NCBI GenBank assembly: GCA_022614965.1
Contig: JAKEHO010000043.1
Span: 10,950-74,949, forward strand
From: Gammaproteobacteria bacterium
GTDB taxonomy: Bacteria; Pseudomonadota; Gammaproteobacteria; JAKEHO01
Length of the DNA stretch: 64,000 nt
Reading direction: 5' to 3'
The notes under the pieces: model-generated
What the model was told of the DNA's origin: nothing
What the model saw: the letters and a program-made list of their open reading frames with translations, nothing else
Database searches by the model: none
In this document: positions 1 through 64,000 of the stretch, piece after piece
Position numbering within the stretch: position 1 is the first letter of the stretch
How the letters are laid out: each line of letters starts with the position of its first letter
Program-made: the position numbers and the translations under genes

Positions 1-1
1 A

Positions 2-2524
2 GATGCCTCCATCAGAGAGCTCGTCGCTCAGCGCGCCTGGCTAATCGACCAGCTTTTGATATCGGCCTGGCGCCGAACAGGTCCCGCAGCAGACGGTTTG
101 GCGCTGGTTGCTGTCGGCGGGTATGGACGTCGTGAGCTCCATCCCGCTTCCGATATTGATATCATGGTTCTCCGCAATGCGCGCATTGGCGATCTCACGA
201 GGCGAGGTATCGAAGAATTCCTGGTCTTTCTCTGGGACATCGGCCTTGAGGTCGCGCACAGCGTACGCACCGTCAAGGACTGTGTGCGAGAAGCCAAAGC
301 CGACGTTACGGTGGCCACCAACCTGATGGAAGCCCGTCTTGTGATCGGTAACCCAACGCTTTTTTCCAGCATGCTAAAGGCTACAGGCCCCAGCGAGATC
401 TGGCCGATTCGGGCCTTCTTCGAAGCTAAATTGCAGGAACAGATCAAAAGACATCGAAAGTTTGATGACGCCGCCCATAATCTTGAGCCAAACATAAAGG
501 AGGGGCCAGGAGGATTACGCGATATTCAAATGATCTCTTGGGTTGCCAGCCGGCACTTTGGCGCGGAAGTACTGCACGATCTCGTGAAAAAACACTTTCT
601 CACGGAAGAGGAGTTTCAGACCCTCGATGAGGGTCAGGCATTTTTATGGCAACTCCGCTTTGCTCTGCATACCCTGACTGGGCGCCGTGAGGACCGATTA
701 CAATTCGATTACCAGCGCCGCATCGCCAATGCATTCGGTTACCAAGATGATACCCGTCAACTCGGCGTTGAACGCCTAATGAAAACTTACTACCGGACGG
801 TTACTGAGCTCAGCCGTGTCAATGAGATGCTCCTGCAACTGTTTCAGGAGGCCATTCTTTATAGTAAGCGGGGAAAAAAGAAAAAAGCCAGAGCCTTAAA
901 CCGCCGCTTTCAGGTACAAAATGACTTTATTGAAGCGCGCCATGACACTATTTTTCAGCGGTTTCCATTTGCATTGCTCGAGCTTTTTCTGCTCCTCCAG
1001 CAACACCCCGAGATAAAAGGCGTGCGCGCCAGTACCATTCGCCTGATCCGGAATCACCGGCATCTCATCGATGAGTCGTTCAGGAACGACTTGAGAAATC
1101 GCAGCTTGTTTCTTGAGATTATTCGCACTCCCAATGCCATCAGCCGCGAACTACGACGTATGCATCGCTATGGCATCCTCGGGGCCTATGTGCCCATTTT
1201 TGAAGCGATCGTCGGGCTAATGCAGTTCGACCTGTTTCACGTCTATACGGTAGACGAACACATACTTTTTGTAATTCGCAACGTGCAGCGCTTCCGAGAT
1301 CCCGAATCTCTGCGCACGCTGCCGCTATGTTTTCACGTAATGCATCAGTTGCCAAAACCGGAGCTATTATATCTCGCGGGCTTGTTTCACGACATTGCAA
1401 AGGGTCGCGGTGCCGATCATTCCGAGTTCGGAGCAAAAGACGCATTGGGGTTTTGCCTACATCACGGTCTAAGTCCATATGACGCCAGGCTCGTCGCATG
1501 GCTTGTATCTCATCACTTAGTGATGTCTCTAACGGCACAACGCCAGGACATATCACACCCTGAAGTCATCAGCCAGTTTGCGCTTGTCGTTGGTGATCGT
1601 ATCCACCTTGACTATCTGTACCTACTTACCGTCGCAGATATTCAAGGAACGAATCCTACACTCTGGAACAGGTGGAAGGACGCCCTTCTTGCCGAGCTCT
1701 ACCACAGCACGCTACGCGCGCTAAGAAGAGGATTAGAAAACCCCATCGACAAAGCGGAGCGTATCGGAGAAACTCAGAGCGCAGCACTAGCGTTGCTGAA
1801 TAAGCAAGCATCGTCAAAAAAAGCGATTATAGAATTGTGGGATCAATTCGGCGAAGATTATTTTTTGCGGCATTCGCCTGACGAGATTGCTTGGCACACA
1901 CAACATATACTCAACACCAGTGAAGATGATTTACCGCTAGTCCTTGTTCGGCCCGAAACCCACCGTGGTGGTACCGAGGTGTTTATCTATATGCATGATG
2001 AAGATCTCATCTTCGCCTCGACCACCACCGCGCTTGATCAGTTAGATCTCACTGTACAAGATGCACGGATCATTACCGCTGCGGGGGGCTACACGTTGGA
2101 CACCTACATTGTCCTTGAGGCGACCGGTGAAGTCATTCGCGATGCTGAACGCGAGCAAGAGATTGTACACGCCCTAAAGCGCGCACTTTCGTCCCTCAAG
2201 TCATTTCCGAAACAGGTGAGTCGAAGAGCGGCTCGACAACTCAGGCACTTCCCAATACCAACAGAAGTCTTATTCAGTTCTGATGCAAAAAACGCGAGAA
2301 CCGTTATGGAAGTTATCGCCACGGATCGACCGGGATTCTTAGCGCGCATCGGTATGGCCATGTTCCGCTGCAGCGTACGCCTGCAAAATGCAAAGATTGC
2401 AACTTATGGGGAACGGGTCGAGGATGTCTTTTTTATTACGGACAAGACTAATAGACCGATCACCGACCCGGCCCAATTGGAGCACCTGCGGCAGTCCATC
2501 ATTGATTCGTTATCCCCACCATAG
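2..2524 (+). CDS. glnD: [Protein-PII] uridylyltransferase/uridylyl-removing enzyme (5' end outside window)
   Basis: Nucleotidyltransferase motif AVGGYGRRELHPASDIDI, NLEPNIKEGPGGLRDI, HD domain (HVYTVDEH...LFHDIAKGRG), two C-terminal ACT domains. The frame is open back to base 2 (DASIRELVAQRAWLIDQLL). Confidence 0.97.
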   Translation, partial: DASIRELVAQRAWLIDQLLISAWRRTGPAADGLALVAVGGYGRRELHPASDIDIMVLRNARIGDLTRRGIEEFLVFLWDIGLEVAHSVRTVKDCVREAKADVTVATNLMEARLVIGNPTLFSSMLKATGPSEIWPIRAFFEAKLQEQIKRHRKFDDAAHNLEPNIKEGPGGLRDIQMISWVASRHFGAEVLHDLVKKHFLTEEEFQTLDEGQAFLWQLRFALHTLTGRREDRLQFDYQRRIANAFGYQDDTRQLGVERLMKTYYRTVTELSRVNEMLLQLFQEAILYSKRGKKKKARALNRRFQVQNDFIEARHDTIFQRFPFALLELFLLLQQHPEIKGVRASTIRLIRNHRHLIDESFRNDLRNRSLFLEIIRTPNAISRELRRMHRYGILGAYVPIFEAIVGLMQFDLFHVYTVDEHILFVIRNVQRFRDPESLRTLPLCFHVMHQLPKPELLYLAGLFHDIAKGRGADHSEFGAKDALGFCLHHGLSPYDARLVAWLVSHHLVMSLTAQRQDISHPEVISQFALVVGDRIHLDYLYLLTVADIQGTNPTLWNRWKDALLAELYHSTLRALRRGLENPIDKAERIGETQSAALALLNKQASSKKAIIELWDQFGEDYFLRHSPDEIAWHTQHILNTSEDDLPLVLVRPETHRGGTEVFIYMHDEDLIFASTTTALDQLDLTVQDARIITAAGGYTLDTYIVLEATGEVIRDAEREQEIVHALKRALSSLKSFPKQVSRRAARQLRHFPIPTEVLFSSDAKNARTVMEVIATDRPGFLARIGMAMFRCSVRLQNAKIATYGERVEDVFFITDKTNRPITDPAQLEHLRQSIIDSLSPP

Positions 2525-2539
2525 AAAGGGATATCCATT

Positions 2540-3574
2540 CTAATCGGGAATTGAACTGCCAGACTTGCGTCCGAGCGTCCGACTACTCTGTTGTAAAAAT
2601 GGTTGAGGCAGCGAGCCGCGCTCACTGTGCCACATTCCTGTCGAGCTGTAGCGCTCCCCGGTGTCCGAGAGCAAGGTCACGATCGTCCGGTATTTTCCGG
2701 TTGCGGCGATGTGCAACGCACCGTAGACATACGCCCCTGAAGACGGCCCAACAAAGAGTCCGTGCTTGGTCAGGCGCTTGCATACAGCCGTTGCCTGCTC
2801 AATGGTGATAGCGATCCGTTCGTCGATTAGCGATTCATCCAGGATTGCAGGAACGATGTCATCAGGCTCGCCAAGGGGTTTAAGGCCCTCTATCCCTGGA
2901 AAGCGCTCCGGGATCACCGCGGCAATGTGAATGTCAGGGTTCACCTCACGCAGGCGTCTCCCCACCCCCGTGATGGTGCCGCCCGTACCGACACCCGCGA
3001 CGAAGGCGTCTGGCAATAAACCGGTTTGAGCTCGCAACTGTGTGAGGATCTCCCGACCCGTGTCCTCGTAGTGGGCCCGCCAGTTATCCTCATTACTGTA
3101 CTGGTCGCAGTACCAGTAGCGCTCAGGAAATTCTTCGGCAAGCCGATGAGCCTCTAACAGGGCAAAATCGTAGCCCTTGAGAGGATCCGTCAAGACCAAC
3201 TCCGCGCCATGCGCCGCAATGCGATCGAGCCGTTCTTTGCTCGCATTGCCGGGTACCACGATGGTTACCGGTATCCCAAGTGCGGCGCCAAGCATTGCAT
3301 AAGAAATGCCTGCGTTTCCCGAAGATGAATCGAGCAATCGACGACCGCCTTCGAGCCTTCCTTCCTGAAGCGCCTGAGTTAGCATGCGCGCAACCGGCCG
3401 ATCCTTGATGGAACCCCCGGGATTTAAGGCTTCAAGCTTTGCAAACAGCCGGGCGGCAGGCGCCGCTTCCGTTACTAGATCCAATTCGAGCAGAGGGGTA
3501 TTGCCGATGCAGGCGATCAGGCCTCCGGCTTCGATGCTTGTTTCAGGCTTTGCTTGGCTCGCGTGAGGTTGCAT
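2540..3574 (-). CDS. cysM: PLP-dependent cysteine synthase family protein (CysM-like)
   Basis: IGNTPL, KLEALNPGGSIKDR (PLP lysine), SSSGNAG, GVGTGGT, VGPSSGA. Start moved to ATG 3574 to avoid overlap with the upstream gene. Confidence 0.85.
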   Translation of the reverse strand: MQPHASQAKPETSIEAGGLIACIGNTPLLELDLVTEAAPAARLFAKLEALNPGGSIKDRPVARMLTQALQEGRLEGGRRLLDSSSGNAGISYAMLGAALGIPVTIVVPGNASKERLDRIAAHGAELVLTDPLKGYDFALLEAHRLAEEFPERYWYCDQYSNEDNWRAHYEDTGREILTQLRAQTGLLPDAFVAGVGTGGTITGVGRRLREVNPDIHIAAVIPERFPGIEGLKPLGEPDDIVPAILDESLIDERIAITIEQATAVCKRLTKHGLFVGPSSGAYVYGALHIAATGKYRTIVTLLSDTGERYSSTGMWHSERGSLPQPFLQQSSRTLGRKSGSSIPD

Positions 3575-3609
3575 GGGGCGGTTCCCTCTATGGCGGCATC
3601 GTGTTCTGT

Positions 3610-5064
3610 TCAGGCATTCGAGGCCGCACAAAATGCCTCGTAATCCACATAGCCGGGGAACTCCGCATGATCGCCGCAGTAGGCGCAGCTCGGGTTGCGA
3701 GGGAGTTTAAGCTCTGAGAAGCGGGCCTTGAGCGCGTCGTAATAGAGCAGTGTGCCGATTAGTGGCTCGCCGACTTCCAATATCAGCTTGATGGTTTCAA
3801 CCGCTTGGAGCACACCGATGACCCCCGGCAGGACGCCCAAGACGCCCGCCTCAGCGCAGGAGGGGCCCAGTTCCGGTGGAGGTGGCTCTGGATACACACA
3901 TCGGTAGCAGGGCCCATGGTGCTTCGGATAGGCTGGCCAGAAGACAGAGACCTGACCCTCAAAGCGGAACACCGCGCCATGGACATTAGGGATGCCAAGG
4001 CGCACGCAGGCATCATTGACCAGATAGCGGGTCGCAAAATTGTCTGACCCGTCCACCACCACGTCGTAACCACGGAAGATCCTCTCGACGTTGTTAGAAT
4101 CCAACCTAACCTCGTGCTCGTTGACCTTGACACGCGGGTTCAGCGCCTCAAGGGTTGCCCGTGCGGAAGCGACCTTAGGGGTACCCACCCTATCATTGGT
4201 ATGCAGAATTTGCCGTTGCAGGTTACTGAGATCGACGAGATCATGATCGACAATTCCCAATGTGCCAACGCCTGCCGCGGCCAGATAAAACGCCGCGGGC
4301 GAGCCGAGTCCGCCGGCCCCAACCAACAACACCTTGGAGTTCAATAGCTTGAATTGGCCCGCTTCACCCACTTCGGGCATTAAGAGGTGCCGGCTATAGC
4401 GCTCGCGGGCATCATGGTCGAGTATTTGTGGGACCTCGAAGGGCAACCCTTCGTTCTTCCAGCGGTTGAAACCACCGCTAACCGACCGCACGTCCGTATA
4501 TCCAAGACGCTTAAGGTCCTCGGCTGCGAACAAGGAACGCATACCGCTGTTGCAGAATACGAGTACGGTCCGGTCGAGATCGGGTGCCACATCTTCGATC
4601 TTCAATTCCAGATAGCTCCGTCCGAGTGGATGAGCGCCAACAGGGCGACCTTCGGCAATCTCCTCGCGTTCACGTACGTCAATGAGCACAGCCCCACCGC
4701 GCCGTAGCGCCTCGGCCTCGCGAGGGGTTACTTGAGGGATCCCCGCTCTGAGTTCTACCAGCCTGCGGTCTTTGGCCCGCACTCCGACACCACCGGCGAC
4801 AGCCGGCACGATCGACAACACGTCACCGTCGGACAGGGCAGTATCTAACCCATTAAGCGAGTTCACATTCTCATTTCCAAGATAAATATTGACGAAATTC
4901 CGCAACTGGCCTTTTGGCGTCATCACCCGCTCGACGATGCCGCCATGGGCCCTACCAAGGGCCTTCAGCGCCTCGCCCACGGTTGTTCCTGCAACGACAA
5001 CCTCGTCGGCGCCCTCAGCAAAGGTCCGCAATGGCATCGGGATCCGGATGGTTACGTCGGCCAT
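3610..5064 (-). CDS. MoaD/CysO-like ubiquitin-like sulfur carrier fused to rhodanese and MoeB/ThiF (E1-like) adenylyltransferase
   Basis: Residues 1-92 are beta-grasp-like and end in IVPAVAGG. Rhodanese follows (LIDVRE...VFCNSGMRS), then E1 (RYSRHLLMPEVG, VGAGGLGS, SNLQRQ, PCYRC, PSCAEAGVLG, CAYCG, DYEAFC). No stop codon after GG. Confidence 0.93.
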   Translation of the reverse strand: MADVTIRIPMPLRTFAEGADEVVVAGTTVGEALKALGRAHGGIVERVMTPKGQLRNFVNIYLGNENVNSLNGLDTALSDGDVLSIVPAVAGGVGVRAKDRRLVELRAGIPQVTPREAEALRRGGAVLIDVREREEIAEGRPVGAHPLGRSYLELKIEDVAPDLDRTVLVFCNSGMRSLFAAEDLKRLGYTDVRSVSGGFNRWKNEGLPFEVPQILDHDARERYSRHLLMPEVGEAGQFKLLNSKVLLVGAGGLGSPAAFYLAAAGVGTLGIVDHDLVDLSNLQRQILHTNDRVGTPKVASARATLEALNPRVKVNEHEVRLDSNNVERIFRGYDVVVDGSDNFATRYLVNDACVRLGIPNVHGAVFRFEGQVSVFWPAYPKHHGPCYRCVYPEPPPPELGPSCAEAGVLGVLPGVIGVLQAVETIKLILEVGEPLIGTLLYYDALKARFSELKLPRNPSCAYCGDHAEFPGYVDYEAFCAASNA

Positions 5065-5480
5065 GTCTCAATACCCTCCTCAACAAACTGTCGCTTTCCA
5101 TTGAGCCGCCACGAGCGTACATCCGCCACCCCCTCGCGGGTCACTGACAGGATCACATAGGACCAGCCCTCCCAGGCCAACGTTCGGTCTGTTTCCGAAG
5201 GCTGGGCAGGATGCTCTGGGTGGGAATGCCAGATCCCGACGATTTCAAGCCCCCGGCGTTTCGCTTCCTGATCGGCGCTGAGCATATCGTCGGGGGCCAG
5301 CTCATATCGGTCATAGGCTCTCTCCGTGTTTAGATTGCGCGCGGTCATGACACGGCATACGTTGACAGCATCCTTGGTCACCTTCCCAGTCATAAGCCCA
5401 CAAACCTCATACGGGTATCCCGCCATCACAATGGATTTGAGGCTGCCGAGTACCTCCTTCGGTATGCGCAGGCCCGCCAT
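5052..5480 (-). CDS. JAB/JAMM (M67) metalloprotease, Mec-like
   Basis: YPYEVCGL plus WHSHPEHPAQPSETD fits the JAMM E...HxH-x7-S-x2-D motif. Overlaps the start of the Ubl fusion gene. Confidence 0.92.
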   Translation of the reverse strand: MAGLRIPKEVLGSLKSIVMAGYPYEVCGLMTGKVTKDAVNVCRVMTARNLNTERAYDRYELAPDDMLSADQEAKRRGLEIVGIWHSHPEHPAQPSETDRTLAWEGWSYVILSVTREGVADVRSWRLNGKRQFVEEGIETWPT

Positions 5481-5686
5481 GACTCAATACTATACTGATT
5501 GCCTAGGTTATTGTGAACGTTCGCCAGCTCAAAACGACAGTGGCCCCGCGGTGTCAATGTGTTAATGGAGTGCAAGCAACCATCAAAAGTTGCCTGTATT
5601 ATGGTGGACGGTGCGCGGCCCGCAGCCACGGCATTGGCGCACAAGCGCGAAGCAACACAAACCCGTACTACTTAACGCTTCTGACA

Positions 5687-6364
5687 GTGACGCTTACAAC
5701 CCCGCTTACTGAAGGCGAACTCCTCGAAAGAGCGCAGTCTATCGCCGGGCTGACCTTCGCTGAGGTCGCAGGTCCGCTTGGCTGGCCTGTACCGGAGACT
5801 CTCCACCAGGCCAAGGGCTGGGTCGGCGAGCTCATGGAAACGTGCCTTGGCGCCAGCGCCTCGTCCCTACCGGAACCCGATTTTCAAGCGATTGGCGTCG
5901 AGTTAAAGACCATCCCAGTGGACCGGAATGGTCGCCCCAAGGAATCAACCTACGTGTGCGCCGTGCCGCTGACGGGCAATCTGGATCTTACCTGGGAGAC
6001 CTCCGTGGTGCGGCAAAAGCTCGCTCGGGTGCTCTGGGTCCCCGTGGAGGCAGATCCCCGCATCCCAGTGCCAGAGAGACGCATTGGCTCCCCGCTCCTA
6101 TGGAGCCCCGGCCCAACGGAAGAAGCTGCGCTACGCGCCGACTGGGAGGAGCTGATGGAATTGGTCATTATGGGAGAGCTTGATCAGCTGACGGGGGAAT
6201 TAGGCACGTACCTTCAGATCCGGCCGAAGGCCCCCAATGCGCGCGCCTTGCGCGAGAGCACCAGTGAGACGGGTGAAAAGGCGCTGACCCTGCCACGCGG
6301 GTTTTATCTCAGGACCTCGTTCACCACCGAGATCCTTAATCGACACTACCTACGCCGTGGATAG
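5687..6364 (+). CDS. mutH: DNA mismatch repair endonuclease MutH
   Basis: ELLERAQSIAGLT, KGWVGELME, GASASSLPEPDF, GVELKTIP, KESTYVC, YLQIRPKA, PRGFYLR. GTG 5687 chosen as start by MutH length; exact start uncertain. Confidence 0.92.
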   Translation: MTLTTPLTEGELLERAQSIAGLTFAEVAGPLGWPVPETLHQAKGWVGELMETCLGASASSLPEPDFQAIGVELKTIPVDRNGRPKESTYVCAVPLTGNLDLTWETSVVRQKLARVLWVPVEADPRIPVPERRIGSPLLWSPGPTEEAALRADWEELMELVIMGELDQLTGELGTYLQIRPKAPNARALRESTSETGEKALTLPRGFYLRTSFTTEILNRHYLRRG

Positions 6365-6488
6365 TATGGTGCCGGTCGATGCACACCGTTCGCCAACACA
6401 AAGCGTCCGCTTGGCGCCGAATGAAAAAGTTTGCTCCCAGCATAACGAGTGCCATGCTAAGGGTCGCCTCCACCTTGAGGCAGCAAGA

Positions 6489-7553
6489 TTGACTCACCGT
6501 CTGTCAATCGCGCCGATGATGGAACGAACCGACCGTCATTTCCGGTACTTTCTTCGACTCATCACACGGCGTGTGCAGCTGTACACAGAAATGATTACAA
6601 CCAGTGCATTGCTCCACGGCGAGCCGGCACGGCTACTTGCCTATAACGAAGCCGAACATCCGATAGGCGTGCAACTGGGTGGCAGCGATCCGGCAGAACT
6701 CGCCCACTGCGCTCGGCTGGCCCATCAATACGGCTACGATGAAGTCAACTTCAACGTCGGCTGCCCGAGCCATCGGGTGCAGACTGGCCGATTCGGGGTG
6801 TGCCTTATGGGGGAACCTGAACTGGTCGCCGATTGCGTGATCGCGATGCAGGAAGCTGTAGCTTTACCCGTGACGGTAAAGACGCGGCTTGGTTTCGATG
6901 ATCGGGATTCCTACGCGGACCTGACCCGGTTTATTGATGCCGTTGCCCAAGCGGGCTGCACGACGTTTATCCTCCATGCCCGCAAAGCCTGGCTACAAGG
7001 GCTAAGCCCAAAGAAGAACCGCAACATTCCACCGCTTCGCTATGACGTAGTGCACAACATCAAAGAAGACTTCCCGCATTTGACGATCATTATCAATGGC
7101 GGGATCACATCGCTGGAGCAGGTGAAGGAACAGTTGAAGCGCGTCGATGGCGTAATGATTGGACGTATTGCTTGCCACGATCCGTACATGCTTGCAAATG
7201 CTGACCGGCAGATTTACAGCGATAAGTTGCGAGCATTAAGCCGATTTGACGTGCTCAAGCACTATATACCGTATGTAAAACGCCAATTGATCGACGGCGT
7301 TGGCTTGAGCCTTCTAACCCGCCCGATACTGGGGCTATTCCAAGGCCAGCCGGGAGCAGGCGACTGGCGGCGCTACCTCAGTGAAAATGCCCATCGGGCT
7401 AGTGCAGGTCTTGAGGTGATCGAGCAAGCCGCAACACAAACAAAAGTGCGTGCGGATCGTACCGTAATGAGATACAAATTCAGCGATCTCAGGCCACTAA
7501 ACAACGACTCAATTCAGTCGGTGCCTCGCCTCTGCGGCATCAGGGGAAATTAG
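6489..7553 (+). CDS. dusA: tRNA-dihydrouridine(20/20a) synthase DusA
   Basis: LSIAPMMERTDRHFR, LYTEM, QLGGSDP, YDEVNFNVGCPS, LHARKAWLQGLSPK, INGGI, GVMIGR. TTG 6489 follows GAGG; start uncertain. Confidence 0.93.
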   Translation: MTHRLSIAPMMERTDRHFRYFLRLITRRVQLYTEMITTSALLHGEPARLLAYNEAEHPIGVQLGGSDPAELAHCARLAHQYGYDEVNFNVGCPSHRVQTGRFGVCLMGEPELVADCVIAMQEAVALPVTVKTRLGFDDRDSYADLTRFIDAVAQAGCTTFILHARKAWLQGLSPKKNRNIPPLRYDVVHNIKEDFPHLTIIINGGITSLEQVKEQLKRVDGVMIGRIACHDPYMLANADRQIYSDKLRALSRFDVLKHYIPYVKRQLIDGVGLSLLTRPILGLFQGQPGAGDWRRYLSENAHRASAGLEVIEQAATQTKVRADRTVMRYKFSDLRPLNNDSIQSVPRLCGIRGN

Positions 7554-7717
7554 CATAAGCTTCAGGTTCCCCAAGCTGCGCTTAGCACAGACGCAGCCCG
7601 TCGGCGAAAAAACGTTACGCACGTCCTTTCGCGATTCACTCTATATATAAGAACGGATGGCTTACGAAGCAATCAATTGCGGCGTGGCAGGTCAATGGCG
7701 CTCGCGACGTTACGAGG

Positions 7718-9601
<1,884 letters not shown>

Positions 9602-9651
9602 TCACCCCCTGCATCGGTGGAAACGAGCACAGCATGGGGAGGATAGTGCTT

Positions 9652-9724
9652 GCTTCCCTACGCCGGTACTACCCGGATCAGGTTCAAAGGGTCGCTCTCA
9701 GCCCGTACACGGGCGCCCCTAGCC
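9652..9724 (-). promoter_or_regulatory. TPP riboswitch aptamer
   Basis: Minus strand reads GCTAGGGGCGCCC...GGGCTGAGAG...ACCCTTTGAACCTGATCCGGGTAGTACCGGCGTAGGGAAGC, with the conserved GCTGAGA and CCTGAT motifs, directly upstream of thiC. Confidence 0.95.
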
Positions 9725-9794
9725 GCACTCGTATGCTATATAATAGCAATCTTCAACGTGAACGCTAGTGTTTTTGTTGCGTCGGGAATTTTAA

Positions 9795-10448
9795 ATGAAT
9801 TTTGACCAAGCACGTTTCAACATGATCGAGCAGCAGATTAGGCCCTGGTATGTGCTCGATCAGGGTATATTAGATCTGATTGCCGAGATTCATAGGGAGG
9901 ATTTCGTCCCGGAAAACTATCGTACACTTGCGTTTGCTGATCTTACGATACCGCTTGGACATGGAGAGGTCATGATGACTCCAAAAGTCGAAGCGAGATT
10001 ACTGCAGGCATTGGCCATCGATCCTGACGATGAGGTTCTCGAAATCGGGACCGGCAGCACCTATCTGACATCGCTGCTGGCGAACCTAGGCGGGCACGTG
10101 TACAGCGTTGACATTTACCCAGACTTTACAACGGCCGCTGCACCTAAACTTAATCGATACAGGATCACTAACGTCACATTGGAGAGAGGGGACGCGGTAA
10201 GTGGCTGGAAGAAAGCAGCGCCGTATGATGTGATTGTGGCTACCGGCTCTGTGCCGGTGTTAAGTGAGGATTTTCAGGAGCAACTCAAACCAGGGGGTCG
10301 TTTGTTTGTCATCGTAGGCGAATCACCGGTTATGGAAGCTACCCTGATCACCCGCGTTGGCAAGGGAGAATGGGCTAGCGAAAGTCTCTTTGAGACCGAT
10401 ATACCGCCTTTAGTCGGGGCCTTGAGACCACGGCCATTCAAGCTGTAG
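9795..10448 (+). CDS. pcm: Protein-L-isoaspartate O-methyltransferase
   Basis: ARFNMIEQQIRPW, VLEIGTGS, APYDVIVATGS, LKPGGRL. Typical pcm-rhodanese-tolC synteny. Confidence 0.92.
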   Translation: MNFDQARFNMIEQQIRPWYVLDQGILDLIAEIHREDFVPENYRTLAFADLTIPLGHGEVMMTPKVEARLLQALAIDPDDEVLEIGTGSTYLTSLLANLGGHVYSVDIYPDFTTAAAPKLNRYRITNVTLERGDAVSGWKKAAPYDVIVATGSVPVLSEDFQEQLKPGGRLFVIVGESPVMEATLITRVGKGEWASESLFETDIPPLVGALRPRPFKL

Positions 10449-10458
10449 CCCGCCAATC

Positions 10459-10779
10459 ATGGAAACAATTACTCCCTCTGAACTCAAGGCATATCTCGAT
10501 GAAGGCAAGCGTAAATTCCTCGTCATTGACGTGCGGGAACCCTGGGAGTATAAGGTGTGCCACATTGAAGGATCTCGTCATATACCGATGGCGCAAATCG
10601 CCGCCAGTAAAGATAAACTCCAACCCGATGTCGAAACCGTCGTGATCTGTCACCATGGTACACGAAGTTTCCAGGTGGCCAATTACCTTGAACAATCCGG
10701 GTTTAGCCGGGTCTCAAATCTAGAAGGCGGGATCGATGCTTGGGCCCGCGAAGTGGACCCCGACATGCCGCAGTACTAA
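10459..10779 (+). CDS. Single-domain rhodanese-like sulfurtransferase
   Basis: IDVREPWE, VVICHHGTRS, NLEGGIDAW. Confidence 0.92.
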   Translation: METITPSELKAYLDEGKRKFLVIDVREPWEYKVCHIEGSRHIPMAQIAASKDKLQPDVETVVICHHGTRSFQVANYLEQSGFSRVSNLEGGIDAWAREVDPDMPQY

Positions 10780-10839
10780 CAATAAGCCAGGATCAGCCGA
10801 CACTGACCGATAGCATAGAAGACACCCAAAGGGGAAACC

Positions 10840-12159
10840 ATGCATCGAATTTGGTCCGTGTGCTCATGCTTGGGACTTGCCTTGTTCGCGGGACCCGGAC
10901 TATTTGCTGCAGATCTGGTGGAGGTATACCAGCTCGCCTATCAGAGTGATCCAGAGTTCCAGCGAGTTCAAGCAGCACGACAAGCGACCCTGGAGGTCTT
11001 GCCCCAAGCCCGTGCCCAGCTCTTGCCATCCCTCGGCTTTAGCGCGAATACGAGCCAACACGCCCAAGACATCGAAACAGCACAGCTCGCAGGCACTTCC
11101 GGGGAAGTCGACTTTAACAACTATGGGTACTCGCTCGATCTCACTCAACCGGTATTCCACCGCGACCGCTTTATCCAGCTGAATCAGGCCGATAGCCAAA
11201 TTAAGCAGGCCGATGCGGACGTCGCGGCCGCCCTGCAGGACCTCATCGTTCGAACCGCTGAGCGTTACTACAACGTGCTGGCGGCAATTGATAATCTGGA
11301 GTTCGTCCGCGCGGAGAAGCGATCGCTGCAGCGCCAGCTTGATCAGGCGCGCCAGCGTTTCGATGTGGGACTGATTGCCATTACCGACGTGAAGGAGGCC
11401 CAGGCGGGTTACGATGGGGCTGTGGCGAGAGAGATTGGAGCGGAAAACTTGCTCGATAATACCCGCGAGCAGCTCCGGGAAATCACCGGTGAGTATTTCA
11501 CTGAGCTTGCGCCGCTGACCCCCGACCTGCCACTGTTAGCGCCGGAGCCCCCTAATATCGATGAATGGACACAAACCGCCCTCGATCAGAACCTGCAAGT
11601 GATCGCCTCCCGCTACGCGGTTGACACGGCCCGGGAAGAGATCGGTCGCCAATCTGCCGGGCATTTCCCGACACTGGACCTGGTCGCAAACCAAAGCTAT
11701 TTCTCACAGGGCGGGCGGTTTTCATCCGAAACCACCAACGCATCCGTGGGGTTGGAATTCAATATGCCCATATTTCAAGGGGGCGAAGTCAACTCCCTCA
11801 CCCGTCAGGCGCGAGCACAGTATCAAGAGGCACTCGATCAATTGGAGCAAGACCGGCGCTCGGCTCAGCGAGCAACACGGGAATCTTATCTCGGCGTCAT
11901 CGCAAATATCAGCGGCGTGAAGGCGCTGCAGCTCACTGTTGAATCGCAGGAAACGGCGCTTCAGGCTACGAATGCCGGGTTTGAAGTGGGTACGCGCACG
12001 GCGGTTGACGTGGTCGTGTCTGAACGGCAACTGCTTGAGGCGCGGCGCGATCTCGCGCGCGCCCGCTATAACTATATCCTCGAGGCCTTGCGACTGAAGC
12101 GGGCGGCGGGCACACTGTCGCCGGAAGACGTTGCGCACTTCAATCGTTATTCACACTAG
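10840..12159 (+). CDS. tolC: TolC family outer membrane channel
   Basis: Signal peptide then ADLVEVYQLA, ARAQLLPSL, RFDVGLIAITDV, GHFPTLDL, GFEVGTRTAVDV. Confidence 0.93.
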   Translation: MHRIWSVCSCLGLALFAGPGLFAADLVEVYQLAYQSDPEFQRVQAARQATLEVLPQARAQLLPSLGFSANTSQHAQDIETAQLAGTSGEVDFNNYGYSLDLTQPVFHRDRFIQLNQADSQIKQADADVAAALQDLIVRTAERYYNVLAAIDNLEFVRAEKRSLQRQLDQARQRFDVGLIAITDVKEAQAGYDGAVAREIGAENLLDNTREQLREITGEYFTELAPLTPDLPLLAPEPPNIDEWTQTALDQNLQVIASRYAVDTAREEIGRQSAGHFPTLDLVANQSYFSQGGRFSSETTNASVGLEFNMPIFQGGEVNSLTRQARAQYQEALDQLEQDRRSAQRATRESYLGVIANISGVKALQLTVESQETALQATNAGFEVGTRTAVDVVVSERQLLEARRDLARARYNYILEALRLKRAAGTLSPEDVAHFNRYSH

Positions 12160-12192
12160 CCCGCCACCTCTGTGTAATGCGCTCCGCGGGCA

Positions 12193-12810
12193 ATGACATC
12201 CCGGAATAGCCAAGTTAGCCTAAACTCTGCAGCGACGATTACGAAGACAGCACGGTCACTGCTGTGCCAAGCCGATTCCAGCCAGCTTGTCGCAATCGAC
12301 ATGCAGACGCGCCTTTCTGCAGCCATGCCCAGCAAGGTGCTGGCCCGTGTGAAGCGCAACGTCGAGATCCTGACCCAAGCCGCTCAACTCCTGTCGGTCC
12401 CGGTGATCGTAACCGAGCAATACCCAGAGGGGCTCGGGCCTGTCGAACCGGATATTGCAAAACATCTACCGAATGACGCGCTGCGGTTCGAAAAGACCCG
12501 CTTTTCGTGCTGCGGTGCCGAGGGATTCACACAGTCCGTCGCCGATAGCAAGCGTCGACAGGCGATCCTGACGGGAATGGAGGCGCATGTGTGTGTCCTG
12601 CAGACCGCCATTGATCTGCACACGTCGGGCCTTGAGGTTTTTGTCGTAGCCGATGCCGTTTGCTCGCGCAAACGCGAAGACTACGAAAACGCCCTACTGC
12701 GCATGCAGCAGGCGGGGATTATGCTCGTCAACACGGAGTCGGTGGTCTTCGAGTGGCTGCGGGATGCACGCCATGAACATTTTAAGACGATTTCCGCACT
12801 GATACGTTGA
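12193..12810 (+). CDS. Isochorismatase-family (cysteine) hydrolase
   Basis: IDMQTRL, VTEQYPEGLG, EKTRFSCC, GMEAHVCVLQTA, VADAVCSR. Start uncertain. Confidence 0.88.
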   Translation: MTSRNSQVSLNSAATITKTARSLLCQADSSQLVAIDMQTRLSAAMPSKVLARVKRNVEILTQAAQLLSVPVIVTEQYPEGLGPVEPDIAKHLPNDALRFEKTRFSCCGAEGFTQSVADSKRRQAILTGMEAHVCVLQTAIDLHTSGLEVFVVADAVCSRKREDYENALLRMQQAGIMLVNTESVVFEWLRDARHEHFKTISALIR

Positions 12811-12859
12811 TATGAGAGGAGACAGGGGCTGCAGCTCGCGTCGACGTTTTTCCAATAAG

Positions 12860-14692
12860 CTATTCGACAGTGACCGACTTTGCCAGGTTACGTGGCTGAT
12901 CAATGTCCGCACCCTTCAAGACCGCCACATGATAGGCAAACAGTTGAAGGGGTACTGTGTAGATCACCGGTGCGATCGGCTCCTCTATGGGAGCTACATT
13001 AAGAACCTGTACTCCAGGCGAGTTTTCAACGCCAGCTGCAGGATCCGCAAACACGTAGAGCCTGCCACCGCGGGCCCGCACCTCCTGCAGATTGGATTTG
13101 AGTTTTTCCAATAAACCATTATTTGGTGCAACGGCAACGACCGGCATGTCATCGTCGACAAGGGCCAATGGGCCGTGCTTGAGCTCTCCGGCTGGGTAGG
13201 CCTCGGCATGGATGTAAGAGATCTCCTTAAGTTTAAGGGCACCTTCCATCGCCACCGGATACAGGCTTCCTCGTCCTAGGTAAAGGGTGTGGTGCTTGTT
13301 CGCAAACTGTTCCGCGAGAGTCTGGATCTGATCACTGAGTTCAAGTACGGCATTGAGCTTCCCCGGAAGACTTTCAAGTTGCGCAACCAGTGCATGCTCA
13401 TCTTCCACTCCCAAGCCGTGACGTCTGCCGAGCAAGATCACGAGCAACATCAGCACCACAAGTTGAGTCGTAAAGGCCTTAGTAGAGGCCACGCCAATCT
13501 CGGGGCCTGCCCGAGTCATGACGACGAGTTCGGATTCGCGTGTTAGCGAACTTTCTGGAACATTGCAGATTGCGAGCGAATGAGCGTAGCCCCTCTGCTT
13601 TGCCTCGCGCAATGCAGCCAGGGTATCAGCAGTCTCTCCCGATTGGGAGATGCTAACGAACAGCGTTTCCGGACGGACCACCAGACGACGGTAGCGAAAT
13701 TCGCTTGCGACCTCCACGCTGCAAGGCAGTCCAGCAATCGCCTCCATCCAGTACCGGGCGATGAGCCCAGCATGGTAGCTCGTTCCACATGCGACGATAT
13801 GTACCGAGTGGATCGTGTCCAGCACGCTAGCCGCATTCGGGCCGAAAGCTTCCTCGACCACTCGTCCCTCAGCAATCCTACCTTCCAATGTCTCGGCCAC
13901 GGCACGGGGCTGCGAAAAGATCTCCTTTAACATGAAATGTCGAAAACCCGATTTCTCCGCCGCATCCGCCGTCAATTCGGAGACCCGGATTGGCCGTTCG
14001 ATCTCGTTGCGCTTCGAATCGTAAATGGTGATAGCTTGCCGCGTAATATCCGCGATATCCCCATCCTCCAGAAAGACGAAACGTTGTGTGACGGGCAAGA
14101 GAGCGAAGACATCCGAGGCGATGAAGTGCTCGCCGATGCCCACACCGATAACCAGAGGGCTGCCGCGACGCGCCGCGATGAGTCGCTGAGGCTCTGACCG
14201 GCTGATCACACCCAGCGCGTACGCACCGTCGAGTTCTGCCACTGTGTCCATAACGGCTTCAAGCAGGTCTTTCCCGCCCGTGGCATGGTGATGGACTTGG
14301 TTAACGACCACCTCTGTATCAGTCTCGGAGGTAAATTCGTAGCCAAGCGCAAGTTGCTGCGCCCGTAACTCTTCGTGGTTTTCAATGATGCCATTGTGAA
14401 CGAGGGCAATCTCGCCACGGCAGACATGTGGATGAGCGTTGCTAAAACTGGGTTTTCCGTGAGTTGCCCAGCGAGTATGGGCGATGCCGGTTGAACCGTA
14501 GAGGGCCTCGCGTGCGAGCGCATCCTCGAGTTCTTTCACCTTCCCGGCGACGCGGACGCGTTGTAGACGATCATCGCGACTGAGGATGGCGACACCGGCT
14601 GAATCGTAGCCACGATACTCAAGGCGCTTCAAACCCTCAAGCAGTATCAGGGCTACATCCCGTTGCGCCACCGCACCGACAATACCGCACAT
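12860..14692 (-). CDS. glmS: Glutamine-fructose-6-phosphate transaminase (isomerizing)
   Basis: Starts MCGIVG (Ntn Cys) at ATG 14692. [52 protein letters not shown]. Confidence 0.98.
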
Positions 14693-14922
14693 GAGCGAAT
14701 CAACCCCTGTCGTTTCGACGCCGATGCGATGGAACACGCCAAGTCACATCACGGCATCGTTTGCGGCCTTGGGACTTGACCGTCTTGCCGGGAGCAAAAC
14801 GGGACAGCCGAAGGCTGCCATTTCGGGGCAGTCCAGGGACGGACTGCATCAACCCCGACCACCCGTGTGGTCGGAGCGGCATGCGAAGCTGTTTGGCAAG
14901 TTCTCTCAGCATGACCAAAGAA

Positions 14923-14999
<77 letters not shown>

Positions 15000-15136
15000 G
15001 CATGACATTGAGTCTACATGGGCCGTTGGAAGAGGAGAAGGGTATCGCATAGGGAGCGAGGGCAGGCTTCATTTCAAAATGGTACCAAGGCGAATCGATT
15101 ACACCGGTGTGACCGGTGTCGGTTCAGCAACCGATG

Positions 15137-15493
15137 CTAGCGTCTTAGGATGTCCAGAACCCCTTCCAGCTCGACGCGTAACTGACGGATAATCTGTTGG
15201 CTCTGATTGGAGTCTTCCTTGGCCTCCGTACCGGACAGGCGTTGGCGGGCGCCGCCGATAGTAAATCCCTGCTCGTAGAGCAAGCTTCGAATCTGGCGGA
15301 TCAAGATGACGTCATGCCGCTGGTAGTAGCGGCGATTACCGCGACGCTTGAGAGGCTTTAGCTGAGGAAACTCCTGCTCCCAATAACGCAACACATGGGG
15401 TTTTACGGCGCACAACTCGCCAACCTCCCCGATCGTAAAGTAGCGCTTACCAGGAATGACCGGTAATGCGCTATCGTTCGATGCTTCCAGCAT
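15137..15493 (-). CDS. MerR family transcriptional regulator
   Basis: [37 protein letters not shown]. Canonical ihfA-merR-tRNA-Pro synteny. Confidence 0.93.
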
Positions 15494-15773
15494 AGGCCTC
15501 TACCCGTGCTTTTAGTTTCTGCCCCGGACGAAACGTTACCACCCGCCGCGCGCTTATAGGGATTTCCTCCCCAGTCTTTGGGTTGCGCCCAGGTCGTTCG
15601 TTCTTATCGCGCAGGTCGAAATTGCCGAAACCTGAGAGCTTAACCTGGCGGCCTGACTCCAGGGCTGCGCGAACTTCCTCGAAGAACATCTCGACGATTT
15701 CCTTGGCTTCCCGCTTGTTAAGGCCAAGCTCTTCGTAGAGCTTCTCGGCCATATTGGCCTTCGTCAGCGCCAT
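15471..15773 (-). CDS. ihfA: Integration host factor alpha subunit
   Basis: [44 protein letters not shown]. Confidence 0.98.
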
Positions 15774-15774
15774 G

Positions 15775-18150
15775 TCATTGCCTCAGGGTGATACCAAACT
15801 GTTTTTTTAGCCCCGCCAGGATGCCCTCGACGAGAGCATCCACCTCCTCGTCTATAAGAGTGCTAGAAGATCCCTGAAAGGTCAAGCCCATAGCAAGACT
15901 TTTCTTCCCTGGATCAATGCCTTCGCCCTCATACACGTCAAATAACTGTAGGTTTTTTAGCACATCAGTGGCACTTTTGGCAACAAAATCGAGCACATCC
16001 GCGGCCGGGACCGCCTGGTCGACCATCACGGCAAGGTCTCTGCGCACGGAGGGAAACTTGGAGGGGAGTGTGAAGCGGGGTAGCTGCCCTTCCGTGATGG
16101 CACAGAGCTGCAGCTCAAAGACCAATACCGTCTGTCTAAGGTCGAGCGCTTGGGCGATGGCCGGATGGAGACTGCCGATTAACCCGACTCTGCGGTCTTT
16201 GCGGTAGATGCCGGCTGCCTGCCCAGGGTGCAGTGCCGGGTGCTCGGCCGAACGGAACTCGACGCTGTCCAGGTCACTCGCCAGCCGCAGCAGCGCCTCC
16301 ACGTCACCCTTTAAATCGTAAAAATCCGCATGAACGGCCGGCATCCCCCATTGCTCCGTGTACGGCGTGCCGGTGATCGCGCCCCCCAGCATGTTCTCTT
16401 GCTCAAGCGGCGTTCCGCCTCTGAAAACCAGTCCACACTCGAATAGCCGCACGCGCGCCTGCTGCCGGTTCCGATTGTGAATCAGCGTTTGAACAAGACC
16501 TGGCCAAAGGCTCGTGCGCATAACCGACATATCCGATGCAAGCGGATTCGTCAGCGGGATCGCACGGGCGTTTGGAGCGAGTCGTGCTTGCAGTATTGGA
16601 TCGACGAAACTGTATGTGATGACCTCCTGATAGCCTCGATCAACCATCACTTGGCGCACGCGGGACAGTGGCACGCGGGATGCCTGGCAACCGAGGATTT
16701 TAAGGCGGCCTTGGGGTACACGGCTCGGTATGGTGTGGTAACCACGGACACGAACCAATTCTTCGATCAAATCGGCCTCGATCTCGACATCGAAACGGAA
16801 CGACGGCGGTGTGACCTCGAAGACACCCCCGTCGCCTTCGACTTGCATCCTGAGCTTCGCCAATATGTCGCTGATGGCCTCATCCGGCATGGATACTCCA
16901 ACAAGACGCTCTACACTTCGAGCCCGCAATGTAATGGGTCGCCGCCTTGGCAGGTTCCTCTGGAAGCAGTGATCAACGATCGGGCCGGCTTCCCCGCCAC
17001 AGATCTCGAGGATCAGGGCCGTCGCCCTGTCCACGGCACGCCGTTGTAGTTCGAAATCAACCCCGCGCTCAAAACGGTGTGACGAATCCGTATGCAGTCC
17101 GTAACGACGCGCGCGACCCGCAAGCAGGCGTGGCGTAAAGAAAGCGCTTTCAAGGAAGACGTCCCGGGTGGTCTCCGACACCGCAGAATCCAGCCCTCCG
17201 ATAATACCGGCGAGCGCCAGCACACGCCGTTCGTCCGCAATCGCGAGCGTGTCGCCCGATAAGGCGAGTTCCTGCCCATCCAGGGTTTGCAGGCGCTCGC
17301 CGTCGTTCGCATACCTTACATGTATAGCGCCGTCAAGCTTGTTGAGATCGAAAGCATGCATGGGTTGTCCCACTTCTAGCATGACGTAGTTCGTTACGTC
17401 GACGATAGCGTTAATACTGCGCAGACCGCTCCGGCGCAGCCGCTCGCGCATCCAGATAGGTGTTGGAGCAACCATGTTAACGCCCCGGATCACACGTCCA
17501 ACATAGCGGGGACAAGCATCGGGCGCATCGATCTCAACGGGATGGGCACGCTTGATCACATCCTGCACCCCTTTATAGGCCGGCCCCTGCACTTTACAAG
17601 CGGTGAGCACACCCACTTCACGTGCAACGCCGGCGATGCTGAGACAGTCCCCCCGATTTGGCGTTATCGCCAACTCGATAATTTTGTCGTCAAGCGCCAG
17701 AAACTCACGTAAATCCTTGCCCGGCGGGGCGTCTGCCGGTAATTCCATCAGGCGCTCCCGATCGTCCCCAAGCCCAAGCTCGGCGGGTGAACACAACCTG
17801 CCCTCGGAGGTGATCCCCCGAACTGTGGTCACCGCGAGCCGCCGGCCTCCAGGCAGCACAGCACCCACCACAGCAAGCGGTGCCCGCATGCCGGCTCGCA
17901 CATTTGAGGCGCCGCAGACGACCGTGGACGGCTTCCTCTTGGCAAAACGCACCTGACAAACCTGCAACTGTTCTGCAGCCCCGCCCGTATCCACATTGAC
18001 GATCTCGGCAACAACCACACCACGAAACTCCGGCGCCGCAGGCTGCACAGACTCAACCTCAAGTCCTGCCATCGTCAGCTGTTCTACGAGAGTCTCCGTC
18101 GGTACCGGCGGATCAACCCATTCACGTAGCCATTGTTCGCTGAACTGCAT
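15775..18150 (-). CDS. pheT: Phenylalanine--tRNA ligase beta subunit
   Basis: [62 protein letters not shown]. Confidence 0.98.
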
Positions 18151-18213
18151 CCGGAAGCACCCGAAATTTCTTAACCAACCTCATGGAGACCACGTCAGGC
18201 AATTACATTCATG

Positions 18214-19317
<1,104 letters not shown>

Positions 19318-19677
19318 TCAACTCGCCAGGCAGGCCTTGACCTTGTCTGCCAGCTTGGCAAATGCACTTTTGTCCGACACAGCCAGGTCAGCCAAGACCT
19401 TTCTATCGATCTCAATGGAAGTCACCTTCAATCCATTCATAAACCGGCTGTAGGAAAGACCACATTCACGGGCGGCGGCGTTGATGCGTGTGATCCATAA
19501 TGCCTTGAACTGGCGCTTTCTCTGCCGGCGGTCCCGATAAGCATACTGTCCTGCCTTAGTCACCGCCTGCTTCGCCACACGGTAGACGTTTTTTCGCGCG
19601 CCTCTGTAGCCCTTCGCCTGGCTAATGACCTTTTTGTGCCTTGCACGGGCAGTGACACCGCGCTTTACTCTTGCCAT
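19318..19677 (-). CDS. rplT: 50S ribosomal protein L20
   Basis: [45 protein letters not shown]. Confidence 0.99.
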
Positions 19678-19694
19678 CTTACGACTCTCTCACA

Positions 19695-19892
19695 TCACAC
19701 ATAAGGCAGTAACCGGCGTACTGCCCTCACGTCACTATCATCTAATGCGATTAAGGGGCGCAGTTGCCGCTTACGTTTTGCACTTTTCTTGGTCAAAATA
19801 TGGCTCTTGTGCGACTGCCGATGTCTGAACCTGCCTGATGCCGTACGCTTGAACCGCTTGGCTGCGCCTCGATTTGATTTCAATTTAGGCAT
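19695..19892 (-). CDS. rpmI: 50S ribosomal protein L35
   Basis: [17 protein letters not shown]...HILTKKS. Lies between infC and rplT. Confidence 0.97.
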
Positions 19893-19970
19893 CACAACGA
19901 CTCTTTAGATCAACTACAAAACTTGTAACCAATCCTTAAATACAAAACAAAGTTATCGCCTCGCACCGGC

Positions 19971-20486
19971 TCATCTCTTGGGTGAAAGCAGCATTACCAT
20001 CTGCCGACCTTCCATCTTCGGATGTTGTTCCACAACGCCGTGTTTCGTAAGGTCTGCCTCAATGCGTTGAAGCATTTTCAGGCCGAGTTCCTGGTGCGCC
20101 AACTCGCGGCCCCTGAAGCGTAGCGTAACCTTGACTTTATCTCCATGCGTCAGAAAACGTATCAAATTGCGTAGCTTGATCTGATAATCCCCTTTTTCAG
20201 TACCCGGCCGGAATTTTACTTCTTTAATCTGTATCTGCTTCTGTTTCTTCTTTGCTGCCTGCCGTTTCTTGTTCTCCTCGAACAAGTACTTCCCATAGTC
20301 CATGACTCGGCAGACCGGCGGGTCAACATTGGGTACAATCTCAACGAGATCCAGCTCGGCCTCATCGGCAATTTGCTGCGCCTTTTCCAAGGGCACAATG
20401 CCAACTTGCTCTCCATCACTGCCGATAAGCCGCACCTCCGTGGTTGTAATCTGCTCATTCAGGCGGGTCTTCTTTGCCCCAGCGAT
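19971..20486 (-). CDS. infC: Translation initiation factor IF-3 (non-canonical ATC start)
   Basis: [57 protein letters not shown] lies 8 nt before an in-frame ATC at 20486, with no ATG/GTG between the thrS stop and the conserved RLNEQI. Confidence 0.95.
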
Positions 20487-20489
20487 ATT

Positions 20490-22415
20490 CTAATCCTCCA
20501 AAATACGGCGGCCGCGGCACGCGACTTCGGTTTGCAGACGCTCGGCGAAGTCATCGAGGGACATACTGCCAAGGTCCTCACCCCCACGCGTACGCACGGC
20601 CACGGAATTGGCTTCCATCTCGCGCCCGCCCACAATCAGCAGGTACGGGACACGTTGCATTGCGTGCTCGCGGATTTTATGCCCGATGGTCTCATTTCTC
20701 AAGTCAGCGTTCACCCTGAACCCCTGTGTATTCATGGTTTCTGCCACGGATTCCGCGTAGGGTGCCTGTTTCTCTGTGATGCTGAGGACGACTGACTGTA
20801 CCGGTGCCAACCACACCGGAAACGCACCCGCATAATGCTCAATTAAGATGCCAATAAAGCGCTCCAGCGAACCCAAAATCGCCCGATGCAGCATGACCGG
20901 GACCTGTTTAGAGCCGTCCTCGGCAATGTAGTGTGCTCCGAGGCGATCCGGCATGGAAAAATCGACCTGCACGGTTCCTAACTGCCATACGCGGCCGATG
21001 CAGTCCTTGAGGGAAAAATCGACCTTGGGCCCGTAGAATGCCCCCTCGCCAGGATGGAGTTCCCACTCTAACCCTTTGTTTATCAGAGCAATTTCTAGGG
21101 CTCTTTCGGCCTTGTCCCAGATGGCATCGGCTCCCACTCGATTTGCCGGACGAGTCGATAGCGTGACGTTGACCTCGTTAAAGCCGAAATCCGCGTAGAC
21201 CTCGAACAAAAGATCAATAAACGCAGACATCTCATGCTGAAGTTGATCTTCAGTACAAAAGATATGCGCGTCATCCTGGGTGAATTGCCGCACTCTCATC
21301 AGCCCGTGCAAGGTCCCAGACGGTTCATTGCGATGACATGAACCGAATTCCGCCATGCGCAGCGGAAGATCCCGGTAGCTCTTGAGTCCCTGATTAAAGA
21401 TCTGAATATGACAGGGACAGTTCATCGGTTTCACTGCGTACTCGCGGCTCTCGGAACCCGTGGTAAAAATCAGTGCTCCAAATTTATCCCAGTGACCGGA
21501 TCGCTCCCACAGTGACCTTTCGACAACCTGCGGCGTATGCACCTCCTGATAACCGTGGGTATGCATCTTGTTGCGTACAAACTGCTCCACCTGGCGATAG
21601 ATCACCCACCCATTCGGATGCCAGAACACCATGCCGGGCGCCTCTTCCTGAAGGTGGAACAGATCCTGTTGTTTGGCAAGCTTACGGTGGTCGCGCTTTT
21701 CGGCTTCCTCTATACGTTGCAGATAGGCTTTGAGTGCCTTCTTGTCAGGCCATGCGGTGCCATAGATGCGCTGAAGCATTTCGTTATTGGGATCACCGCG
21801 CCAGTAAGCGCCTGCGATCTTCATAAGCTTGAAGGCCTTAATCATCCCAGTGCTTGGCACGTGAGGGCCGCGGCAAAGATCGATAAAGTCGCCCTGCCTA
21901 TATAAGGAGATTTCTTCGCCTTCCGGAATAGAGGCGATGATCTCGGCCTTGTAGTCTTCCCCCATATCGCGAAAGAACTTCACGGCCTCATCTCGCCCCA
22001 TTACTGACCGGATGACTTTGAAATTCTGCTGCGCCAACTCCTCCATCTTTGATTCAATGGCTTTAAGATCTTCAGGCGTAAAGGGCCGTTCATAGGCAAA
22101 ATCATAATAGAAACCGTCTTCGACAACCGGGCCGATAGTGACCTGGGCTGTAGGGTAAAGCACCTTGACAGCCTGAGCCATGAGGTGCGCACAGGAATGG
22201 CGTATCACCTCCAGCCCTTCGGGATCATGGTCAGTCACGATCGAAACATGGCGGTTTTTGTCGATCACAAAGGATGTATCGACCAGCCGATCATCCACCT
22301 TTGCGGCGAGCGCTGCCTTCGCTAGGCCTGGGCCTATGGCCTTTGCAACATCCGCCACCGTTACCGGTTGGTCAAACCTTAGCTCACTACCGTCAGGAAG
22401 CGTAACTTTAGGCAT
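20490..22415 (-). CDS. thrS: Threonine--tRNA ligase
   Basis: TGS domain [57 protein letters not shown]. Confidence 0.99.
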
Positions 22416-22463
22416 GCCCTGTCGTGCGCTTTACCGTCGGATCCTTTCTTTTGAGCTGTCAAC

Positions 22464-22494
22464 AAAAAGAAAGCACCGCATCACGCGGCGCTTT
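22464..22494 (-). terminator. Rho-independent terminator-like hairpin after tRNA-Val
   Basis: Minus strand AAAGCGCCGC-GTGAT-GCGGTGCTTT-CTTTTT. Confidence 0.7.
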
Positions 22495-22501
22495 GAACTG
22501 A

Positions 22502-22576
22502 TGGTAGGCGCGAGTGGGATCGAACCACCGACCACTACCATGTCAAGGTAGTGCTCTACCACTGAGCTACGCGCCT
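22502..22576 (-). tRNA. tRNA-Val(GAC)
   Basis: AGGCGCGTAGCTCAGTGGTAGAGCA-CTACC-TTGACAT-GGTAG-TGGTCGGTGGTTCGATCCCACT-CGCGCCT-ACCA. Confidence 0.97.
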
Positions 22577-22702
22577 ATTGCGGCCGGATAGCATACAAAA
22601 TCTAAGGACAGACACACAAGAAGGACCATCACGAGAATTGGTCACCCATGCTCTTAATATGTTACGTCCCTGATCGGATCGTCAACCGAGTGTACCCGCT
22701 GA

Positions 22703-24727
22703 CTAGCCAGCCTTAAGATCTGCCAGACCCAGGCCGTAGGATTGGATACGCTTGATCTCATCCCGGATCCGTGCAGCCTCCTCAAACTCCAGATCCCGTG
22801 CGTGCTTGTACATCTGGTCTTCAAGCTGTTTGACCTTTCGCAACAGGGTCTCGATCGGCATCGCTGCAAACTCCATTACTTCTTTTGGCACACTGTCCAG
22901 TTTGCGGTACGGTGTCTTCCCATCAACATACGCCCCTTCCATGATGTCAGTAACCGCCTTTTGCACGCCACGCGCCGTGATCCCATGATGGCGATTATAT
23001 GCCCTTTGTTTCTCTCTACGGCGCTCCGTCTCATCAATGGCGCGCTTCATCGAACCCGTCATGGCATCAGCGTACAGAATGGCCTTGCCATGGATATTAC
23101 GGGCAGCACGTCCAATCGTCTGAATTAAGGTCGTCCCCGATCGCAGAAATCCTTCCTTATCTGCATCCAGGATCGCGACGAGGGACACCTCTGGCATGTC
23201 CAGCCCCTCACGCAGCAGATTGATACCCACTAAGACATCAAATTTACCTAGACGCAGATCACGGATGATTTCCACCCGTTCCACAGTATCAATATCAGAG
23301 TGAAGATAACGCACGCTGACGCCGTGTTCGGACAAATAGTCGGTTAGATCCTCCGCCATTCGCTTTGTCAGGGTTGTCACCAACACCCGCTCGTCAGCAG
23401 CCGCTCGTTTGTTGATTTCAGAAAGCAAGTCGTCCACCTGAGTCGAGGCAGGCCGAACTTCCACCTCCGGGTCAACAAGCCCAGTCGGCCGTACCACCTG
23501 CTCAATGACTTGTCCTGATCGACCCAATTCGTAAGGCCCCGGTGTTGCAGAAACGTAAATCGTCTGCGGCGCCAAGCGCTCGAACTCATCAAAACGCAGT
23601 GGGCGATTATCCAGTGCAGAAGGCAGGCGAAAACCATATTCCACCAGATTCTCCTTGCGGGAGCGATCCCCGCGGTACATGCCGCCGAGCTGCGGGATAG
23701 TGACGTGACTTTCATCCACAATCAGCAAGGCGTTCTCCGGCAAATAATCAAATAAGGTCGGGGGCGGCTCGCCAGCCTGGCGACCCGACAGAAATCGAGA
23801 GTAGTTTTCGATGCCTGCGCAGTAGCCAATCTCGATGATCATCTCGATGTCGAATCGCGTCCGCTGTTCTAGTCTCTGCGCTTCAACCAGTTTATTCGCC
23901 CGGTAAAGCTCCTTCAGCCGTTCATCGAGTTCCGACTTAATTGCTTCTACGGCATCCAGCAGGGTCTGACGCTGAGTGACGTAATGCGTCTTTGGGTGGA
24001 TGGTAACTCGAGGAATTCGACGCAAAATCTCACCGGTCAATGGATCAAAATAGAGAAGTGATTCGATTTGGTCATCGAATAACTCAACTCGCACGGCTTC
24101 TCGTTCGGATTCCGCAGGGAAAATATCGATAATATCTCCGCGGACCCGATACGTTGCCCGGTGAAGCTCCACGTCGTTGCGGGTGTATTGCATTTCCGCA
24201 AGGCGGCGAAGTATTGACCGCTGCTCCACCTTATCGCCACGATCGAGATGCAGGACCATACTAAGGTAGGCCTTTGGATCACCCAAACCATAAATGGACG
24301 AGACGGTTGCGACGATAACCGCATCAGGGCGCTCAAGTAGCGCTTTGGTCGCTGAGAGACGCATTTGTTCGATATGTTCGTTGATGGATGCATCTTTTTC
24401 GATATAGGTGTCGGTCGACGGAACATAGGCTTCCGGTTGATAGTAATCATAGTAAGAGACAAAATACTCGGCTGCGTTATCGGGCAAGAACTCGCGCATT
24501 TCCCCGTAAAGCTGCGCGGCCAGCGTCTTGTTTGGAGCCAGGATCAAAGTTGTTCGCTGGACTTCTTGCATTACATTCGCGATGGTAAACGTCTTACCGG
24601 AGCCGGTAACCCCTAACAAGGTTTGATGGGCAAGCCCATCTCTAAGCCCCCCGACAAGGTCTTTGATGGCCTCTGGCTGATCACCAGCCGGTTTAAAGCC
24701 AGCTCTGATTTGAAATGGTCGACTCAT
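22703..24727 (-). CDS. uvrB: Excinuclease ABC subunit B
   Basis: [57 protein letters not shown]-terminal UVR coiled coil. Confidence 0.99.
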
Positions 24728-24802
24728 GGGGATTCTGTTAGGTCCTCAGTTCAAGTATATTACACCGCCTTTTACCCATTGATTCAGCGCGAGGATTGAC
24801 GA

Positions 24803-25990
24803 TTGGACATTAAACTCTCCACTAGGGCCATCGCGATTAGACCGTCTCCAACCCTAGCGGTCACCGCGCGCGCAGCGGCCCTCAAGGACTCTGGTCGTGA
24901 CATCATCGGGCTCGGAGCCGGCGAACCCGATTTCGACACACCGGACCACATTAAAACCGCAGCCATTCAGGCAATCAATGACGGATTTACCAAATACACC
25001 GCTGTTGACGGCATCGCCTCGCTAAAACAGGCCATCGTTGAGAAGTTCAATCGCGAAAATCGCCTGAGCTATGCGAAAAGCCAGGTGCTCGTCTCCTGCG
25101 GCTGCAAGCACAGCTTCTTTAATATGGCACAGGCCCTGTTGAACCCTGGAGACGAGGCCATCATCCCGGCGCCCTACTGGGCCTCTTTTCCAGATATGGT
25201 CCGGCTTGCCGGGGCTGAACCCGTCATAATCAAAACCGGACTAGAACAAAAATTCAAGATCAGCCCACAGCAATTGCGAACAGCGATCACTGCGAGAACC
25301 AAACTGCTCGTGCTAAACAGTCCATCTAATCCAACTGGGGCACATTATTCAACCGAGGAGCTCGCAAGCCTCGGGGAGGTCTTGCGTGGCCACCCACATG
25401 TTCTCATTGCTTCAGATGATATGTACGAGCACATCCTCTGGAGTGGCGAGTCCTTTTGCAATATCCTCAATGTATGTCCGGATCTCTACGAGCGGACGGT
25501 CGTTCTGAACGGCGTCTCCAAATCCTATGCCATGACCGGTTGGCGCATCGGCTATGCCGCCGGCCCTGAGAAACTCATCCAGGCGATGAGTAATATCCAG
25601 TCTCAGAGCACGTCCAACCCCACTTCCATCGCCCAAATCGCTGCACGCATGGCGCTGGAAGGTGACCAGTCATTGGTTGCTGAGCGCTGTCAGGTCTTTA
25701 AGGAGCGCCACGACTTTGTCCATGAACAACTGAATAAAATGGACGGGGTAACGAGCATCCCGTCGCAGGGAACATTCTACATCTTCCCCAACATGCACGG
25801 CGTGATCGCACGGCTTGACAACGTTCACAATGACATTGAGTTTGCTGAGTATCTATTGGAGAATGCCGGTATTGCGATGGTGCCAGGATCGGCGTTTGGA
25901 GCGCCCGGGCATATGCGCGTGTCTTTCGCGGCGAGTATGAAGACACTTCAGAAGGCCATGGACCGGCTTCAGTCGGCACTCGCAGCCTAA
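24803..25990 (+). CDS. Class I/II PLP-dependent aminotransferase (aspartate aminotransferase-like)
   Basis: LGAGEPDFDTP, TKYTAVDG, NSPSNPTG, SDDMYE, NGVSKSYAMTGWRIGY. TTG start after GAGG. Confidence 0.95.
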   Translation: MDIKLSTRAIAIRPSPTLAVTARAAALKDSGRDIIGLGAGEPDFDTPDHIKTAAIQAINDGFTKYTAVDGIASLKQAIVEKFNRENRLSYAKSQVLVSCGCKHSFFNMAQALLNPGDEAIIPAPYWASFPDMVRLAGAEPVIIKTGLEQKFKISPQQLRTAITARTKLLVLNSPSNPTGAHYSTEELASLGEVLRGHPHVLIASDDMYEHILWSGESFCNILNVCPDLYERTVVLNGVSKSYAMTGWRIGYAAGPEKLIQAMSNIQSQSTSNPTSIAQIAARMALEGDQSLVAERCQVFKERHDFVHEQLNKMDGVTSIPSQGTFYIFPNMHGVIARLDNVHNDIEFAEYLLENAGIAMVPGSAFGAPGHMRVSFAASMKTLQKAMDRLQSALAA

Positions 25991-26072
25991 CGGCGCCTTG
26001 CGCGCACCAGGCTGTTCCGCAGACGAGTTGACCAGATCAGGCCCCAAAAAGTAGCATACGCAACCTTGTTTT

Positions 26073-26148
26073 TCCCCGGTAGCTCAGCTGGTAGAGCGGG
26101 TGGCTGTTAACCACTAGGTCGGCGGTTCGAGTCCGTCCCGGGGAGCCA
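26073..26148 (+). tRNA. tRNA-Asn(GTT)
   Basis: TCCCCGGTAGCTCAGCTGGTAGAGCG-GGTGG-CTGTTAA-CCACT-AGGTCGGCGGTTCGAGTCCGTC-CCGGGGA-GCCA. Confidence 0.97.
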
Positions 26149-26323
26149 TACTCCCTTGTCTTGGGCCAAGGCGAACATCGCCGATACAGTAACCACCGAC
26201 CACCCTCGTCACTCAGCACTCTTTCCCATCGCCAGCCGTGCGAGTCCGGCATGAGACATCTCGTGTCAGGGAATGATGAAGGTATTCTACGGTGAGTTGT
26301 TATAATTAAGCAGTGGGAGAGCG

Positions 26324-26383
26324 ACCTAACCATTGAACTGACGGGCGCGCGTCAGCGCGTCCCGGTCGAGTGATTTGTTAGAG
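26324..26383 (-). repeat. attC site 3 (60 bp)
   Basis: CTCTAAC-AAATCACTCGACCGGGAC-GCGCTGACGCGC-GCCCGTCAGTTCAATG-GTTAGGT. R''/R' boxes and an imperfect palindrome with bulged bases. Confidence 0.85.
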
Positions 26384-26390
26384 CGCATTC

Positions 26391-26666
26391 TCACTTTGCC
26401 TTTACATCTTCTAGCTTCACACCGCGGCCAGCCCGCAAACTGGCGCGCGCAGCGTCAACCCTCTCCAAAAAACGTGGGTCGTTCTCAAGACGATAGTCGA
26501 ACCAGTCGTCCTCGGACTCAAACCCAATCAATACTCCCGCCGGCTTGCCGTGGCGGGTAATGAGGATCTCCTGCTTCTCTGCCTCGCGGAGAAATCTAGA
26601 CAGGTCGTCCTTTACTTCCGATAACGAAACCTTCTTTACTCGGGACTTCCGAACTGCGCCAGCCAT
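26391..26666 (-). CDS. Phd/YefM family antitoxin
   Basis: VSLSEVKDDLSRFLREAEKQEILITRHGKPAGVLI is a Phd-type N-terminus. Confidence 0.88.
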   Translation of the reverse strand: MAGAVRKSRVKKVSLSEVKDDLSRFLREAEKQEILITRHGKPAGVLIGFESEDDWFDYRLENDPRFLERVDAARASLRAGRGVKLEDVKAK

Positions 26667-26929
26667 GATTCTGCCTCCGATTGTGCTACTATCGCCAACA
26701 CCTCTACGGTCGAGCCAGAAACGTCGTAGAAGATACGAAGTTCTTCAACTCGAAGCCGAAACTGCGGCTTCGAAACACCGCGCAATCGTTTGATTCTGCT
26801 ACGGCTTACTTTCGTCGGCTCATACCTCAGATGCGTTTCAAGTGCCTCGCGGACTACGGACCTGAGATTTGCGTTAAGCCTCCCGAGGTCCTCAACTGCC
26901 TCCGCAGCAAGAATGATCCCAAAACGCAT
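26636..26929 (-). CDS. RelE/ParE family toxin
   Basis: IILAAEAVEDLGRL, IKRLRGVSKPQFRLRVEELRIFYDV. Overlaps the antitoxin start. Confidence 0.85.
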   Translation of the reverse strand: MRFGIILAAEAVEDLGRLNANLRSVVREALETHLRYEPTKVSRSRIKRLRGVSKPQFRLRVEELRIFYDVSGSTVEVLAIVAQSEAESWLAQFGSPE

Positions 26930-26966
26930 TCTGGCTATATTATAGCCAGATTTATTGAGATGAGAA
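26930..26966 (-). promoter_or_regulatory. TA cassette promoter with palindromic operator over the -10 box
   Basis: Minus strand TTCTCA-16 nt-TATAAT. TATAAT sits inside a perfect 10 bp inverted repeat, TCTGGCTATA-A-TATAGCCAGA (26930-26950), which directly precedes the toxin ATG. Confidence 0.7.
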
Positions 26967-26974
26967 AGTACGCG

Positions 26975-27040
26975 CTCTAACGACCTGCCGATAAGCTGCG
27001 GGCACCGCAGGCGACCGTCAGCTTCATCGGCGTGTTAGGC
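26975..27040 (-). repeat. attC site 2 (66 bp)
   Basis: GCCTAAC-ACGCCGATGAAGCTGAC-GGTCGCCTGCGGTGCCC-GCAGCTTATCGGCAGGTC-GTTAGAG. The cld stop TAA is in R''; L''/L' pair with extrahelical bases. Confidence 0.92.
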
Positions 27041-27595
27041 CGCCACATCGCGTACGAGGCGGATATCCACCTCACGGACTACGTACTTCCATTCCTCCGA
27101 CACACGCAAACTGACTACGAGTTCCTCGAAGGCCACCGAGTGTTCTGGTGCGTACTCGAACCAGGTGAGGAAGTCGAAGGGCTCACCGAGATCGCGGCTG
27201 TGGTGCAGACGACGCGCGACGGCGGGCAGGTATCGCAATCCAGTCTTGATGTGTTCCGACCGCGTCTCAAAGATCTCCCGCCTCTCGTCTTGAGTGAGCT
27301 CCCACCACGCGTCCGACTTTCGGATCGGGATAAGCGCCGCATAGACAGCCTCCGGCCGACCAGGCGCGGGCTGTTTCGCCACGAGTAGCTGCCGCTCGGC
27401 GCGCGTTACGTACCGTTCGTTGCTGGTAACGCCTCGGAGCAGCCAGAGCGCGCCCTGCGGAGCCGAGGCGACAAGCGAGGTGACCACTTCGGCACGCGGA
27501 GCTTCAGGCAGAGGCTCACCGATCACCGCGTCCGTTCGCATGATCCGCCATTCTCCGGTGAGTCCACCGACAAACGTAAACATTCGTCCGGTCAA
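27035..27595 (-). CDS. cld: Chlorite dismutase, short (clade 2/dimeric-like)
   Basis: 186 aa. WLLRGVTSNERY, ALIPIRKSDAWWELTQDERREIF, HIKTGLRYLPAVARRL, DLGEPFDFLTWFEY, EEWKYVVREVDIRL match, from memory, the short Nitrobacter-type Cld. Candidate proximal His115 and distal Arg128 are present. Confidence 0.88.
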   Translation of the reverse strand: MTGRMFTFVGGLTGEWRIMRTDAVIGEPLPEAPRAEVVTSLVASAPQGALWLLRGVTSNERYVTRAERQLLVAKQPAPGRPEAVYAALIPIRKSDAWWELTQDERREIFETRSEHIKTGLRYLPAVARRLHHSRDLGEPFDFLTWFEYAPEHSVAFEELVVSLRVSEEWKYVVREVDIRLVRDVAA

Positions 27596-27656
27596 TTCCT
27601 GCCTCCATCAAAACGGAGTCTGCAACCTGCTCTACGCAAGTCCGCGATTGGTGGCG

Positions 27657-27728
27657 GCCTAACGTCTTGCATAATCGGCGGCCTAAAGCATAACTTTAAG
27701 CGGTCCGTGTTGATGCGATTGTTAGCAC
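27657..27728 (-). repeat. attC site 1 (72 bp)
   Basis: TGCTAAC-AAATC-GCATCAACACGGAC-CGCTTAAAGTTATGCTTTAGGC-CGCCGATTATGC-AAGAC-GTTAGGC. Confidence 0.88.
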
Positions 27729-28556
27729 GCATTCCAGTGCCTCAGTTCGTTCTAATGGTACGAAAATGTGGTCTTTAAGTGTCGGATCAGTGAATCCGCC
27801 TATGTTGTCAATTCGTGTGATGCCCGCATAGGTGTCGTTGCTTGTCTTGCATATTCGATAGGGCATATATTTCAAGCTCCTCAAGGCGCTCAGCAACTTT
27901 TCATTGCGAATAGCTCGATGTTCGTCCTCGCTTCTCGTGGGCAATATTTCCATAATGATAATGGGTTGATCCCGATCAATTAGCGGTGACATTGTTTCAA
28001 TAACCTCGAGTTCTGCGCCCTCAACATCTATTTTAATGATGGCTGCCTTGTCTTTCGGTAAGCAACCGCAAATTGCTTCATAACGAAACACAGGGACAAA
28101 TTTTGTCATCCTCCCCTGCGGTATGGATCTTAAGTCTTTAATTATCGTTGATCCCCCATCAGTATCGCTTGAACCGGAAAGTTCAACTATCCCATCCATA
28201 TTGGATAAACCTACCGGAACTATCATTGCTTGATTCCAGAGATTCGAACTGATTAGTCTCTGAAGGTAAAACAGGCAGGATGGGTTTGGTTCAAAACCAA
28301 CGTACTGTCGGCTTGCATCTAGGGTGCTTACTTTGGCAAGCGTTTGCCCTAGATTCGCTCCAACGTCATAAAATACGCCATCCGCAAATTGGAACAACTC
28401 TCCCAATAGTTCGGACATCCACTTTTCCCCGCTTACGCCAACCTTTACTCCGTTAATGATGGGGACATATATCTTTTTGTTATTCAATGTCCTTGTGGTG
28501 CTGAGGTTGACTATGGTCGAAAGCCTCTTGCCAAGGTGTTTTAGTTGTTTCTGCAT
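27696..28556 (-). CDS. FkbM family methyltransferase (cassette gene)
   Basis: YDVGANLG, VGFEPNP, IKIDVEGAELEVI. Visibly AT-rich; the reading frame runs into attC1. Confidence 0.88.
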   Translation of the reverse strand: MQKQLKHLGKRLSTIVNLSTTRTLNNKKIYVPIINGVKVGVSGEKWMSELLGELFQFADGVFYDVGANLGQTLAKVSTLDASRQYVGFEPNPSCLFYLQRLISSNLWNQAMIVPVGLSNMDGIVELSGSSDTDGGSTIIKDLRSIPQGRMTKFVPVFRYEAICGCLPKDKAAIIKIDVEGAELEVIETMSPLIDRDQPIIIMEILPTRSEDEHRAIRNEKLLSALRSLKYMPYRICKTSNDTYAGITRIDNIGGFTDPTLKDHIFVPLERTEALECVLTIASTRTA

Positions 28557-28595
28557 ATTCTATGGTCGTCCTCGTAAAGTGCTGCGTAATATGCG

Positions 28596-28614
28596 TGCTA
28601 ACTTTAAATTCGAT
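28596..28614 (-). other. Candidate attI simple site
   Basis: Minus strand ATCGAAT-TTAAA-GTTAGCA: degenerate L box, 5 bp A/T spacer and R box at the start of the first cassette. No R'' partner upstream. Confidence 0.45.
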
Positions 28615-28659
28615 TTCAATTCTGCCGTATAAGCCGGCAGACTACGCCGCATAATCCAA

Positions 28660-28782
28660 GGGGTCAATTTTCAAGGTCTTGATTTATGCCACGCCTCAAA
28701 GAGGATCACGGCGCTGAAATAAATCTGGTGATTTCTAATCCGAAAGCGAACCAATCTGTGATAATTGTCAAGACTTGACCCC
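28660..28782. mobile_element. 123 bp MITE-like element with GGGGTCAA/TTGACCCC terminal inverted repeats
   Basis: Ends GGGGTCAATTTTCAAGGTCTTG and CAAGACTTGACCCC share a motif with termini at 30832-30851 and 32738-32753. Contains a 30-codon ORF MPRLKEDH... (28686-28778). Confidence 0.55.
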
Positions 28783-28808
28783 CTGCGCCCATTGGATGCT
28801 AAGTGTGG

Positions 28809-29228
28809 TTAAAAACGATCATTCCCAACTATGCCTAAATTGTTGATTTTTGTCTTTCTCAAAATCTTCAACAGCAGATTTCTGCAAAATCTAAGAAATG
28901 GATAAATAATTTTCGAAAGCATCCTGGAGCGGAATATCCAGTAATTGATGCGATTGAAAACTCCGGAACGACTGCCATTAAGGGCCAGTGCATGAATGGC
29001 GTCTGCGCCGTAATAAAGCGCACCACCCATCTTCAGTACCATTCCCTGGTCTATATCGAGGCCTGCTGCTGTGATTTCATTCATGATTTCACTTGATTCC
29101 CTGGCATCAACTAGCTTGAGTTTCCCGACGGAACCCCTAATACGAACCATCCGGCAATAATTATCACAGGCAGGACACTGCTTGTCGTATACAAGAAGTA
29201 TGTCATTATCTTTTATCGCCCTGTGCAC
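28809..29228 (-). CDS. DCC1-like thiol-disulfide oxidoreductase (DUF393), cassette-like
   Basis: LVYDKQCPAC (DxxCxxC), LDIDQGMVL, LYYGADAI. Preceded by GTTAGAA (29242-29236); its stop TAA is inside TTTTAAC. Confidence 0.85.
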   Translation of the reverse strand: MHRAIKDNDILLVYDKQCPACDNYCRMVRIRGSVGKLKLVDARESSEIMNEITAAGLDIDQGMVLKMGGALYYGADAIHALALNGSRSGVFNRINYWIFRSRMLSKIIYPFLRFCRNLLLKILRKTKINNLGIVGNDRF

Positions 29229-29434
29229 AATTGCCTTCTAACGGTTGAATCAGTGGCGGTGTTCCGCCCTGGCGCACCGGCGTAAGATCATAGGCCGCGC
29301 TGGCATGATTCAAAGCATGGGGCCACAATGCTTGAAGTCCGGGATCCACATTTCATAGTGAGATTACGTTACTATTATGCAAACCGTGACTCAGAAGATA
29401 AAAAATATCAAAAACTCCGACTCCCTGTTTCCGG

Positions 29435-30733
29435 TTGTCCGTGTCTGACGCCACCCTTGCCCGCAGCCTCGGTCTCGGCGCTCTGGTGTTCTACGGCATC
29501 GGAGATATCCTCGGGGCCGGCATATACGCCCTGGTCGGCAAGGTGGCGGGGGCCGCGGGCGATGGCGCCTGGCTTGCTTTCCTCTTTGCCGGATCCCTCG
29601 CGCTGGTTACGGGCCTGAGTTATGCGGAGCTCTCTGCAAGAATTCCCCACAGTGCTGGCGCCTGTGCGTATTGTGCAAACGCCTTCCCCCATCCTTTTTT
29701 TCCCTTTTTGACAGGCGCACTAGTTCTCGTTAGTGGAGTGACATCAACGGCAACGGTGGCGCTCGCCTTTCAGGGTTATCTCGAAGTGTTCATGGCGCTG
29801 CCTGTAATGTTCACGGCCATTTTTCTCATCCTCGCCATCAACACGCTCAACTTTGCGGGCATCCGCCAGTCCGCAGCAACCAACAACCTGTTCACCATCA
29901 TCGAGATGAGCGGCTTGGTGCTGTTTGTGGTGATGTGCATGCGCTATGTGGCATCGACGCATACGCCGTCAGACCTGATTGAAAAACTGGCGCCCACCGC
30001 GGATGTCGCCGCAGTGGTTGCGGGCGTGACGATCGCGTTTTATGCATTCATCGGATTTGAGGACTTGGTCAACCTCGCGGAAGAGGCCAGAGATCCGGTG
30101 CGCGATCTGCCGCGGGCAATCCTCAGCGCAATCGCGATCACCAGTCTCCTCTATCTGCTGGTGATCTTCACCGTCCAGTGGACCATGACGCCCGCGGAGG
30201 CATCCGCCTCACAACGGCCGCTGCTCGACGCGCTCGAACGCGCGGGATTGCCGATCCCGGCATGGGGGTTTGCCTTGATCGCCGTGATCGCAATCGCTAA
30301 CACCGGCCTTGCCAACAGCATCATGGCGTCGCGCCTGCTATATGGCATGGCGACACAGGGACTGCTTCCGAAGCGGCTGGCGCAGGTGCACGCGCGCCGC
30401 CTTACCCCCTGGCTCAGCATTCTGGTGACGGCGCTGCTATCAATACTGCTGGTCATCACTGGCGGTGTCACCGTGTTGGCGCAGACGACGGGCTTTCTGC
30501 TCGTGACCGTGTTCCTCATCGTGCATATCAGCCTCATCCGCATACGCCGCCGCGATGGAGAACAGGTCGGCCGATTCAACGCACCGGCTTTCAACCCGTA
30601 TCTTGGAGTTCTGCTCTGTGTCCCGTTGCTGACACAATTTCCCCGCGAGGTCTACGAGCGGATCACACTAATCGTTGCTGGCGTGGGTATTTTGTTTGCC
30701 GTGATGCAGTGGAGTCAGAGACGATCTTTGTAA
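29435..30733 (+). CDS. APC family amino acid permease
   Basis: LARSLGL, GIGDILGAGIYALVG, SYAELSARIPHSAG, FYAFIGFEDLVNLAEEARDP, SRLLYGMA. About 12 hydrophobic segments. Confidence 0.92.
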   Translation: MSVSDATLARSLGLGALVFYGIGDILGAGIYALVGKVAGAAGDGAWLAFLFAGSLALVTGLSYAELSARIPHSAGACAYCANAFPHPFFPFLTGALVLVSGVTSTATVALAFQGYLEVFMALPVMFTAIFLILAINTLNFAGIRQSAATNNLFTIIEMSGLVLFVVMCMRYVASTHTPSDLIEKLAPTADVAAVVAGVTIAFYAFIGFEDLVNLAEEARDPVRDLPRAILSAIAITSLLYLLVIFTVQWTMTPAEASASQRPLLDALERAGLPIPAWGFALIAVIAIANTGLANSIMASRLLYGMATQGLLPKRLAQVHARRLTPWLSILVTALLSILLVITGGVTVLAQTTGFLLVTVFLIVHISLIRIRRRDGEQVGRFNAPAFNPYLGVLLCVPLLTQFPREVYERITLIVAGVGILFAVMQWSQRRSL

Positions 30734-30831
30734 AGCGTCTTTTCAATACACTTGCGCAGGTTTCAAGTGCTCTGACCACTTGAATTTCTGATGAATTACA
30801 ATCGGTCGAATATCAGTAAACGATAAATGTA

Positions 30832-30851
30832 TTATTGCAAGGCCTGACCCC
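30832..30851. repeat. GGGGTCAGGCCTTG element terminus
   Basis: Plus strand TTGCAAGGCCTGACCCC, same motif family as 28762-28782 and 32738-32753. Confidence 0.5.
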
Positions 30852-31042
30852 GATCCTCAGACCTCGCACTTGTTAGGCATAATTAGTCGAGCCTCACTCA
30901 TTTTATTCGTGCAGCTCCGCCCTTCATCGTTGGCAACAGCTCAATCGACGAAGATATCCTGCAGATTGTCCCTATCGCGTAAACCACGTGATGTTAATTG
31001 AGCATGGGGCTCGCTTCAACGGATTACCATGCTCAAAGTAGT

Positions 31043-32467
31043 TTACTGCGCAGCCAGCTTCCGCACGATTTCGTACATCACCCGGGTGCCGAACTTCACG
31101 TTCTCCACCGAGAGCCGCTCATCGTTGCCGTGGAGGAGGGAGGCTTCCTTGTCCGTCAGCTTGAAGGGCATGAAGCCGTAGCAGGGGATCCCCTTCTCCC
31201 GGAAGTAATGGCAGTCGGTGAACCCAACCAAGAGCGGTGTTGTTACTTTGACCCCAGGATCGTGGCTGTTCGCAACCTCTTGGAGAATCTTAAAGAACTC
31301 GGAATTGGTGGGGGACGCGCTCGGGGGAAAGGAGAGCACGGGTTCGATCTTGATCGACTCGTCCCCGATAACCTTCTGCAGCTCATCGAGGAAGCGCTGT
31401 GGATCCTCGCTTGGAAGGAGCCTCACATCAAGCTGGGCGGTGGCCTGAGGCGGGATAACGTTGACCTTGTTCGAGCCCTCCAGCATTGTGATCGAGATGG
31501 TGTTCCGAACTGCAGCGTTATCCCAGCGGTCTTCGCTGAACTCCAAGGCGAAGGCACGGTTCTGGAGGGAGGCCCTCAGATCCTTCAATCGTTGCCGCCG
31601 CTCGGGGGAGGGCTCGAGGTCGGCGGTGTCCGCGTAGAACTTCTGGACCACGGGCTCTACCTTCAGTGGCGTTTGGTAACTGACGATCCGGTGCAGCGCC
31701 TCGATCAGCTTGACCACCGCGGAGTCGGGCCGGGGCATCGAGCCATGGCCAGGGGTGCCCGTGGCCGTCAGCTTCAACCAGAGCGGGGCCTTCTGAAATA
31801 TTTCCACATCGTAGTGCAGGACCTTACCATCGTCGCCCACACTGATGAAGCTGAACTCATTCAAAACGGTGCCAGCGTCCTTCAGGAGGTCAAAGTGCTC
31901 CTGGACCATGAACCGCGCGCCCATGGCACCTCCCGCCTCCTCGTCGGCCACCCCCAGGAAAATGACATCTGCCTTCAGGGGGATCCCCTGGCGCTTCAGG
32001 GCCAGCATAGCCATCAGCTCCACGATCCCCATGCCCTTCATGTCCAGGGCACCGCGCCCCCACACGTAGCCATCCTTAACCACACCGGCGAAGGGGTCCA
32101 CCGACCAATACCGTCTGTCTGCCGGGACGACGTCCATGTGATTCATGAGGACGACGGCCTTCTTCGATCCGTCCCCTTTAAGGCGTGCATAGATATTTCC
32201 TCGTCCCGGGGTCGATTCCAGAATGCGCGCCTCGATCCCTTCTCGATCGAAGATGGCCTTGAAGAACTCAGCCGCCTTGATCTCATTTCCCGGCGGATTG
32301 GTGGTATCGATCCGAAGGTATTCACTGAGGAGAGAGACGGCTTCCTGCTCCAGAGCCTCCACGCCGGCGGCACTTTTCTCGCCTGGAACCTCCGCGGCCT
32401 TCGCCACAGCGGCCAAGGCAAACACCATGAGCCCGACTATGGCCAGCACAAGCTTGCGATTTTTCAC
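31043..32467 (-). CDS. Secreted M20/M25/M40 family metallo-hydrolase
   Basis: N-terminal signal peptide, LRIDTTNPPGNE, MNHMDVVPA, GRGALDMKG, VADEEAGG, GTPGHGS, GFTDCH, LHGNDER. GTG start after GGAGGGAG. Confidence 0.92.
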   Translation of the reverse strand: MKNRKLVLAIVGLMVFALAAVAKAAEVPGEKSAAGVEALEQEAVSLLSEYLRIDTTNPPGNEIKAAEFFKAIFDREGIEARILESTPGRGNIYARLKGDGSKKAVVLMNHMDVVPADRRYWSVDPFAGVVKDGYVWGRGALDMKGMGIVELMAMLALKRQGIPLKADVIFLGVADEEAGGAMGARFMVQEHFDLLKDAGTVLNEFSFISVGDDGKVLHYDVEIFQKAPLWLKLTATGTPGHGSMPRPDSAVVKLIEALHRIVSYQTPLKVEPVVQKFYADTADLEPSPERRQRLKDLRASLQNRAFALEFSEDRWDNAAVRNTISITMLEGSNKVNVIPPQATAQLDVRLLPSEDPQRFLDELQKVIGDESIKIEPVLSFPPSASPTNSEFFKILQEVANSHDPGVKVTTPLLVGFTDCHYFREKGIPCYGFMPFKLTDKEASLLHGNDERLSVENVKFGTRVMYEIVRKLAAQ

Positions 32468-32565
32468 AGCCTCTCCCTCCTCACAATGGATTCATTGACG
32501 TTTGCTCGAAATTGAGAGGCGAAAACGTGTCAGGAACCATTTTGCAGCTACCGTCCGAGGGGGAT

Positions 32566-32753
32566 TGAAGACCCTTTTCCGCGAAACTGCATTCAAGGAC
32601 AAGGCCGCGCGCGATAAAGCGATGCGCGAGGCCCACCGCGCACACGGTTACACGCTCTCAGAGATCGGTCGAGCACTCGACCTACACTACGCCACGATCA
32701 GCAAAGTGGTTAATCAGCGCGGGGCATAAACTTAGTTTTCAAGACCTGACTCT
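32566..32753 (+). pseudogene. C-terminal HTH remnant of a Y1/REP-associated tyrosine transposase, followed by its terminus
   Basis: LKTLF...RDKAMREAHRAHGYTLSEIGRALDLHYATISKVV resembles the C-terminal HTH of long RAYT-type transposases. TTCAAGACCTGACTCT follows 8 nt after the stop. No HUH domain upstream. Confidence 0.6.
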
Positions 32754-33015
32754 ATGTCTGCTAAGGGGACGTTCCACTCCCAACATGTTTTTGTTGCAAC
32801 ATAGGTACAGATCATGGTGGTTTGCAGATCCCGAACAGTTATTTTTATGCTTATTCGATCATTAAATGCACTATATAACGAGGCAGACAGTTCGACACGG
32901 TGCTCTTTCGATGGCGCCCAACAATTCACAGATTTGAATCACCCACTTCAAGGCCCGTTTCTTGGTTTCCGCCCCTGTTGAATGCAGCATGATTTGAATG
33001 GCAACCCCGGCATCA

Positions 33016-33893
33016 TCAGGCAAGGGTCAGTGAACTCAGATAGTTCGCAAACGCATCCTTCAACTCCGGATGTTTAAGGGCATATTCAACCGTAGCCTGC
33101 AGGTACCCCAACTTCGAACCGCAGTCATAGCGTTTCCCTTCAAATTCAAAGGCTAATACCTGCTCCGTTTGCAATAGCTTCGCTATCGCATCTGTCAACT
33201 GGATCTCCCCGCCTGCCCCCTTTTCTGTGGTCTCCAGAAGTTGAAATATCGCAGGCGTCAAAATATATCGCCCCACAGCGCAAGGGTCGACGGCGCCTCT
33301 TCAGGCTTCGGTTTCTCGACGATACGCACGACCCGGCTCAAGCGATCCGCGATCCTCTCAGTCTCCACGATGCCGTATTTACTTGTGTCTTCCAGCGGAA
33401 CCGGCTCAACAGCCAGCACGCTACATTGATGCGCCTCGAACATCTCAATCATTTGTTTTATGCATCCCACGTTGCCGTTCTCAATCAGATCGTCAGCGAG
33501 CAATACCGCAAAGGGCTCACGACCGACAACAGGCCTCGCCCGCAATACGGCGTGGCCAAGACCTAAGGGCTCTGCCTGTCGTATATAGATACAGGTGACC
33601 TCGGGAGGTAATATGTTGCGTACGATCTGCAGCAGCTCACATTTACTGCCTTTCTCCAGTTCGGCTTCCAACTCGTAGGCCTTGTCGAAATGATCAGATA
33701 TCGAACGTTTCGTTCGTCCGGTAATAAAGATCAGGTCCTTGATTCCAGCTGAGACTGCTTCTTCCGCGGCATACTGGACGAGCGGCTTGTCCACGATAGG
33801 CATCATCTCTTTAGGACTCGCCTTGGTCGCGGGCAAGAACCGAACACCAAGCCCTGCAACGGGCAACACGGCCTTTCTAATTCTCGTATTCAT
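33016..33893 (-). pseudogene. galU: UTP--glucose-1-phosphate uridylyltransferase with a single-base frameshift
   Basis: [31 protein letters not shown]...[13 protein letters not shown] then a shift at about 33277 into [11 protein letters not shown]...GEIQLTDAI...RYDCGSKLGY. Confidence 0.9.
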
Positions 33894-35758
33894 TCACGTC
33901 CATGCTTCAGCGGTACCACTTTATCGCCGGCATTGGCCGGCTCAGCAGAACCGGGAACGAGTTGCGCCAACTGCAGTTGCAATCTCTCATCATCGTACTC
34001 TCCGCACGCCGCCTCCATCTGATCAAGCAATTCCATCAAATGAGTCCATTCAATCAATCGATGTCTCGCCAATAGGATCTTTTCATGCTTCGTTGCCTCC
34101 ATCTTCTCATCAGCATAGAAGAGCTCTTCGTGCAGCTTTTCGCCAGCTCTCAAGCCCGTAAACTCAATTGGGATATCCTGACCCGGCACCTTGCCTGATA
34201 ACTTAATCATCTGCTCCGCTAGGTAAGTGATCTTGACCGGTTTCCCCATATCCAGAATGAAGATTTCCCCACCATGACCCATTGCTCCAGCCTGCAGGAT
34301 AAGCTGGCAGGCCTCACGAATGGTCATGAAGTAACGGCTGATGTCGGGGTGGGTGACAGTCACCGGTCCACCTGCTTTTATTTGTTCTTTAAATAGGGGT
34401 ACGACACTTCCGTCAGAGCCGAGTACGTTGCCAAAACGCACCGTGATAAATCGGGTTCCGGAATGCCGATTCATACTCTCGCAGTAGATCTCCGCAACCC
34501 GTTTACTGGCACCCAGGATGTTCACCGGATTAACAGCCTTATCCGTCGAAATCAGGACAAACTTATTGCATCCGAGTTTGCTCGCCGCTTCTGCCAGGAT
34601 TCTGGTTCCAAGCACATTGTTGCGAACCGCCTCACGCACTTGAAACTGAAGCAGTGGGACGTGCTTATAGGCTGCCGCGTGAAATATCACATCTGGCTTA
34701 AATGCCCCTAACACATGATCGACGGCAGCCTTGTCACAAACATCGCCCAGGATGACGTGGAGATCCAAGTCCGGGTGCCGCCGGGACAGGGCCATCTGGA
34801 TCCGATAGAGGTTATGTTCGCTTTTTTCGAAGATGACCAGCGATGCAGGGCCAAGACCAGCGATCTGGTGGCAAAGCTCTGAACCGATCGACCCACCTCC
34901 CCCGCTGACCATGACAACCTTGCCTGACAGGCCTTCCTGGATGATGGTCCAGTCGAGCTCAACCTTTTCCCTCCCGAGGAGATCATCAATCGAAACCTCG
35001 CGCAGTTCGGTAAGGCCCGAAACCCCCGTCAGCATGTCCTGAAGTCTTGGTACGGTACGAAATGGAACCGAAGTTTGCTCACAGTGCTCAACAATCCGCT
35101 GCATCTCAACATTTGTGGCTGAGGGCAGGGCGATCACAATCATATCAATGTCGTACTGCCGAATGACTTGCGGGAGGGCATCGATCGTACCGAGCACAGG
35201 TACGCCATGGATCTTGGCATCGACCAGGCGCGGCTCATCATCCAGCATTCCGACAGGCAGATACCTGGTATCACGAAGCATTTCCCGTACCAGCATCTCG
35301 CCTGCGCGCCCCGCACCGATGATCAATACACGCGTACCGCCAGAGATTGTCCGAAGATTAAGTGTGTGATCCTTCCACAAGCGATACCCTAGCCGTGGCC
35401 CGCCAAGGAGGAGCACCAGAAACACGGGGTATAAAACAAATAGCGATCGCGGAACACCCTCAAGGCGAGTAAAAATAAACAGCACCAAAGCAATCGAAAG
35501 GGTACCAAGCGCTACAGCGCGGAATATGTTCCAGAGATCGGGGAGACTTGCAAACCGCCACACACCGCGATACAGCCCAAACTGCCAGAAAATCAGACCT
35601 TGGATCAGCACCACCAGTGGTAACGTCCGGAGGTTAATTTCCCAATCCGGAACAGGAAAGGCAAAGTTATATCTGACGATCCAGCCGAGCGCCCAGGCAC
35701 AGGCTGCCACCAGCAGGTCATGCAAAATGACCGCAGTGCGACGATCAATGCGCATCAC
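33890..35758 (-). CDS. Membrane-anchored UDP-sugar 4,6-dehydratase (WbpM/PglF/CapD-like)
   Basis: Four N-terminal TM segments, [62 protein letters not shown]. Confidence 0.95.
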
Positions 35759-36810
35759 GAGCCGAGCCCCTCTCCGGCAACACTATGCCGATAACGCCTC
35801 TGGATGACAAACCAAAGGGAGCCCGCGCCGACGCACACCGAGCCAGCGATTACGATAAGCCCACCTCCCGATTGCAGGGCAAGATAGGCGAGGGGCCATA
35901 ACAAAAATACGTTAACTAACACCATCCCTATCGCAAGTTGACGGTGACTCACACCAAGCTGCACCAGTCGCTGATAAGCATGGGAACGGTGCGCAGCATA
36001 CCACTTCTCACCCAATGCAGCTCGTCGTAGCAGTGTCAATGTGGCATCCCAGACAAAGATAGCGAGCAGGATCGACCAAATGAGTGCTGGCGTCGAACCC
36101 GTTCGTTCCCCAGCCAGCACGAGCACCCCAAAGGTAAATCCAATCAGATAACTGCCCACATCGCCCATAAAGATCTTGGCAGGCGGCCAGTTCCAGATCA
36201 GAAACCCCGAACTCGCGGAGGCCATCACAAAACATACCATGGCCAATCCCGCCTCACCTTGCATGTAAAACAGGAGACCACCCATGATCCCAGCACAAAT
36301 GCACTGGATTGCTGCAAAACCATCAGTGCCATCCATGAAGTTGTAAAGATTGGTGATCCACATCAAGCCGACAAACCCGAGAACGGTACCAAGCCAACCC
36401 AGCGAAAGTCTGGTAACCCCCAAGTCAATCGAGTCAACGCCGCCCAGCCAGAATAATGCCCAACAGGCCGCAGCGATTTGTGCTAATGCGCGCCATGACG
36501 CTGCGATGTCCTTGTGATCATCAATCCATCCGATCGCAGAAACCATCAACCCGCCACCGGCCAAGGCCATCGCCGTATCGATAGTCAGAGCACCTACAAG
36601 CGCCAGGAAAACAACCGCTAGGATCACCACCACCGATAGTCCCAAGCCGCCACCTCGCGGTGTCGGCACCACATGAGAGTTTCGTTCATTAGGAATATCG
36701 ATAAGGGAATGCCGAAGTGAATATCGACGCACCAGCCCTGTCATGACCGCGGACAGCGAAAAAATCAATACCAGTGCAAACGCAATAAAAATTATCTGCG
36801 AGCTGAGCAC
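35755..36810 (-). CDS. MraY/WecA-family undecaprenyl-phosphate sugar-1-phosphate transferase (WbpL-like)
   Basis: DIPNERNSHVVPTPRGGG, GWIDDH, NLYNFMDGTDG, NWPPAKIFMGDVGS, AHRSHAYQRL. Confidence 0.95.
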   Translation of the reverse strand: MLSSQIIFIAFALVLIFSLSAVMTGLVRRYSLRHSLIDIPNERNSHVVPTPRGGGLGLSVVVILAVVFLALVGALTIDTAMALAGGGLMVSAIGWIDDHKDIAASWRALAQIAAACWALFWLGGVDSIDLGVTRLSLGWLGTVLGFVGLMWITNLYNFMDGTDGFAAIQCICAGIMGGLLFYMQGEAGLAMVCFVMASASSGFLIWNWPPAKIFMGDVGSYLIGFTFGVLVLAGERTGSTPALIWSILLAIFVWDATLTLLRRAALGEKWYAAHRSHAYQRLVQLGVSHRQLAIGMVLVNVFLLWPLAYLALQSGGGLIVIAGSVCVGAGSLWFVIQRRYRHSVAGEGLGS

Positions 36811-36875
36811 GATTCAGATCTTGCGCCGCATGTTTGGGCCGCCAAAGACGGACAAATTGCTAGACGACTCAGTGC

Positions 36876-37859
36876 TCAGCTTCGCTGCCCTTGCAAAAAC
36901 CAAGTGCTTGTTGCTTCAAGTCCCTCACGCATGCTGTATGTCGGCGACCACTGAAGTTCGCGGCGGATGCGGGAGCCGTCAACCAACAACGAGTCAAGCA
37001 AACGGGCAACAATTGATGCGGTGCCCGTTAGCATCCCTGCAGTCCGCAACAGTGACACCGGCACAGAGAAGAGTCGCGCCCGTAGACGAAGGGAAGCGGC
37101 AATTCTATTGATAAGCTCAGGCGTTGAGACGTCATCGTCGCTCAAGAGATAGGTCCTCCCCGCCGCCGCCGGATGTCTGACACAGATCAGGATGGCATCA
37201 CACAGGTTACCGACAAAAATATAGCTACGCAGGTTTCTGATGCGGCCGAGTGGCAGCGGTATTCCGAGTTTAACAATCCGCAGCAAGCGCAAAAAATTCG
37301 CCTTTACACCGGGACCGTAGACCAAGGGAACGCGCAAGATCACAGTCTCCAACTTGCTGGTGGCACCAATGCGCTGAAGGGCCTGTTCAGCCTCCCACTT
37401 ACTTATTCCATAGGCGTCTTGCGGCCGAGCGGGATCCTTCTCTGAATACCGCTGCCAGTCGCCATCCTCGCCTCGACGCGTGTGCTCACCGTTGACCTTG
37501 ATGGAACTCAGATAGATAAATCTCTTCACGCCACGCGCAGCCGCCGATCGTGCGAGGTGTTCGGTGGCTTGAGTGTTTATTCGTCTATACTCCGCGAGCG
37601 CATCGCGGGCCTCCCGTCCCATAATGTGTACCCGACCAGCCAAATGGATGACCACATCGACACCCTCAACGGCGTGGGACCAATTCGTCTTTTCATCGGC
37701 CACATCAAGCGCGATCCAATCCTTTATCTCGCGATCAGTTTGGGATTTATAGTGATCTGGATCCCGACTAGTCGCCCGGACATCATAGCCCGCAGCAATG
37801 ACAGAGGCACCAACCGCGCGCCCGATAAAACCCTTCGCTCCAGTGAGGAGAATTCGCAT
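36876..37859 (-). CDS. NAD-dependent epimerase/dehydratase (UDP-sugar 4-epimerase/reductase-like)
   Basis: LTGAKGFIG, HLAGRVH, SSIKVNGE, YGISK, PLVYGPGVKANF. Confidence 0.92.
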   Translation of the reverse strand: MRILLTGAKGFIGRAVGASVIAAGYDVRATSRDPDHYKSQTDREIKDWIALDVADEKTNWSHAVEGVDVVIHLAGRVHIMGREARDALAEYRRINTQATEHLARSAAARGVKRFIYLSSIKVNGEHTRRGEDGDWQRYSEKDPARPQDAYGISKWEAEQALQRIGATSKLETVILRVPLVYGPGVKANFLRLLRIVKLGIPLPLGRIRNLRSYIFVGNLCDAILICVRHPAAAGRTYLLSDDDVSTPELINRIAASLRLRARLFSVPVSLLRTAGMLTGTASIVARLLDSLLVDGSRIRRELQWSPTYSMREGLEATSTWFLQGQRS

Positions 37860-37951
37860 TGCGCAGGTCGTCCGCAGACCCTAGTCGCTGCTCGCCGACT
37901 CGCACGATTGAAGAGCTTGCTGGAACGTATTGCTGAAGAGCCCCTCGTGTA

Positions 37952-39118
37952 TCACGAACCCGTTTCCCGAATACTGCCGAATTGAATTTGCGTGGCACGT
38001 AATATCTCCCTATAGAGATCCAGCGTGTCTTTGGTTACCCTGTCGATCGAAAATTCAGTCACCGCGAGCATCCGGCCGCGCTCGCCCATCTTTTTGCGCA
38101 GTGAGGCGTCTTCGATTAGATGCTTTAACGCACGTGCCAAAGCGACCGAATCCCTCGCTGGAACGAGAAAGCCGTTCTCACCATCACGAACGATCTCGTG
38201 GCAACCCGGCGCATCAGCAGCTACGATTGGCCTGCCGGATGCAGCGGCTTCAACCAGTACCTTAGGCAAGCCCTCCCGATACGACGGAAGGCACACGATA
38301 TGCGCCATCTTGAACACTGCCGGCATATCATCGCGCCTGCCCCACCATTCCACTACGCCGCCCTGCTGCCATTGCTCTAAAACATGCGATTTTATCGCTG
38401 AAGGATTTTCAGCGTCCGTCTCACCAACCAGCACAAAACGCGCATTGATCCCATCGGCCCGAAGCGCTTGGGCGGCATCGACAAACTCTCGCACACCCTT
38501 GTCCCATAACATACGCGAGGCCAGGACAACAGTAGCAGCGCCTTTACCTTCTGAGCTTGGGCTAAATTTTTTCATATCAACGCCCGATCCCTTTATCACA
38601 ACAACCCGATCGTTCTTCAAAAGGCCAGCGTTGGTAAGCATTTGTTGATCATCCGGATTTTGAAGGACGACCCAGCTATTTCCCCTGGATAACAAGATGC
38701 GCAATGCGGGCTTCACCAGACGGCGTAACAGGCGTGCTCGCCAGTGATGAGACGTGAATATATAACCCAAGCCAGTCAATGCGTTTACGATCGCCGATGC
38801 GCCTGTTAACAGCGCCGCTGCACTACCATAGAGTACCGGCTTCATTGCCACATGATGAAGAATATCAGGCCGTTCAGATCGGTATATATGCATCAGGGAG
38901 CGGATCACGCGGATATCACGCCACGGATATCTTCCAGATCGAGGAAAATCAATAGGAACCAATTTCAACCCTGCTTTACGTATCTGTTCAGCGTGCTTGT
39001 TCACCCTTGTTGTGACAACCACGTCAAATCCCGCATCGCGCGCCGCGCATGCGAGCGAGATCCTGTGGGAGCAGAAGTACCAATCCTCCGTAACAAGATA
39101 CAGAATCTTGGGATTCAT
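37952..39118 (-). CDS. Glycosyltransferase family 4
   Basis: [45 protein letters not shown] overlaps the stop of the upstream amidotransferase remnant. Confidence 0.93.
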
Positions 39119-41071
39119 ATGGCCCAACGTTCACACCATGCTTGAAACATAAGAATGCCCCATAGGTGGTACTGCCAATTGCGTTGACCGGCCAGATGCT
39201 CCTGCCATTTCTGCCGTATCGCAACCGGATTGAGAAGTCCCTGTGTTCGCAAACGTTGATCGTCAAGCAGACTCTCGGCCCAGTCGCGAAGCGGGCCACG
39301 CAACCATGAATCAATCGGTACTGCAAACCCCATTTTCGGTCGGGCAATCAATTCCTTAGGAACGACCTAGTAGAGGATCTGGCGCGCCAGCCATTTGCTC
39401 TCGCCATGCCGGTTCTTCATCGACAAGGGCAGGCGCCAAGCAAGTTCAATGGCCCGATGATCAAAAAAGGTGCCCGAGATTCGAGGCTCACGCCCGTGCT
39501 TGCACGATCGACTTTCACGAGAATGTCATCAGGGAGATAGCACAGCATGTCGAGAAAGATCATCCACGGCGTAAAGTCAGTAAGCTCGCCCACTGCTTGC
39601 GATCATAAAGAGGCACAGAATTTTCCCCTGGATCGTTGGCAAACAAAGTATCGCCAGCGCCATTAGACACCAAAGCAAAATACAGCGCTTCCTGATCCGC
39701 TGCTGTGTTCACATCAGCCAGCTTATGCATCTTCTCGCCAGCATTCGCAACCCTCATCCTATCTGGCAGAAGGGGCTCGAATGAGTTAATGATTCGATCC
39801 CATGACCCAACGGAAACCCACCTGAGCGCTCTGGCTACTTGCTGTTGAAGTGAGCTGAGCAACCAACCGACGTTTTTCCATATCCTTGGTGCCCAAATAT
39901 GGCGGTTGTAGCCTCCAAACAGTTCATCTCCGCCATCGCCGGAAAGGCTCACCGTAACGTGGCGCCGAGCAAGCCGGGCAATGAACAGAGTAGGTATCTG
40001 CGGCACGTCAGAAAATGGCTCATCATAGAGATTCGGTAGGCCGGGAATCACCGATCTCGCCTCGTCTGCTGTGACATGAAACTCCGTATGATCTATCCCA
40101 AGAAATCGTGCGACGGCGCGCGCGTTGTTCGCCTCGTTATACCCATGCTCCGCATATCCCACGGTAAACGTTTTGATGGGTAGCGTGCTTTCCGCTTGCA
40201 TCAGGGCGGCGACAATACTTGAGTCAAGTCCCCCTGACAGAAATGCGCCGAGGGGCACGTCCGATTCCATCCGCAACCGAACTGCATTACGTAGCAGGAC
40301 TTCAAATTCCGTCACAGCATCAGCCTCAGATCCTGCGTAGAGATCTGCTGTCCGACGCTCTGCGATATCTTTTAGGGTCCAATATGCATGAGCAGATGCA
40401 GGTAGTGCACGTTTGCGGCTTGGAATGGCCAGGATTGTTCCTGGCAACAGTATGACGACACCTTTATAAATCGATTGGGGTGCTGAAACATAATTGAGTT
40501 TCAGATAGAGCGCCAATGCTTTGTGATCGATTTGAGGTTTGAGTGCTGGGTAAGTCAAAATGGCCTTCAGCTCGAATGCAAAGAAGAATGCATCATGTGT
40601 CCAACCGTAATAAAGGGGTTTCTCGCCCATGCGGTCACGTACTAGATAGAGTATGCCCTCTCTGCGATCCCGCAACGCAAACGCAAACATCCCGTTTAAG
40701 CGCTTCACGGCATCGATCACGCCCCAGGCAGAACACGCTTCCAGGATGACCCCCGTATCGGAATGACCGAAAAATTGGGTGCCCCGTGCTTCGAGCTGCA
40801 GGCGCAGTTCGCGAAAGTTGTAGATCTCTCCGTTATAGACCAGCACGTAAACCGCATCATGTGACATCATGGGCTGATGACCCGCTGGGGACAGGTCGAT
40901 GATTGACAGCCTACGATGTCCCAGCGCAACCCCTGTTTTGGCATCGATCCACGTTCCGCCATGGTCCGGTCCCCGATGTTGAAGCGTGTCAGCCATCATG
41001 CGCACCGTGTTATGCAGCGCATCATGGCTGGATGCCTTTCTGAAGTCGATAAAGTCAGATAGGCCGCACAT
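39115..41071 (-). pseudogene. Asparagine synthase-like (glutamine-hydrolysing) amidotransferase, disrupted
   Basis: MCG start, [63 protein letters not shown]. Frameshifts at about 39588 and 39465, and an in-frame TAG at 39369-39367. Confidence 0.9.
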
Positions 41072-41300
41072 GATTTAGTTACTCAGTCAACCGGGCATTG
41101 AACCGGAAGCACACAACGCGCCCCCGCGCACCGCAGCTCAAGCCCGACGACTAGAGGGCGCGCAAATTCGACACCTTCATTGGCTACGAAAACTCGGCTC
41201 GTTTCCCTAGCCGCAGTTAGGGAATTGCCCAAAGGGCCAGGCAGTTTTGTGAATCCAGATCAATGGCGTACGGCGAGGTAGGCTCTGCGCCGACGATCTA

Positions 41301-42512
41301 TCAGTTTGATCCGAGAATAGCCGAGAGTGGGGAACTGTCGGGCTTCGCTAACCCCGAGTACAACCGCAGGTACTGAGCCACACTTTCATCTAGAGAGAAT
41401 TCCATCTTTACCCGTTGTCTTCCAGCCAGACCCATTCGCGTCCGGCGTTCAGGATCGCTCGCAAGCGCCAGTATTGCCTTGCCAAGTAAGCCAGGATTGG
41501 CTCGCGGGACAACCAATCCAGTGACCCCATCAATCACGGCTTCCACATTACCACCGACATTCGTAACCACGATTGGCAGCCGTGCAGCCATACACTCAAG
41601 CACACTGTTTGAAAAACCTTCCTGGTGAGATGCTGAGATGCCAATATCCGCCGCTTTCAACAACTGGGGCACATCAATACGCTCCCCCAGCCATCGGATG
41701 TGTTTTTCGATACCGAGACTCTGTGCCTCCTCCTGCAAGCCGTCCCCGATGCCATCATCTCGCCCGATGCAGAGCAAGAGCCAGTGCTTTGGCAAGTCAC
41801 ACACGACTGTCTTTAGCGCACGTAATAGATCAACGTGTCCCTTGTGCGGTATAAGAGTTGCAACGATGACCAGAATGAGAGCAGTTTCCGGCAGGCCCAA
41901 TGATTGCCGCAAGGCTCGCGCACTGCCCAATCTGTCGAACAACTGCACATCTACGCCGTTATAGATCAATCCCAACTTGTTCGACGGAACACCTTCATCG
42001 CGAAGCTGATTAACAACTGCACGAGAATTTCCGAGCATAGCGTCTGTGCGCATTTGTACCCAGCGTTCAAGGTGAGCCAGTACAGGATGCTTGCGTTGAT
42101 AATCATTCAGGCTTCGCCGGCTTATAATGCGAGTTGCGCCTGAGGCAACCAGTGCGCATAGGCCGCCGACAATAGACGCTTCGGGCAGGAAAAAATGAAC
42201 GATACTGGGGCGTCGATGGATTAGGATCCCAAGTAAATAAAACGCTGCAAAGACAATGCGAAGGCTCTTGGGTCGTTGCCAGGGGGGGGTACAGACCTCT
42301 ACGCCTGCCGCTTTCATCGTATCTTCAAGTGCCCCACCGCCGCGTAATACACATACGAAAACCTTTAGCAATCCGCGGTTGAGTCGAGGCAGTACGTCCA
42401 GCAGATGCCGTTCGGTTCCTCCGATATCGAGTTTGCGGGTGACGACAAGGATATCTATCGGCTCATTGTCTGCCGTGATTATCCTCGGCGCTTGTTCCTT
42501 CAGCACTATCAT
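41301..42512 (-). CDS. Glycosyltransferase family 4
   Basis: LDIGGTERH, IYNGVD, VATLIPHKGH, SASHQEGFSNSVLECMA, TNVGGNVE. Confidence 0.93.
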   Translation of the reverse strand: MIVLKEQAPRIITADNEPIDILVVTRKLDIGGTERHLLDVLPRLNRGLLKVFVCVLRGGGALEDTMKAAGVEVCTPPWQRPKSLRIVFAAFYLLGILIHRRPSIVHFFLPEASIVGGLCALVASGATRIISRRSLNDYQRKHPVLAHLERWVQMRTDAMLGNSRAVVNQLRDEGVPSNKLGLIYNGVDVQLFDRLGSARALRQSLGLPETALILVIVATLIPHKGHVDLLRALKTVVCDLPKHWLLLCIGRDDGIGDGLQEEAQSLGIEKHIRWLGERIDVPQLLKAADIGISASHQEGFSNSVLECMAARLPIVVTNVGGNVEAVIDGVTGLVVPRANPGLLGKAILALASDPERRTRMGLAGRQRVKMEFSLDESVAQYLRLYSGLAKPDSSPLSAILGSN

Positions 42513-42550
42513 GAGTTGCTACGCACCTCACCCGCATTTCGTCATGCAGG

Positions 42551-43405
42551 TCAAATACGGCATCCGACATAGTTATAATGTGTGTTAAGAACGGCGAGTC
42601 GGCTTCCCTCCAGCCAATTCTCCAACCAACCGATATGATCAAACACGGGATGGCTCGGTAACACCCGGAAGTAACGGAGAACTCGGCGCTTAACTCCGCG
42701 TCGATCGAAAAGGCGCGTAAGACCCGTCGCCGTGATAACACGTTCCACGCCATAGGGATGTTCCGTGCCATCCTTGGCCACAAACGTATCGACAGTTCGA
42801 ACCCCTCTCCTGAACAAGAGATGCAGTTGCAAAAACGGATTCAAGGCATTGGCCTCACTGATGACCAGATAGCCACCCGGCTTAAGTAGCGCTGCCAAAT
42901 GGTCAACCACCTGGGCCCGCGGTTCCAGATGGTGAAAGGTTTGCTCCATCCAAATGAGGTCATAAAGCTCCGACCCGTCCAGATCCAGAATCGACGCCAG
43001 GCGAAAGTTACACGGGATCGTTCGCTCCAGGAGATCGGCGAGCACCTGTTGTCGTGCCCGTGCGACGCCCATCCGCTCTGGCTTAAGATCGATCGCGGTG
43101 ATACTGGCTCCGTGGAGCGCAAGCCAGAGCGATTCGGTGCCGCAGCCGCAGCCCACTTCCAATACGTTGGCGCGGGGTATCCTTTCGAGGAAGGCCATGA
43201 CTTCGCGGGTCTGTTCATCGTAGAACCGCCTAACCCGTGCGGAAAAATGGCGACGATAATTGACATAATACTGATACAGAATCTCCTGATGTGTCTCCTC
43301 GAGTAAAGAATGCGTAAGCCACAATCGAAGGAAATCGGAGATGCGCTCGCACTTTGCAAACTGCCTTGCCAAGGCTTTGATATCCGTGGGATCAGAGTGA
43401 GCCAT
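42551..43405 (-). CDS. Class I SAM-dependent methyltransferase
   Basis: VLEVGCGCG, TAIDL, YDLIWMEQTFHHL, LKPGGYLVISE. Confidence 0.88.
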   Translation of the reverse strand: MAHSDPTDIKALARQFAKCERISDFLRLWLTHSLLEETHQEILYQYYVNYRRHFSARVRRFYDEQTREVMAFLERIPRANVLEVGCGCGTESLWLALHGASITAIDLKPERMGVARARQQVLADLLERTIPCNFRLASILDLDGSELYDLIWMEQTFHHLEPRAQVVDHLAALLKPGGYLVISEANALNPFLQLHLLFRRGVRTVDTFVAKDGTEHPYGVERVITATGLTRLFDRRGVKRRVLRYFRVLPSHPVFDHIGWLENWLEGSRLAVLNTHYNYVGCRI

Positions 43406-43412
43406 AAAAAGG

Positions 43413-44814
43413 CTACGCGCGTCTGAGCAGAATGACTGGCCGCTTGGGACTATCGCCGTCGGAAAATGCCCGAGTTGCTAGGATTTCTGCATCCTTCAAC
43501 CACGGTACCGAGACCAAGCGGACGCTTTCGCCGGCAATCGACTGCCCCGAATGACCTTCGTACAACATGTACTGCCAAGGTAGACTCGCGATTCCATTCG
43601 GAAATCCAATGTGATCGCTAATAGCCAAATAGAACAATACACCATGGCGTGGCTCCATAAGGTGATCCGGGATCGCACAGGCAAAATTCGTTTCTAGCCC
43701 AATAGCGCCTGGGATGAGCGTAAAGCGCGTCGCCCCCAATGCGAGCAAGATACGTCGGCTGCCATCAATCACCTGCGCGGTGTCCCATCCAAAGCCCCAG
43801 AGTGCCCCAGAAGAAAGCGCGTTATACAACATCAAACCGGTATTGCATCCAATATCGTAGATTGTGCGTCCTGCAAGTGACAGTCTTGCAACCTTGAACA
43901 TCGCCTCGAATTCCCGCCAACGATGAGTCACATCCCGTTTGCCGACGGTGAGCCCTGGAATCGACTGGTACAGGTAATTGCCGCCCCCACGAAAGAATCT
44001 CGTGCCGCCAAAATGTAAGGTATTTTTTTCTCTTGCTGCAATTTCGCTAAAAAGTTGCACCTCATTCGCGAGCTCAAAGGCCTGAAAATCGACATAGAAC
44101 GGACGGCCCGTGGAGCGGTCAATAATCAAATTTCCGTTGCAATCAGGTGGGCTAAAATCGAGCGCAGAGTCGATACTACCGTGGGGGGTCCGCAATTCTC
44201 CACGCGCCAAGACCCCATGCAGGCTACCCATAAACTCGGCGTACTGCTCGCGTGTGGGTTTGCCTCCATCAACGTGCTGCAGAATGTAGGCAGTGAACGA
44301 TCGATCACCTGTCTTGAACTCAACGATATCCCAAATCCCGGGGCCAGGCCGTGGCTAAACAAATAGTTTGCAACGCGCACCAGCGCGATAGGGCTCGGGG
44401 TGCGTGCCCGCACTCGCCGGCTGCCAGGCGATGGATCAAGCTCATGGCGCGTATAGCGTGCTTCATGCGGTCGCCTAACGTCCTTTAATATCTTGATGCC
44501 AGCGCCTGGCGGATAAACATGATTTACAAAAGGAAAATGTTCATCCATTCATCCGGCGTCCCAGCATCGCCAATCTTGACATCGAAACTCAGTATCTGCT
44601 GCTGCGAAAGGAATGTTCGGAAATGAGATTCATCGCGCCGCTGCTTTTGGCCAGCCCCAATCAGGGTCCGCATGAACGGCACGGCGCCAAAATGGTATGA
44701 ATGGTAGAGGCCGACTAGTAAACGATAGACACGAGGGTAAGGCGCAACCCATCGCTTGAGGCGCTTACGAAACCACACGGGATCGTGAAGCACATTGCCT
44801 TGCTCTTCGTTCAT
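43413..44814 (-). pseudogene. Kinase-like domain fused to a methyltransferase-like domain, split by two single-base frameshifts
   Basis: Three ORF pieces join into one frame of about 467 aa if one base is restored at about 44547 and one at about 44338. Kinase-like LAPRIWDI...DFSPPDCNGNLII...YVDFQ, then MTase-like YDIGCNTG...GWD. The start ATG overlaps the upstream TGA. Confidence 0.65.
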
Positions 44815-46202
44815 GCCTGCCCGTTGGTAATATGGAAACAAAGCGCCGTACCTGGCAGTGCACGGGCTTTGACCGTGGCAAAACGATTTGTTGCGGCTTG
44901 CAAGCCGGCCAAGGTCTCCGTGACATCTCTGAGCGCAATACCTGAAAACTTCTGCCGTGCATAAGCCTCATAGCGTTGGCTACGCCCCATCGCTCGCCGA
45001 AGTACTGAAAGAATCGGGCGTGCCGTAGATTCCAGCGTATGAATGAGTCTTGGAGTAACGAACCGTTGGTAAGTAGGTGATTTCGGCACCCGGGTCTGGA
45101 GCGCCTCAACAACCCGTTCGGCCGCGAGAGGTCCATCGAGAGCCGTAATATAACGATGTGCCGCCTCACGGCGCTTTCGATCCTCGTCAGGGTTACCTAG
45201 CCGCCCACCCGCGACGATGGCCTTGGTCATATCAATGAGCGCCGCACGATCGTACGCTTCGTGACTCAAGATATTCGGAAGATAGGAATCAAGTACCTCG
45301 TCGGTGACGGGACGATAGGCAATAACAGGGCGATCGACTAGATAAGCTTCTACACCCGTTGTGCAGGAATTATGCACAAGCACATCGCATGCCAGGATCC
45401 AAGGGACGGGGCTTCCTTCATGGATGACTTTAACGTTGGGTAGATTTTTTACTTCCGCACGCCATGCCTCATGATTTTCTGAAGGGTGTGGCCTTAGTAT
45501 GATGTTACGGGTTGCAAATGCTGTGGAAAGATCAGGGAGCATGGCAGCAAACTCCCGATACAGTACCCCAAGGTAGTCACCCCAGCGGCGGAAAAACGCC
45601 TCCTGTTCGGAGGTTTTGATTGTTCCACGTTGCTTCAGTACGTCGATGACAAATTCACGGCCGTTGAAGTGGTTAAAGCGACTGAAGTTTGTATTTATCA
45701 GGATGAACGGACCGTGAGTTCGACGCAGCACGTCAGCTTCGTTAGCCAATAAATCACGAATGCCTGGGCGCAGAATGTCGAATCGCGGATTGCCTGAACA
45801 TACGATCTTATTTGCAGCATGAGGGGCCTTACTTAGGACTGCATCAGCCTGCGCGTCGCCCCATGCGAAGAATACGTCGGCCTGATCGAGCGATGCCACC
45901 GAGACGCGTTCGTGAAGATAAGTATCGCGGTCGCGAAACACGAGTCCTTCCTCGCACCAAGCGACAACCCGATGACCGAGCTTCCGAAGTTGATGAAAAT
46001 GCCTTGTCTTGGTGCGGGCGACACTTTTATCAATATAGATTCCGGGAGGTAAGCGCCCGATTTGTCGGGTGATGGCACTCTGTTCACCTATTACGACGTC
46101 GAAGCCGGCTTCCGCGGCAACGGCAGCAAGCAGTAATTTGCCGTGAAACTCCCGTACCTTTGTTTCAATGGGCAGTAAAATGACCCGGTTTGAATCAAAC
46201 AT
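44811..46202 (-). CDS. Surface carbohydrate biosynthesis protein (GT-B-like, candidate transferase)
   Basis: ILLPIETKVREFHGKLLL, WCEEGL, FFAWG, GNPRFD, ILINTNF, RPHPSE, HNSCTTGVEA. Recalled as the TIGR04396-type family. Confidence 0.75.
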   Translation of the reverse strand: MFDSNRVILLPIETKVREFHGKLLLAAVAAEAGFDVVIGEQSAITRQIGRLPPGIYIDKSVARTKTRHFHQLRKLGHRVVAWCEEGLVFRDRDTYLHERVSVASLDQADVFFAWGDAQADAVLSKAPHAANKIVCSGNPRFDILRPGIRDLLANEADVLRRTHGPFILINTNFSRFNHFNGREFVIDVLKQRGTIKTSEQEAFFRRWGDYLGVLYREFAAMLPDLSTAFATRNIILRPHPSENHEAWRAEVKNLPNVKVIHEGSPVPWILACDVLVHNSCTTGVEAYLVDRPVIAYRPVTDEVLDSYLPNILSHEAYDRAALIDMTKAIVAGGRLGNPDEDRKRREAAHRYITALDGPLAAERVVEALQTRVPKSPTYQRFVTPRLIHTLESTARPILSVLRRAMGRSQRYEAYARQKFSGIALRDVTETLAGLQAATNRFATVKARALPGTALCFHITNGQA

Positions 46203-46204
46203 AG

Positions 46205-47374
46205 CTACGGTAACCGTTCCTGGCCGCCAACCCACCGGATTTGCGGCAGAAACATTTCTTTATCGACATTGGAGCGATAGGTCTGGGCAGTAGCAAGCAT
46301 GGAGTCGATCACGGCGCCTGTCAGCAGGCTTGGGTTGAGGCCAAGTTCGTTCAGTTTTGAGTGCTTTGCGTTGTAGTAGTGTTCCTCTAGCTCGACGCGC
46401 GGGTTATCGATGTGCCTAATCTTTACTTTGAGTCCGGCACGTTTTCCTGCCGCAACCATTCTATCGGCAAGCTCCATCACAGAAAACTGCTCCGTAAATT
46501 GGTTAAAAACGCGATATTCTCCGGCGTTTGATGGGTTGCGCGCCGCGAGGTCAACACACTGTAGTGTGTCGCGAATATTAAGGAAGCCCCGTGTTTGCCC
46601 GCCCTTGCCATAAAGAGTCAGTGGTTCGCCAACAGCCGCCTGCACAACGAAACGATTCAGCACGGTACCGAAGACATGATCATAATGAAACGAGGTTCTG
46701 AAGTCTGGATCCAGTGCGGTCTGGTCAGTGTCAATGCCATAGACGACTCCTTGATTGAGATCGGTGGCCCGAAGGCCCCATATGCGGCAGGCAAAATTAA
46801 TGTTGTGTGAATCATGCACCTTTGATAGGTGGTAGTAGCTGCCAGGCTGTTTAGGGTACAGCACGGTGTCTGTACGGCCGTTGTGGTTGATGGTGATATA
46901 GCCTTCCTCTATATCGATATTAGGCGTACCGTATTCCCCCATTGTGCCAAGCTTCACAAGATGCGCGTCTGGGCAGTGCCGACGCATCGCAAATAGTACA
47001 TTCAAAGTACCAGTCAGATTATTCACTTGGGTGAACACGGCGGTGGCACGGTTCTGCATTGAATAGGGTGCTGACGGTTGCTCTGCATAGTGCACGATGA
47101 CGTCAGGTTGCGCTTCTTCAAAAAGGTTGTACACAAAGCGGTGATTTGTGAGATCGCCGACCCGTATGTGCATGGTCTTATCCGTGAGTGCCTTCCAGCG
47201 CCTAATCCGACGATGTAGCGTTGGAACCGCGACGAGCGGGGCAATGCCTTCTTCGAGTTCCCATTTACGTTTTGCAAAATTATCGGCCACCCACACGTCA
47301 TCGCCCGCTGCAGAAAAGTGCATAGCGGTCGGCCAGCCAAGATAGCCATCACCTCCCAATATCAAAACACGCAT
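46205..47374 (-). CDS. sqdB: UDP-sulfoquinovose synthase
   Basis: LGGDGYLGWPT, HYAEQPSAPYSM, HLVKLGTMGEYGTP, PGSYYHLSKVHDSHN, TDLNQGVVYG, GTVLNRF, RVELEEHYY are SqdB/Agl3-specific motifs. Confidence 0.9.
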   Translation of the reverse strand: MRVLILGGDGYLGWPTAMHFSAAGDDVWVADNFAKRKWELEEGIAPLVAVPTLHRRIRRWKALTDKTMHIRVGDLTNHRFVYNLFEEAQPDVIVHYAEQPSAPYSMQNRATAVFTQVNNLTGTLNVLFAMRRHCPDAHLVKLGTMGEYGTPNIDIEEGYITINHNGRTDTVLYPKQPGSYYHLSKVHDSHNINFACRIWGLRATDLNQGVVYGIDTDQTALDPDFRTSFHYDHVFGTVLNRFVVQAAVGEPLTLYGKGGQTRGFLNIRDTLQCVDLAARNPSNAGEYRVFNQFTEQFSVMELADRMVAAGKRAGLKVKIRHIDNPRVELEEHYYNAKHSKLNELGLNPSLLTGAVIDSMLATAQTYRSNVDKEMFLPQIRWVGGQERLP

Positions 47375-47474
47375 AACGATAGTCTCCCTCTTCGCAATTC
47401 ATCATGAATATCGGTATCCAAAGATTGATGAAGACGCCCTGCTAAAACCGACTCCGAACACCCGTTTTGGCACG

Positions 47475-48203
47475 TTAGAGGTGTGGCAGCTGAACGAGCG
47501 CACTCTTTAGCAGCAGCTCGCCGATGCGAAAATCCTCCGGCCCGTCACAGTCGAACCCAAAGATCGGCGGTACTTCATACGCAAGCGAGGGTTCTGCGAA
47601 CACCGTGCCTTGTTCTAATGCGGTTTTGATGCGAAATACCACCACATTGCCGAATAGAAAATGCCGCGGCTTGCTCTGCTTGTTGTATGCACTGCGGCGC
47701 TCATCGGGAAAGCAAAATGCAACCCAGCCATCCTTGATCACGCGCTGGTTATAAGCATGGTGATTATGGGGACAGGGTATGAGTGTCTGGGCAGAAGCCG
47801 CGTCTACGTTGTTATTTAGCCCCCTGACACACTGTTCAACATGCTCAGGCAAAATAAACGGGGAAGTCGGCTGAAGTAGTGCAAGTAATTCGGCTACGGC
47901 TCCTTCACGCTCTGTCACATCTTCTAGAAGTTGGACGATGACATCGAATAGTGGTATGTCATCAGCGCCAAGTTCCACCGGGCGGGGATGGTTCTCAACA
48001 CCAAGTTGGCGACAATGCATTGCAATGACATCCGAGTCGGTACTACACATCAGCCGCGAAATGCACTTTGTTGCGCGACCTGCTGCAACACAATAGTCAA
48101 TCAGGGGACGACCTGCCAGCGGTGCAAGGTTTTTCATTGGGACACTCTTTGATCCCCCACGCGCCGGCACTAAGCCCCAACACACACCGTCGAGCGTCCT
48201 CAC
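47475..48203 (-). CDS. Acylneuraminate cytidylyltransferase family (NeuA-like, copy 1)
   Basis: VPARGGSKSVPMKNL, LAGRPLI, STDS, LLQPTSPF, DCDGPED. Confidence 0.92.
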   Translation of the reverse strand: MRTLDGVCWGLVPARGGSKSVPMKNLAPLAGRPLIDYCVAAGRATKCISRLMCSTDSDVIAMHCRQLGVENHPRPVELGADDIPLFDVIVQLLEDVTEREGAVAELLALLQPTSPFILPEHVEQCVRGLNNNVDAASAQTLIPCPHNHHAYNQRVIKDGWVAFCFPDERRSAYNKQSKPRHFLFGNVVVFRIKTALEQGTVFAEPSLAYEVPPIFGFDCDGPEDFRIGELLLKSALVQLPHL

Positions 48204-49171
48204 CTCCGATCCATCTCCTTGAAATACGCAGTGGCCATGTCAATCACTCTCCTCTGGGTCTCATTCCATGCGTCCAGGCTCGAGCCACCGATGTGTGGCG
48301 TAATTAAAAGATTGTCGTGTTGACGGGCATAGTGGACCAAAGGGTGATCGGCAGGGCGAAATCTAGGCGAATATTCGTCATCCAATACATCAAGCGCAGC
48401 TCCTGCAAGACGCTTTTCTTGTAGTGCATCAAGTAAGGCCATCTCATCAATGAGTTCACCTCGTGACGTATTAATGATGATGGCACCGGGCTTACATCGG
48501 TTGATGACGTCCCGGTTTATGACGTGGCGGGTTTCCTTATTGGAGGGAGCATGAAGGGTCAGCACGTCAGAGGCAGCGATAAGATCTTCAATCGTTTCTT
48601 TGCGTTTTGGACCATCTGCTGGTGGCTCAACGTATGGGTCGTAGTAGTGCACATGCATACCGAAGGCGGCACCATACCTCGCTACCATGGACCCCAATCT
48701 CCCTAGGCCCACAATGCCGAGTGAAAGCCTCGAGAGCATGGCGGGCGCACCGAAATCAAAACGATTCCATTCACCACCGAGCACAGCTTGGAAGCCCCAT
48801 GGCGTGCGCCGAAGCAGCGCGAGCAACAATCCCCATGTATGTTCTGCCGTGGCCGTGATCGTCCGAAGAAACGCCTGCTCGTCCTTCAAAGAGAAGATTC
48901 GCATGCCGCGAGCAGCTGCCATTGGCATGTCAATATGTGGTACACCGGTGGTGTTTGTCACGATGGCCTTCAGCTTCGGACAGCGTTGCATTTTAGCTGC
49001 ATCAAAGGGATATCCAAGTGGAGCAAAGCAGAGATCAAGGTTGGCGAGTATCTCATCCGTGTCCGCGCCAGGATCCGGTAGTTGTGTCACGTTGAACTGT
49101 TTGCTCAGGACCAAGAGGTTATTGGGCATGAAGTTCAAAATCGTGTAGTAGAGCGCCCTGGGTCGCGGCAT
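48200..49171 (-). CDS. D-isomer-specific 2-hydroxyacid dehydrogenase family
   Basis: TTGVPHID, ATAEHT, GIVGLGRLG, DVLTLH, INTSRGE, AALDV, ITPHIGG. Confidence 0.9.
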   Translation of the reverse strand: MPRPRALYYTILNFMPNNLLVLSKQFNVTQLPDPGADTDEILANLDLCFAPLGYPFDAAKMQRCPKLKAIVTNTTGVPHIDMPMAAARGMRIFSLKDEQAFLRTITATAEHTWGLLLALLRRTPWGFQAVLGGEWNRFDFGAPAMLSRLSLGIVGLGRLGSMVARYGAAFGMHVHYYDPYVEPPADGPKRKETIEDLIAASDVLTLHAPSNKETRHVINRDVINRCKPGAIIINTSRGELIDEMALLDALQEKRLAGAALDVLDDEYSPRFRPADHPLVHYARQHDNLLITPHIGGSSLDAWNETQRRVIDMATAYFKEMDRR

Positions 49172-49172
49172 T

Positions 49173-50321
49173 TCAGTATGTCATTCGTTTGTTCAGAAGC
49201 CTGTCATCGAGCTCGACTGTGGCGAGCACTCCAGTAATTCTCCTATAAGCCGTGCCATCGCCGAATGGCGGCGTCAAGTTATGAATATGATTGCGGAAGG
49301 CTTCATCATAGAGGGCTCTCTCGATCGCAGCTTTTATTAATCCGCGATCGTAGGTCACATCGATCACATTCTCAGCACGTTCGCGCCCGCGTTGCCGCTC
49401 ACCGACGTTGACTGCCGGTAGTCCGAAATATGGTGCCTCGATCAGCGCGGCGGATGAGTTTCCGACGAGACAAGCAGCCTGTGTCTCAAGACCGACAAAA
49501 TCGGGTGCCGGAATATTTTTATGCACTGTGACTATTGGGGGGTTCGCTGCCTTCTCGATCTCATTGATAATCCCGTCGAAGCCCTGATCGGAACACGGGT
49601 AGATCAAAAGCGTCCGGATCCCGAAGGTTGATACAGCGGCTAATGTTTCCGCCATTTGGGCAGCGCTATGCGAAGGCTCCGTTGAATCGGCATGTTGCAA
49701 GACAAGAACAAATGGACCTTCTGCCGGAAGTGCGTAACGCGTGCGCAGTTCGTCCTTCGAAGTAACAGCTCCAAGGAATATCTGATCGATATGAGTGTCG
49801 CCGACGACATGCACGCGCCATGGCTCTTCGCCCATCGCGAGAATACGCTGGGCGGAGGCTTGTGTTGAAGGGAAATGGATATGCGCGAGTTTGGTGATGG
49901 CGTGGCGAACCGGCTCGTCTAAGCTCCCCGAGACATCTCCCCCCTGTACATGCGCAATCGCGATCCGCATGTTATGCGCGGCGATACAGGCGGCTAGTAC
50001 CTCACCCCGGTCCCCAATAACAAGCAGGATATTGGCACCGAGGTCACGCAATACGTCGACCGCTTTGGTAACGCATGAGCCGATGGCGCGGGCGCGGTCC
50101 TCATTCGAATCACCCTCCTGCCCCATATCAATGGTTGCAGCAACGGGGAAGCGGTTTTCTACCTCGGATACGGTGCGACCAAACCGGTCGTACAGGTGCT
50201 GATCGGTTACCACAACCTGCATTTCCATATCCGGATGTGCCGCGATGGCCTCCATGGTCGGCGCGAGCGCCCCGTAGCCGCCACGCTTACCGGACCACAC
50301 GCAAACGCGGCGTTTTTTCAA
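49173..50321 (-). CDS. neuC: UDP-N-acetylglucosamine 2-epimerase (hydrolysing)
   Basis: GKRGGYG, GDRGE, HVQGGDVSGSLDEPVRHAITKLAHIHF, VGNSS, NVGERQRGRE, FGDG. Confidence 0.9.
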   Translation of the reverse strand: MKKRRVCVWSGKRGGYGALAPTMEAIAAHPDMEMQVVVTDQHLYDRFGRTVSEVENRFPVAATIDMGQEGDSNEDRARAIGSCVTKAVDVLRDLGANILLVIGDRGEVLAACIAAHNMRIAIAHVQGGDVSGSLDEPVRHAITKLAHIHFPSTQASAQRILAMGEEPWRVHVVGDTHIDQIFLGAVTSKDELRTRYALPAEGPFVLVLQHADSTEPSHSAAQMAETLAAVSTFGIRTLLIYPCSDQGFDGIINEIEKAANPPIVTVHKNIPAPDFVGLETQAACLVGNSSAALIEAPYFGLPAVNVGERQRGRERAENVIDVTYDRGLIKAAIERALYDEAFRNHIHNLTPPFGDGTAYRRITGVLATVELDDRLLNKRMTY

Positions 50322-51349
50322 TCAATGTCCTCAAAGCGTAGCGCAGTATCCGCTGCAATCGAATGCTTGAGTCTGTGGCCGTAGAAGTCACTTATGCGGC
50401 TCGGTGGCACGCCGAGCCCGGGCCGCTTTGCGATCACGTCTCCCTCAACAATGTAATGTCCCTTGGGCAGATCCCGCGCAGCAACCATGGACTTCAACGC
50501 CCAGCCAGCAGCACCCTGCTCGCAATGAGCCATCTCCTTGCGGCCGTGGCCGAGCATGGACTCCACGCGGCGGATCTCAGCGACGAGCTTGGGAAAATCA
50601 TCAGGTCCCGCAGAGACCTTCCAGTCCTGGGCATTCGGGACATCACGTAGGATCGTGATGTGCTTCTCGACGATGCAGGCACCGCGCGCCACGGCGGCAA
50701 GGACCGCAACCCCATCCGGCGTGTGGTCTGAATAACCGACGGGTCCCGGAAAGATCTCGCTCAGGCGATCCATTGCCAGCAGGTTCACATCGTGGGGCGG
50801 CGTGGGATAACAGGTCACGCAGTGGAGCAATGCAAGCTCGTCACATTTAGTCTCAGCTAACGTATCGAGCACTTCAATCACGTCGGTATCTCCGTACATA
50901 CCAGTCGACACGATCATGGGTTTCCCAAGCGCCGCCAGTTTCTTAAGAAACTCCGGGTTGTTTCGTTCGCCAGAGCCCACCTTGATGGCCGGCACATTAA
51001 GTTCCACGAGCCAGGGAATGCGGCTCTCGTCATGCGCGGTGGCCATGAAGAGCAGTCCTTTGGCAGCACACAGCGCCTTGAGCTCACGACACTCAGCCAG
51101 CGTGAGGTTGCGTGTGCGCAGTCGCTCACGCCAGGCAGGCTCACGGCTGGCATAGAGCGCATCCACATCGAAGACTTGTGTCTTGAAGGCATCCGCCCCG
51201 GCTTTTGCAGCGAGTTCCACGAGCTGCACGGCAAGCGTTACGTCACCGAAGTGAGAGACCCCAGCCTCGGCGATAATCAAGACGGGCGCACCGCCGCCTA
51301 CGCGGCGATGACCTATTTCAAACTCGGGCTTAAACGGAAACGGGTGCAT
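50318..51349 (-). CDS. neuB: N-acetylneuraminate synthase family (nonulosonic acid synthase)
   Basis: IIAEAG..H.G, GADAFKTQ, KVGSGE, IVSTGM, LLHCVTCYP, GYSDHT, VEKHIT, C-terminal SAF domain. Confidence 0.92.
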   Translation of the reverse strand: MHPFPFKPEFEIGHRRVGGGAPVLIIAEAGVSHFGDVTLAVQLVELAAKAGADAFKTQVFDVDALYASREPAWRERLRTRNLTLAECRELKALCAAKGLLFMATAHDESRIPWLVELNVPAIKVGSGERNNPEFLKKLAALGKPMIVSTGMYGDTDVIEVLDTLAETKCDELALLHCVTCYPTPPHDVNLLAMDRLSEIFPGPVGYSDHTPDGVAVLAAVARGACIVEKHITILRDVPNAQDWKVSAGPDDFPKLVAEIRRVESMLGHGRKEMAHCEQGAAGWALKSMVAARDLPKGHYIVEGDVIAKRPGLGVPPSRISDFYGHRLKHSIAADTALRFEDID

Positions 51350-51431
51350 CGATGCAAGACGACGTAACTTGGAACATTACGTAGGGGACTATATAACGGG
51401 TAAGTGCCAATTCAACCATCAATAAAATTGT

Positions 51432-52802
51432 TCAAATAGCAGTGCCGCGTAGTTCACGAAAGATCGCCTCTCGCACATTTTTTCCTGCTAGTCCATCCAC
51501 GTTGCCAGTCCATTTAGTCAGCACCTCGCGCTCCTGCGGAGATAACTCCTGACCGGGTGTAATTACTCTTTCACCTAACGCGTATTGTTTCAGTTGGTCG
51601 ATGAGTTCCTTTGGTGAGCTGACGTAGTCCACAGTATCTTGAAGATCAATAATGTATGGGTACAGCCGTGGATCTAATGCTTCGTCAAACCATGGCACGA
51701 CTACTGGTTTCCTGACAGCTATCGCTTCAAGCAATGCCGTTGTATTGAATCCGCAAACTACGTCACAATCTACGATGTAGCCGAATGCGTCACTGCCAAC
51801 CACAATTTTTATATTGGTCGGCAACGCATCGACCTTCCCTAGGCTTGCTTTAAAGGCGTTTGTCTCTCTATATCGCCCTTTGACTTTGATCACGACTTTG
51901 ATGGAAGGATAGTTGCGCGCCAGCTCTACCATGGCCTGGTGGCAGTGTCGAGATAGCACTTCCCAGGAAAGGCTTGCTCTTTCCTCATCGAGGGCCTCTC
52001 CCTGTTCGTCGAAGCCAGATCGGCGCTTACGCCCGATAAATGGGAGGCCGGCCTTGGAGCCGAACGAGAGAAAGAGTACGTGACGCCGTCGAGCATCACG
52101 ACCTCCAGTTCTATACGAATGATTGGCGCGCCACTGATGCGCCCGATCGAGGCGTGGCATCCCTACAACCTGCACTTGGTATGGTAGTACTACGCCCGCT
52201 TCGATCTGCAGTTGTCGCTCAGTTTCATTATATACAAGGATCTTCCGGCCCGTGAACTGGCCACGGCGAGTCCTGTATATTTCCTTGAAAAAATCAACCC
52301 GCCCAGGACTCTTGAGATTCTCCTTATGTAGCACAATAAACGGAATTCCAAACTCTTCCAGCACTCCCGCCAACTCTCGTTCTGCGTAGTAAGCGGAATT
52401 CGCGGTGAGCACCACGTCAATATGCAACAACCTGCGAAATCTCGGCCAAACCTTTTTTAGAAACGCTCTGTAGGCAGCTTTACCCGCGTGCGCAGGTTCG
52501 GCACTTACCAGGTAATTGCAATCATCAATCTCGGGAGGCAAGAACACCGAAGCTATCGCTTTGAAGGCCTTATTGCATACAACGTCTAGGCTGTAAACCT
52601 GGAAACGCTCATCTGGACTCAGGCTTGTCATAGCATCCTGATAAAAACTTTCTTTACTCAGAAGCAAAACGCTTACACGGCAGTCGTGTTTCGAAGGTTT
52701 AACAAGCCGAACGGATAGGTAGAGCAAACCTGCAACGAGGGTACTGAACCTAAGATACGTTGCGAAAAAGAAAGCCTTCCACCAGAATTTTTGGCTCAGC
52801 AT
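51432..52802 (-). CDS. Hypothetical GT-B-like glycan biosynthesis protein
   Basis: 456 aa ORF. GIPFIVLHKE, VVGMPRLD, VIKVK, CDVVCGFNTTALLEA resemble GT-B-fold polysaccharide transferases. Confidence 0.55.
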   Translation of the reverse strand: MLSQKFWWKAFFFATYLRFSTLVAGLLYLSVRLVKPSKHDCRVSVLLLSKESFYQDAMTSLSPDERFQVYSLDVVCNKAFKAIASVFLPPEIDDCNYLVSAEPAHAGKAAYRAFLKKVWPRFRRLLHIDVVLTANSAYYAERELAGVLEEFGIPFIVLHKENLKSPGRVDFFKEIYRTRRGQFTGRKILVYNETERQLQIEAGVVLPYQVQVVGMPRLDRAHQWRANHSYRTGGRDARRRHVLFLSFGSKAGLPFIGRKRRSGFDEQGEALDEERASLSWEVLSRHCHQAMVELARNYPSIKVVIKVKGRYRETNAFKASLGKVDALPTNIKIVVGSDAFGYIVDCDVVCGFNTTALLEAIAVRKPVVVPWFDEALDPRLYPYIIDLQDTVDYVSSPKELIDQLKQYALGERVITPGQELSPQEREVLTKWTGNVDGLAGKNVREAIFRELRGTAI

Positions 52803-53343
52803 TGTGCGCGCCGGTTATGTGGGGATGATTAAAGGAGTCTTGGATGCCTTTGATGAGCCCAATTCGGTAGACGATCACCTGAAAAATACGCTCTTTCGTC
52901 TAGTCGATTAGCTCCGCTGCTCAGGCGGTGCGCCAGATATCCGGTAGGTAGGAGTAAGTATTAAGCCTAAAAATTAGGAATGGCTTACTAGGAGAATTTG
53001 CGAACCTCCACGCAGCGGCAATATCATGAACTGCACCATCATACAAAATACCCTATCTCCTCCAACCAGATAGATGTAGTGCGCGTTCCTTACTACAACA
53101 CTTGTTCCACATGGGCACAAAGAAATGTAATCAAGCCGTGCTTCCGCAGGTCAGCTAGCTGCTGTCGCGACAATTCTCGTTTGCCAATACGTTAGCTGCG
53201 ATTGCGTCTACAATACCAATGCATCAATGCCCTTCACTTTTTTAAACACAAAGTGCCATGAAGTATGACAATTCCATGTGCTTTCGTGTTAAGGCGGCAA
53301 GCAGTAAATTCCTAGGAACTACACCATTACTGTGGTCGTCAAA

Positions 53344-54858
53344 TCATCCAGCAAGTTTAGTTTTAACCGGTCGACTACTAGAATAGAACGCCGCGATCGC
53401 CTCTCCTATATTATTTACGTTTTGTTGGTAAGGAATAAGATTTATTTTCGCGGACACCTTGTCGATATAGCCTTTTACACATTTCTGCTCGAGAACCTTA
53501 GCGTAAAGCAATATCTTGTACCGATCGACATGATATCCCTCTGCAATCCGAGTCAATGCGTCGATACACGCATGCTCATTATTTGTGACGAATATGCCCT
53601 CGCAGTCACGGTACCAACTGTAACCGAATAGCATAGCCGGTATTCCACGGTTAACAGCTTCCCAGCCCACGGTCCCCGAAATCGTCGCCACCGCCTTAGC
53701 TCCGTCGATCAGCTGAAACGAATTCACTGATAGGGGAACAAGTGAAACGCCATCACGGGATGCGATATAGTCATAAAAGGCAAACGTCCTTGCCCGCTCC
53801 GCATGCTGATAGGACTTAAACTGGGACACGTGCTCCTTGACGTAAAGGCGCCAACCCTTAGGGAGATGCCTGGCGAGCAGGTCGATCATTAGATATTGAT
53901 GACCGAAAACACCACCGCTGGGGAAGGCTCGCCGTTCCGGCTCGCATTGCAGGGCAACGAAGATATACGGATGACCAAATGAAACTTCTTTAGTCAATGA
54001 CTGGTAGTACCTTCTCAAGCGCAATCTCTGGAATTTACCGATGATTCTGTAGAAGCTCTTATTTGATTCGCGTGCACCAGTGAAACCAATCAATATGGCG
54101 CGGCCAACCTCTTTTACATCAATCCAAATGGAGGAAAGAAATGCGCTTCTCGATCTGCGTGAATCCATGTGTTGCAGTTTGTATCTCAAGTGAAACGGCA
54201 GGCCCTCTGAATAATCCTTTCTCAATCCATCCAAGTAGCGGCTAGTGCTGTCCGAAAGTTCGATCTGCTTTTTCGTTTCTTTGGCATTAAGTAATACTTC
54301 GCGATATGCCGCCCTTATCTCCTCTGACCCTTTCTCGAATGATGACACTGGAAAAACAAGACCAGGAATAGCAGTCTGCTCGAACATGATCGTTGAAATA
54401 CGAAGTATGGAGCATAGGGCGTATAGGACGTAGTCGAATCCCAAGTGCGGCGGTGGTCTAAATACCACAACGTCAGGGCGGAAACGCTCAAGCACCGCCT
54501 TCCAATAACTTACCTGTGAATGGTAGGCAAACAGGCGCTTTTGATAGCTAAACGACCCATCGAAATTCAACCTGTCGAGCATCTTTAGAAAAATGGGCTC
54601 ATGAGAGGACAGGCTCGTCAGGATATTCTGGTCAAGCGGTGCCGGGCGAACATCCTTGATTTGCTTCGGTGGAATACTCCGTTTCGCCAGGGCATGCATA
54701 TGGAACACTGTATTCGGAAGCAGTTCTTGCACTTTGGCTTCCCCACCCCTATTGCCAATGACGTATTGAATCTCCCAGCCGTAACGACGCTCTAAATAGG
54801 AAGCGACTTCCACCCAAAAAGGCAGCGAACATTGAGCAAAAAAAGCTTTAGTGGTCAT
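53344..54858 (-). CDS. Capsule biosynthesis (KpsS/Capsule_synth-like) GT-B protein
   Basis: YIFVALQCEPE, LYVKEH, LIDGAKAVATISGTVGWEA. ATG 54858 follows AAAGG. Confidence 0.7.
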   Translation of the reverse strand: MTTKAFFAQCSLPFWVEVASYLERRYGWEIQYVIGNRGGEAKVQELLPNTVFHMHALAKRSIPPKQIKDVRPAPLDQNILTSLSSHEPIFLKMLDRLNFDGSFSYQKRLFAYHSQVSYWKAVLERFRPDVVVFRPPPHLGFDYVLYALCSILRISTIMFEQTAIPGLVFPVSSFEKGSEEIRAAYREVLLNAKETKKQIELSDSTSRYLDGLRKDYSEGLPFHLRYKLQHMDSRRSRSAFLSSIWIDVKEVGRAILIGFTGARESNKSFYRIIGKFQRLRLRRYYQSLTKEVSFGHPYIFVALQCEPERRAFPSGGVFGHQYLMIDLLARHLPKGWRLYVKEHVSQFKSYQHAERARTFAFYDYIASRDGVSLVPLSVNSFQLIDGAKAVATISGTVGWEAVNRGIPAMLFGYSWYRDCEGIFVTNNEHACIDALTRIAEGYHVDRYKILLYAKVLEQKCVKGYIDKVSAKINLIPYQQNVNNIGEAIAAFYSSSRPVKTKLAG

Positions 54859-54937
54859 GACGAACCTTTGGGGTAACAAATTGCCGATTACATGTATGTA
54901 GCCTTTGCCTCCAGTAGTAATGCGCCCTGGAGTTAAA

Positions 54938-55879
54938 TCAAACTGTGCTAGTGCCTGCCAATGCAGTATCGAAATCGGGCAGCATTCGATACTTTGCTAG
55001 CGCATGGCGGATAGCTACCTTTTCTTCCTCGTTGACGTCTCTATAGTAAGAGGTCGTGTATTCCTTACAGATACCCCGGAGATAAAGAATATATTTTTCC
55101 TCGGCGGCAGGAAGGAAATTGTCTTTATGTGTCCCTTTAGGCAACGCGTCGAGAAACTCGTTCAACCGAAGCTGGGCAGCCAATGCCCCTTGATGGTCGC
55201 GTGCCTGAAAAAGGTCATAGATCTCCTGCATTGGCTCTGGCAGACAGCTGGCGAGGCTACTCGTACTGCCCAGCGCCCCCATACTGAGCGTAATACAGAA
55301 TTGCTTTGCAACGGCGGTGATGACCTGGAAACCGTCGCGGGCTAGACTGATGACTGTTAAAAGGTCGGTCGTGTTGCGGTTGCTGAATTTAATTCCAGCG
55401 ATGTTTGAGTGCTCTGATAGATTTTTCACAAAGCCAGGCGTAATCGGCCGGGCCCAGTTAGCGCTGGTGTAGAGCCACAGCGGCTTAGGCGCGTAATCGG
55501 CGATGCGTCGATAGTACCAGTCCAATCGATCAAGGCTGAGCAGAAGATGGTACGGCATCACATGATAGGCATCGAACTCCAGATGCTTGGTTGCATCGAT
55601 GAACTCAAAGGTGTCATCCATGCAAAAGAACCCAGCGCCAATCGCAAGTGGCAGACGCCCCGCATTCCGTTTACAGATTGCTTCAGCCGCCTGTAGTCGC
55701 TTACGGAAGGAAAGATTCATATCTTCACTGTTGGTTCCGAGCGCCCAAAGGCCACCTACTTGGCGCTCGATCAGAAAATCGATAAGTCTTTGCTGGCCGG
55801 CCACATCGATGGAGTCATCCTCGTCCAGCGGCGTAATGACAACCGGAATGACTCCCTTGAATAGCCTACACTCTTGCAT
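54938..55879 (-). CDS. DapA/NanA-family class I aldolase
   Basis: GVIPVVITPL, LGTNSE, LWLYT, AGIKFS (Schiff-base Lys). Confidence 0.88.
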   Translation of the reverse strand: MQECRLFKGVIPVVITPLDEDDSIDVAGQQRLIDFLIERQVGGLWALGTNSEDMNLSFRKRLQAAEAICKRNAGRLPLAIGAGFFCMDDTFEFIDATKHLEFDAYHVMPYHLLLSLDRLDWYYRRIADYAPKPLWLYTSANWARPITPGFVKNLSEHSNIAGIKFSNRNTTDLLTVISLARDGFQVITAVAKQFCITLSMGALGSTSSLASCLPEPMQEIYDLFQARDHQGALAAQLRLNEFLDALPKGTHKDNFLPAAEEKYILYLRGICKEYTTSYYRDVNEEEKVAIRHALAKYRMLPDFDTALAGTSTV

Positions 55880-55884
55880 TGTCC

Positions 55885-56610
55885 TTACGCCTCTGCCTTC
55901 ACATGTCGTGCTCGATAGGTCATAAACGCTTCCGCCACAAGCAGATCAAGCTCATTGTCGACATCGACTGAATGCAGCTGGTCCATAACGAGCGGTACCT
56001 GTTTCGGCGAAATAAGTTTGCGCTCTCTGACAAAATAGTTTCTTTTCGCTGCATAGATGGATGCGTTGTATAGGTAAAAGGGCTCCCAACCAGCTGCATC
56101 CTCTCCATCGCAATAGGCTTGAAGCACTCCGTTTCGGATCCTCTTCAGATTGGGATCCCGCTTTTTAAATGGTCCTTTAACGCTTGCAAGCGTGAGGAGA
56201 TCAGATTTCCAAAGCAGATGCACTGCCTCATCAATGTGCTTCGGATCTCGAATTGGACAGCTTGGTTGCAAGAGCACAACGATGTCGTAAGGTTTGCCCG
56301 TTTGCCCCTCCATGAACTCGAGGGCATGTGCAACGGTGTCGATGTTGCGCACCTCATCCGTCGCGAGATGGGCAGGTCTCACAAACGGTGTCGCCGCGCC
56401 TTGCTTGCGGGCAAATTCCAGAATTTCCTCGTCCTCCGATGACACCAGATAATCCGTCAGCATGGTTGCTCTCTGTGCCGCCTCAATCGTGTATACCAGC
56501 ATTGGCGTGCCAAGTATTGGTTGGATATTCTTTCTTGGCAGCCTTTTGGAACCGCCGCGTGCTGGAATGACCGCTAGGGTCCGTGGCTTAATTTTGTTCT
56601 TATCGCTCAA
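55885..56610 (-). CDS. Acylneuraminate cytidylyltransferase family (NeuA-like, copy 2)
   Basis: VIPARGGSKRLPRKNI, SSEDEEI, FVRPAHLATD, LLQPSCPIR, NASIY, VDVDNELD. Confidence 0.93.
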   Translation of the reverse strand: MSDKNKIKPRTLAVIPARGGSKRLPRKNIQPILGTPMLVYTIEAAQRATMLTDYLVSSEDEEILEFARKQGAATPFVRPAHLATDEVRNIDTVAHALEFMEGQTGKPYDIVVLLQPSCPIRDPKHIDEAVHLLWKSDLLTLASVKGPFKKRDPNLKRIRNGVLQAYCDGEDAAGWEPFYLYNASIYAAKRNYFVRERKLISPKQVPLVMDQLHSVDVDNELDLLVAEAFMTYRARHVKAEA

Positions 56611-56619
56611 ACGCCAACT

Positions 56620-57633
56620 TTACTCGTTGACGCCCCGGTTCCTCCAGTGCCGCGTACCGCCGCCGGGACGGTATCTAAGCGGCTTTTTGGGGAGCAGGAA
56701 CCTGAGGCAGCTACGCAGAAATTTTACTACTCCCACTGGAAGATAAGGCTTTATCATAGACCACACAGGAATTACAAAGAGCCGCAATACAGTTGGCCAC
56801 AGTTGCCTTCGCAGCACCGCGCCAAGGATAATCGGCGTATAGGCCTTACGCCACCAGGGAACTACCGGTGATCGTAGTATGGCGCCCGCCAAGACCGTAT
56901 TCTTCTTTCGTAGGATCCCTCTTTCCCCCCTAAGTATGTTGTAGACCTCGTTCGGCCTGCGTTGCCTCTGCGATCGATCATGGATGGTCTTGCGAAGCAG
57001 AATGTGATCAACATACCGAAATCGTCCGGCCAGTGCCAACTGAACAAGTAGAAGGCGATCAAGGCCCGGAATGTCGGTGTACAAGGAAAAGGCCTGCTGC
57101 AGCACTTTGGTGCGATGTAACCCAAGGCAGTAAAAATTTTCTTTTAAAACCTTTGGATAGCCAAGAATAGATAAAGCCATTTTCAGATGACCCTTCCTTG
57201 CAGGTGAGTCGTCACCGGTAAAACGGATAGTATCGAACACTAAGCCCTGAGGACTTACCCGCTCAGTCGCACACATGGCCAGCACTGCATCAGGGTACAG
57301 CTCGAGTTCGCCGACCAGGCGGGACACAAAGTCGGGGGCCCACCAGTCGTCGGCGGCGGCCCAGGCAAAGTAACAACCCTTTGCCTTACTCAGTACCTTC
57401 TGAAAGTTCGCGGTAATGCCTACGTTTGTTTCGTTCCGGCTGTAACTAATAATTGCGTATCTTGTCATGTAATCTCGGCAGATATTCGGCGTATCGTCCG
57501 TTGATGCATTATCAGAGATCAAGATTTCAAGATTTGGATAGTCGGACTGAACTAATGAGTCGAGGCTGCGGCGTAGGGTGTTGGCACCATTTCGCACTGG
57601 CATACCTACGGTAACAAGCGGATATTTACTCAT
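56620..57633 (-). CDS. Glycosyltransferase family 2
   Basis: VTVGMPVRNG, ISDNASTD, NVGITANF, AWAAADD. Confidence 0.92.
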   Translation of the reverse strand: MSKYPLVTVGMPVRNGANTLRRSLDSLVQSDYPNLEILISDNASTDDTPNICRDYMTRYAIISYSRNETNVGITANFQKVLSKAKGCYFAWAAADDWWAPDFVSRLVGELELYPDAVLAMCATERVSPQGLVFDTIRFTGDDSPARKGHLKMALSILGYPKVLKENFYCLGLHRTKVLQQAFSLYTDIPGLDRLLLVQLALAGRFRYVDHILLRKTIHDRSQRQRRPNEVYNILRGERGILRKKNTVLAGAILRSPVVPWWRKAYTPIILGAVLRRQLWPTVLRLFVIPVWSMIKPYLPVGVVKFLRSCLRFLLPKKPLRYRPGGGTRHWRNRGVNE

Positions 57634-57770
57634 CGCACGCGTCAATCAGCTATGTCAAGCTAACCATTGTTCGCAATGCGCTTCAAATAGCCACCGGGCC
57701 AGTTAGTGACTGGTTCAGCGACGACCGTTCCTACAATAAAAGAGAAAACAGGCTGCTCGCGAAGGCGATC

Positions 57771-58550
57771 CTATTCATTTTGCTCTGGAAGGCGTCGTAG
57801 CCAAGCACCAGTCCAATGAGTTACGTTTTCAGTGAGCGCGCTCTCGTTGAACGGCCATGGTGGTTGCTCGGGCACGAACTCCGGATGCGCCCGCGCGAAC
57901 TCAACCGCCGCCGCTGCGGGGTTGTCGGTCGCCCAGTCGGGCGCGCCCCGGGGCACGTCGTGGAGGTCGCGCATCACTCCGTCTGTGGCGACGATATAGG
58001 ATCCGGGAGTTACCAGGCTGCAGTACGCCTCGAGTTCAGCGAGCACATAGCTCTTGGTGTGGTTGGAGTCGAGCAACACCATCACCTTTTCACCTTCCCT
58101 AATTAACGCTTTCGCACGCGTTATAACATCCGGATCGATGGAACTACCTTCGATCAGAGTGATCAGCGGCGCTAGCGTGTGCGATTTGATTGCTTTTCGG
58201 TTACGCGGCCTTATCTCGATGTCGATTCCGATCACGCGGCCCTTGCCTAGCGCTCTGGCAAGACTCGCGTAGAGTATGAGCGAGCCGCCGTGGGCAACTC
58301 CCGTTTCCACGATCACGTCCGGCCCTACTCGATGGATCACCTCTTGCACCCGTACGATGTCCTCTGGTAGCTGGATGATGGGGCGACCCATCCAGCTGAA
58401 TGTGTACTGGTATTTCTCGTTCCAGCCGACTCTCACCCACTGGCGAGCGATGAGCTCGAAGGCCGGGCGAGAGTAGAGCTCCAGGGTCCGCGAGCGCCCT
58501 GCTTCTTCAACAACGAGGGTACGCGCTGTGGTGTCAATGGTGAGCTTCAT
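57771..58550 (-). CDS. CmcI/cephalosporin hydroxylase family (rhamnosyl O-methyltransferase-like)
   Basis: YTFSWMGRPIIQLPED, IVETGVAHGGS, VIGIDI, LDSNHT, YIVATDG. Confidence 0.9.
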   Translation of the reverse strand: MKLTIDTTARTLVVEEAGRSRTLELYSRPAFELIARQWVRVGWNEKYQYTFSWMGRPIIQLPEDIVRVQEVIHRVGPDVIVETGVAHGGSLILYASLARALGKGRVIGIDIEIRPRNRKAIKSHTLAPLITLIEGSSIDPDVITRAKALIREGEKVMVLLDSNHTKSYVLAELEAYCSLVTPGSYIVATDGVMRDLHDVPRGAPDWATDNPAAAAVEFARAHPEFVPEQPPWPFNESALTENVTHWTGAWLRRLPEQNE

Positions 58551-58551
58551 G

Positions 58552-59715
58552 TCAGGCAAGCTCGACCAAGTTTGCCTCAATGCCGGACGTGCGTAGCAGC
58601 GCGGCATTCTCCTCGCGGTAGTTGGGATTCATGAGTATCACGTTCCGCACGCCACGGACGGTAAGCTCTTCGTGTGACACGATCGGGTGACCGCTGCCCG
58701 GCACGAACTTTCCCTGTTTCGCGGGATTGAGGTCCACGATGCAGTCAATCAACCTGGCGTCCGGATCGACGAGATTGGCAAAGGTTGCACCCTTTGCTCC
58801 GGCGCCCCAAAGGGCGACTTGCCCAGTGCGCTCAAGCTTGCGCAAAGCGTCACTCCAGCGCGTCGCTTGTCGGACCTCAGACTCAGCGAAGGTGTCGGCG
58901 AGCTCAGGAACCGCCCCCACTGCCCACCCCGGCTCTTGCATTCCCGATGCGATCTTGGCTTCGAGCCACAGGTACTGGCCGCCGAACAGGGTGCGCACGG
59001 CGACAACATGAAAGCCAGCAGCACGAAACGCTGCGGCGAGCGAGTGTGCCGAGAACAGCGAGCAGTGCTCGTAAAAAAAGTCCCAGATTACCCGGTTCCT
59101 GAGAATCCACTCAACGCACGGTGTCTCGAAATAGACGCGCGCTGCCGTGCAGTGGGCGAGCACTTGGCGAACTGATTGCAACAACTCGAGCGGCTGCGCG
59201 ACATGCTCTATCACGTGCCGGCAAACGACGACTTCGGCCCCGCCGACTGCGCTGCCCGGCCCAAACAACTCACGGCGGAACGTGAGGCGGCCGCCGCAAA
59301 CGCTGTCCGGGCCAGTGTAACTCGGGTCGAAGCCGATGCCGCAATTCTCGGCACCCGGATATGCAACGAGCCGGCGCAAGAAACCACCCTTGCCACAGCC
59401 CACCTCGACCACGAGACTCGCGCGCACACCTTCGTCGAGCACGAGGTGGCGCACGAGATCGTCGAGATAAGCAGCGAAAACAGGGGAGCAATCCTGAGTG
59501 TTGTCGTAGTCCTTACCGTAAGAAAGTTGGTCCTCGCGGAAGGCTGCATTAAAGATAAACCCGCAGGTGCCACAGACCGCCATCTCGAGCGCGCCGCGCG
59601 ACACGGTGCGCGCGGACGAACGTTCCTCGCAGAGCAGGTTCTGATGCACCGGGACGTTGGGGCGGCGCAGAAACACCCGAACCTCGCAGTTGCTGCAGAG
59701 GGGGCAAGAGGACAT
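58552..59715 (-). CDS. NDP-hexose C-methyltransferase-like class I SAM enzyme (copy 2)
   Basis: N-terminal CPLC...CGTC zinc site, EVGCGKG, RHVIEH, FYEH, LWGAGAKG, VDLNPAKQGKF. Confidence 0.88.
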   Translation of the reverse strand: MSSCPLCSNCEVRVFLRRPNVPVHQNLLCEERSSARTVSRGALEMAVCGTCGFIFNAAFREDQLSYGKDYDNTQDCSPVFAAYLDDLVRHLVLDEGVRASLVVEVGCGKGGFLRRLVAYPGAENCGIGFDPSYTGPDSVCGGRLTFRRELFGPGSAVGGAEVVVCRHVIEHVAQPLELLQSVRQVLAHCTAARVYFETPCVEWILRNRVIWDFFYEHCSLFSAHSLAAAFRAAGFHVVAVRTLFGGQYLWLEAKIASGMQEPGWAVGAVPELADTFAESEVRQATRWSDALRKLERTGQVALWGAGAKGATFANLVDPDARLIDCIVDLNPAKQGKFVPGSGHPIVSHEELTVRGVRNVILMNPNYREENAALLRTSGIEANLVELA

Positions 59716-59734
59716 CAGCAGGGCGTATAGGTTC

Positions 59735-60481
59735 TCAGAGCGCGCAATACGAGACGTAGGAGTCGAGTGGGAAGCGCTCGATCTGCAGGTTGTGCAATCC
59801 GAGCACCTCATCGACGGCCAGCGTCTCACCAGGAAACATCTTTGCATTGAGTTCGTCGAAAACGATGATTGACCCCTTCGGCATTCGGGACACGAAGGTC
59901 TGTAGCGCTGCCACAGTAGGCTCGTAGAGGTCCACGTCGAGGTAGAGCATCGCAACCACGAGATGAGGGTTGGCCTTCAGGTATTCGGGGGCGGTGACGC
60001 ATACATCGCCCTTCACCAACTCCACCTTCTGGATGTGCGCAATCGGCCGGTTCAGATTGTAAAGCTTGACTGCCCGCTCTACATCCTCCAGTGTGGAGCC
60101 TGCAAGCCCGCCAGCGGTAAGATGCGCTGAATCACTGGTTGTGGCATCCTTCCCGCTCACCGAGGGAAACCCGCTAAAGGTGTCGAAGCCGATGATCTTG
60201 CGTACATGGTTCGCCGGCTCAAGCAGTGACGAGAGCTTGGCGAACGTTAGCAGCCCGGCTCCGTGCAACACGCCGCACTCCACTATTGAGCCGTTGACGT
60301 ACAGGATCTTCTTGAAAATCTCATAGCGGGCCAGGAACTTGCCGATTGCCTGGCGCGAAGCAAACTTGGGAAAGGCGTCGATCTTTTCGGCAACTGTACC
60401 TGCCGCAGACTTGAAAACTTCTGCCATTAGCTCGAACTGCGCGCTGTCGGCAGTGGACTGGTTCTTCGGTTCCCTGATCAT
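59735..60481 (-). CDS. TylF/MycF/NovP-related O-methyltransferase
   Basis: GSIVECGV, IIGFDTFSGFP, LVKGD, LYLDVDLYEPT, IVFDE. Confidence 0.85.
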   Translation of the reverse strand: MIREPKNQSTADSAQFELMAEVFKSAAGTVAEKIDAFPKFASRQAIGKFLARYEIFKKILYVNGSIVECGVLHGAGLLTFAKLSSLLEPANHVRKIIGFDTFSGFPSVSGKDATTSDSAHLTAGGLAGSTLEDVERAVKLYNLNRPIAHIQKVELVKGDVCVTAPEYLKANPHLVVAMLYLDVDLYEPTVAALQTFVSRMPKGSIIVFDELNAKMFPGETLAVDEVLGLHNLQIERFPLDSYVSYCAL

Positions 60482-60494
60482 AGCGGGATCCCCC

Positions 60495-61226
60495 TTAAAG
60501 CCTTATGACTCCGCCCATTTTGGGGTCCAGCGGTAACCCTAAGGACGTATAGCGTGGTTGCACCGAATAGCGGATGCCATCGGATATGTTTAGATTGGAA
60601 GAGTGGAGAAGCAGTGCAGAAAACAATAGGGCGTCCCCCTTCTCCATCTTCACCATCCTAATTTCGCTATCGAAGATGTTTGAGGGAATACTTTTCTTAC
60701 CGATTACCAAATCGTGTTCGATAGCTCCTAGCTTATGCGATCCGGGCATAACACTGAGGCATCCTTTTGCAAATGGCGTATCCTGCAATGGAACCCAGAC
60801 CGTGACCACATCGGTATTTCCTCGCACATAAAAGTAGTCTTGGTGCCAGTGTGCAAGCTCCCGGGTCCACAGCGGCAAATCAATGCGGAACGGAATTTTT
60901 TGTAGCAGCCCACATGTGTCATCCAGCAAATGCCTCACGGGTAGAACGAGCCCAGGTTGCTGCGAAAACTCTTCGAGCCAGCGAGACTCTCTTATCTTAA
61001 CGTACACCTCTGATTCAAGATCCGGGCGGGTGTTGAAAAGGTCAATGATTGGCACGCCAAACGGTTCACCGAATGCTTGACCAGTCACTTTCTTAACAAG
61101 GTCAAGATAACGTTCCAATAGGTGGTCGATGACGCTGTGAGGCACGGCACCGCGAAGAAGTGTGAAGCCCTTGTCCCGATAGTCAGAAATCCAGGAGACC
61201 GCCTCAGGCGGAACGTTCACAGTCAC
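60495..61226 (-). CDS. Phytanoyl-CoA dioxygenase (PhyH) family Fe(II)/2-oxoglutarate oxygenase
   Basis: YRDKGF, HWHQD, VTVWVPLQD, GCLSVMPGSH, GDALLF...LLHSS..N, RYS. Start uncertain (GTG 61226 or 61220). Confidence 0.88.
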   Translation of the reverse strand: MTVNVPPEAVSWISDYRDKGFTLLRGAVPHSVIDHLLERYLDLVKKVTGQAFGEPFGVPIIDLFNTRPDLESEVYVKIRESRWLEEFSQQPGLVLPVRHLLDDTCGLLQKIPFRIDLPLWTRELAHWHQDYFYVRGNTDVVTVWVPLQDTPFAKGCLSVMPGSHKLGAIEHDLVIGKKSIPSNIFDSEIRMVKMEKGDALLFSALLLHSSNLNISDGIRYSVQPRYTSLGLPLDPKMGGVIRL

Positions 61227-62118
61227 CTTTCCACCAGTTGAGAACTTCCGAGATTCCGTCTGCAAGCGAGATTGCCGGACGCCAACCGACTTCGTTTGCA
61301 AGTCGACTAACGTCGGCCACGAGTCGAGGCGGATCGTTGGGAGAGGGCGCAATCGCTCCAAAGCGCAACAAGTCACGACGCCCGACGCGCTCGGCGAGAG
61401 CAACCGCGAAATCCTTGACTTTCACGGGGACCCCGGATGCAACGTTGATCGGTCCGCTAATATCGGAATCAAGCAGCGCACAAAAGGCATCTGCCACGTC
61501 GCGAACGTGCATGAAATCACATTCCTGCTCCCCATGGGTACAGGCTGCCGGCTCGCCGCGCAGTAGCGCGCGCGCTACTGATGGAACCAGCCGCTGAGGT
61601 TTCTCGTACGGGCCGTAAACGTAAAAGATCCGCCCCCAGGCGCTGCTCAGCCCGGTTGCGCCAGAGTAAGCCGCGAGTAGCACCTGGAGTGCGTGTTTGC
61701 AAATGCCGTAGACACTGCTCGGTCGTACCGGGGTCGCCTGCTCATCACAGATTTCGCGGCTCCAACTATACTCAGCACACGAGCCGGCCAAGACGGCGCG
61801 CCAGCCCCCATGCTTGTGGAAAGTCTGCACCAAGTCGAGACTCGCGCTGACCCACCGAAAATTTTCGGGCGAGTGCCAATATTTTCCAGGCTCTGCGTAC
61901 CACGCGAAATGCAATAAATGGCTTGGTCTTACAGCGCCAAGCAAGTCCTTGGTCTGGGATGAGTCCAGTAAGTTACCGCAGTGCCATTGGACGTTTGGGT
62001 ACTGTTGACCGATGGCCTTTGAAGTGACGGCATGCACCTCGTAATTGCGAGCCAACAATGCTGATAGACTATGGCGTCCGACGAAACCGGTCGCCCCAGT
62101 AACCAGTACCCTTTTCAT
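61204..62118 (-). CDS. NAD-dependent epimerase/dehydratase (likely NDP-4-keto sugar reductase)
   Basis: VLVTGATGFVG, LHFAWY, AGSCAEY, YGICK, WGRIFYVYGP. Confidence 0.9.
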   Translation of the reverse strand: MKRVLVTGATGFVGRHSLSALLARNYEVHAVTSKAIGQQYPNVQWHCGNLLDSSQTKDLLGAVRPSHLLHFAWYAEPGKYWHSPENFRWVSASLDLVQTFHKHGGWRAVLAGSCAEYSWSREICDEQATPVRPSSVYGICKHALQVLLAAYSGATGLSSAWGRIFYVYGPYEKPQRLVPSVARALLRGEPAACTHGEQECDFMHVRDVADAFCALLDSDISGPINVASGVPVKVKDFAVALAERVGRRDLLRFGAIAPSPNDPPRLVADVSRLANEVGWRPAISLADGISEVLNWWKGDCERSA

Positions 62119-62645
62119 CAGATAAAATCCGGATACTGCGCGTCCTCGGAGGAAATGCTGGGCTGGTCGATTGGCCACCGAATCCCAAACATCGGATCAT
62201 TCCACCGGACTCCACAAGCAAGTTCAGGATGATAGAACTCTGACATTTGATAAAAGATCTCCACGTTATTTTCCAGCGTTTGAAAACCGTGGGCGAAACC
62301 TTTAGGAATGTAGAGCATTCTCCGATTCTCCGCCGTTAGCTCAGTGGCGAACCACCTTTTATATGTGCTTGAATGAGCACGAAGGTCAATGATGACGTCG
62401 TAAATTGCCCCCCTTACGCACCTTACCAATTTCGCCTCCTCTCGAGGCTTTTCTTGATAGTGCATACCACGCAAGGTCCCCTTTTTTTTATTGAAAGAAA
62501 TATTGCATTGCGCTATGTTCAGAGTCAGACCATGTGCTTCGAATTCATTCTTACAATATGTGCGCGCGAAAAACCCACGCTCATCCTCGAGGCGCTCCGG
62601 TTCGATGATGAAAGCTCCCGGGAGTTTCGTATCCGTGAAGATCAA
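62118..62645 (-). CDS. rfbC: NDP-4-keto-6-deoxyhexose 3,5-epimerase
   Basis: DERGFFART, GTLRGMHYQ, KLVRCVRGAIYDV, PKGFAHGFQT, WNDP. Confidence 0.95.
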   Translation of the reverse strand: MIFTDTKLPGAFIIEPERLEDERGFFARTYCKNEFEAHGLTLNIAQCNISFNKKKGTLRGMHYQEKPREEAKLVRCVRGAIYDVIIDLRAHSSTYKRWFATELTAENRRMLYIPKGFAHGFQTLENNVEIFYQMSEFYHPELACGVRWNDPMFGIRWPIDQPSISSEDAQYPDFI

Positions 62646-63955
62646 TTCATTACCTCAACGGTTGGAATCGGCACCACAAACCTTCCGCCCCATTCACGGA
62701 TATAACCTATCGTTTTTACAATCTCATCCTTAATATTCCAAGGAAGAATCAGTACAAAGTCTGGCCTTGCATCCAAAATCTTTTCCGGGTGATAGACAGG
62801 GATATGGGTTCCAGGCAAATACAACCCTTGCTTGTGCGGGTTACGATCCGCAGCGAAGTCGATGAAATCCTTTCCAATCCCACAATAGTTTAAAAGCGTA
62901 TTCCCTTTTGCCGCAGCGCCATAAGCGACAACCCGCCTACTATTGCGTTTTGCCTCGACAAAAAAGCTCAGCAGATCGAGCTTTGCCTGTTTAACCTTAT
63001 CTGCAAACCCGGCGTAGGTGACGATCTGGTCCATACTGGCTTTTCGCTCATTTTGCCGTAACCGGCCGACCTGGGTCGTTTCTACCTTCGCCTCATTATC
63101 GGCATGTGCAACATAAAGACGCAGAGAACCGCCATGAGTCGGTAGCTCCCTAACATCAAAGATTTTTAGTTTATGCCTGGCAAAGACACGCTCCGCGGCG
63201 CCAAAAGAAAAGTACGAGAAATGCTCATGGTAGATGGTATCGAACTGGGTCTGGTTGATCAGGTTCAATAAGTGAGGAAACTCCACGGAAATAACGCCAC
63301 CCGATTTGAGCAGCCGTGTCATTCCGGTAACAAAATCGTTCAAGTCCGGTACGTGCGCCAGTACATTGTTGGCAACGATAAGATCCGCTTGCTTGCCTCC
63401 TTCCGCCAAGTCCCGAGCTAACGCTTCCCCAAAAAACGCCACCTTGCTCGGAATGCCCTTGGTAATCGCTACCCGCGCCACATTAGCGGCGGGCTCGATA
63501 CCAAGCACCGGGATACCTTTCTCGACGAAATACTGCAGCAGGTAACCGTCATTACTCGCGATTTCGACCACCAGGGAATCCGAATCTAATCCCAGCTGCG
63601 GGATGATTTCCTCCACGTAATCGCGGGCATGGGCAAGCCAGGTATCCGAGAAAGAGGAAAAGTAGACATAGTTGGAAAACATGTCCTCCGGCGCGTTGTA
63701 TTGCTCCAGCTGCACCAAGAAGCATCTCCCACAAACGAAGGCATGTAGAGGATAATAAATCTCGGGATTGTTCAGTTGCTCCGCGGTTAACAGCGAATTG
63801 GCTAGAGGCATTGCGCCCAGATCGAGAAAACTGATGATAAGAGGTTCTCCACATCCACGGCACGTTCTTCGGTCCCTGCCACCACCGCGCGATCGGATAT
63901 TTTCTTCGCTATGCAGCGGCTGGGACTGGCCGCCAGGCTCACTCTGCTCAGGCAT
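62642..63955 (-). CDS. NDP-hexose 3-C-methyltransferase-like class I SAM enzyme (copy 1)
   Basis: CRGC...DLGAMPLAN...CGRCFLVQL, YVYFSS, VEIASNDGYLL, NVLAHVPD, FDTIYHEH, THGGSLR, YGAAAKGNT, LILPWN. Confidence 0.93.
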   Translation of the reverse strand: MPEQSEPGGQSQPLHSEENIRSRGGGRDRRTCRGCGEPLIISFLDLGAMPLANSLLTAEQLNNPEIYYPLHAFVCGRCFLVQLEQYNAPEDMFSNYVYFSSFSDTWLAHARDYVEEIIPQLGLDSDSLVVEIASNDGYLLQYFVEKGIPVLGIEPAANVARVAITKGIPSKVAFFGEALARDLAEGGKQADLIVANNVLAHVPDLNDFVTGMTRLLKSGGVISVEFPHLLNLINQTQFDTIYHEHFSYFSFGAAERVFARHKLKIFDVRELPTHGGSLRLYVAHADNEAKVETTQVGRLRQNERKASMDQIVTYAGFADKVKQAKLDLLSFFVEAKRNSRRVVAYGAAAKGNTLLNYCGIGKDFIDFAADRNPHKQGLYLPGTHIPVYHPEKILDARPDFVLILPWNIKDEIVKTIGYIREWGGRFVVPIPTVEVMN

Positions 63956-63998
63956 CGGTCGATAGATATTGCTCAATTTGATTTAATGTCAGCTTGCG
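63948..63998 (-). CDS. C-terminal 16 residues of an upstream gene, probably CDP-glucose 4,6-dehydratase (5' end outside window)
   Basis: RKLTLNQIEQYLSTDA* resembles RfbG C-termini and fits the usual rfbG / C-methyltransferase / rfbC order. Too short to be sure. Confidence 0.45.
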   Translation of the reverse strand, partial: RKLTLNQIEQYLSTDA

Positions 63999-64000
63999 GG

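What the first reader, a model, noticed from the sequence alone, without database searches (positions are those of the whole stretch)
3610..5480. Ubl-rhodanese-E1 polyprotein that needs cleavage, with its JAMM protease upstream
Seen: a 92-aa MoaD/CysO-like domain ends in AVAG91G92 (codons 4794-4789) and continues in frame (VGVRAKDRR) into a rhodanese and a MoeB/ThiF domain. A JAMM gene overlaps its start. Known: E1 adenylation needs a free C-terminal Gly carboxylate, and JAMM proteases cleave after Ubl di-Gly. Inference: the carrier and its activating enzyme are made 1:1 as one precursor and separated by the adjacent JAMM, like eukaryotic ubiquitin-fusion processing. A GTG at 4782 might also allow separate E1 translation, but the Ubl could still only be freed by proteolysis.
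Basis: partly seen in the sequence, partly recalled or inferred. Interest (0 to 1): 0.75.

Follow-up and report, generated by a model that had tools for sequence, protein, structure and literature searches.

The report
Sulfur carrier fused to its activator
A small ubiquitin-like sulfur-carrier protein is encoded in one chain with the enzyme that must activate its free tail, beside a protease that most likely cuts it loose. The layout is real and widespread, but it is an untested variant of a known cysteine-making pathway, not a new principle.

Summary
ORF 3610-5064(-) encodes 484 aa: a CysO-like ThiS/MoaD domain ending AVAG91G92, then in frame a rhodanese and a MoeB/ThiF E1. An intact JAMM gene overlaps its start by 13 nt, and a CysM-type cysteine synthase follows.

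It is not a sequencing error. 119 of the best 120 protein clusters have the same three domains. PAVAGG is invariant, and a variable 2-10-residue linker follows. AlphaFold is unsure only at the junction and at the E1 Cys loop.

All 21 assessable fused loci have a JAMM gene directly upstream. Relatives with separate genes mostly leave 1-11 extra residues after GG, because the genes overlap. Trimming after GG is therefore general in this family. Fusion and fission each happened several times.

Other fusions also occur: carrier-CysM and JAMM-carrier-rhodanese-E1.

Best reading (about 0.7): this is a Mycobacterium-type CysO/Mec+/CysM/MoeZ cysteine pathway. The operon JAMM both frees the carrier and later releases cysteine.

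JAMM cleavage of fused or tailed sulfur carriers was proposed in 2006. It has been shown for MoaD-MoaE. Cleavage of this carrier-E1 fusion is untested. Verdict: new variant of a known kind, moderate interest.

The parts
5489..5517 (-). Promoter-like site (TTCACA-17-TATAGT, 10 of 12 matches) just upstream of the JAMM start. It is the likely operon promoter.
   Evidence: This is a consensus match only.
5052..5480 (-). JAMM/MPN+ metalloprotease (Mec+-like), 142 aa, with E25, H85-S-H87, S95 and D98 intact. Its 3' end holds the GAGGAGGG ribosome-binding site of the next gene and overlaps that gene's ATG by 13 nt.
   Evidence: Pfam Prok-JAB E 1.6e-26. PDB sequence matches: 2kcq at 2.2e-23 and Pyrococcus JAMM1 5lda at 1.2e-11, with the motif aligned. 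Sequence read.
3610..5064 (-). The 484-aa fusion ORF: CysO-like Ubl, linker, rhodanese, then MoeB/ThiF E1.
4789..5064 (-). Ubl (beta-grasp, CysO-like) domain, residues 1-92, ending P87-A-V-A-G91-G92. The GG codons are 4794-4789.
   Evidence: Pfam ThiS E 8.5e-13. The best solved-structure match is M. tuberculosis CysO 3dwg_C, E 1.3e-15, aligned end to end. P87, V89, G91 and G92 have entropy 0, and A88 and A90 have 0.27 and 0.10 bits, in 80 sequences.
4777..4788 (-). Junction and linker V93-G94-V95-R96, the proposed JAMM cleavage site between G92 and V93. GTG at 4782-4780 (V95) corresponds to the start codon of the E1 gene in unfused relatives.
   Evidence: Column entropy is 2.2-3.3 bits with indels. 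AF2 pLDDT is below 50 for residues 89-95. NF006444 full-length MoeB model position 3 aligns to residue 98. Split relatives start the E1 gene here.
4450..4725 (-). Rhodanese domain, residues 114-205. The active-site loop is C171-N-S-G-M-R-S, and the Cys171 codon is 4554-4552.
   Evidence: Pfam E 1.9e-14. C171, G174 and R176 are invariant.
3685..4398 (-). MoeB/ThiF E1 adenylation domain, residues 223-460. It has the GAGGLGS nucleotide loop, SNLQRQ, D341, two CxxC zinc motifs (C386/C389 and C460/C463) and the loop Cys403.
   Evidence: Pfam ThiF E 1.6e-82. Foldseek TM 0.96 and rmsd 1.5 A to E. coli MoeB 1jw9_B. Invariant columns.
2540..3574 (-). CysM/CysK-family PLP-dependent cysteine synthase, 344 aa counted from the ATG at 3574, which lies 35 nt after the fusion's stop.
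   Evidence: Pfam PALP E 1.8e-64. It falls below every NCBIfam equivalog cut-off. PDB sequence matches include M. tuberculosis CysM 3dki at 1.9e-41. A second, 37%-identical cysteine synthase lies elsewhere in the genome.

Best explanation
This is a three-gene operon, JAMM - [CysO-like Ubl::rhodanese::MoeB-type E1] - CysM. It encodes a protein-thiocarboxylate route to cysteine of the kind reconstituted in Mycobacterium tuberculosis (Mec+/CysO/CysM plus MoeZ).

The proposed sequence of events is as follows. All biochemical steps are inferred by homology; none is shown for this protein.
1. The carrier and its activating enzyme are translated as one 484-aa precursor.
2. The operon's JAMM metalloprotease hydrolyses the Gly92-Val93 bond. 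This releases a 92-aa carrier ending ...AVAGG and a 392-aa rhodanese-E1.
3. The E1 adenylates the Gly92 carboxylate, and the persulfide on rhodanese Cys171 converts it to a thiocarboxylate.
4. CysM condenses the thiocarboxylate with an activated serine, giving carrier-Gly-Gly-Cys after an S-to-N acyl shift.
5. The same JAMM cuts after GG again, releasing cysteine and recycling the carrier.

The fusion itself looks like a nearly neutral by-product of gene overlap. In unfused relatives the carrier gene runs a few codons into the E1 gene, so the carrier already needs JAMM trimming. A small indel or loss of the stop codon then joins the frames without loss of function.
For: Domain content and catalytic motifs are intact. 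The Ubl is closest to M. tuberculosis CysO.

The fusion is conserved in 119 of the best 120 clusters and in several phyla. It also occurs in the cultured isolates Inmirania thermothiophila (P0118, L090) and Roseateles aquae (L033).

PAVAGG is essentially invariant, and the next three columns have 2.2-3.3 bits of entropy plus indels. The only AF2 segments below pLDDT 50 are 89-95 (the junction) and 401-408.

JAMM lies immediately upstream in 21 of 21 assessable fused loci. The comparison figures are 8 of 15 split loci and 5 of 27 loci with no adjacent Ubl. CysM lies downstream in 17 of 22 fused loci.

13 of 15 split carriers have 1-11 residues after GG, created by overlap with the E1 start.

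The fused state needs at least 6 to 10 changes on the E1 tree.

Only 5 of 21 fused genes keep an in-frame start 2-5 codons after GG, so in most of them the E1 can only be made as the fusion.

In the same-genus genome (97% complete) the only ThiS-family hits are a MoaD-like one, a ThiS-like one and the fusion. The fused domain is therefore the only CysO-like carrier available there.

Precedent exists. JAMM enzymes cleave linear MoaD-MoaE and SAMP1-MoaE fusions (PMC8832034, PMC4443979). Iyer et al. 2006 proposed JAB release of fused ThiS/MoaD (PMC1779556).
Against: No biochemical or proteomic evidence of cleavage exists for any member of this family.

A JAMM is expected in this pathway whether or not the carrier is fused, because Mec+ hydrolyses CysO-Cys. 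Adjacency therefore does not prove precursor processing.

This genome has a second JAMM next to a second MoeB (C105), and two free CysO-like Ubls with clean GG stops (C117, C44). Another protease or another carrier is conceivable here.

The CysM homologue scores below every NCBIfam equivalog cut-off and is not especially close to M. tuberculosis CysM. The amino-acid product is therefore inferred.

Five of 22 fused loci lack an adjacent CysM.

The loci compared are not phylogenetically independent.
Confidence: 0.7

Rival explanations
1. The N-terminal Ubl domain is never released. It is a structural or regulatory domain of the E1, as proposed for the Ubl fused to some ThiF proteins. The real carriers for CysM would be free Ubls encoded elsewhere, such as C117:53457-53792 and C44:2962-3249 in this genome. 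The JAMM would serve only to release cysteine from carrier-Cys.
For: Two free CysO-like Ubls with clean GG stops exist in this genome, at 39-43% identity to the fused domain. Iyer et al. 2006 describe ThiS-ThiF fusions that coexist with a solo ThiS. JAMM is needed in the pathway regardless of fusion.
Against: PAVAGG is essentially invariant at the domain end and is followed at once by the most variable columns. This is hard to explain for a tail that is never used. No second Ubl lies within about 4 kb in any fused locus. The same-genus genome and G307 have no extra CysO-like Ubl. Fused and split forms interleave on the tree, and in split forms the same Ubl is the operon's only carrier. Both free Ubls here sit beside BNR-propeller genes, not sulfur enzymes.
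Confidence: 0.08
2. The precursor is cleaved after GG, but not by the adjacent JAMM. The cut would be made by another protease, by the second JAMM at C105:8918-9325, or by autoprocessing. The operon JAMM would act only on carrier-Cys.
For: A second JAMM exists in the genome. In the papers read here, no protease was named for the M. tuberculosis MoaX (MoaD-MoaE) fusion, which is known to need cleavage (PMC4326299, seen). Planctomycetota loci have tailed carriers and no JAMM within 4 kb.
Against: JAMM is adjacent in 21 of 21 fused loci. The bond to be cut (Gly-Gly|X) is chemically the same as in carrier-Cys. Two natural proteins even carry the JAMM in the same chain as the carrier and the E1. 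From my own knowledge, not checked here: QbsD and HcyD each trim the tail of their cognate carriers.
Confidence: 0.1
3. The E1 is mainly made separately, from the internal GTG at 4782. The full-length fusion would be a minor read-through product with little functional role.
For: The GTG at V95 sits where unfused relatives start their E1 gene, and it is kept in the same-genus genome.
Against: There is no stop codon between the domains, so every ribosome that starts at 5064 makes the fusion, and the carrier can be made only in fused form. Sixteen of 21 fused genes have no in-frame start 2-5 codons after GG. Only 3 of 21 keep the GGAGG-type Gly codons that serve as a ribosome-binding site in split loci.
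Confidence: 0.07
4. The fusion is a local mutation, frameshift or assembly error in this metagenome-assembled genome.
For: The genome is a 119-contig MAG that is 87% complete.
Against: The same architecture occurs in 119 of the best 120 clusters, in a congeneric genome at 86% identity, and in cultured isolates.
Confidence: 0.01

Closest known systems
Mycobacterium tuberculosis Mec+ (Rv1334) / CysO (Rv1335) / CysM (Rv1336) with MoeZR (Rv3206c): protein-thiocarboxylate-dependent cysteine biosynthesis. Burns et al. 2005 and O'Leary et al. 2008 are cited from my own knowledge; MoeZR is from PMC3227635.
   Same: It has the same four functions: a JAMM hydrolase, a CysO-like beta-grasp carrier ending GG, a CysM-family PLP enzyme, and an E1 with a rhodanese domain. 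The Ubl's best solved-structure match is CysO itself.
   Different: Here the carrier is fused in frame to the E1, whereas in M. tuberculosis it is a free 93-aa protein ending at GG and MoeZ is unlinked. The rhodanese is N-terminal to the E1 here and C-terminal in MoeZ. The E1 scores below the MoeZ NCBIfam cut-off (379 against 647 bits) but above that of NF006444. The CysM is not especially close to M. tuberculosis CysM. The host is a gammaproteobacterial MAG.
JAMM-processed linear sulfur-carrier fusions: Deinococcus DRJAMM with MoaD-MoaE (PMC8832034), Haloferax HvJAMM1 with SAMP1-MoaE (PMC4443979), and M. tuberculosis MoaX (PMC4326299).
   Same: A ThiS/MoaD-family carrier is made as the N-terminal part of a partner enzyme. 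It must be cut after its C-terminal Gly to work, and a JAMM/MPN+ enzyme does the cutting (no protease was named for MoaX in the papers read here).
   Different: In those cases the partner is the sulfur acceptor enzyme MoaE. Here the partner is the activating enzyme (rhodanese-E1). Cleavage has not been tested for this family.
Tailed carriers trimmed by an operon JAMM: QbsE/QbsD (thioquinolobactin) and HcyS/HcyD (Wolinella homocysteine).
   Same: The carrier is encoded with extra residues after GG and a JAMM gene sits in the operon. The split relatives found here have 1-11-residue tails.
   Different: Those tails are 1-2 residues long. Here the 'tail' is a 392-aa enzyme.
Iyer, Burroughs and Aravind 2006 (PMC1779556): operon classes 4b and 4c (ThiS/MoaD, E1+rhodanese, JAB, with or without cysteine synthase), and the ThiS-ThiF fusions of class 1.
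   Same: The gene neighbourhood is class 4c. [quoted passage not shown]
   Different: The text and tables I could read do not name a ThiS/MoaD-rhodanese-E1 chain. The figures are not held, so I cannot exclude that one is drawn there. The catalogued ThiS-ThiF fusions lie in thiamine operons, with a second solo ThiS and no JAB.

Membership tests
CysO/Mec+/CysM/MoeZ-type protein-thiocarboxylate cysteine pathway | ThiS/MoaD-fold carrier whose chain ends in Gly-Gly | tested here: inconclusive
   The fold and the GG motif are present (Pfam ThiS E 8.5e-13; CysO 3dwg_C E 1.3e-15; GG invariant). However, GG is internal in the translation product, so a free C-terminus needs an unproven cleavage.
CysO/Mec+/CysM/MoeZ-type protein-thiocarboxylate cysteine pathway | E1-like adenylyltransferase combined with a rhodanese sulfurtransferase domain | tested here: met
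   ThiF E 1.6e-82 and Rhodanese E 1.9e-14. Catalytic residues are invariant. TM 0.96 to MoeB. The domain order is reversed relative to MoeZ, and the MoeZ equivalog cut-off is not reached.
CysO/Mec+/CysM/MoeZ-type protein-thiocarboxylate cysteine pathway | JAMM/MPN+ hydrolase with an intact metal site in the same operon | tested here: met
   Prok-JAB E 1.6e-26. E25, H85, H87, S95 and D98 align to Pyrococcus JAMM1. The gene overlaps the fusion gene by 13 nt.
CysO/Mec+/CysM/MoeZ-type protein-thiocarboxylate cysteine pathway | CysM-type PLP enzyme that accepts the carrier thiocarboxylate | tested here: inconclusive
   A PALP cysteine-synthase family member lies directly downstream. It scores below all NCBIfam equivalog cut-offs. 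Substrate specificity cannot be read from the sequence with these tools.
CysO/Mec+/CysM/MoeZ-type protein-thiocarboxylate cysteine pathway | Demonstrated thiocarboxylate formation and cysteine release | not testable with these tools
   Needs biochemistry.
JAMM-processed sulfur-carrier precursors (MoaD-MoaE with DRJAMM, SAMP1-MoaE with HvJAMM1, QbsE/QbsD, HcyS/HcyD) | Carrier encoded with residues C-terminal to the GG motif | tested here: met
   392 residues follow G92 in frame. Relatives carry 1-11-residue tails.
JAMM-processed sulfur-carrier precursors (MoaD-MoaE with DRJAMM, SAMP1-MoaE with HvJAMM1, QbsE/QbsD, HcyS/HcyD) | Cognate JAMM encoded with the carrier | tested here: met
   21 of 21 assessable fused loci have JAMM directly upstream.
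JAMM-processed sulfur-carrier precursors (MoaD-MoaE with DRJAMM, SAMP1-MoaE with HvJAMM1, QbsE/QbsD, HcyS/HcyD) | Cleavage after GG shown experimentally | not testable with these tools
   No experiment on this family was found in four literature searches.
NCBIfam NF006444 (PRK08762), named 'molybdopterin-synthase adenylyltransferase MoeB' | Full-length match above the curated cut-off | tested here: met
   618.8 bits against a cut-off of 449. Residues 98-482 match model positions 3-386 of 387. The name is doubtful here. The operon partner is CysM, and a canonical MoaD-MoaE pair (C29) and a second MoeB (C105) lie elsewhere.
ThiS-ThiF fusions of thiamine operons (Iyer et al. 2006, Table 1 row 1) | Thiamine-gene context with a second solo ThiS and no JAB | tested here: not met
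   There is no second Ubl and there are no thiamine genes within the operon. JAMM and CysM flank the fusion. ThiS-ThiG lie on another contig.

The most novel reading that the evidence does not exclude
The fusion, and the tails seen in split relatives, may not be neutral. They could be a selected pro-form in which the carrier and its E1 are made inactive, so that JAMM cleavage becomes the committed and possibly sulfur- or redox-gated step that switches the pathway on. The rare JAMM-carrier-rhodanese-E1 chains (L033, P0241) would then be self-contained, self-activating polyproteins.
Probability: 0.12. Interest if true: 0.6.

Novelty: new variant of a known kind. Interest (0 to 1): 0.38.

Why it matters
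If cleavage is confirmed, this would be the first sulfur-carrier system in which the Ubl is made as a precursor joined to its own E1. That would be a bacterial counterpart of ubiquitin-fusion precursors processed by a deubiquitinase-type enzyme. It would also show that a single JAMM both matures the carrier and releases the product.

In practical terms, hundreds of database entries named 'molybdopterin-synthase adenylyltransferase MoeB' are more likely part of a cysteine pathway and also contain the carrier. The family offers an easy test system, because Inmirania thermothiophila and Roseateles aquae are cultured.

It does not change current understanding of how these pathways work. The idea was put forward in 2006.

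Tried and rejected
1. Assembly or frameshift error: rejected.
2. Long stop-to-stop frames of 578-643 aa suggested JAMM fused in frame in G039, G080, G307 and G394. tblastn showed JAMM in another frame or behind a stop. A true four-domain chain exists only in L033 and P0241.
3. Apparent CysM-JAMM and Ubl-CysM-JAMM fusions in Actinomycetota are GC-rich open frames whose upstream translation is nonsense. Only the Ubl-CysM fusions are real.
4. A conserved internal start for the E1: not supported.
5. Burroughs et al. 2009 (PMC2732565) is not held. The figures of Iyer et al. 2006 are not held either, so I could not see whether the triple fusion is drawn there.
7. Model coordinates are not exposed, so docking of the Ubl tail on the E1 or on JAMM could not be examined.
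Full report
OBSERVATION

On the minus strand the window has three co-oriented genes:
- a 142-aa JAMM gene (5480-5052);
- a 484-aa ORF (5064-3610) that starts 13 nt before the JAMM stop, behind a GAGGAGGG ribosome-binding site;
- 35 nt further on, a 344-aa cysteine-synthase homologue (3574-2540).

A promoter-like site (TTCACA-17-TATAGT) lies at 5517-5489. The flanking genes, glnD and mutH, are on the other strand, so this is a self-contained operon.

Pfam places ThiS at residues 7-92, Rhodanese at 114-205 and ThiF at 223-460 of the 484-aa protein. It assigns Prok-JAB to the first gene and PALP to the third.

Residues 98-482 match the full length of NCBIfam NF006444, a 387-aa 'MoeB' with an N-terminal rhodanese, at 618.8 bits against a cut-off of 449. 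The extra part is therefore the Ubl plus a short linker.

The JAMM keeps E25, H85-S-H87, S95 and D98, aligned to Pyrococcus JAMM1. The Ubl's best solved relative is M. tuberculosis CysO, matched end to end (3dwg_C, E 1.3e-15). The E1 model superposes on E. coli MoeB at TM 0.96.

IS THE FUSION REAL?

Yes. Of the best 120 protein clusters found with the whole protein, 119 carry ThiS+Rhodanese+ThiF, at 458-490 aa and 65-86% identity. A genome of the same genus has the fusion at 86% identity, with the same JAMM and CysM neighbours.

Named sources include Gammaproteobacteria, Acidiferrobacterales, Burkholderiales, Competibacteraceae and the isolate Inmirania thermothiophila. More distant fused copies occur in MAGs labelled Gemmatimonadota, Planctomycetota, Nitrospirota and Chloroflexota.

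In a sample of 400 genomes of the window's class, 9 have the fused form. About 30 have the unfused rhodanese-E1 orthologue.

THE JUNCTION

In 80 aligned sequences P87, V89, G91 and G92 have zero entropy, and A88 and A90 are nearly invariant. The next three occupied columns have 2.2-3.3 bits, and the linker varies in length. Conservation resumes at (K/R)A(K/R)DRRL.EL.

AlphaFold2 gives mean pLDDT 87.3. Only two segments fall below 50: residues 89-95 (the junction) and 401-408 (the E1 loop with Cys403). This is the pattern expected for a functional Ubl C-terminus followed by a flexible, exposed linker.

CONTEXT IN RELATIVES

I fetched 80 loci from species-representative genomes and 7 more from the class sample. 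I located the five modules by tblastn and found JAMM with an iterated profile.

Twenty-two distinct loci are fused, counting the window. Twenty-one can be assessed, and all 21 have JAMM directly upstream. Seventeen of the 22 have CysM directly downstream.

JAMM is adjacent in 8 of 15 loci where the Ubl is a separate gene in front of the E1, and in 5 of 27 loci with no adjacent Ubl. Fisher p values are 8e-4 and 3e-9. These are indicative only, because the loci are related to each other.

WHAT THE SPLIT LOCI SHOW

In 13 of 15 split loci the carrier gene does not stop at GG. It runs 1-11 codons further, because it overlaps the start of the E1 gene. Examples are ...AVAGGRA* with ATGA overlap and ...AVAGGRHEGEG*. 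In several split loci the Ala-Gly-Gly codons (GCx GGA GGx) themselves form the GGAGG ribosome-binding site of the E1 gene.

In the Actinomycetota-type arrangement (E1, Ubl, CysM, JAMM) most carriers are tailed too. A few tails begin with Cys (GGC*), which is the exact product-adduct that Mec+ hydrolyses.

Trimming after GG is therefore a general requirement of this family, not a peculiarity of the fusion. L022 (…SVAGG* LMSMRERRM…, same frame) shows the state one stop codon away from a fusion.

On a tree of the rhodanese-E1 part, fused and unfused forms interleave. At least 6 changes are forced by well-supported branches, and parsimony counts 10. Fusion and fission have thus happened repeatedly. 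This fits a nearly neutral event in a system that already has the processing enzyme.

ALTERNATIVES

Internal initiation. The window's GTG at V95 sits where unfused relatives start the E1, and it is kept in the congener. However, 16 of 21 fused genes have no in-frame start 2-5 codons after GG, and only 3 keep GGA-GGx codons. Separate translation of the E1 is therefore not a conserved feature. The carrier in any case exists only in fused form.

An uncleaved structural Ubl, with other carriers doing the work. This genome has two further CysO-like Ubls with clean GG stops. Both sit beside BNR/Sortilin-type propeller genes. The same-genus genome (97% complete) has only a MoaD-like hit, a ThiS-like hit and the fusion, and G307 has only two hits in all.

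Another protease. A second JAMM lies right after a second MoeB on contig C105. This cannot be excluded.

MECHANISM

The most likely course is this. The precursor is translated. The operon JAMM cuts G92|V93. The E1 adenylates Gly92. The persulfide on rhodanese Cys171 gives the thiocarboxylate. CysM forms carrier-Cys. The same JAMM then releases cysteine.

What is shown here is domain content, intact catalytic residues, conservation, context and predicted disorder at the junction. Every chemical step is inferred by homology to the M. tuberculosis pathway (my own knowledge of Burns et al. 2005; MoeZR in PMC3227635). Cleavage is also inferred from JAMM enzymes shown to cut linear carrier fusions: DRJAMM on MoaD-MoaE (PMC8832034) and HvJAMM1 on SAMP1-MoaE (PMC4443979).

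WHAT IS KNOWN

Iyer, Burroughs and Aravind 2006 listed this neighbourhood as class 4c. They wrote that JAB might cleave fused ThiS/MoaD to free the C-terminus. They also listed ThiS-ThiF fusions, but in thiamine operons with a second solo ThiS and no JAB.

Four full-text searches found no experimental work on a carrier-rhodanese-E1 chain. Automatic annotation already names the parts; JGI product names list all three functions.

Earlier notes of this scan describe the same architecture in at least 22 other genomes, with the same conclusion. I treat these notes as leads only. The tests reported above were done independently on this window.

VERDICT

This is a real, conserved, untested variant of a known pathway and a known processing principle.

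The points this analysis adds are:
- the origin of the fusion in gene overlap, and its repeated fusion and fission;
- the general presence of tails after GG in unfused relatives;
- the lack of a conserved internal start;
- two further fusion types, Ubl-CysM (at least 120 clusters) and JAMM-Ubl-rhodanese-E1 (L033 and P0241).

Noticed in passing
L033:3563-5422 (Roseateles aquae APW11) and protein P0241: JAMM, CysO-like Ubl, rhodanese and E1 lie in one open reading frame (about 620 aa) in two sequences that are 48% identical over the JAMM-Ubl part. Protease, substrate and activating enzyme would be made as a single chain. After a cut at AIAGG|ISF the JAMM would stay attached to the N-terminus of the carrier.
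   Followed up: partly
L047:5155-6363, L055, L056, L075 (Gaiellaceae and other Actinomycetota MAGs): The CysO-like carrier is fused in frame to CysM (...LLPAMAGG-ERTLTPS-LLETIGDTPLVEL...). All of the best 120 clusters found with this protein carry ThiS+PALP. The carrier can therefore be fused to either partner enzyme.
   Followed up: partly
own genome, contig C105:8170-9325 (outside the window): A second E1-JAMM pair: a 262-aa MoeB without rhodanese overlaps a 135-aa Prok-JAB gene, downstream of prfA/prmC. The 2006 survey found no JAB next to classical MoeB or ThiF genes.
   Followed up: partly
own genome, C117:53457-54886 and C44:857-3249 (outside the window): Two free CysO-like Ubls end cleanly in GG. 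Each overlaps a gene for a BNR/Sortilin-Vps10-type beta-propeller protein, and one of these is fused to a Ser/Thr protein kinase. I do not recognise this Ubl-propeller pairing from characterised systems.
   Followed up: partly
L010, L016, L018, L021, L039 (split relatives): The Ala-Gly-Gly codons at the carrier's end (GCx GGA GGx) form the GGAGG ribosome-binding site for the overlapping E1 gene. Fused genes mostly use other Gly codons (3 of 21 keep GGA-GGx).
   Followed up: partly
L063 (…AMAGGC*), L024 (…AIAGGCSDCAAG*), L036 (…GGSSPCCCKGRRG*): Some encoded carrier tails start with or contain Cys. A chain ending GG-Cys is the same as the carrier-cysteine adduct that Mec+-type JAMMs hydrolyse.
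   Followed up: no
L036, L045, L059, L076: These relatives have two tandem rhodanese domains in front of the E1 domain instead of one.
   Followed up: no
window 2540-3631: The longest ORF for the CysM homologue starts at a TTG (3631) that overlaps the fusion's end. The ATG at 3574, behind a GAGGGA ribosome-binding site, is the more plausible start.
   Followed up: no

What the first reader, a model, noticed from the sequence alone, without database searches (positions are those of the whole stretch)
26324..28602. Hidden integron cassette array with no integrase, next to tRNA-Asn
Seen: three 60-72 bp imperfect palindromes with R''/R' boxes and bulged bases. The first six bases of each cassette exactly complement its own R'' (TTAGCA/TGCTAAC, TTAGGC/GCCTAAC, TTAGAG/CTCTAAC), as expected when circular cassettes integrate at G|TT. 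The three attC sequences differ, suggesting separate origins. No tyrosine recombinase is present in the window. Known: this fits the CALIN definition, and TA cassettes stabilise arrays. The ORF track does not show this structure.
Basis: partly seen in the sequence, partly recalled or inferred. Interest (0 to 1): 0.7.

Follow-up and report, generated by a model that had tools for sequence, protein, structure and literature searches.

The report
Decayed integron with three gene cassettes
This is a real three-cassette integron array on the minus strand that has lost its integrase but keeps the integrase gene's first 23 codons and an attI-like insertion site; this is a known kind of element, with the unusual feature that the genome carries about eight copies of that insertion site.

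Summary
The three palindromes are genuine attC sites. A covariance model built only from attC sites next to bona fide integron integrases in other genomes hits all three: 51.9, 45.5 and 35.1 bits, E 2e-9 to 1e-5.

The cassettes, read on the minus strand, are:
- FkbM methyltransferase, 28601-27663
- clade-2 chlorite dismutase, 27662-26981
- ParE/Phd toxin-antitoxin, 26980-26330

Each cassette starts with six bases that complement its own R''. No tyrosine recombinase lies on the 91-kb contig. No integron integrase is found in the 87%-complete MAG. The CALIN label therefore fits.

After it, on the opposite strand, come the first 23 codons of an intI gene (28686-28754), broken at a GGGGTCA-type repeat. 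The locus is therefore a decayed integron, not an orphan cluster.

The same attI-like sequence occurs eight times in this genome. Each copy is followed by a different cassette. It was found in no other genome searched.

This is a known kind of element with an unusual multi-copy attI feature. Interest is moderate.

The parts
26073..26148 (+). tRNA-Asn(GTT). It flanks the distal (last-cassette) end of the array, 175 nt away.
   Evidence: ARAGORN; Rfam tRNA 67.4 bits.
26324..26383 (-). attC of the toxin-antitoxin cassette. R'' is CTCTAAC (26383-26377) and R' is GTTAGGT (26330-26324), with crossover G26330|T26329. The layout is canonical: ACT[C]GAC[C]GGG[A]C ... G CCC GTC AGT.
   Evidence: Model R2 gives 51.9 bits, E 2e-9, on the minus strand, against 13.6 bits on the plus strand. 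Model R1 gives 47.7 bits.
26330..26980 (-). Cassette 3 (651 nt). It encodes a ParE/RelE-family toxin (26929-26636) and a Phd/YefM antitoxin (26666-26391). It has its own promoter-like site (26966-26939) overlapping a perfect 10+10 palindrome (26930-26950).
   Evidence: Pfam PF05016 and PF02604, NCBIfam TIGR01552. Promoter scan 10 of 12. Palindrome I9.
26975..27040 (-). attC of the chlorite-dismutase cassette. R'' is GCCTAAC (27040-27034) and R' is GTTAGAG (26981-26975). The ORF's stop codon TAA lies inside R''.
   Evidence: R2 gives 35.1 bits, E 1.2e-5, minus strand. Its core is shared by many other contigs in the source metagenomes: depth 1098-1360 against about 80.
26981..27662 (-). Cassette 2 (682 nt, GC 0.62). 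It encodes a 186-aa clade-2 (dimeric type) chlorite dismutase, ORF 27595-27035.
   Evidence: PF06778. PDB 9gtj at E 2e-73 and 3qpi at E 2e-62. A cave metagenome holds just 27005-27664 at depth above 200 with other flanks.
27657..27727 (-). attC of the methyltransferase cassette. R'' is TGCTAAC (27727-27721) and R' is GTTAGGC (27663-27657).
   Evidence: R2 gives 45.5 bits, E 5.5e-8, minus strand. R1 gives 32.8 bits.
27663..28601 (-). Cassette 1 (939 nt, GC 0.45). It encodes an FkbM-family methyltransferase, ORF 28556-27696, which ends inside its own attC.
   Evidence: PF05050 and TIGR01444. It starts with TTAGCA, the complement of its own R''.
28602..28685 (-). attI-like site. The conserved core is ...GGCAGAATTGAAATCGAATTTAAAG|TT (28602-28652), with the crossover at G28602. 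It is followed by the intergenic stretch up to the intI start.
   Evidence: The core occurs 8 times in the genome, each time followed by a different cassette. Of 9 junctions (the 8 copies plus one variant in C72), 8 are complemented by the R'' of the next attC. The core stays unpaired in all folds. Depth is 628 against 80, about 8 copies. It resembles the A/T-rich ends of attI sites beside real IntI genes.
28686..28754 (+). intI stub: the first 23 codons (MPRLKEDHGAEINLVISNPKANQ), divergent from the cassettes as in a normal integron. The frame runs on to a stop at 28776-28778 through unrelated sequence.
   Evidence: Window 28603-28754 is 83.6% identical over 152 nt to C68:1457-1306. The C68 copy continues into PRLLDNVSSRLRFKHYSLRTE. 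That copy is the only significant hit in the genome to an IntI N-terminal HMM, E 1.5e-6.
28755..28785 (-). Break point. On the minus strand it reads GGGGTCAAGTCTTGACAATTATCACAGA, a GGGGTCA-type repeat end that truncates intI.
   Evidence: The same junction is found in copy C72:39204. Related ends lie at window 30838-30851 and at C117 (twice). A groundwater contig joins 26205 directly to 28762.
28809..29228 (-). DCC1-like thiol-disulfide oxidoreductase ORF next to the stub. Its status as a cassette is unproven.
   Evidence: PF04134. TTTTAAC overlaps its stop and GTTAGAA precedes its start, but no attC is found by R2 and no canonical arms are seen.

Best explanation
The locus is the remnant of a chromosomal integron that reads on the minus strand. 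From high to low coordinates it holds: a 23-codon stub of the integrase gene intI (plus strand, divergent); an attI-like insertion site whose crossover is G28602|T28601; and three cassettes, each ending in a canonical attC (FkbM methyltransferase, clade-2 chlorite dismutase, ParE/Phd toxin-antitoxin). The array ends 175 nt from tRNA-Asn.

Shown:
- The attC sites are real and lie on the minus strand.
- The junctions carry the G|TT signature.
- The integrase gene is cut off after codon 23 at a GGGGTCA-type repeat.
- No functional integrase lies on the contig.

Inferred:
- The cassettes were inserted one by one at the attI-like site by an integron integrase, newest next to attI.
- The integrase was then lost by a rearrangement at the repeat.
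- The cassettes are now frozen unless an integrase is supplied in trans. The attC sites keep every feature the enzyme reads: the R boxes, the unpaired spacer, and the extrahelical bases on the bottom strand.
- The toxin-antitoxin cassette has its own promoter and a palindrome at the operator position, and probably protects the block from deletion.

The same attI module, with intI stubs of different lengths, heads other small arrays in this genome (eight exact copies plus one variant).
For: attC identity and strand:
- Models R1 and R2 were trained only on attC sites adjacent to IntI genes above the TIGR02249 cut-off in other genomes.
- In those arrays R1 hits only the strand set by intI.
- R2 hits the three window sites on the minus strand at E 2e-9, 5.5e-8 and 1.2e-5.
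- 17 of 31 related genomes give no R2 hit at all.
- All ORFs are on the minus strand, and the Cld stop codon lies in R''.

attI:
- The conserved core occurs 8 times in the genome and only on contigs that carry attC sites.
- 8 of 9 junction heptamers are exactly complemented by the next attC's R''.
- The core never pairs in folds.
- It is similar to attI ends beside real IntI genes.

intI stub:
- An IntI N-terminal HMM has a single significant hit among 83,326 six-frame ORFs, E 1.5e-6. That hit abuts the attI copy on C68 on the opposite strand.
- tblastn gives 71% identity over 21 aa.
- The only NCBIfam hit is 'integron integrase'.
- The window's copy shares the first 23 codons.

No integrase.

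Mobility:
- Same-genus genome G001 has tRNA-Asn and galU but none of this.
- A cave metagenome carries the Cld cassette alone.
- A groundwater contig lacks exactly 26206-28761.
Against: - The window's own stub stops before the part of IntI that the HMM recognises. Its identity rests on DNA homology to the C68 copy.
- The attI reading is by position, junction logic and loose resemblance. No cognate integrase is available to test it, and no genome was found in which this sequence sits beside an intact intI.
- Eight attI copies, some inside arrays, is not what a classical integron looks like.
- The MAG is 87% complete. Several other arrays lie at contig ends, so an integrase may exist in unassembled DNA.
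- The E-values of the home-made models are rough.
- The groundwater joint rests on one 266-nt contig at depth 4.7.
Confidence: 0.8

Rival explanations
1. The locus is an orphan cluster made by integrase-mediated insertion of cassettes at a secondary genomic site (attG, 5'-GWT-3') next to tRNA-Asn. On this reading it never had an integrase of its own.
For: Loot et al. show efficient insertion at GWT sites and propose this origin for small CALINs (10.1101/2022.09.11.507474). The array is small. It sits in a variable spot between tRNA-Asn and galU that also holds a different insert in G001.
Against: The sequence upstream of the first cassette is not local chromosome. It is a conserved module found 8 times. 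On its other side that module carries the 5' end of an intI gene.
Confidence: 0.08
2. The locus is a working part of a split integron. An intact integrase encoded elsewhere (in the missing 13% of the genome or on a plasmid) still services this array and the other arrays through their attI and attC sites.
For: The attI core is 100% identical over 27 nt in 7 of 8 copies, while the flanks have diverged to 84-87%. That suggests constraint or recent turnover. All attC sites keep canonical features. Arrays on C72 and C68 run off contig ends on their integrase side. 35% of genomes in the class carry IntI.
Against: No IntI is found in 2.3 Mb. In the source metagenome no equal-depth contig continues the stub into a full intI. 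Same-genus G001, 97% complete, also has none.
Confidence: 0.25
3. The conserved 50-mer is not attI. It would be the 3' half of a lineage-specific attC family, or an ORF-less cassette, that spread through the arrays.
For: Some copies lie inside arrays. Copy C72:44778 is preceded by a canonical R''-L'' arm.
Against: No partner arm is seen and there is no pairing in any of 8 folds on either strand. R2 does not see these sites even with filters off. Copies on C117 and C64 have no R'' upstream within 260 nt. The intI start codon sits about 85 nt away on the other strand in four copies.
Confidence: 0.07
4. The palindromes are chance matches, REP-like elements or terminators, and not recombination sites.
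For: DNA folding z-scores are only -0.1 to -2.6.
Against: The pattern count is far above chance. The covariance-model hits are strand-specific. The junction complement rule holds at all three cassettes. The same rule holds at eight more junctions elsewhere in the genome.
Confidence: 0.01

Closest known systems
[quoted passage not shown] 2016, IntegronFinder)
   Same: There are three attC sites on one strand less than 4 kb apart. No integrase is detectable within 4 kb or on the contig. The cassettes are of mostly non-resistance function. Half of all CALINs are in genomes without IntI.
   Different: This one keeps an attI-like site and a 23-codon intI stub. [quoted passage not shown] An element like this would be counted there as 'not near a pseudogene'.
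Sedentary chromosomal integrons with decayed integrase (for example the Xanthomonas ilvD-linked integrons; PMC12444791 turned up in the search but was not read in detail)
   Same: It is chromosomal, carries cassettes of unknown adaptive role, and lost its integrase in place.
   Different: The decay goes much further: only 23 codons are left. The array is short and its attC sites are heterogeneous. The attI module is present in about eight copies instead of one.
Vibrio-type superintegron toxin-antitoxin cassettes
   Same: A type II toxin-antitoxin pair (ParE/RelE family with Phd/YefM) is packaged as one cassette. It has its own promoter and a palindrome at the operator position, in the array's orientation. 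C72 carries further TA-like cassettes, named BrnT/BrnA-like and HigB/HigA-like from their first residues only and not scanned.
   Different: Stabilisation is inferred, not tested. The array is three cassettes long, not about 180.
attG / SALIN insertions (Loot et al., 10.1101/2022.09.11.507474)
   Same: Cassettes sit outside a complete integron, and the junction is at G|TT.
   Different: The receiving site here is a conserved, repeated, attI-like module with an intI stub. It is not an arbitrary GWT in local DNA.

Membership tests
Integron attC site | R'' (RYYYAAC) and R' (GTTRRRY) boxes at the ends of an imperfect palindrome of about 57-141 nt. | tested here: met
   CTCTAAC...GTTAGGT (60 nt), GCCTAAC...GTTAGAG (66 nt) and TGCTAAC...GTTAGGC (71 nt) on the minus strand.
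Integron attC site | Extrahelical bases and an unpaired spacer on the R''-L'' arm, which set the strand that recombines. | tested here: met
   The 5' arm of the minus strand is longer and is bulged at the same positions as in 36 attC sites beside real IntI genes. Examples: ACT[C]GAC[C]GGG[A]C, with a 5-nt spacer against 6-8 nt. Plus-strand scores are 13.6 bits or less.
Integron attC site | A significant hit to an attC covariance model. | tested here: met
   A surrogate model (R2, 51 attC sites from arrays next to IntI) gives E 2e-9, 5.5e-8 and 1.2e-5. IntegronFinder's own model was not available. Rfam holds no matching family.
Integron gene cassette | The first six bases after G|TT complement the cassette's own R''. 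| tested here: met
   All three cassettes meet this. 8 of 9 further junctions in the genome also meet it.
CALIN | At least two attC sites less than 4 kb apart on one strand. | tested here: met
   Three sites lie within 1.4 kb, all on the minus strand.
CALIN | No integron integrase nearby. | tested here: met
   There is no TIGR02249 or PF00589 match on the 91-kb contig. Only a 23-codon stub remains.
Complete integron | An intact intI with the IntI-specific insertion. | tested here: not met
   The best TIGR02249 score in the genome is 86 bits against a cut-off of 265. Those hits are Xer-like genes on other contigs.
Complete integron | An attI site between intI and the first cassette. | tested here: inconclusive
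   Position, junction logic, lack of folding and resemblance to attI ends of related integrons all fit. Recombination activity cannot be tested here.
Complete integron | A Pc promoter reading into the cassettes. | tested here: inconclusive
   The consensus scan finds no promoter-like site on the minus strand between 28602 and 28800. A TTGACA lies at 28775-28770 without a good -10.
Type II toxin-antitoxin (ParE/RelE with Phd/YefM) | Two small overlapping genes with toxin and antitoxin domains, and an autoregulated promoter. | tested here: met
   PF05016 (23.7 bits, cut-off 23) and PF02604 (43.2 bits). The genes overlap by 31 nt. The promoter-like site overlaps a perfect palindrome. Toxicity was not tested.

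The most novel reading that the evidence does not exclude
The attI site, with a short intI stub, may behave as a multi-copy 'landing pad'. On this reading, modules made of a GGGGTCA-type repeat end, the intI stub and attI have been copied to at least eight places in one 2.3-Mb genome. Each copy has captured its own cassettes through an integrase acting in trans. The genome would then run a dispersed integron without a resident integrase next to any array. A corollary is that many CALINs scored as 'not near a pseudogene' would be decayed integrons whose stubs are too short for current detectors.
Probability: 0.25. Interest if true: 0.65.

Novelty: new member of a known kind. Interest (0 to 1): 0.4.

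Why it matters
The origin of integrase-less cassette clusters is an open point. Two origins are proposed: decay of full integrons, or insertion at secondary sites. Here the answer can be read from the sequence, because the array still has its insertion site and the first 23 codons of the integrase. That favours decay for this locus.

Stubs this short escape the published pseudogene screen, which uses C-terminal profiles with more than 50% coverage. The share of clusters that descend from full integrons may therefore be underestimated.

The eight near-identical attI copies in one small genome, each heading a different cassette, are unusual. If confirmed on a closed genome, they would be a natural system for asking whether attI sites can be multiplied and serviced in trans.

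The cassettes themselves (a dimeric chlorite dismutase, an FkbM methyltransferase and a ParE/Phd pair) are ordinary environmental cargo.

Tried and rejected
- Rfam has no family that matches these sites.
- MAFFT alone could not align attC sites usefully. I parsed the canonical layout by script and bootstrapped a covariance model from eight equal-length sites instead.
- I looked for a fourth and fifth attC around the DCC1-like gene: TTTTAAC at 28808-28814 and TTCTAAC at 29237-29243 with an 8-bp inverted repeat. I also checked GTTAGGC at 30872-30878 after the M20 peptidase. None has canonical arms or any R2 score, so they are left as unproven.
- I first read 28657-28785 as a MITE inserted in an attC (inverted repeat I11). 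The left 'arm' turned out to be native attI-intI intergenic sequence shared with other copies.
- IS1111-attC elements and group IIC-attC introns were considered for the conserved 50-mer. Both insert near the 5' (R'') end of attC in antisense (PMC3001079), whereas this sequence abuts R'.
- The exact 23-mer of the attI core was absent from 185k species genomes. It was absent from 30 relatives at up to 3 mismatches. The one JGI metagenome hit was a chance match inside a low-GC gene. No genome was therefore found with this attI beside an intact intI.
- The closest homologues of the chlorite dismutase (84-88% identity) sit in ordinary contexts without attC.
- The second assembly that carries the array (GCA_022616165.1) is 100% identical and is not independent.
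- The 75-aa helix-turn-helix ORF at 32502-32729 could not be tied to a transposase family.
Full report
**1. The observation**

The region holds tRNA-Asn at 26073-26148. After it come five minus-strand ORFs:
- Phd/YefM antitoxin, 26391-26666
- ParE/RelE-family toxin, 26636-26929
- a 186-aa chlorite-dismutase-family protein, 27035-27595
- an FkbM methyltransferase, 27696-28556
- a DCC1-like protein, 28809-29228

The pattern CTAAC-N35-65-GTTAG occurs four times in the window against 0.64 expected. No shuffle out of 100 reaches four. Three of the four matches sit in the gaps between these ORFs, at 26326-26381, 26977-38 and 27659-27725. Single-strand folding energies alone are unimpressive, with z-scores of -0.1 to -2.6. 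Folding is therefore not what carries the argument.

**2. An independent attC test**

Rfam has no matching family, so I built a surrogate for IntegronFinder's model.
- Integron integrases above the TIGR02249 cut-off occur in 53 of 151 genomes of the same class.
- I fetched the DNA on the cassette side of many of them.
- I parsed 36 attC sites whose strand is fixed by the divergent intI.
- I aligned eight of equal layout and built model R1.
- R1 found 51 sites in those arrays, every one on the strand predicted by intI.
- Those 51 gave model R2.

With filters off, R2 finds exactly three strong sites in the 64-kb window:
- 26324-26383: 51.9 bits, E 2e-9
- 27657-27727: 45.5 bits, E 5.5e-8
- 26975-27040: 35.1 bits, E 1.2e-5

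All three are on the minus strand. The best plus-strand score is 13.6 bits. Seventeen of 31 related genomes give no R2 hit at E 0.001, so the model is specific.

The alignments show the canonical layout. There is a 5-nt spacer after R'', then three triplets interrupted by single bulged bases on the R''-L'' arm, and a 6-8-nt spacer before R'. For example, the first site reads CTCTAAC AAATC ACT[C]GAC[C]GGG[A]C GCGC-TGAC-GCGC G CCC GTC AGT TCAATG GTTAGGT.

The sites are real, but the top strand is the minus strand, the same strand as the ORFs.

The cassettes, read on the minus strand, are:
- methyltransferase, 28601-27663 (939 nt)
- chlorite dismutase, 27662-26981 (682 nt)
- toxin-antitoxin, 26980-26330 (651 nt)

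The box-complement rule is symmetric, so it holds in either orientation.

**3. What lies at the head of the array**

On the minus strand the first cassette begins at T28601, after G28602. Upstream there should be an attC or an attI. The 206 nt from 28603 to 28808 turned out to be repeated in the genome. A core, GGCAGAATTGAAATCGAATTTAAAG followed by TT, occurs eight times. All eight are on contigs that carry attC sites, and each is followed by a different sequence.

- At 8 of 9 such junctions (the eight plus a variant in C72), the heptamer at the crossover is exactly complemented by the R'' of the next attC downstream, with canonical arms. These are true integrase junctions.
- The core never pairs with anything in minimum-energy folds of either strand in any copy.
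- R2 does not see it.
- It therefore behaves like a double-stranded partner, as attI does.
- In eleven integrons of the class, the attI ends beside real IntI genes are likewise A/T-rich runs ending in AG|TT. Examples are ...CTACTTTAAG|TTAGAA and ...CCGAATTCAAG|TTAGCC.

**4. The integrase stub**

- tblastn with real IntI proteins against the genome gave one small hit directly abutting the copy on contig C68, on the opposite strand: PRLLDNVSSRLRFKHYSLRTE, 71% identical to residues 4-24 of an IntI.
- I built an HMM from the N-terminal 66 residues of nine bona fide IntI proteins and searched all 83,326 six-frame ORFs of the genome. It gives that ORF as its only significant hit (E 1.5e-6). The next best is E 0.31.
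- NCBIfam's only match to the peptide is 'integron integrase', and it is weak (E 0.13).
- The C68 ORF reads MARLKENHDGEINRVVSNPKANQ-PRLLDNV...HYSLRTE and then breaks off.
- The window's plus strand at 28686-28754 reads MPRLKEDHGAEINLVISNPKANQ. It then runs into TCTGTGATAATTGTCAAGACTTGACCCC.
- At the DNA level the two copies are 83.6% identical over 152 nt.
- Copies on C72 break after other codons.

The arrangement is stub, about 35 nt of spacer, attI core, then cassettes, with the stub divergent from the cassettes. That is the architecture of an integron platform.

The break in the window is at a GGGGTCA-type repeat end. That end recurs at 30838-30851 and twice on C117. It is shared with the C72:39204 copy.

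**5. No working integrase**

- The genome's best TIGR02249 scores are 72-86 bits against a cut-off of 265. They fall on three Xer-like genes on other contigs.
- PF00589 finds only those three and one fragment.
- Nothing lies on the 91-kb contig that holds the window.
- The MAG is 87% complete.
- Arrays on C72 and C68 run off contig ends on their integrase side.
- An integrase elsewhere therefore cannot be excluded.
- In the source metagenome, no equal-depth contig continues the C68 stub into a longer intI.

**6. Context and mobility**

- The organism is an uncultured gammaproteobacterium from a sediment metagenome. UvrB is at most 75% identical to named relatives.
- The same-genus genome G001 has the aminotransferase, tRNA-Asn and galU but none of the 6.8 kb between them. 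Instead it carries a different 1.8-kb insert. It has no attC there.
- Cassette GC contents are 0.45, 0.62 and 0.53, against 0.54 for the window.
- Logan contigs of the source samples show depth of about 80 across the locus. Depth is about 628 over the attI core, which is eight copies at the same abundance. Depth is 1100-1360 over the core of the second attC, with many different flanks.
- A cave metagenome from another study holds only 27005-27664, the chlorite-dismutase cassette, at depth above 200. What appears to be a different attC follows the crossover.
- One low-depth groundwater contig joins 26205 directly to 28762. It lacks exactly the stub, the attI and the three cassettes. It is a single 266-nt contig and is only suggestive.
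- The closest homologues of the chlorite dismutase on long contigs (84-88% identity) have no attC.
- The second public assembly with this array is 100% identical and is not independent.

**7. Function**

- The chlorite-dismutase protein matches solved dimeric (clade-2) enzymes end to end: 9gtj at E 2e-73 and 3qpi at E 2e-62. The ...VARRLHH... stretch is identical in the closest solved structure, 9gtj.
- The toxin-antitoxin cassette has a promoter-like site (TTCTCA-16-TATAAT). It overlaps a perfect palindrome at 26930-26950, just upstream of the toxin gene.
- No promoter-like site reading into the cassettes was found near attI.
- How the methyltransferase and chlorite dismutase are expressed is unknown.

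**8. Comparison with what is known**

By IntegronFinder's rules this is a CALIN (PMC4889954). That paper found intI pseudogenes near only 5% of CALINs. However, it screened with C-terminal profiles at more than 50% coverage, and it looked for attI only as exact class 1-3 matches. An element like this one would be scored there as having no pseudogene.

Loot et al. propose that small CALINs arise by insertion at GWT sites. Here the receiving sequence is a conserved module with an intI stub, which favours decay of an integron for this locus.

The unusual point is the copy number. About eight attI sites with stubs of different lengths sit in a 2.3-Mb genome. The core is 100% identical over 27 nt in seven copies, while the flanks have drifted to 84-87%. 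I could not decide between two readings: copying of a truncated module, or independent decay of several integrons.

**9. Verdict**

The element is a new member of a known kind. Interest is moderate, and it rests mainly on the multi-copy attI modules.

Noticed in passing
Own genome contigs C72:42280-46557, C68:1981-5016, C69:22764-23864, C90:76460-77435, C64:8573-8656, C117:56337-56399: Twelve further attC sites by model R2 lie on six other contigs, so this small genome holds at least seven integrase-less arrays. From their first residues alone (not scanned against any family library), two C72 cassettes look like BrnT/BrnA-type and HigB/HigA-type toxin-antitoxin pairs. Arrays on C72, C68 and C117 run off contig ends and may join.
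   Followed up: partly
window 28755-28785, 30838-30851, 32735-32751; genome C117:53265-53453, C21:6176: A small family of repeat ends has the form GGGGTCA(A/G)G(N)CTTG(A/C)(C)AAT. One end truncates intI in the window and in C72:39204. On C117 two ends form an inverted pair about 190 nt apart (MITE-like). The C68 stub also breaks at a similar GGGGGCGGAGCTTGATATT. No transposase could be tied to them.
   Followed up: partly
window 32502-32729 (+): A 75-aa ORF has only a weak helix-turn-helix match (HTH_38, E 3e-4) and sits next to a degenerate GGGGTCA-type end. It looks like the C-terminal remnant of a transposase-like gene, but this rests on memory. It is the only copy in the genome.
   Followed up: partly
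window 26149-32972 versus L020 (G001:C18): The whole 6.8 kb between tRNA-Asn and galU is absent from the same-genus genome. That stretch holds the array, the DCC1-like gene, an amino-acid permease and a secreted M20 peptidase. G001 instead carries a 1.8-kb insert (a Rieske oxygenase and a DUF4070 fragment) flanked by a 67-bp duplication of the galU 3' end. This intergenic spot is an insertion hot spot in both genomes.
   Followed up: partly
window 33016-33893 (-): galU (UTP-glucose-1-phosphate uridylyltransferase) is split into two overlapping ORFs, 33258-33893 and 33016-33276. The single G001 ORF (L020:3409-4287) matches both in two tblastn segments. This is either a frameshift or an assembly error.
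   Followed up: no
window 28809-29243 and 29237-29325: The DCC1-like ORF is bracketed by GTTAGAA (9 nt before its start) and TTTTAAC (overlapping its stop) on the minus strand. Upstream lies an 8-bp perfect inverted repeat, TTGAATCA...TGATTCAA. This looks cassette-like, but there is no canonical attC and no model hit.
   Followed up: yes
L060-L063 (contigs of other assemblies): The closest homologues of the cassette chlorite dismutase (84-88% identity) are ordinary chromosomal genes without attC. This family could therefore show how a gene becomes a cassette.
   Followed up: partly
G013:C1:2259132-2294674 (a complete related genome): Nine of this genome's eleven R2 attC hits lie in a 35-kb stretch. 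The genome has no integrase above the TIGR02249 cut-off. It is another large integrase-less array in the class.
   Followed up: no

Follow-up and report, generated by a model that had tools for sequence, protein, structure and literature searches.

The closest described relatives of the enzyme reported here are the short, dimeric chlorite dismutases (Cld) of clade 2, with PaCld (9GTJ; PMC12525007), NwCld (3QPI) and the Cyanothece enzyme CCld (5K8Z) as solved representatives. These are proteins of about 185 aa with a single ferredoxin-like haem domain and no signal peptide, and KpCld of Klebsiella pneumoniae MGH 78578 has been listed as a further dimeric clade-2 member (Celis et al. 2015, as cited in PMC9751292). 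The conserved or functional residues named for PaCld comprise Arg61/Tyr62/Val63, Ile89, Lys93, Trp98, Arg105, Arg106, His115, Leu123, Arg128, and Glu170 (PMC12525007). Barnum & Coates have taken the presence of Cld in “non-(per)chlorate reducers” as an argument for oxidative chlorine chemistry as a further source of chlorite (PMC9751292).

Chlorite dismutase genes (cld) move horizontally and have been found on several kinds of mobile DNA, such as genomic islands for perchlorate reduction and composite transposons for chlorate reduction (Clark 2013; Melnyk & Coates 2015, PMC4623255), Tn3-like and IS26-cld-IS26 plasmid units (PMC7728920, PMC7319535), and clc-type ICEs (PMC11823659), often with no dedicated reductase beside them. 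Integrons are missing from this list. In the open-access papers and preprints searched we found no description of cld as an integron cassette, nor one in which the gene of PaCld, NwCld, CCld, or KpCld is bounded by attC sites, and a wide comparative survey of the genomic neighbourhoods of Cld makes no mention of integrons (PMC9751292).

Here, we describe a cld gene from an uncultured gammaproteobacterium, located in a stretch of 64,000 nucleotides that was analysed as a whole and is referred to below as the window. Its product shares the length, the single ferredoxin-like domain, the lack of a signal peptide, His115, Arg128, and the whole conserved pocket with the solved dimeric enzymes at 58–62% identity, and the gene shares with the known mobile cld contexts the signs of horizontal movement without a dedicated reductase. 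Unlike in transposons, islands, and ICEs, however, the mobility unit is a single-gene cassette with its own attC site and without linked pcr, clr, or IS; the linkage to pcrAB(CD) or clrABDC and the bounding IS elements that mark perchlorate islands and chlorate-reduction composite transposons are both absent here. The surrounding array resembles the CALINs of Cury et al. (2016, PMC4889954) in having at least two attC sites on the same strand, neither intI nor an intI pseudogene, a small size, and non-resistance cargo, but it differs from them in its heterogeneous attC sites (60, 66, and 71 nt), the range of its cassette G+C (43–62%), its position beside a tRNA gene, and its degenerate head. 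The plasmid-borne cld-cupin module of the pMOL30 type also has a gene for a short Cld, whose identity to the protein of the window is 61%, although that gene belongs to another lineage (clade B, below), is embedded in plasmids and transposons, and has a cupin gene on its 3′ side.

Results and discussion

A short, dimeric-type chlorite dismutase

The cld ORF (27035..27595, minus strand) encodes 186 aa and ends with TAA at 27037–27035. We prefer the TTG at 27595 over the in-frame ATG at 27583 as its start because a Shine-Dalgarno motif read from the sequence (GGAGG, 27602..27606, minus strand) precedes the TTG by 6 nt. The product matches Pfam PF06778 (Chlor_dismutase) with 44.2 bits (cut-off 25), and no NCBIfam model matches it. 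When all PDB sequences were searched with phmmer, the protein aligned end to end with PaCld (9GTJ, E 2.2e-73), NwCld (3QPI, E 2.2e-62), and CCld (5K8Z, E 5.1e-59), the pentameric clade-1 Clds reaching only about 1e-11. It is 61.6% identical to PaCld and 57.9% to NwCld, and its numbering is in register with that of PaCld up to residue 137, the two-residue insert that follows Gly137 in PaCld being absent.

All residues named for PaCld are present in the window protein, with PaCld Glu170 corresponding to Glu168. They include the proximal haem ligand His115 with its Glu168/Lys93 network, Tyr62, Arg106, and the clade-2 marker Arg105, and the catalytic and haem-pocket positions are invariant in an alignment of 34 relatives, cassette-borne ones included. 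A first-pass annotation made from the sequence had proposed His115 (in SEHI) and Arg128 (in AVARRL) as the proximal and distal residues and had named alignment of the distal site as the way to check this. Both residues stand where it placed them, and Arg128 aligns with PaCld Arg128 and with Arg127 of NwCld and CCld, the distal catalytic Arg.

An AlphaFold2 model (pLDDT 90.2, pTM 0.87) matches 9GTJ, 5K8Z, and 3QPI with TM 0.92–0.96 and rmsd 1.0–1.4 Å, and the HemQ/ChdC coproheme decarboxylases with TM of about 0.6 at 14–15% identity. The protein has every feature that chlorite turnover is known to require, and it is predicted to be active. Family membership, pocket residues, and predicted fold together argue for a genuine, functional-type short clade-2 Cld (lineage 2a, EC 1.13.11.49).

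The cassette and its attC sites

The cld gene is confirmed to be packaged as a discrete single-gene integron cassette of 682 bp (26981..27662, minus strand), which opens with the TT that belongs to the upstream R′ box (27662), closes with the G of its own R′ box (26981), and is made up of a 61-nt leader with the Shine-Dalgarno motif, one ORF, and a 66-nt attC site. This attC (26975..27040, minus strand) has the boxes R″ GCCTAAC, L″ GAT[G]AAGCTG, L′ CAGCTTATC, and R′ GTTAGAG (26981–26975) and folds as a hairpin of −33.1 kcal/mol in which the R boxes are paired; the stop codon of cld falls within the R″ box (27040–27034). The first-pass annotation was right that a short Cld-type ORF of 186 aa fills a cassette and stops in R″. 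Its interval, 27035–27662, does extend from the first cassette base to the ORF stop, but the attC runs 60 nt further, to 26975. A scan of the cassette leader and of the array head for sigma-70-like promoters returned none, and no Pc promoter was found.

On the upstream side lies the 71-nt attC of an FkbM methyltransferase cassette (27657..27727, minus strand; R″ TGCTAAC, R′ GTTAGGC at 27663–27657), which was located by a heuristic hairpin scan and the covariance model R1 (below) and whose G|TT point (27663|27662) delimits the Cld cassette on its 5′ side. On the downstream side, the 60-nt attC of a toxin-antitoxin cassette (26324..26383, minus strand; R″ CTCTAAC, R′ GTTAGGT) is the last of the array, 175 bp from a tRNA-Asn gene. 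In all three sites the unpaired bases are on the 5′ (R″/L″) arm, like those of the training sites of R1. The Cld attC has one such base at the canonical L″ position, a G on the coding strand (C in the training sites).

R1 was built from 12 attC sites, all from other genomes: nine from a chromosomal array of Alicycliphilus beside an IntI (468 bits) and three from other cld loci. When the whole 64-kb window was searched with filters off, the top three matches were exactly the three array sites, all on the minus strand and within 1.4 kb. The toxin-antitoxin site scored 42.9 bits (E 2.5e-8), the Cld attC 27.5 bits (E 1.7e-4; 10.0 bits on the plus strand), and the upstream site, third-best in the window, 13.6 bits (E 0.54); read in the reverse (plus) orientation, the three scored about 10 bits. 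Across 722 kb of other loci, all matches of at least 27 bits lay within cld-linked arrays. The score of the upstream site is weak; its status rests on its position, its hairpin shape, and the comparative boundary described below. R1 misses or underscores attC sites with long central regions: it gave the 81-nt site of locus L018 only 12.7 bits and found neither the 105-nt attC of L013 nor the attC-like site of the cupin gene in L030. For these three sites, motifs, folding, and the limits of homology were used instead.

The array and its host genome

The array sits between an amino-acid permease gene and the tRNA-Asn(GTT) gene (26073..26148, plus strand; ARAGORN), which is the conserved border of a variable region with the array inside it. 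The cassettes of the array are co-oriented on the minus strand, Cld being the third of four. The first gene encodes a DCC1-like thiol-disulfide oxidoreductase (28809..29228, minus strand; PF04134, 43.2 bits) and the second the FkbM-family methyltransferase (27696..28556, minus strand; PF05050, 51.1 bits; TIGR01444, 75.6 bits), and the fourth cassette holds a ParE-like toxin (26636–26929) followed by a Phd/YefM antitoxin (26391–26666; together 26391..26929, minus strand; PF05016, 23.7 bits; PF02604, 43.2 bits; TIGR01552). The G+C contents of the cassettes in this order (43.4, 44.7, 62.0, and 52.6%) compare with 54.3% for the genome and point by their differences to separate origins. The toxin-antitoxin cassette has a promoter-like site of its own, TTCTCA-16-TATAAT (26966–26939), which overlaps a palindrome.

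Towards the head the array is less well preserved. The site at the array head is degenerate. The DCC1-like gene is preceded by an R′-like GTTAGAA (29236–29242) and followed by a disrupted attC-like region (28596–28814), where the fold of 28590–28820 reveals an inverted-repeat insert of roughly 125 nt. No canonical attC could be made out in 28596–28814 even when the insert was ignored, and R1 gives it no recognition. This disrupted region and the degenerate head suggest decay. No transposase or IS element was found in the array.

The host genome, identified by its UvrB neighbours as that of an uncultured gammaproteobacterium, comprises 2.3 Mb at 87% completeness. A search of this incomplete genome with TIGR02249 (IntI) gave at most 86 bits against a cut-off of 265, with no hit at all on the contig of the window, and neither an intI pseudogene nor attI was found in the window or the recovered genome. 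There is also no tyrosine recombinase or other island integrase next to tRNA-Asn. By the definition of Cury et al. (2016), which asks for two or more attC sites grouped on the same strand and no intI nearby, the array with its three sites is a CALIN and not a complete integron. The same arrangement is found unchanged in a second assembly. In a genome of the same genus (G010), synteny ends at tRNA-Asn and resumes at window position 33014, with other genes in between. The host has a single cld, which is absent from this sole same-genus genome and from 38 of the 39 class-level relatives.

The same cassette in other genomes

A metagenomic contig (L011, GCA_964498075.1) shares about 90% nucleotide identity with the window from 27663 to 26979, its Cld protein being 88% identical, and the flanks are unrelated on both sides of the cassette. 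The match begins at G|TTAGG, whose G at 27663 belongs to the upstream R′ box, and stops in GGTCG|TT at 26979 in the R′ box of the cassette itself. Identity that is confined in this way between two G|TT points is the signature of cassette exchange by attC recombination. Compensatory changes were also sought between the attC sites of the window and L011, but their hairpins fold in different registers and hence no covariation is claimed.

Close relatives at 78–91% identity are found in at least six different neighbourhoods. Several of them retain GTTAGGC upstream of cld and GCCTAAC at its stop; L008 has GTTAGGCCGCCAC upstream and GCCTAAC at the stop, and L013 has a 105-nt attC (GCCTAAC...GTTAGCC), the MAG from which it comes also having an IntI that passes the cut-off. 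The cassette ends are eroded in L111 and L012. The mobility that the first-pass annotation had ascribed to the unit is supported by L011 and by a second lineage that resides in a complete integron (below), although the window array itself is an integrase-less CALIN.

None of the neighbouring genes of the window array recurs beside cld in any other cld locus that was fetched. Toxin and antitoxin families of 97 and 91 aa have been listed near cld (PMC9751292), and the ParE/Phd pair was considered as a possible travelling companion, as were the other neighbours, but this was ruled out, as their homologues occur in no fetched cld locus.

Chlorite source, function, and alternative readings

The only molybdopterin oxidoreductases in the host genome are the formate dehydrogenase alpha subunit (FdhA, 787 bits) and NuoG (641 bits; both NCBIfam). 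None of Nar, Nap, Nas, Pcr, and Clr was recovered from the 87%-complete genome, so that side reactions of a nitrate reductase, suggested in the first-pass annotation as a source of chlorite, are not supported for this host, subject to the incompleteness of the genome. The remark in the same annotation that no (per)chlorate reductase is nearby holds and extends to the whole assembly. In lacking such an enzyme the host fits the “non-(per)chlorate reducer” group of Barnum & Coates (PMC9751292), and the sources that remain would be external chlorite or oxidative chlorine chemistry.

We consider it very probable that the window holds an active-type haem b clade-2 Cld on one promoterless cassette, in an integrase-less array (CALIN) beside tRNA-Asn. 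The cassette would have been delivered by IntI-mediated attC recombination, and an incoming integron integrase might capture it again. Transcription may proceed by read-through from upstream, which we propose because the cassette has no recognisable promoter of its own. Once transcribed, a cytoplasmic haem b Cld would convert ClO2− to Cl− and O2 and so could protect the cell against chlorite from outside or from oxidative chlorine chemistry. As far as the open literature searched goes, integrons are a so far undescribed route of Cld spread; the kind of element is well known but the cld cargo is new, would add an oxidant-defence enzyme to what integrons carry, and points to a way in which lineage-2 Cld could have become so patchily distributed.

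A different view of the same array is that it is a silent fossil, a decaying remnant whose cld is silent, cannot be mobilised in this host, and has no present function. This we regard as unlikely, although several observations speak for it: no IntI was found in the genome, promoter-like sites are missing both for cld and at the array head, the first attC-like region is disrupted by its inverted-repeat insert, the head attC is degenerate, and the host has no chlorite-making enzyme. Against it, the cld ORF is unbroken, retains every functional residue, and has a good Shine-Dalgarno motif, its attC and both flanking attC sites are intact, and the arrangement is identical in the second assembly. 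Read-through from the co-oriented upstream cassettes could occur, and Cury et al. (2016, PMC4889954) consider it possible that a trans-acting integrase mobilises the cassettes of a CALIN. Going further, one could take the hairpins for REP elements or terminators and cld for an ordinary island gene that some other mechanism placed beside tRNA-Asn, in line with the missing integrase, the tRNA-side location typical of genomic islands, and the weak R1 score of the upstream site (E 0.54). We find this barely credible, because a model trained on foreign sites picks exactly these three sites in a strand-specific manner, each of them has RYYYAAC...GTTRRRY termini and unpaired bases on the 5′ arm, the homology to L011 breaks off on either side at a G|TT crossover point, and no tyrosine recombinase or island integrase adjoins the tRNA gene.

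The Cld family includes members that are not chlorite dismutases (HemQ/ChdC and DyP-like relatives), and the window protein might likewise bind haem, act like a peroxidase, or decarboxylate coproheme without degrading chlorite. We think this improbable in the extreme, though a shade less so than the reading of the hairpins as REP elements: Arg128 is in place on the distal side and the His115-Glu168-Lys93 network on the proximal side, the identity of 58–62% is to dimeric Clds that have been characterised enzymatically, and the fold match to ChdC/HemQ is poor (TM about 0.6, 14–15% identity). The host is moreover a gammaproteobacterium, and diderm bacteria, which use the protoporphyrin route to haem, are not known to need ChdC. 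Falling between these two in probability, and likewise very unlikely, is the idea that the selected benefit is the O2 itself, for oxygenases or respiration in low-oxygen groundwater, and not the removal of chlorite. Cld does yield one O2 per chlorite, and the host lacks reductases that would make chlorite internally. Yet the cassette has no linked oxygenase, its neighbours in the array are functionally unrelated and not common to other cld loci, and chlorite concentrations in the environment are low.

Other cld cassettes and plasmid-borne cld

Among the 80 best genomic relatives, L018 is a complete integron. It encodes an IntI (820–1734) of 374 bits (cut-off 265) and carries cld at 5001–5561 between attC sites at 4919–4981 (R1 64.5 bits) and 5556–5636, in an array that contains an insertion of the IS110 family. 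In L047 an attC lies directly behind cld and was recognised by R1 with 35.6 bits outside its training set; L015 also has an attC behind cld, but this was one of the training sites. In a maximum-likelihood tree, attC-linked cld genes fall into two separate clades, with the window, L011, L012, L008, and L013 in clade A and L015, L047, L019, L018, and a plasmid type in clade B.

The plasmid-type cld matches the cassette of L018 at about 98% nucleotide identity, the whole 81-nt attC included, and diverges from it exactly at the R′ box, which is altered to GTAGAAC. The cupin gene behind it ends in an attC-like site of its own. With the 81-nt attC retained and this second site, the cld-cupin module looks like a fossil two-cassette array, and from sequence comparison the plasmid-borne cld appears to derive from the L018 lineage. 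More broadly, cld may be a recurrent and widely circulating integron cargo of at least two lineages, with integrons as the entry route of the pMOL30-type cld-cupin module; we put this forward tentatively, as a plausible view that we still lean slightly against. If it is true, a fossil two-cassette array would now be found on plasmids of environmental and clinical Proteobacteria, and chlorite tolerance would be part of the adaptive gene pool that integrons carry, with chlorine-based oxidants as a possible selective agent. The plasmid link bears on the question of whether such oxidants exert selection on mobile genes.

Identical copies of one cld are present in 19 genera (L023–L041). This plasmid-type cld together with its attC matches 49 PLSDB plasmids, 19 of them at 99% identity or more, among which are pMOL30 of C. 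metallidurans and plasmids of Salmonella and E. coli. A much larger figure of 581 plasmids, obtained with a 1.5-kb query of cld and cupin, was rejected as a count of cld, as it mostly reflects the part of the query that is not cld.

Possible cassette origin of the plasmid-borne cld gene

The cld (chlorite dismutase) gene that is widespread on plasmids and the cld cassette carried by a complete integron share about 98% nucleotide identity, including the entire 81-nt attC site, in a comparison of an Alicycliphilus plasmid (L030:4975-6148) with the integron-borne cassette (L018:4982-5636). The identity stops at the R' box, which reads GTTAGCG in the integron and GTAGAAC in the plasmid. The cupin gene located 3' of the plasmid cld ends in an attC-like site of its own (TTCTAAC...GTTGAGC, L030:6079-6148). 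Judged from these sequence features, the cld-cupin module has the appearance of a fossil array of two cassettes. The same plasmid sequence is also found at the loci with identical cld from 19 genera (L023-L041), on plasmid pMOL30 of C. metallidurans, and on Salmonella and E. coli plasmids.

The complete integron (L018:820-6116) belongs to a Gammaproteobacteria MAG and encodes its integrase as a 304-aa ORF (IntI model TIGR02249, 374 bits) that is divergent from the cassette array, among the cassettes of which an IS110-family transposase is inserted on the minus strand (3060-4121). Another cld cassette, with a 105-nt attC, was observed in a MAG labelled Actinomycetota (L013), in which an IntI scoring over the cut-off lies on a different contig. 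Integrons are rare in Actinomycetota, so the combination may reflect either an error of binning or a genuine exception.

Variable region and minor features of the window array

Synteny between the window and a genome of the same genus (L104) was compared for the stretch past tRNA-Asn (26154-33014), which in the window contains the cassette array, an amino-acid permease, an M20 peptidase and a small HTH-like ORF. The counterpart of this entire stretch instead holds a Rieske/VanA-type oxygenase and a DUF4070 fragment, and synteny restarts at the NTP-transferase gene.

In the toxin-antitoxin cassette (26391-26966), the ParE-like toxin gene precedes the Phd antitoxin gene, and the two overlap by 31 nt. 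A perfect palindrome with 9-bp arms (26930-26950), which could be the operator, shares bases with a promoter-like TTCTCA-16-TATAAT.

The attC-like region 3' of the DCC1 gene contains an element of about 125 nt (28660-28783) with the terminal inverted repeats GGGGTCAAGTCTTGA ... TCAAGACCTTGAAAATTGACCCC, which is possibly a small mobile element that targets hairpins. A related GGGGTCAGGCCTTG is present at 30846-30859, after an orphan GCCTAAC (30872-30878), and GTCAGGTCTTGAAAACT occurs near 32750 (about 32740-32760).

What the first reader, a model, noticed from the sequence alone, without database searches (positions are those of the whole stretch)
53344..57633. Second CMP-ulosonate route built on a class I aldolase instead of a PEP synthase
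Seen: GT2, a second CMP-transferase, a DapA/NanA-family aldolase and a KpsS-like GT form a contiguous block, separate from the neuB module. The aldolase keeps the Schiff-base Lys and Tyr but has GTNSE instead of GTTGE/GSTGE. Known: NanA/KDG-type aldolases condense pyruvate with aldoses to give 3-deoxy-2-ulosonic acids, NeuA/KdsB enzymes activate such acids with CMP, and KpsS transfers Kdo from CMP-Kdo. Inference: a biosynthetic pyruvate-aldolase to CMP-activation to transfer pathway for a different ulosonic acid. I know of no characterised example, but have not searched.
Basis: partly seen in the sequence, partly recalled or inferred. Interest (0 to 1): 0.62.

Follow-up and report, generated by a model that had tools for sequence, protein, structure and literature searches.

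The report
Aldolase add-on to NeuB sugar-acid pathway
The four genes are real and form a conserved cassette (sugar-acid activating enzyme, NanA/DapA-type aldolase, KpsC-like transferase), but the cassette does not replace the usual PEP-dependent NeuB synthase: a dedicated NeuB gene lies 15 kb upstream just outside the window, so the aldolase is most likely an undescribed tailoring step in an uncharacterised surface sugar-acid pathway.

Summary
Observation confirmed. GT2, a PseF-like CMP-transferase (CT2), a DHDPS/NanA-family aldolase (Lys164, Tyr137, GTNSE) and a KpsC/KpsS-like transferase are contiguous and co-oriented.

CT2, aldolase and transferase form a co-inherited cassette found in about 45 loci from many phyla. 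However, a specific NeuB clade ("NeuB2") accompanies the aldolase in 40 of 41 assessable genomes. It usually comes with a KdsC-like phosphatase, an SDR, an aldehyde dehydrogenase and an atypical transketolase. In this genome NeuB2 lies 14.8 kb upstream on the same strand, just beyond the window end.

Three relatives' aldolase-bearing contigs hold one NeuB2 and one NeuA-like CMP-transferase, the one beside the aldolase; in one of them these are the only such genes in the genome. NeuB2-type modules also exist without the aldolase, with a different CMP-transferase clade. The aldolase is therefore an add-on, not the synthase.

Best reading (inferred): it remodels the free NeuB2-made keto-deoxy acid, for example by retro-aldol C4 inversion, before a dedicated CMP-transferase pulls the product forward. 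No chemistry is shown, and I found no paper describing the module.

This scan reached the same conclusion earlier on other DNA (e1-4193986). It is a new variant of a known kind, of moderate interest.

The parts
56620..57645 (-). GT2-family glycosyltransferase (probable start ATG at 57633). A frequent neighbour of the cassette, not a core part.
   Evidence: Pfam Glycos_transf_2 2.4e-26. Homologues lie near the aldolase in 13-16 of 45 loci.
55885..56610 (-). CT2: NeuA/PseF-like CMP-ulosonate synthetase of the clade that always flanks the aldolase.
   Evidence: CTP_transf_3 2e-19. PseF 125 bits, below cut-off. Adjacent to the aldolase in about 40 of 45 loci. The aldolase-adjacent copies form one clade of 38 rows, SH-aLRT 99.
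54938..55879 (-). Class I (Schiff-base) pyruvate aldolase of the NAL/DHDPS superfamily, in an undescribed subfamily (GT[G/N]SEDMN, Tyr110, Tyr137, Lys164).
   Evidence: PF00701 4.9e-29. Below every NCBIfam cut-off. 456 relatives found, the closest at about 55-87% identity. Invariant catalytic residues. AlphaFold model pLDDT 90.4, with best folds YagE, 4xky, NAL and DHDPS at TM 0.83-0.86.
53344..54879 (-). 511-aa KpsC/KpsS-like (Capsule_synth) putative CMP-ulosonate-dependent glycosyltransferase.
   Evidence: Capsule_synth 4.5e-4, borderline. Family profile hits KpsC 6mgb at E=3.1e-11. Family members are within the cluster in 30 loci, typically just downstream of the aldolase.
57771..64000 (-). 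Intervening co-oriented CDP/dTDP-deoxysugar tailoring genes. They physically link the cassette to the rest of its pathway beyond the window end: glucose-1-P cytidylyltransferase, transketolase-like, aldehyde dehydrogenase, SDR, KdsC-like phosphatase and NeuB2, at G000:C41:75958-82640 (= L046 1009-7691).
   Evidence: Pfam on window genes. Off-window genes. The same order is seen in relative G006 (L047 plus L041).

Best explanation
CT2, the aldolase and the KpsC-like transferase are the downstream cassette of a NeuB-dependent pathway for a CMP-activated, non-amino keto-deoxy sugar acid (Kdn/Kdo-like). NeuB2, often with a KdsC-type phosphatase, builds the acid from PEP and an aldose or aldose phosphate. 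SDR, aldehyde dehydrogenase and an atypical transketolase are accessory tailoring enzymes in most versions. The aldolase is an optional add-on. It acts on a free 2-oxo-acid intermediate, because a Schiff base needs the free C2 keto group, so it must act before CMP activation. Most likely it remodels the NeuB2 product by reversible retro-aldol and aldol chemistry, for example C4 inversion or exchange of the aldehyde part. The product is then captured irreversibly by the co-evolved CT2 and transferred by the 511-aa KpsC-like enzyme.

Shown: gene identities, cassette conservation, and obligatory co-occurrence with NeuB2.

Inferred: the order of steps and the chemistry.
For: The CT2 clade is tied to the aldolase (38 rows, SH-aLRT 99). 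The trio is conserved.

A NeuB2 clade (38 rows, SH-aLRT 99) is present with the aldolase in 40 of 41 assessable genomes.

In this genome one co-oriented gene array runs from NeuB2 to the 511-aa gene.

G006 has one NeuB and one NeuA-like CMP-transferase in the whole genome. The G005 and G007 contigs show the same 1:1 pairing.

Aldolase-less sister modules (NeuB2-like, SDR, Aldedh, transketolase-like, CT', Capsule_synth-like) are nested inside the NeuB2 clade. Their CT' groups with the second CMP-transferase of two-CT clusters.

The minimal unit NeuB-cupin-CT2-aldolase-462 aa in L040 lacks the transketolase, SDR and Aldedh. The aldolase's partners are therefore NeuB and CT2.

The catalytic Thr49-Tyr110-Tyr137-Lys164 set is intact.
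Against: No chemistry is shown, and the product and the aldolase's substrate are unknown.

This genome's array holds two CMP-transferases (CT3 and CT2) for one NeuB2. Locally, therefore, an independent aldolase route cannot be excluded.

Most carriers are MAGs, so counts of 'only one CMP-transferase' could be affected by incompleteness.

C4 inversion by a NAL-family enzyme in a biosynthetic pathway has no precedent that I could find.
Confidence: 0.55

Rival explanations
1. First reader's reading. The cassette is a self-sufficient route: the aldolase condenses pyruvate with an aldose to make a distinct ulosonic acid, CT2 activates it (pulling the unfavourable equilibrium), and the 511-aa enzyme transfers it. 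NeuB2 serves another sugar.
For: The cassette is physically detachable: 15 kb from NeuB2 here and in L039, L041 and L043. It has its own CMP-transferase clade and transferase. Two-CT clusters exist (L006, L025), and this genome has four NeuA-like CMP-transferases for three NeuB genes.
Against: The aldolase is almost never found without a NeuB2-clade gene (40 of 41). Many clusters and at least one whole genome have a single NeuA-like CMP-transferase, which would leave a conserved NeuB2 module without an activating enzyme. In L040, NeuB and the aldolase sit in one five-gene unit.
Confidence: 0.13
2. The aldolase makes a 4-hydroxy-2-oxo acid that the atypical transketolase-like ThDP enzyme decarboxylates and grafts onto a carbonyl of the sugar. 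This is the ErwI/ErwE logic of acyl-branched sugars.
For: A pyruvate aldolase plus ThDP enzyme pair is a published route to branched sugars (PMC9306805). The transketolase-like protein has lost all four sugar-phosphate-binding residues but keeps the cofactor and catalytic residues, in 29 of 29 homologues. Earlier notes report other aldolase families recruited to the same pathway.
Against: The aldolase occurs without the transketolase-like gene nearby (L001, L006, L040). The transketolase-like gene occurs without the aldolase (L060-L062). The aldolase's fixed neighbour is the CMP-transferase, not the ThDP enzyme.
Confidence: 0.13
3. The aldolase is a lyase acting as a safety valve. It degrades excess or wrong free ulosonic acid to keep the pool low, as NanA does for sialic acid homeostasis.
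For: The NAL family normally runs in the cleavage direction. A homeostatic role for a lyase is described for human NPL (PMC13220900, abstract listed).
Against: There is tight, cross-phylum adjacency with a dedicated CMP-transferase clade and transferase. No transporter, kinase or epimerase genes of a catabolic nan operon are adjacent.
Confidence: 0.08
4. It is the housekeeping DHDPS (DapA) or a catabolic Neu5Ac lyase that happens to lie in the cluster.
For: Best NCBIfam hit is dapA (91.3 bits).
Against: That score is far below the dapA cut-off of 206. A true dapA (349.8 bits) is on another contig. The NanA models score 49.5-75.7 bits against cut-offs of 281-382. The residues aligned with the NanA sugar-binding Asp-Glu are Ala-Lys and are not conserved.
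Confidence: 0.02

Closest known systems
CMP-Kdn pathway of Bacteroides thetaiotaomicron and Prymnesium parvum (Kdn-9-P synthase BT1714, KdsC-family Kdn-9-P phosphatase, CMP-Kdn synthetase; PMC6200933)
   Same: A NeuB-family PEP-dependent synthase next to a KdsC-type phosphatase (NCBIfam KdsC 114 bits, Kdn-9-P phosphatase 91.7 bits) and a NeuA-like CMP-transferase. No aminotransferase, so the product is a non-amino keto-deoxy acid.
   Different: Extra SDR, aldehyde dehydrogenase, phosphate-blind transketolase-like enzyme and, in this subclade, a NAL/DHDPS-type aldolase with its own CMP-transferase clade. All models score below their cut-offs, and the product is unknown.
N-acetylneuraminate lyase NanA and KDG/KDGal aldolases (YagE) of the NAL/DHDPS superfamily
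   Same: TIM-barrel fold (TM 0.83-0.86). Schiff-base Lys, catalytic Tyr and the Thr/Tyr relay are present.
   Different: The second carboxylate-binding Thr/Ser is Gly or Asn (GT[G/N]SE). The NanA Asp-Glu sugar-binding pair is absent. The context is biosynthetic with a CMP-transferase, not a catabolic operon.
KpsC/KpsS retaining beta-Kdo transferases (GT107; PDB 6mgb, 8fux)
   Same: Profile similarity over the C-terminal CMP-binding region, with a conserved His (EH versus HP) and G-[FW]-E. Pfam Capsule_synth.
   Different: Only about 85 residues align. The protein is 511 aa with an unrelated N-terminal half. Donor, acceptor and stereochemistry are unknown.
Kdo8N pathway of Shewanella (KdnB oxidase, KdnA aminotransferase acting on free Kdo before KdsB). 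Cited from my own knowledge, not checked here.
   Same: The logic of tailoring a free ulosonic acid before CMP activation.
   Different: Different enzyme families, and no aldolase.
Erwiniose/caryophyllose acyl-branched sugar route (ErwI aldolase plus ErwE ThDP enzyme; PMC9306805)
   Same: A pyruvate aldolase and a ThDP enzyme in a surface-glycan cluster next to CDP-deoxysugar genes.
   Different: ErwI is a BphI-type (class II) aldolase and ErwE is a YerE homologue. Here the aldolase is class I, the ThDP enzyme is transketolase-like, and the aldolase's fixed partner is a CMP-transferase.

Membership tests
NAL/DHDPS superfamily (PF00701) | Pfam model above the gathering score, and a (beta/alpha)8 barrel with a C-terminal helical domain | tested here: met
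   101.4 bits against a cut-off of 22.1. AlphaFold pLDDT 90.4. Foldseek TM 0.83-0.86 to YagE, NanA and DHDPS.
NAL/DHDPS superfamily (PF00701) | Schiff-base Lys and catalytic Tyr, plus the Thr/Ser-Tyr proton relay | tested here: met
   Lys164 and Tyr137 align with those of NanA 4n4p. Thr49, Tyr110, Tyr137 and Lys164 are invariant in 26 members.
DapA (4-hydroxy-tetrahydrodipicolinate synthase, TIGR00674) | Score above the equivalog cut-off, and the only or housekeeping copy | tested here: not met
   91.3 bits against a cut-off of 206.15. A 349.8-bit dapA lies on contig C117.
NanA (N-acetylneuraminate lyase, TIGR00683 / PRK04147) | Score above cut-off, G-x-D-E sugar-binding residues, and a catabolic nan context | tested here: not met
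   49.5 and 75.7 bits against cut-offs of 382 and 281. The aligned positions are Ala191-Lys192 and are variable. Neighbours are biosynthetic.
CMP-ulosonate synthetases (PF02348; NeuA/PseF/LegF/KdsB) | Pfam model above cut-off, and pairing with a NeuB-family synthase | tested here: met
   CT2 scores 70.7 bits against 22.6. PseF is the nearest model but is below its cut-off. A NeuB2-clade gene is in the same cluster or genome in 40 of 41 carriers. Activity and substrate were not tested.
KpsC/KpsS beta-Kdo transferases (PF05159, GT107) | Capsule_synth model and a conserved CMP-binding His / GxE region | tested here: inconclusive
   20.2 bits at a cut-off of 20. The family profile hits KpsC at E=3.1e-11, but over about 85 residues only. 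His350 and Glu407 are invariant.
Nonulosonic/ulosonic acid biosynthesis (NAB-type) cluster | A PEP-dependent NeuB-family synthase dedicated to the pathway | tested here: met
   NeuB2 is at L046 6636-7691 (PF03102, 245 bits), 14.8 kb upstream on the same strand. It belongs to a clade of 38 rows with support 99.
Canonical transketolase (for the off-window partner gene) | Sugar-phosphate-binding Arg318, Ser345, His416 and Arg474 (human numbering; their roles are from my own knowledge) | tested here: not met
   They are replaced by Val/Ile, Asp, Leu and Ser, while His37, His77, His110 and Glu366 are kept (alignment). The replacements are conserved in 29 homologues.

The most novel reading that the evidence does not exclude
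A NanA/DapA-type class I aldolase has been recruited into biosynthesis. It reversibly opens the C3-C4 bond of a NeuB-made keto-deoxy sugar acid and re-closes it (C4 inversion or aldehyde swap). A co-evolved CMP-transferase encoded 5 nt upstream traps only the new isomer. This would give bacteria a cassette (CMP-transferase, aldolase, KpsC-like transferase) that diversifies surface sugar acids without a new synthase.
Probability: 0.3. Interest if true: 0.65.

Novelty: new variant of a known kind. Interest (0 to 1): 0.42.

Why it matters
Sialic-acid-like and Kdo-like sugars shape how bacterial surfaces are recognised. All known routes to them use PEP-dependent synthases and then go straight to CMP activation.

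This locus shows a cross-phylum, uncharacterised elaboration of that scheme, found in Pseudomonadota, Thermodesulfobacteriota, Myxococcota, Nitrospinota, Planctomycetota and others. A NAL-family aldolase, known so far for catabolism and lysine synthesis, is hard-wired to a CMP-transferase.

Working out its reaction would add a new enzymatic step to ulosonic-acid biosynthesis and a useful biocatalyst pair.

The negative result matters too. 'NeuB-less' calls made from a single window are unsafe, because the cognate NeuB lay just past the window edge.

Tried and rejected
1. True DapA or NanA: rejected.

2. 'The aldolase subfamily occurs where neuB is lacking': tested in three ways and rejected.
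- tblastn of 45 loci.
- Whole-genome NeuB and CMP-transferase searches in 15 further carrier genomes, plus this genome.
- Extension of contigs.
The only NeuB2-less carrier (L017) has a transposase inside the cluster and no adjacent CMP-transferase.

3. A sample of 201 genomes of the family that holds G003: the aldolase is in 2 and NeuB2-like genes are in 6. The two with at least 65% identity are the aldolase carriers.

4. My first greedy ORF caller mis-called genes in GC-rich loci. I replaced it with tblastn.

5. Literature searches for the module, for ulosaric/heptulosaric acid biosynthesis and for the 4xky protein found nothing relevant.

6. The terminator and promoter scan around the block was no better than shuffled sequence.

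7. The 476-aa gene upstream of NeuB2 could not be tied convincingly to the KpsC-like family (hhalign probability 69%, over 57 columns only).

8. CT3 is not of the CT' clade, so this genome's extra CMP-transferase stays unexplained.

9. Fold search did not place the aldolase nearer to any one characterised subfamily.


Full report
**1. What is in the window**

On the minus strand lie four nearly abutting ORFs:
- GT2, 56620-57645.
- A 241-aa cytidylyltransferase, CT2, 55885-56610.
- A 313-aa aldolase, 54938-55879.
- A 511-aa protein, 53344-54879.

The gaps between them are 9, 5 and 58 nt.

Pfam gives Glycos_transf_2, CTP_transf_3, DHDPS and a borderline Capsule_synth. NCBIfam puts CT2 nearest to PseF and the aldolase nearest to DapA and NanA. 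Every one of these hits is far below its curated cut-off.

The aldolase reads LGTNSEDMN. Its Tyr137 and Lys164 align with the catalytic Tyr and Schiff-base Lys of a solved NanA.

Downstream, after a 541-nt gap, comes a separate module:
- A 456-aa putative NulO transferase.
- NeuB1.
- NeuC.
- A 2-hydroxyacid dehydrogenase.
- CT1.
- An SqdB-like gene.

**2. The aldolase subfamily**

A search of the large protein collection found 456 relatives. The closest are about 55-87% identical and are almost all from metagenomes. In 26 members Thr49, Tyr110, Tyr137, Lys164 and Ser208 are invariant. The motif consensus is GTGSEDMN, so GTNSE is a minority form.

The AlphaFold model is confident (pLDDT 90.4). 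It superposes equally well on YagE, the B. thetaiotaomicron protein 4xky, NanA and DHDPS (TM 0.83-0.86).

It is not the housekeeping DapA. A 349.8-bit dapA lies on another contig.

The residues aligned with the NanA sugar-binding Asp-Glu pair are Ala-Lys and vary within the subfamily. It is a catalytically intact class I aldolase of unknown substrate.

**3. Neighbourhood**

I examined 42 loci from species-representative genomes, three metagenome contigs and the window.

- tblastn shows a CT2-type gene directly beside the aldolase in about 40 of 45 loci.
- A roughly 520-aa relative of the 511-aa protein lies within the cluster in 30 loci, typically just downstream of the aldolase.
- A profile of 24 of these proteins hits KpsC beta-Kdo transferases at E=3.1e-11 over the nucleotide-binding region.
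- In a tree of all NeuA-like proteins in these loci, the aldolase-adjacent copies form one clade of 38 rows (SH-aLRT 99).

The trio of CMP-transferase, aldolase and transferase is a real, co-inherited cassette.

**4.

NeuB homologues lie within 10 kb of the aldolase in 28 of 45 loci.

For ten carriers without one in that range, whole-genome searches found NeuB in every genome. In eight of them the copy later shown to be NeuB2-type lies 11-21 kb upstream on the same contig and strand. In the ninth (L021) it is on a different contig. The tenth (L017) has no NeuB2-type copy at all.

Five more carriers each hold a copy 51-65% identical to this genome's off-window NeuB. Several of these copies sit at contig ends.

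In this genome the window is C41:10950-74949. Just beyond its end, on the same strand, lie the following:
- Glucose-1-P cytidylyltransferase.
- A transketolase-like gene.
- An aldehyde dehydrogenase (alpha-ketoglutarate-semialdehyde-dehydrogenase-like).
- An SDR.
- A KdsC-like phosphatase.
- NeuB2 (C41:81585-82640).

NeuB2 is 14.8 kb upstream of the aldolase. The window's deoxysugar genes fill the space between them.

These aldolase-linked NeuB proteins form one clade of 38 rows (support 99). The window's NeuB1 is excluded from it.

Tally: 40 of 41 assessable carriers have a NeuB2-clade gene. The exception (L017) has a DDE transposase inside the cluster and no adjacent CMP-transferase.

**5. 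Which enzyme does CT2 serve?**

Whole-genome counts are informative.
- G006 is a Chromatiales MAG whose cluster is syntenic with this one. It has one NeuB, one KdsB and one NeuA-like CMP-transferase, and that last one is the copy beside the aldolase.
- The aldolase contigs of G005 and G007 likewise carry one NeuB2-type gene and one CT2.

If the aldolase were an independent synthase feeding CT2, the conserved NeuB2 module in these genomes would have no activating enzyme.

This genome is ambiguous. It has three NeuB genes and four NeuA-like CMP-transferases, and a divergent CT3 lies 5 kb upstream of NeuB2.

**6. The aldolase is an add-on**

I sampled 201 genomes of the family that holds carrier G003.
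- Two carry the aldolase. The same two have NeuB2 at 65-66% identity.
- Four others have NeuB2-like genes at 57-59% identity with no aldolase.

Three of these four loci (L060-L062) contain a CMP-transferase of a different clade (CT'), a transketolase-like gene, a 560-aa Capsule_synth-like protein, NeuB, SDR and aldehyde dehydrogenase. Only L060 also shows a KdsC-like gene. The fourth (L063) has only NeuB, SDR and a CT'.

Their NeuB proteins nest inside the NeuB2 clade. Their CT' groups with the second CMP-transferase of clusters that hold two (L006, L025).

Conversely, a marine single-cell genome (L040) has a translationally coupled five-gene unit of NeuB, cupin, CT2, aldolase and a 462-aa protein. 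It has no transketolase-like gene, SDR or aldehyde dehydrogenase.

The constant partners of the aldolase are therefore NeuB2 and CT2.

**7. Mechanism (inferred)**

A Schiff-base aldolase needs a free C2 keto group. It must therefore act on a free 2-oxo acid, that is, before CMP activation.

The aldolase comes and goes on a conserved NeuB2 backbone and always brings its own CMP-transferase and transferase. The simplest reading is that it converts the NeuB2-made acid, or a late intermediate, into a variant acid that only CT2 accepts.

Retro-aldol and aldol chemistry could invert C4 or exchange the aldehyde part. Irreversible cytidylylation by the gene 5 nt upstream would pull the otherwise unfavourable equilibrium. 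I give this 0.55.

Rivals:
- Supply of a 4-hydroxy-2-oxo acid to the ThDP enzyme, as ErwI does for ErwE in acyl-branched sugars (PMC9306805), 0.13.
- A homeostatic lyase, 0.08.
- DapA or NanA proper, 0.02.

**8. The transketolase-like partner**

This gene is off-window. Aligned with human transketolase, it keeps the cofactor and catalytic residues. The four sugar-phosphate-binding residues and Asp424 are replaced: R318V/I, S345D, H416L, R474S and D424P. The roles of these residues are from my own knowledge. The replacements are conserved in 29 homologues.

It is therefore not a pentose-phosphate transketolase and probably acts on non-phosphorylated keto acids or aldehydes.

**9. Comparison with known systems**

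The backbone resembles the CMP-Kdn pathway: a NeuB-type Kdn-9-P synthase, a KdsC-family phosphatase and a CMP-Kdn synthetase (PMC6200933). All of its models score below their cut-offs, and the SDR, aldehyde dehydrogenase, transketolase-like enzyme and aldolase are extra.

I found no paper describing the module.

The scan reached the same conclusion on other DNA (e1-4193986). It has also seen other aldolase families attached to the same pathway.

**10. Verdict**

'Instead of a PEP synthase' is not supported.

What remains is an uncharacterised, cross-phylum variant of NeuB-dependent ulosonic-acid biosynthesis, in which a NAL-family aldolase is welded to a CMP-transferase. It is of moderate interest, and no chemistry has been shown.

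Noticed in passing
L046 1839-3749 (= G000:C41:76788-78698, off-window, minus strand): A transketolase-like ThDP enzyme. All four sugar-phosphate-binding residues and Asp424 are replaced (V/I, D, L, S, P), conserved in 29 homologues. It is probably a carboligase or decarboxylase for non-phosphorylated substrates.
   Followed up: partly
window 51432-52802 (-): A 456-aa protein with only weak hits to the BFO_1060 and TIGR04396 'surface carbohydrate biosynthesis' families, directly upstream of NeuB1-NeuC. It is a likely transferase for the NeuB1 product.
   Followed up: no
window 48200-49171 (-): A D-2-hydroxyacid dehydrogenase wedged between NeuC and CT1. The same arrangement occurs in L005, and a homologue occurs in L001. 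Its role in the NeuB1 module is unexplained.
   Followed up: no
window 52803-53343: A 541-nt non-coding gap of lower G+C between the 511-aa gene and the next module. No convincing terminator or promoter beyond chance.
   Followed up: partly
L046 12815-13753 (off-window, minus strand): CT3, a 312-aa NeuA-like protein with a roughly 50-aa N-terminal extension. It belongs neither to the CT2 clade nor to the CT' clade. It makes four NeuA-like genes for three NeuB genes in this genome.
   Followed up: partly
L060-L063 (genomes G049, G116, G155, G151): Aldolase-less sister modules. L060-L062 carry CT', a transketolase-like gene, a 560-aa Capsule_synth-like gene, NeuB, SDR and aldehyde dehydrogenase; L063 has only NeuB, SDR and a CT'. 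In L060, four ORFs with no Pfam match follow.
   Followed up: partly
L040 7805-12276: A compact, translationally coupled unit of NeuB, a 145-aa cupin, CT2, the aldolase and a 462-aa protein, in a marine alphaproteobacterial single-cell genome. It sits next to a complete legionaminic-acid-type module.
   Followed up: partly
L017 7023-8201: A DDE transposase inserted between the SDR and the aldehyde dehydrogenase of the pathway in a complete Terriglobia chromosome. This is the only carrier without a NeuB2-type gene or an adjacent CMP-transferase, so it is probably a decaying cluster.
   Followed up: partly
PDB 4xky (B. thetaiotaomicron 'DHDPS'): The closest solved sequence (E=5e-26). It shares the subfamily's C-terminal L-x-L-x-G-I-C motif, and in the alignment it has Thr-His-Thr-Lys after the catalytic Tyr-Asn-Met-Pro. 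It may not be a true DapA.
   Followed up: no
L001 5278-6874; L004, L007, L019 and L028 downstream genes: A pyruvate-kinase-like barrel plus an APS kinase (L001), and several sulfotransferases in other carriers, lie in the same clusters. Together with the SqdB-like gene in this window, this hints that the glycans are sulfated.
   Followed up: no
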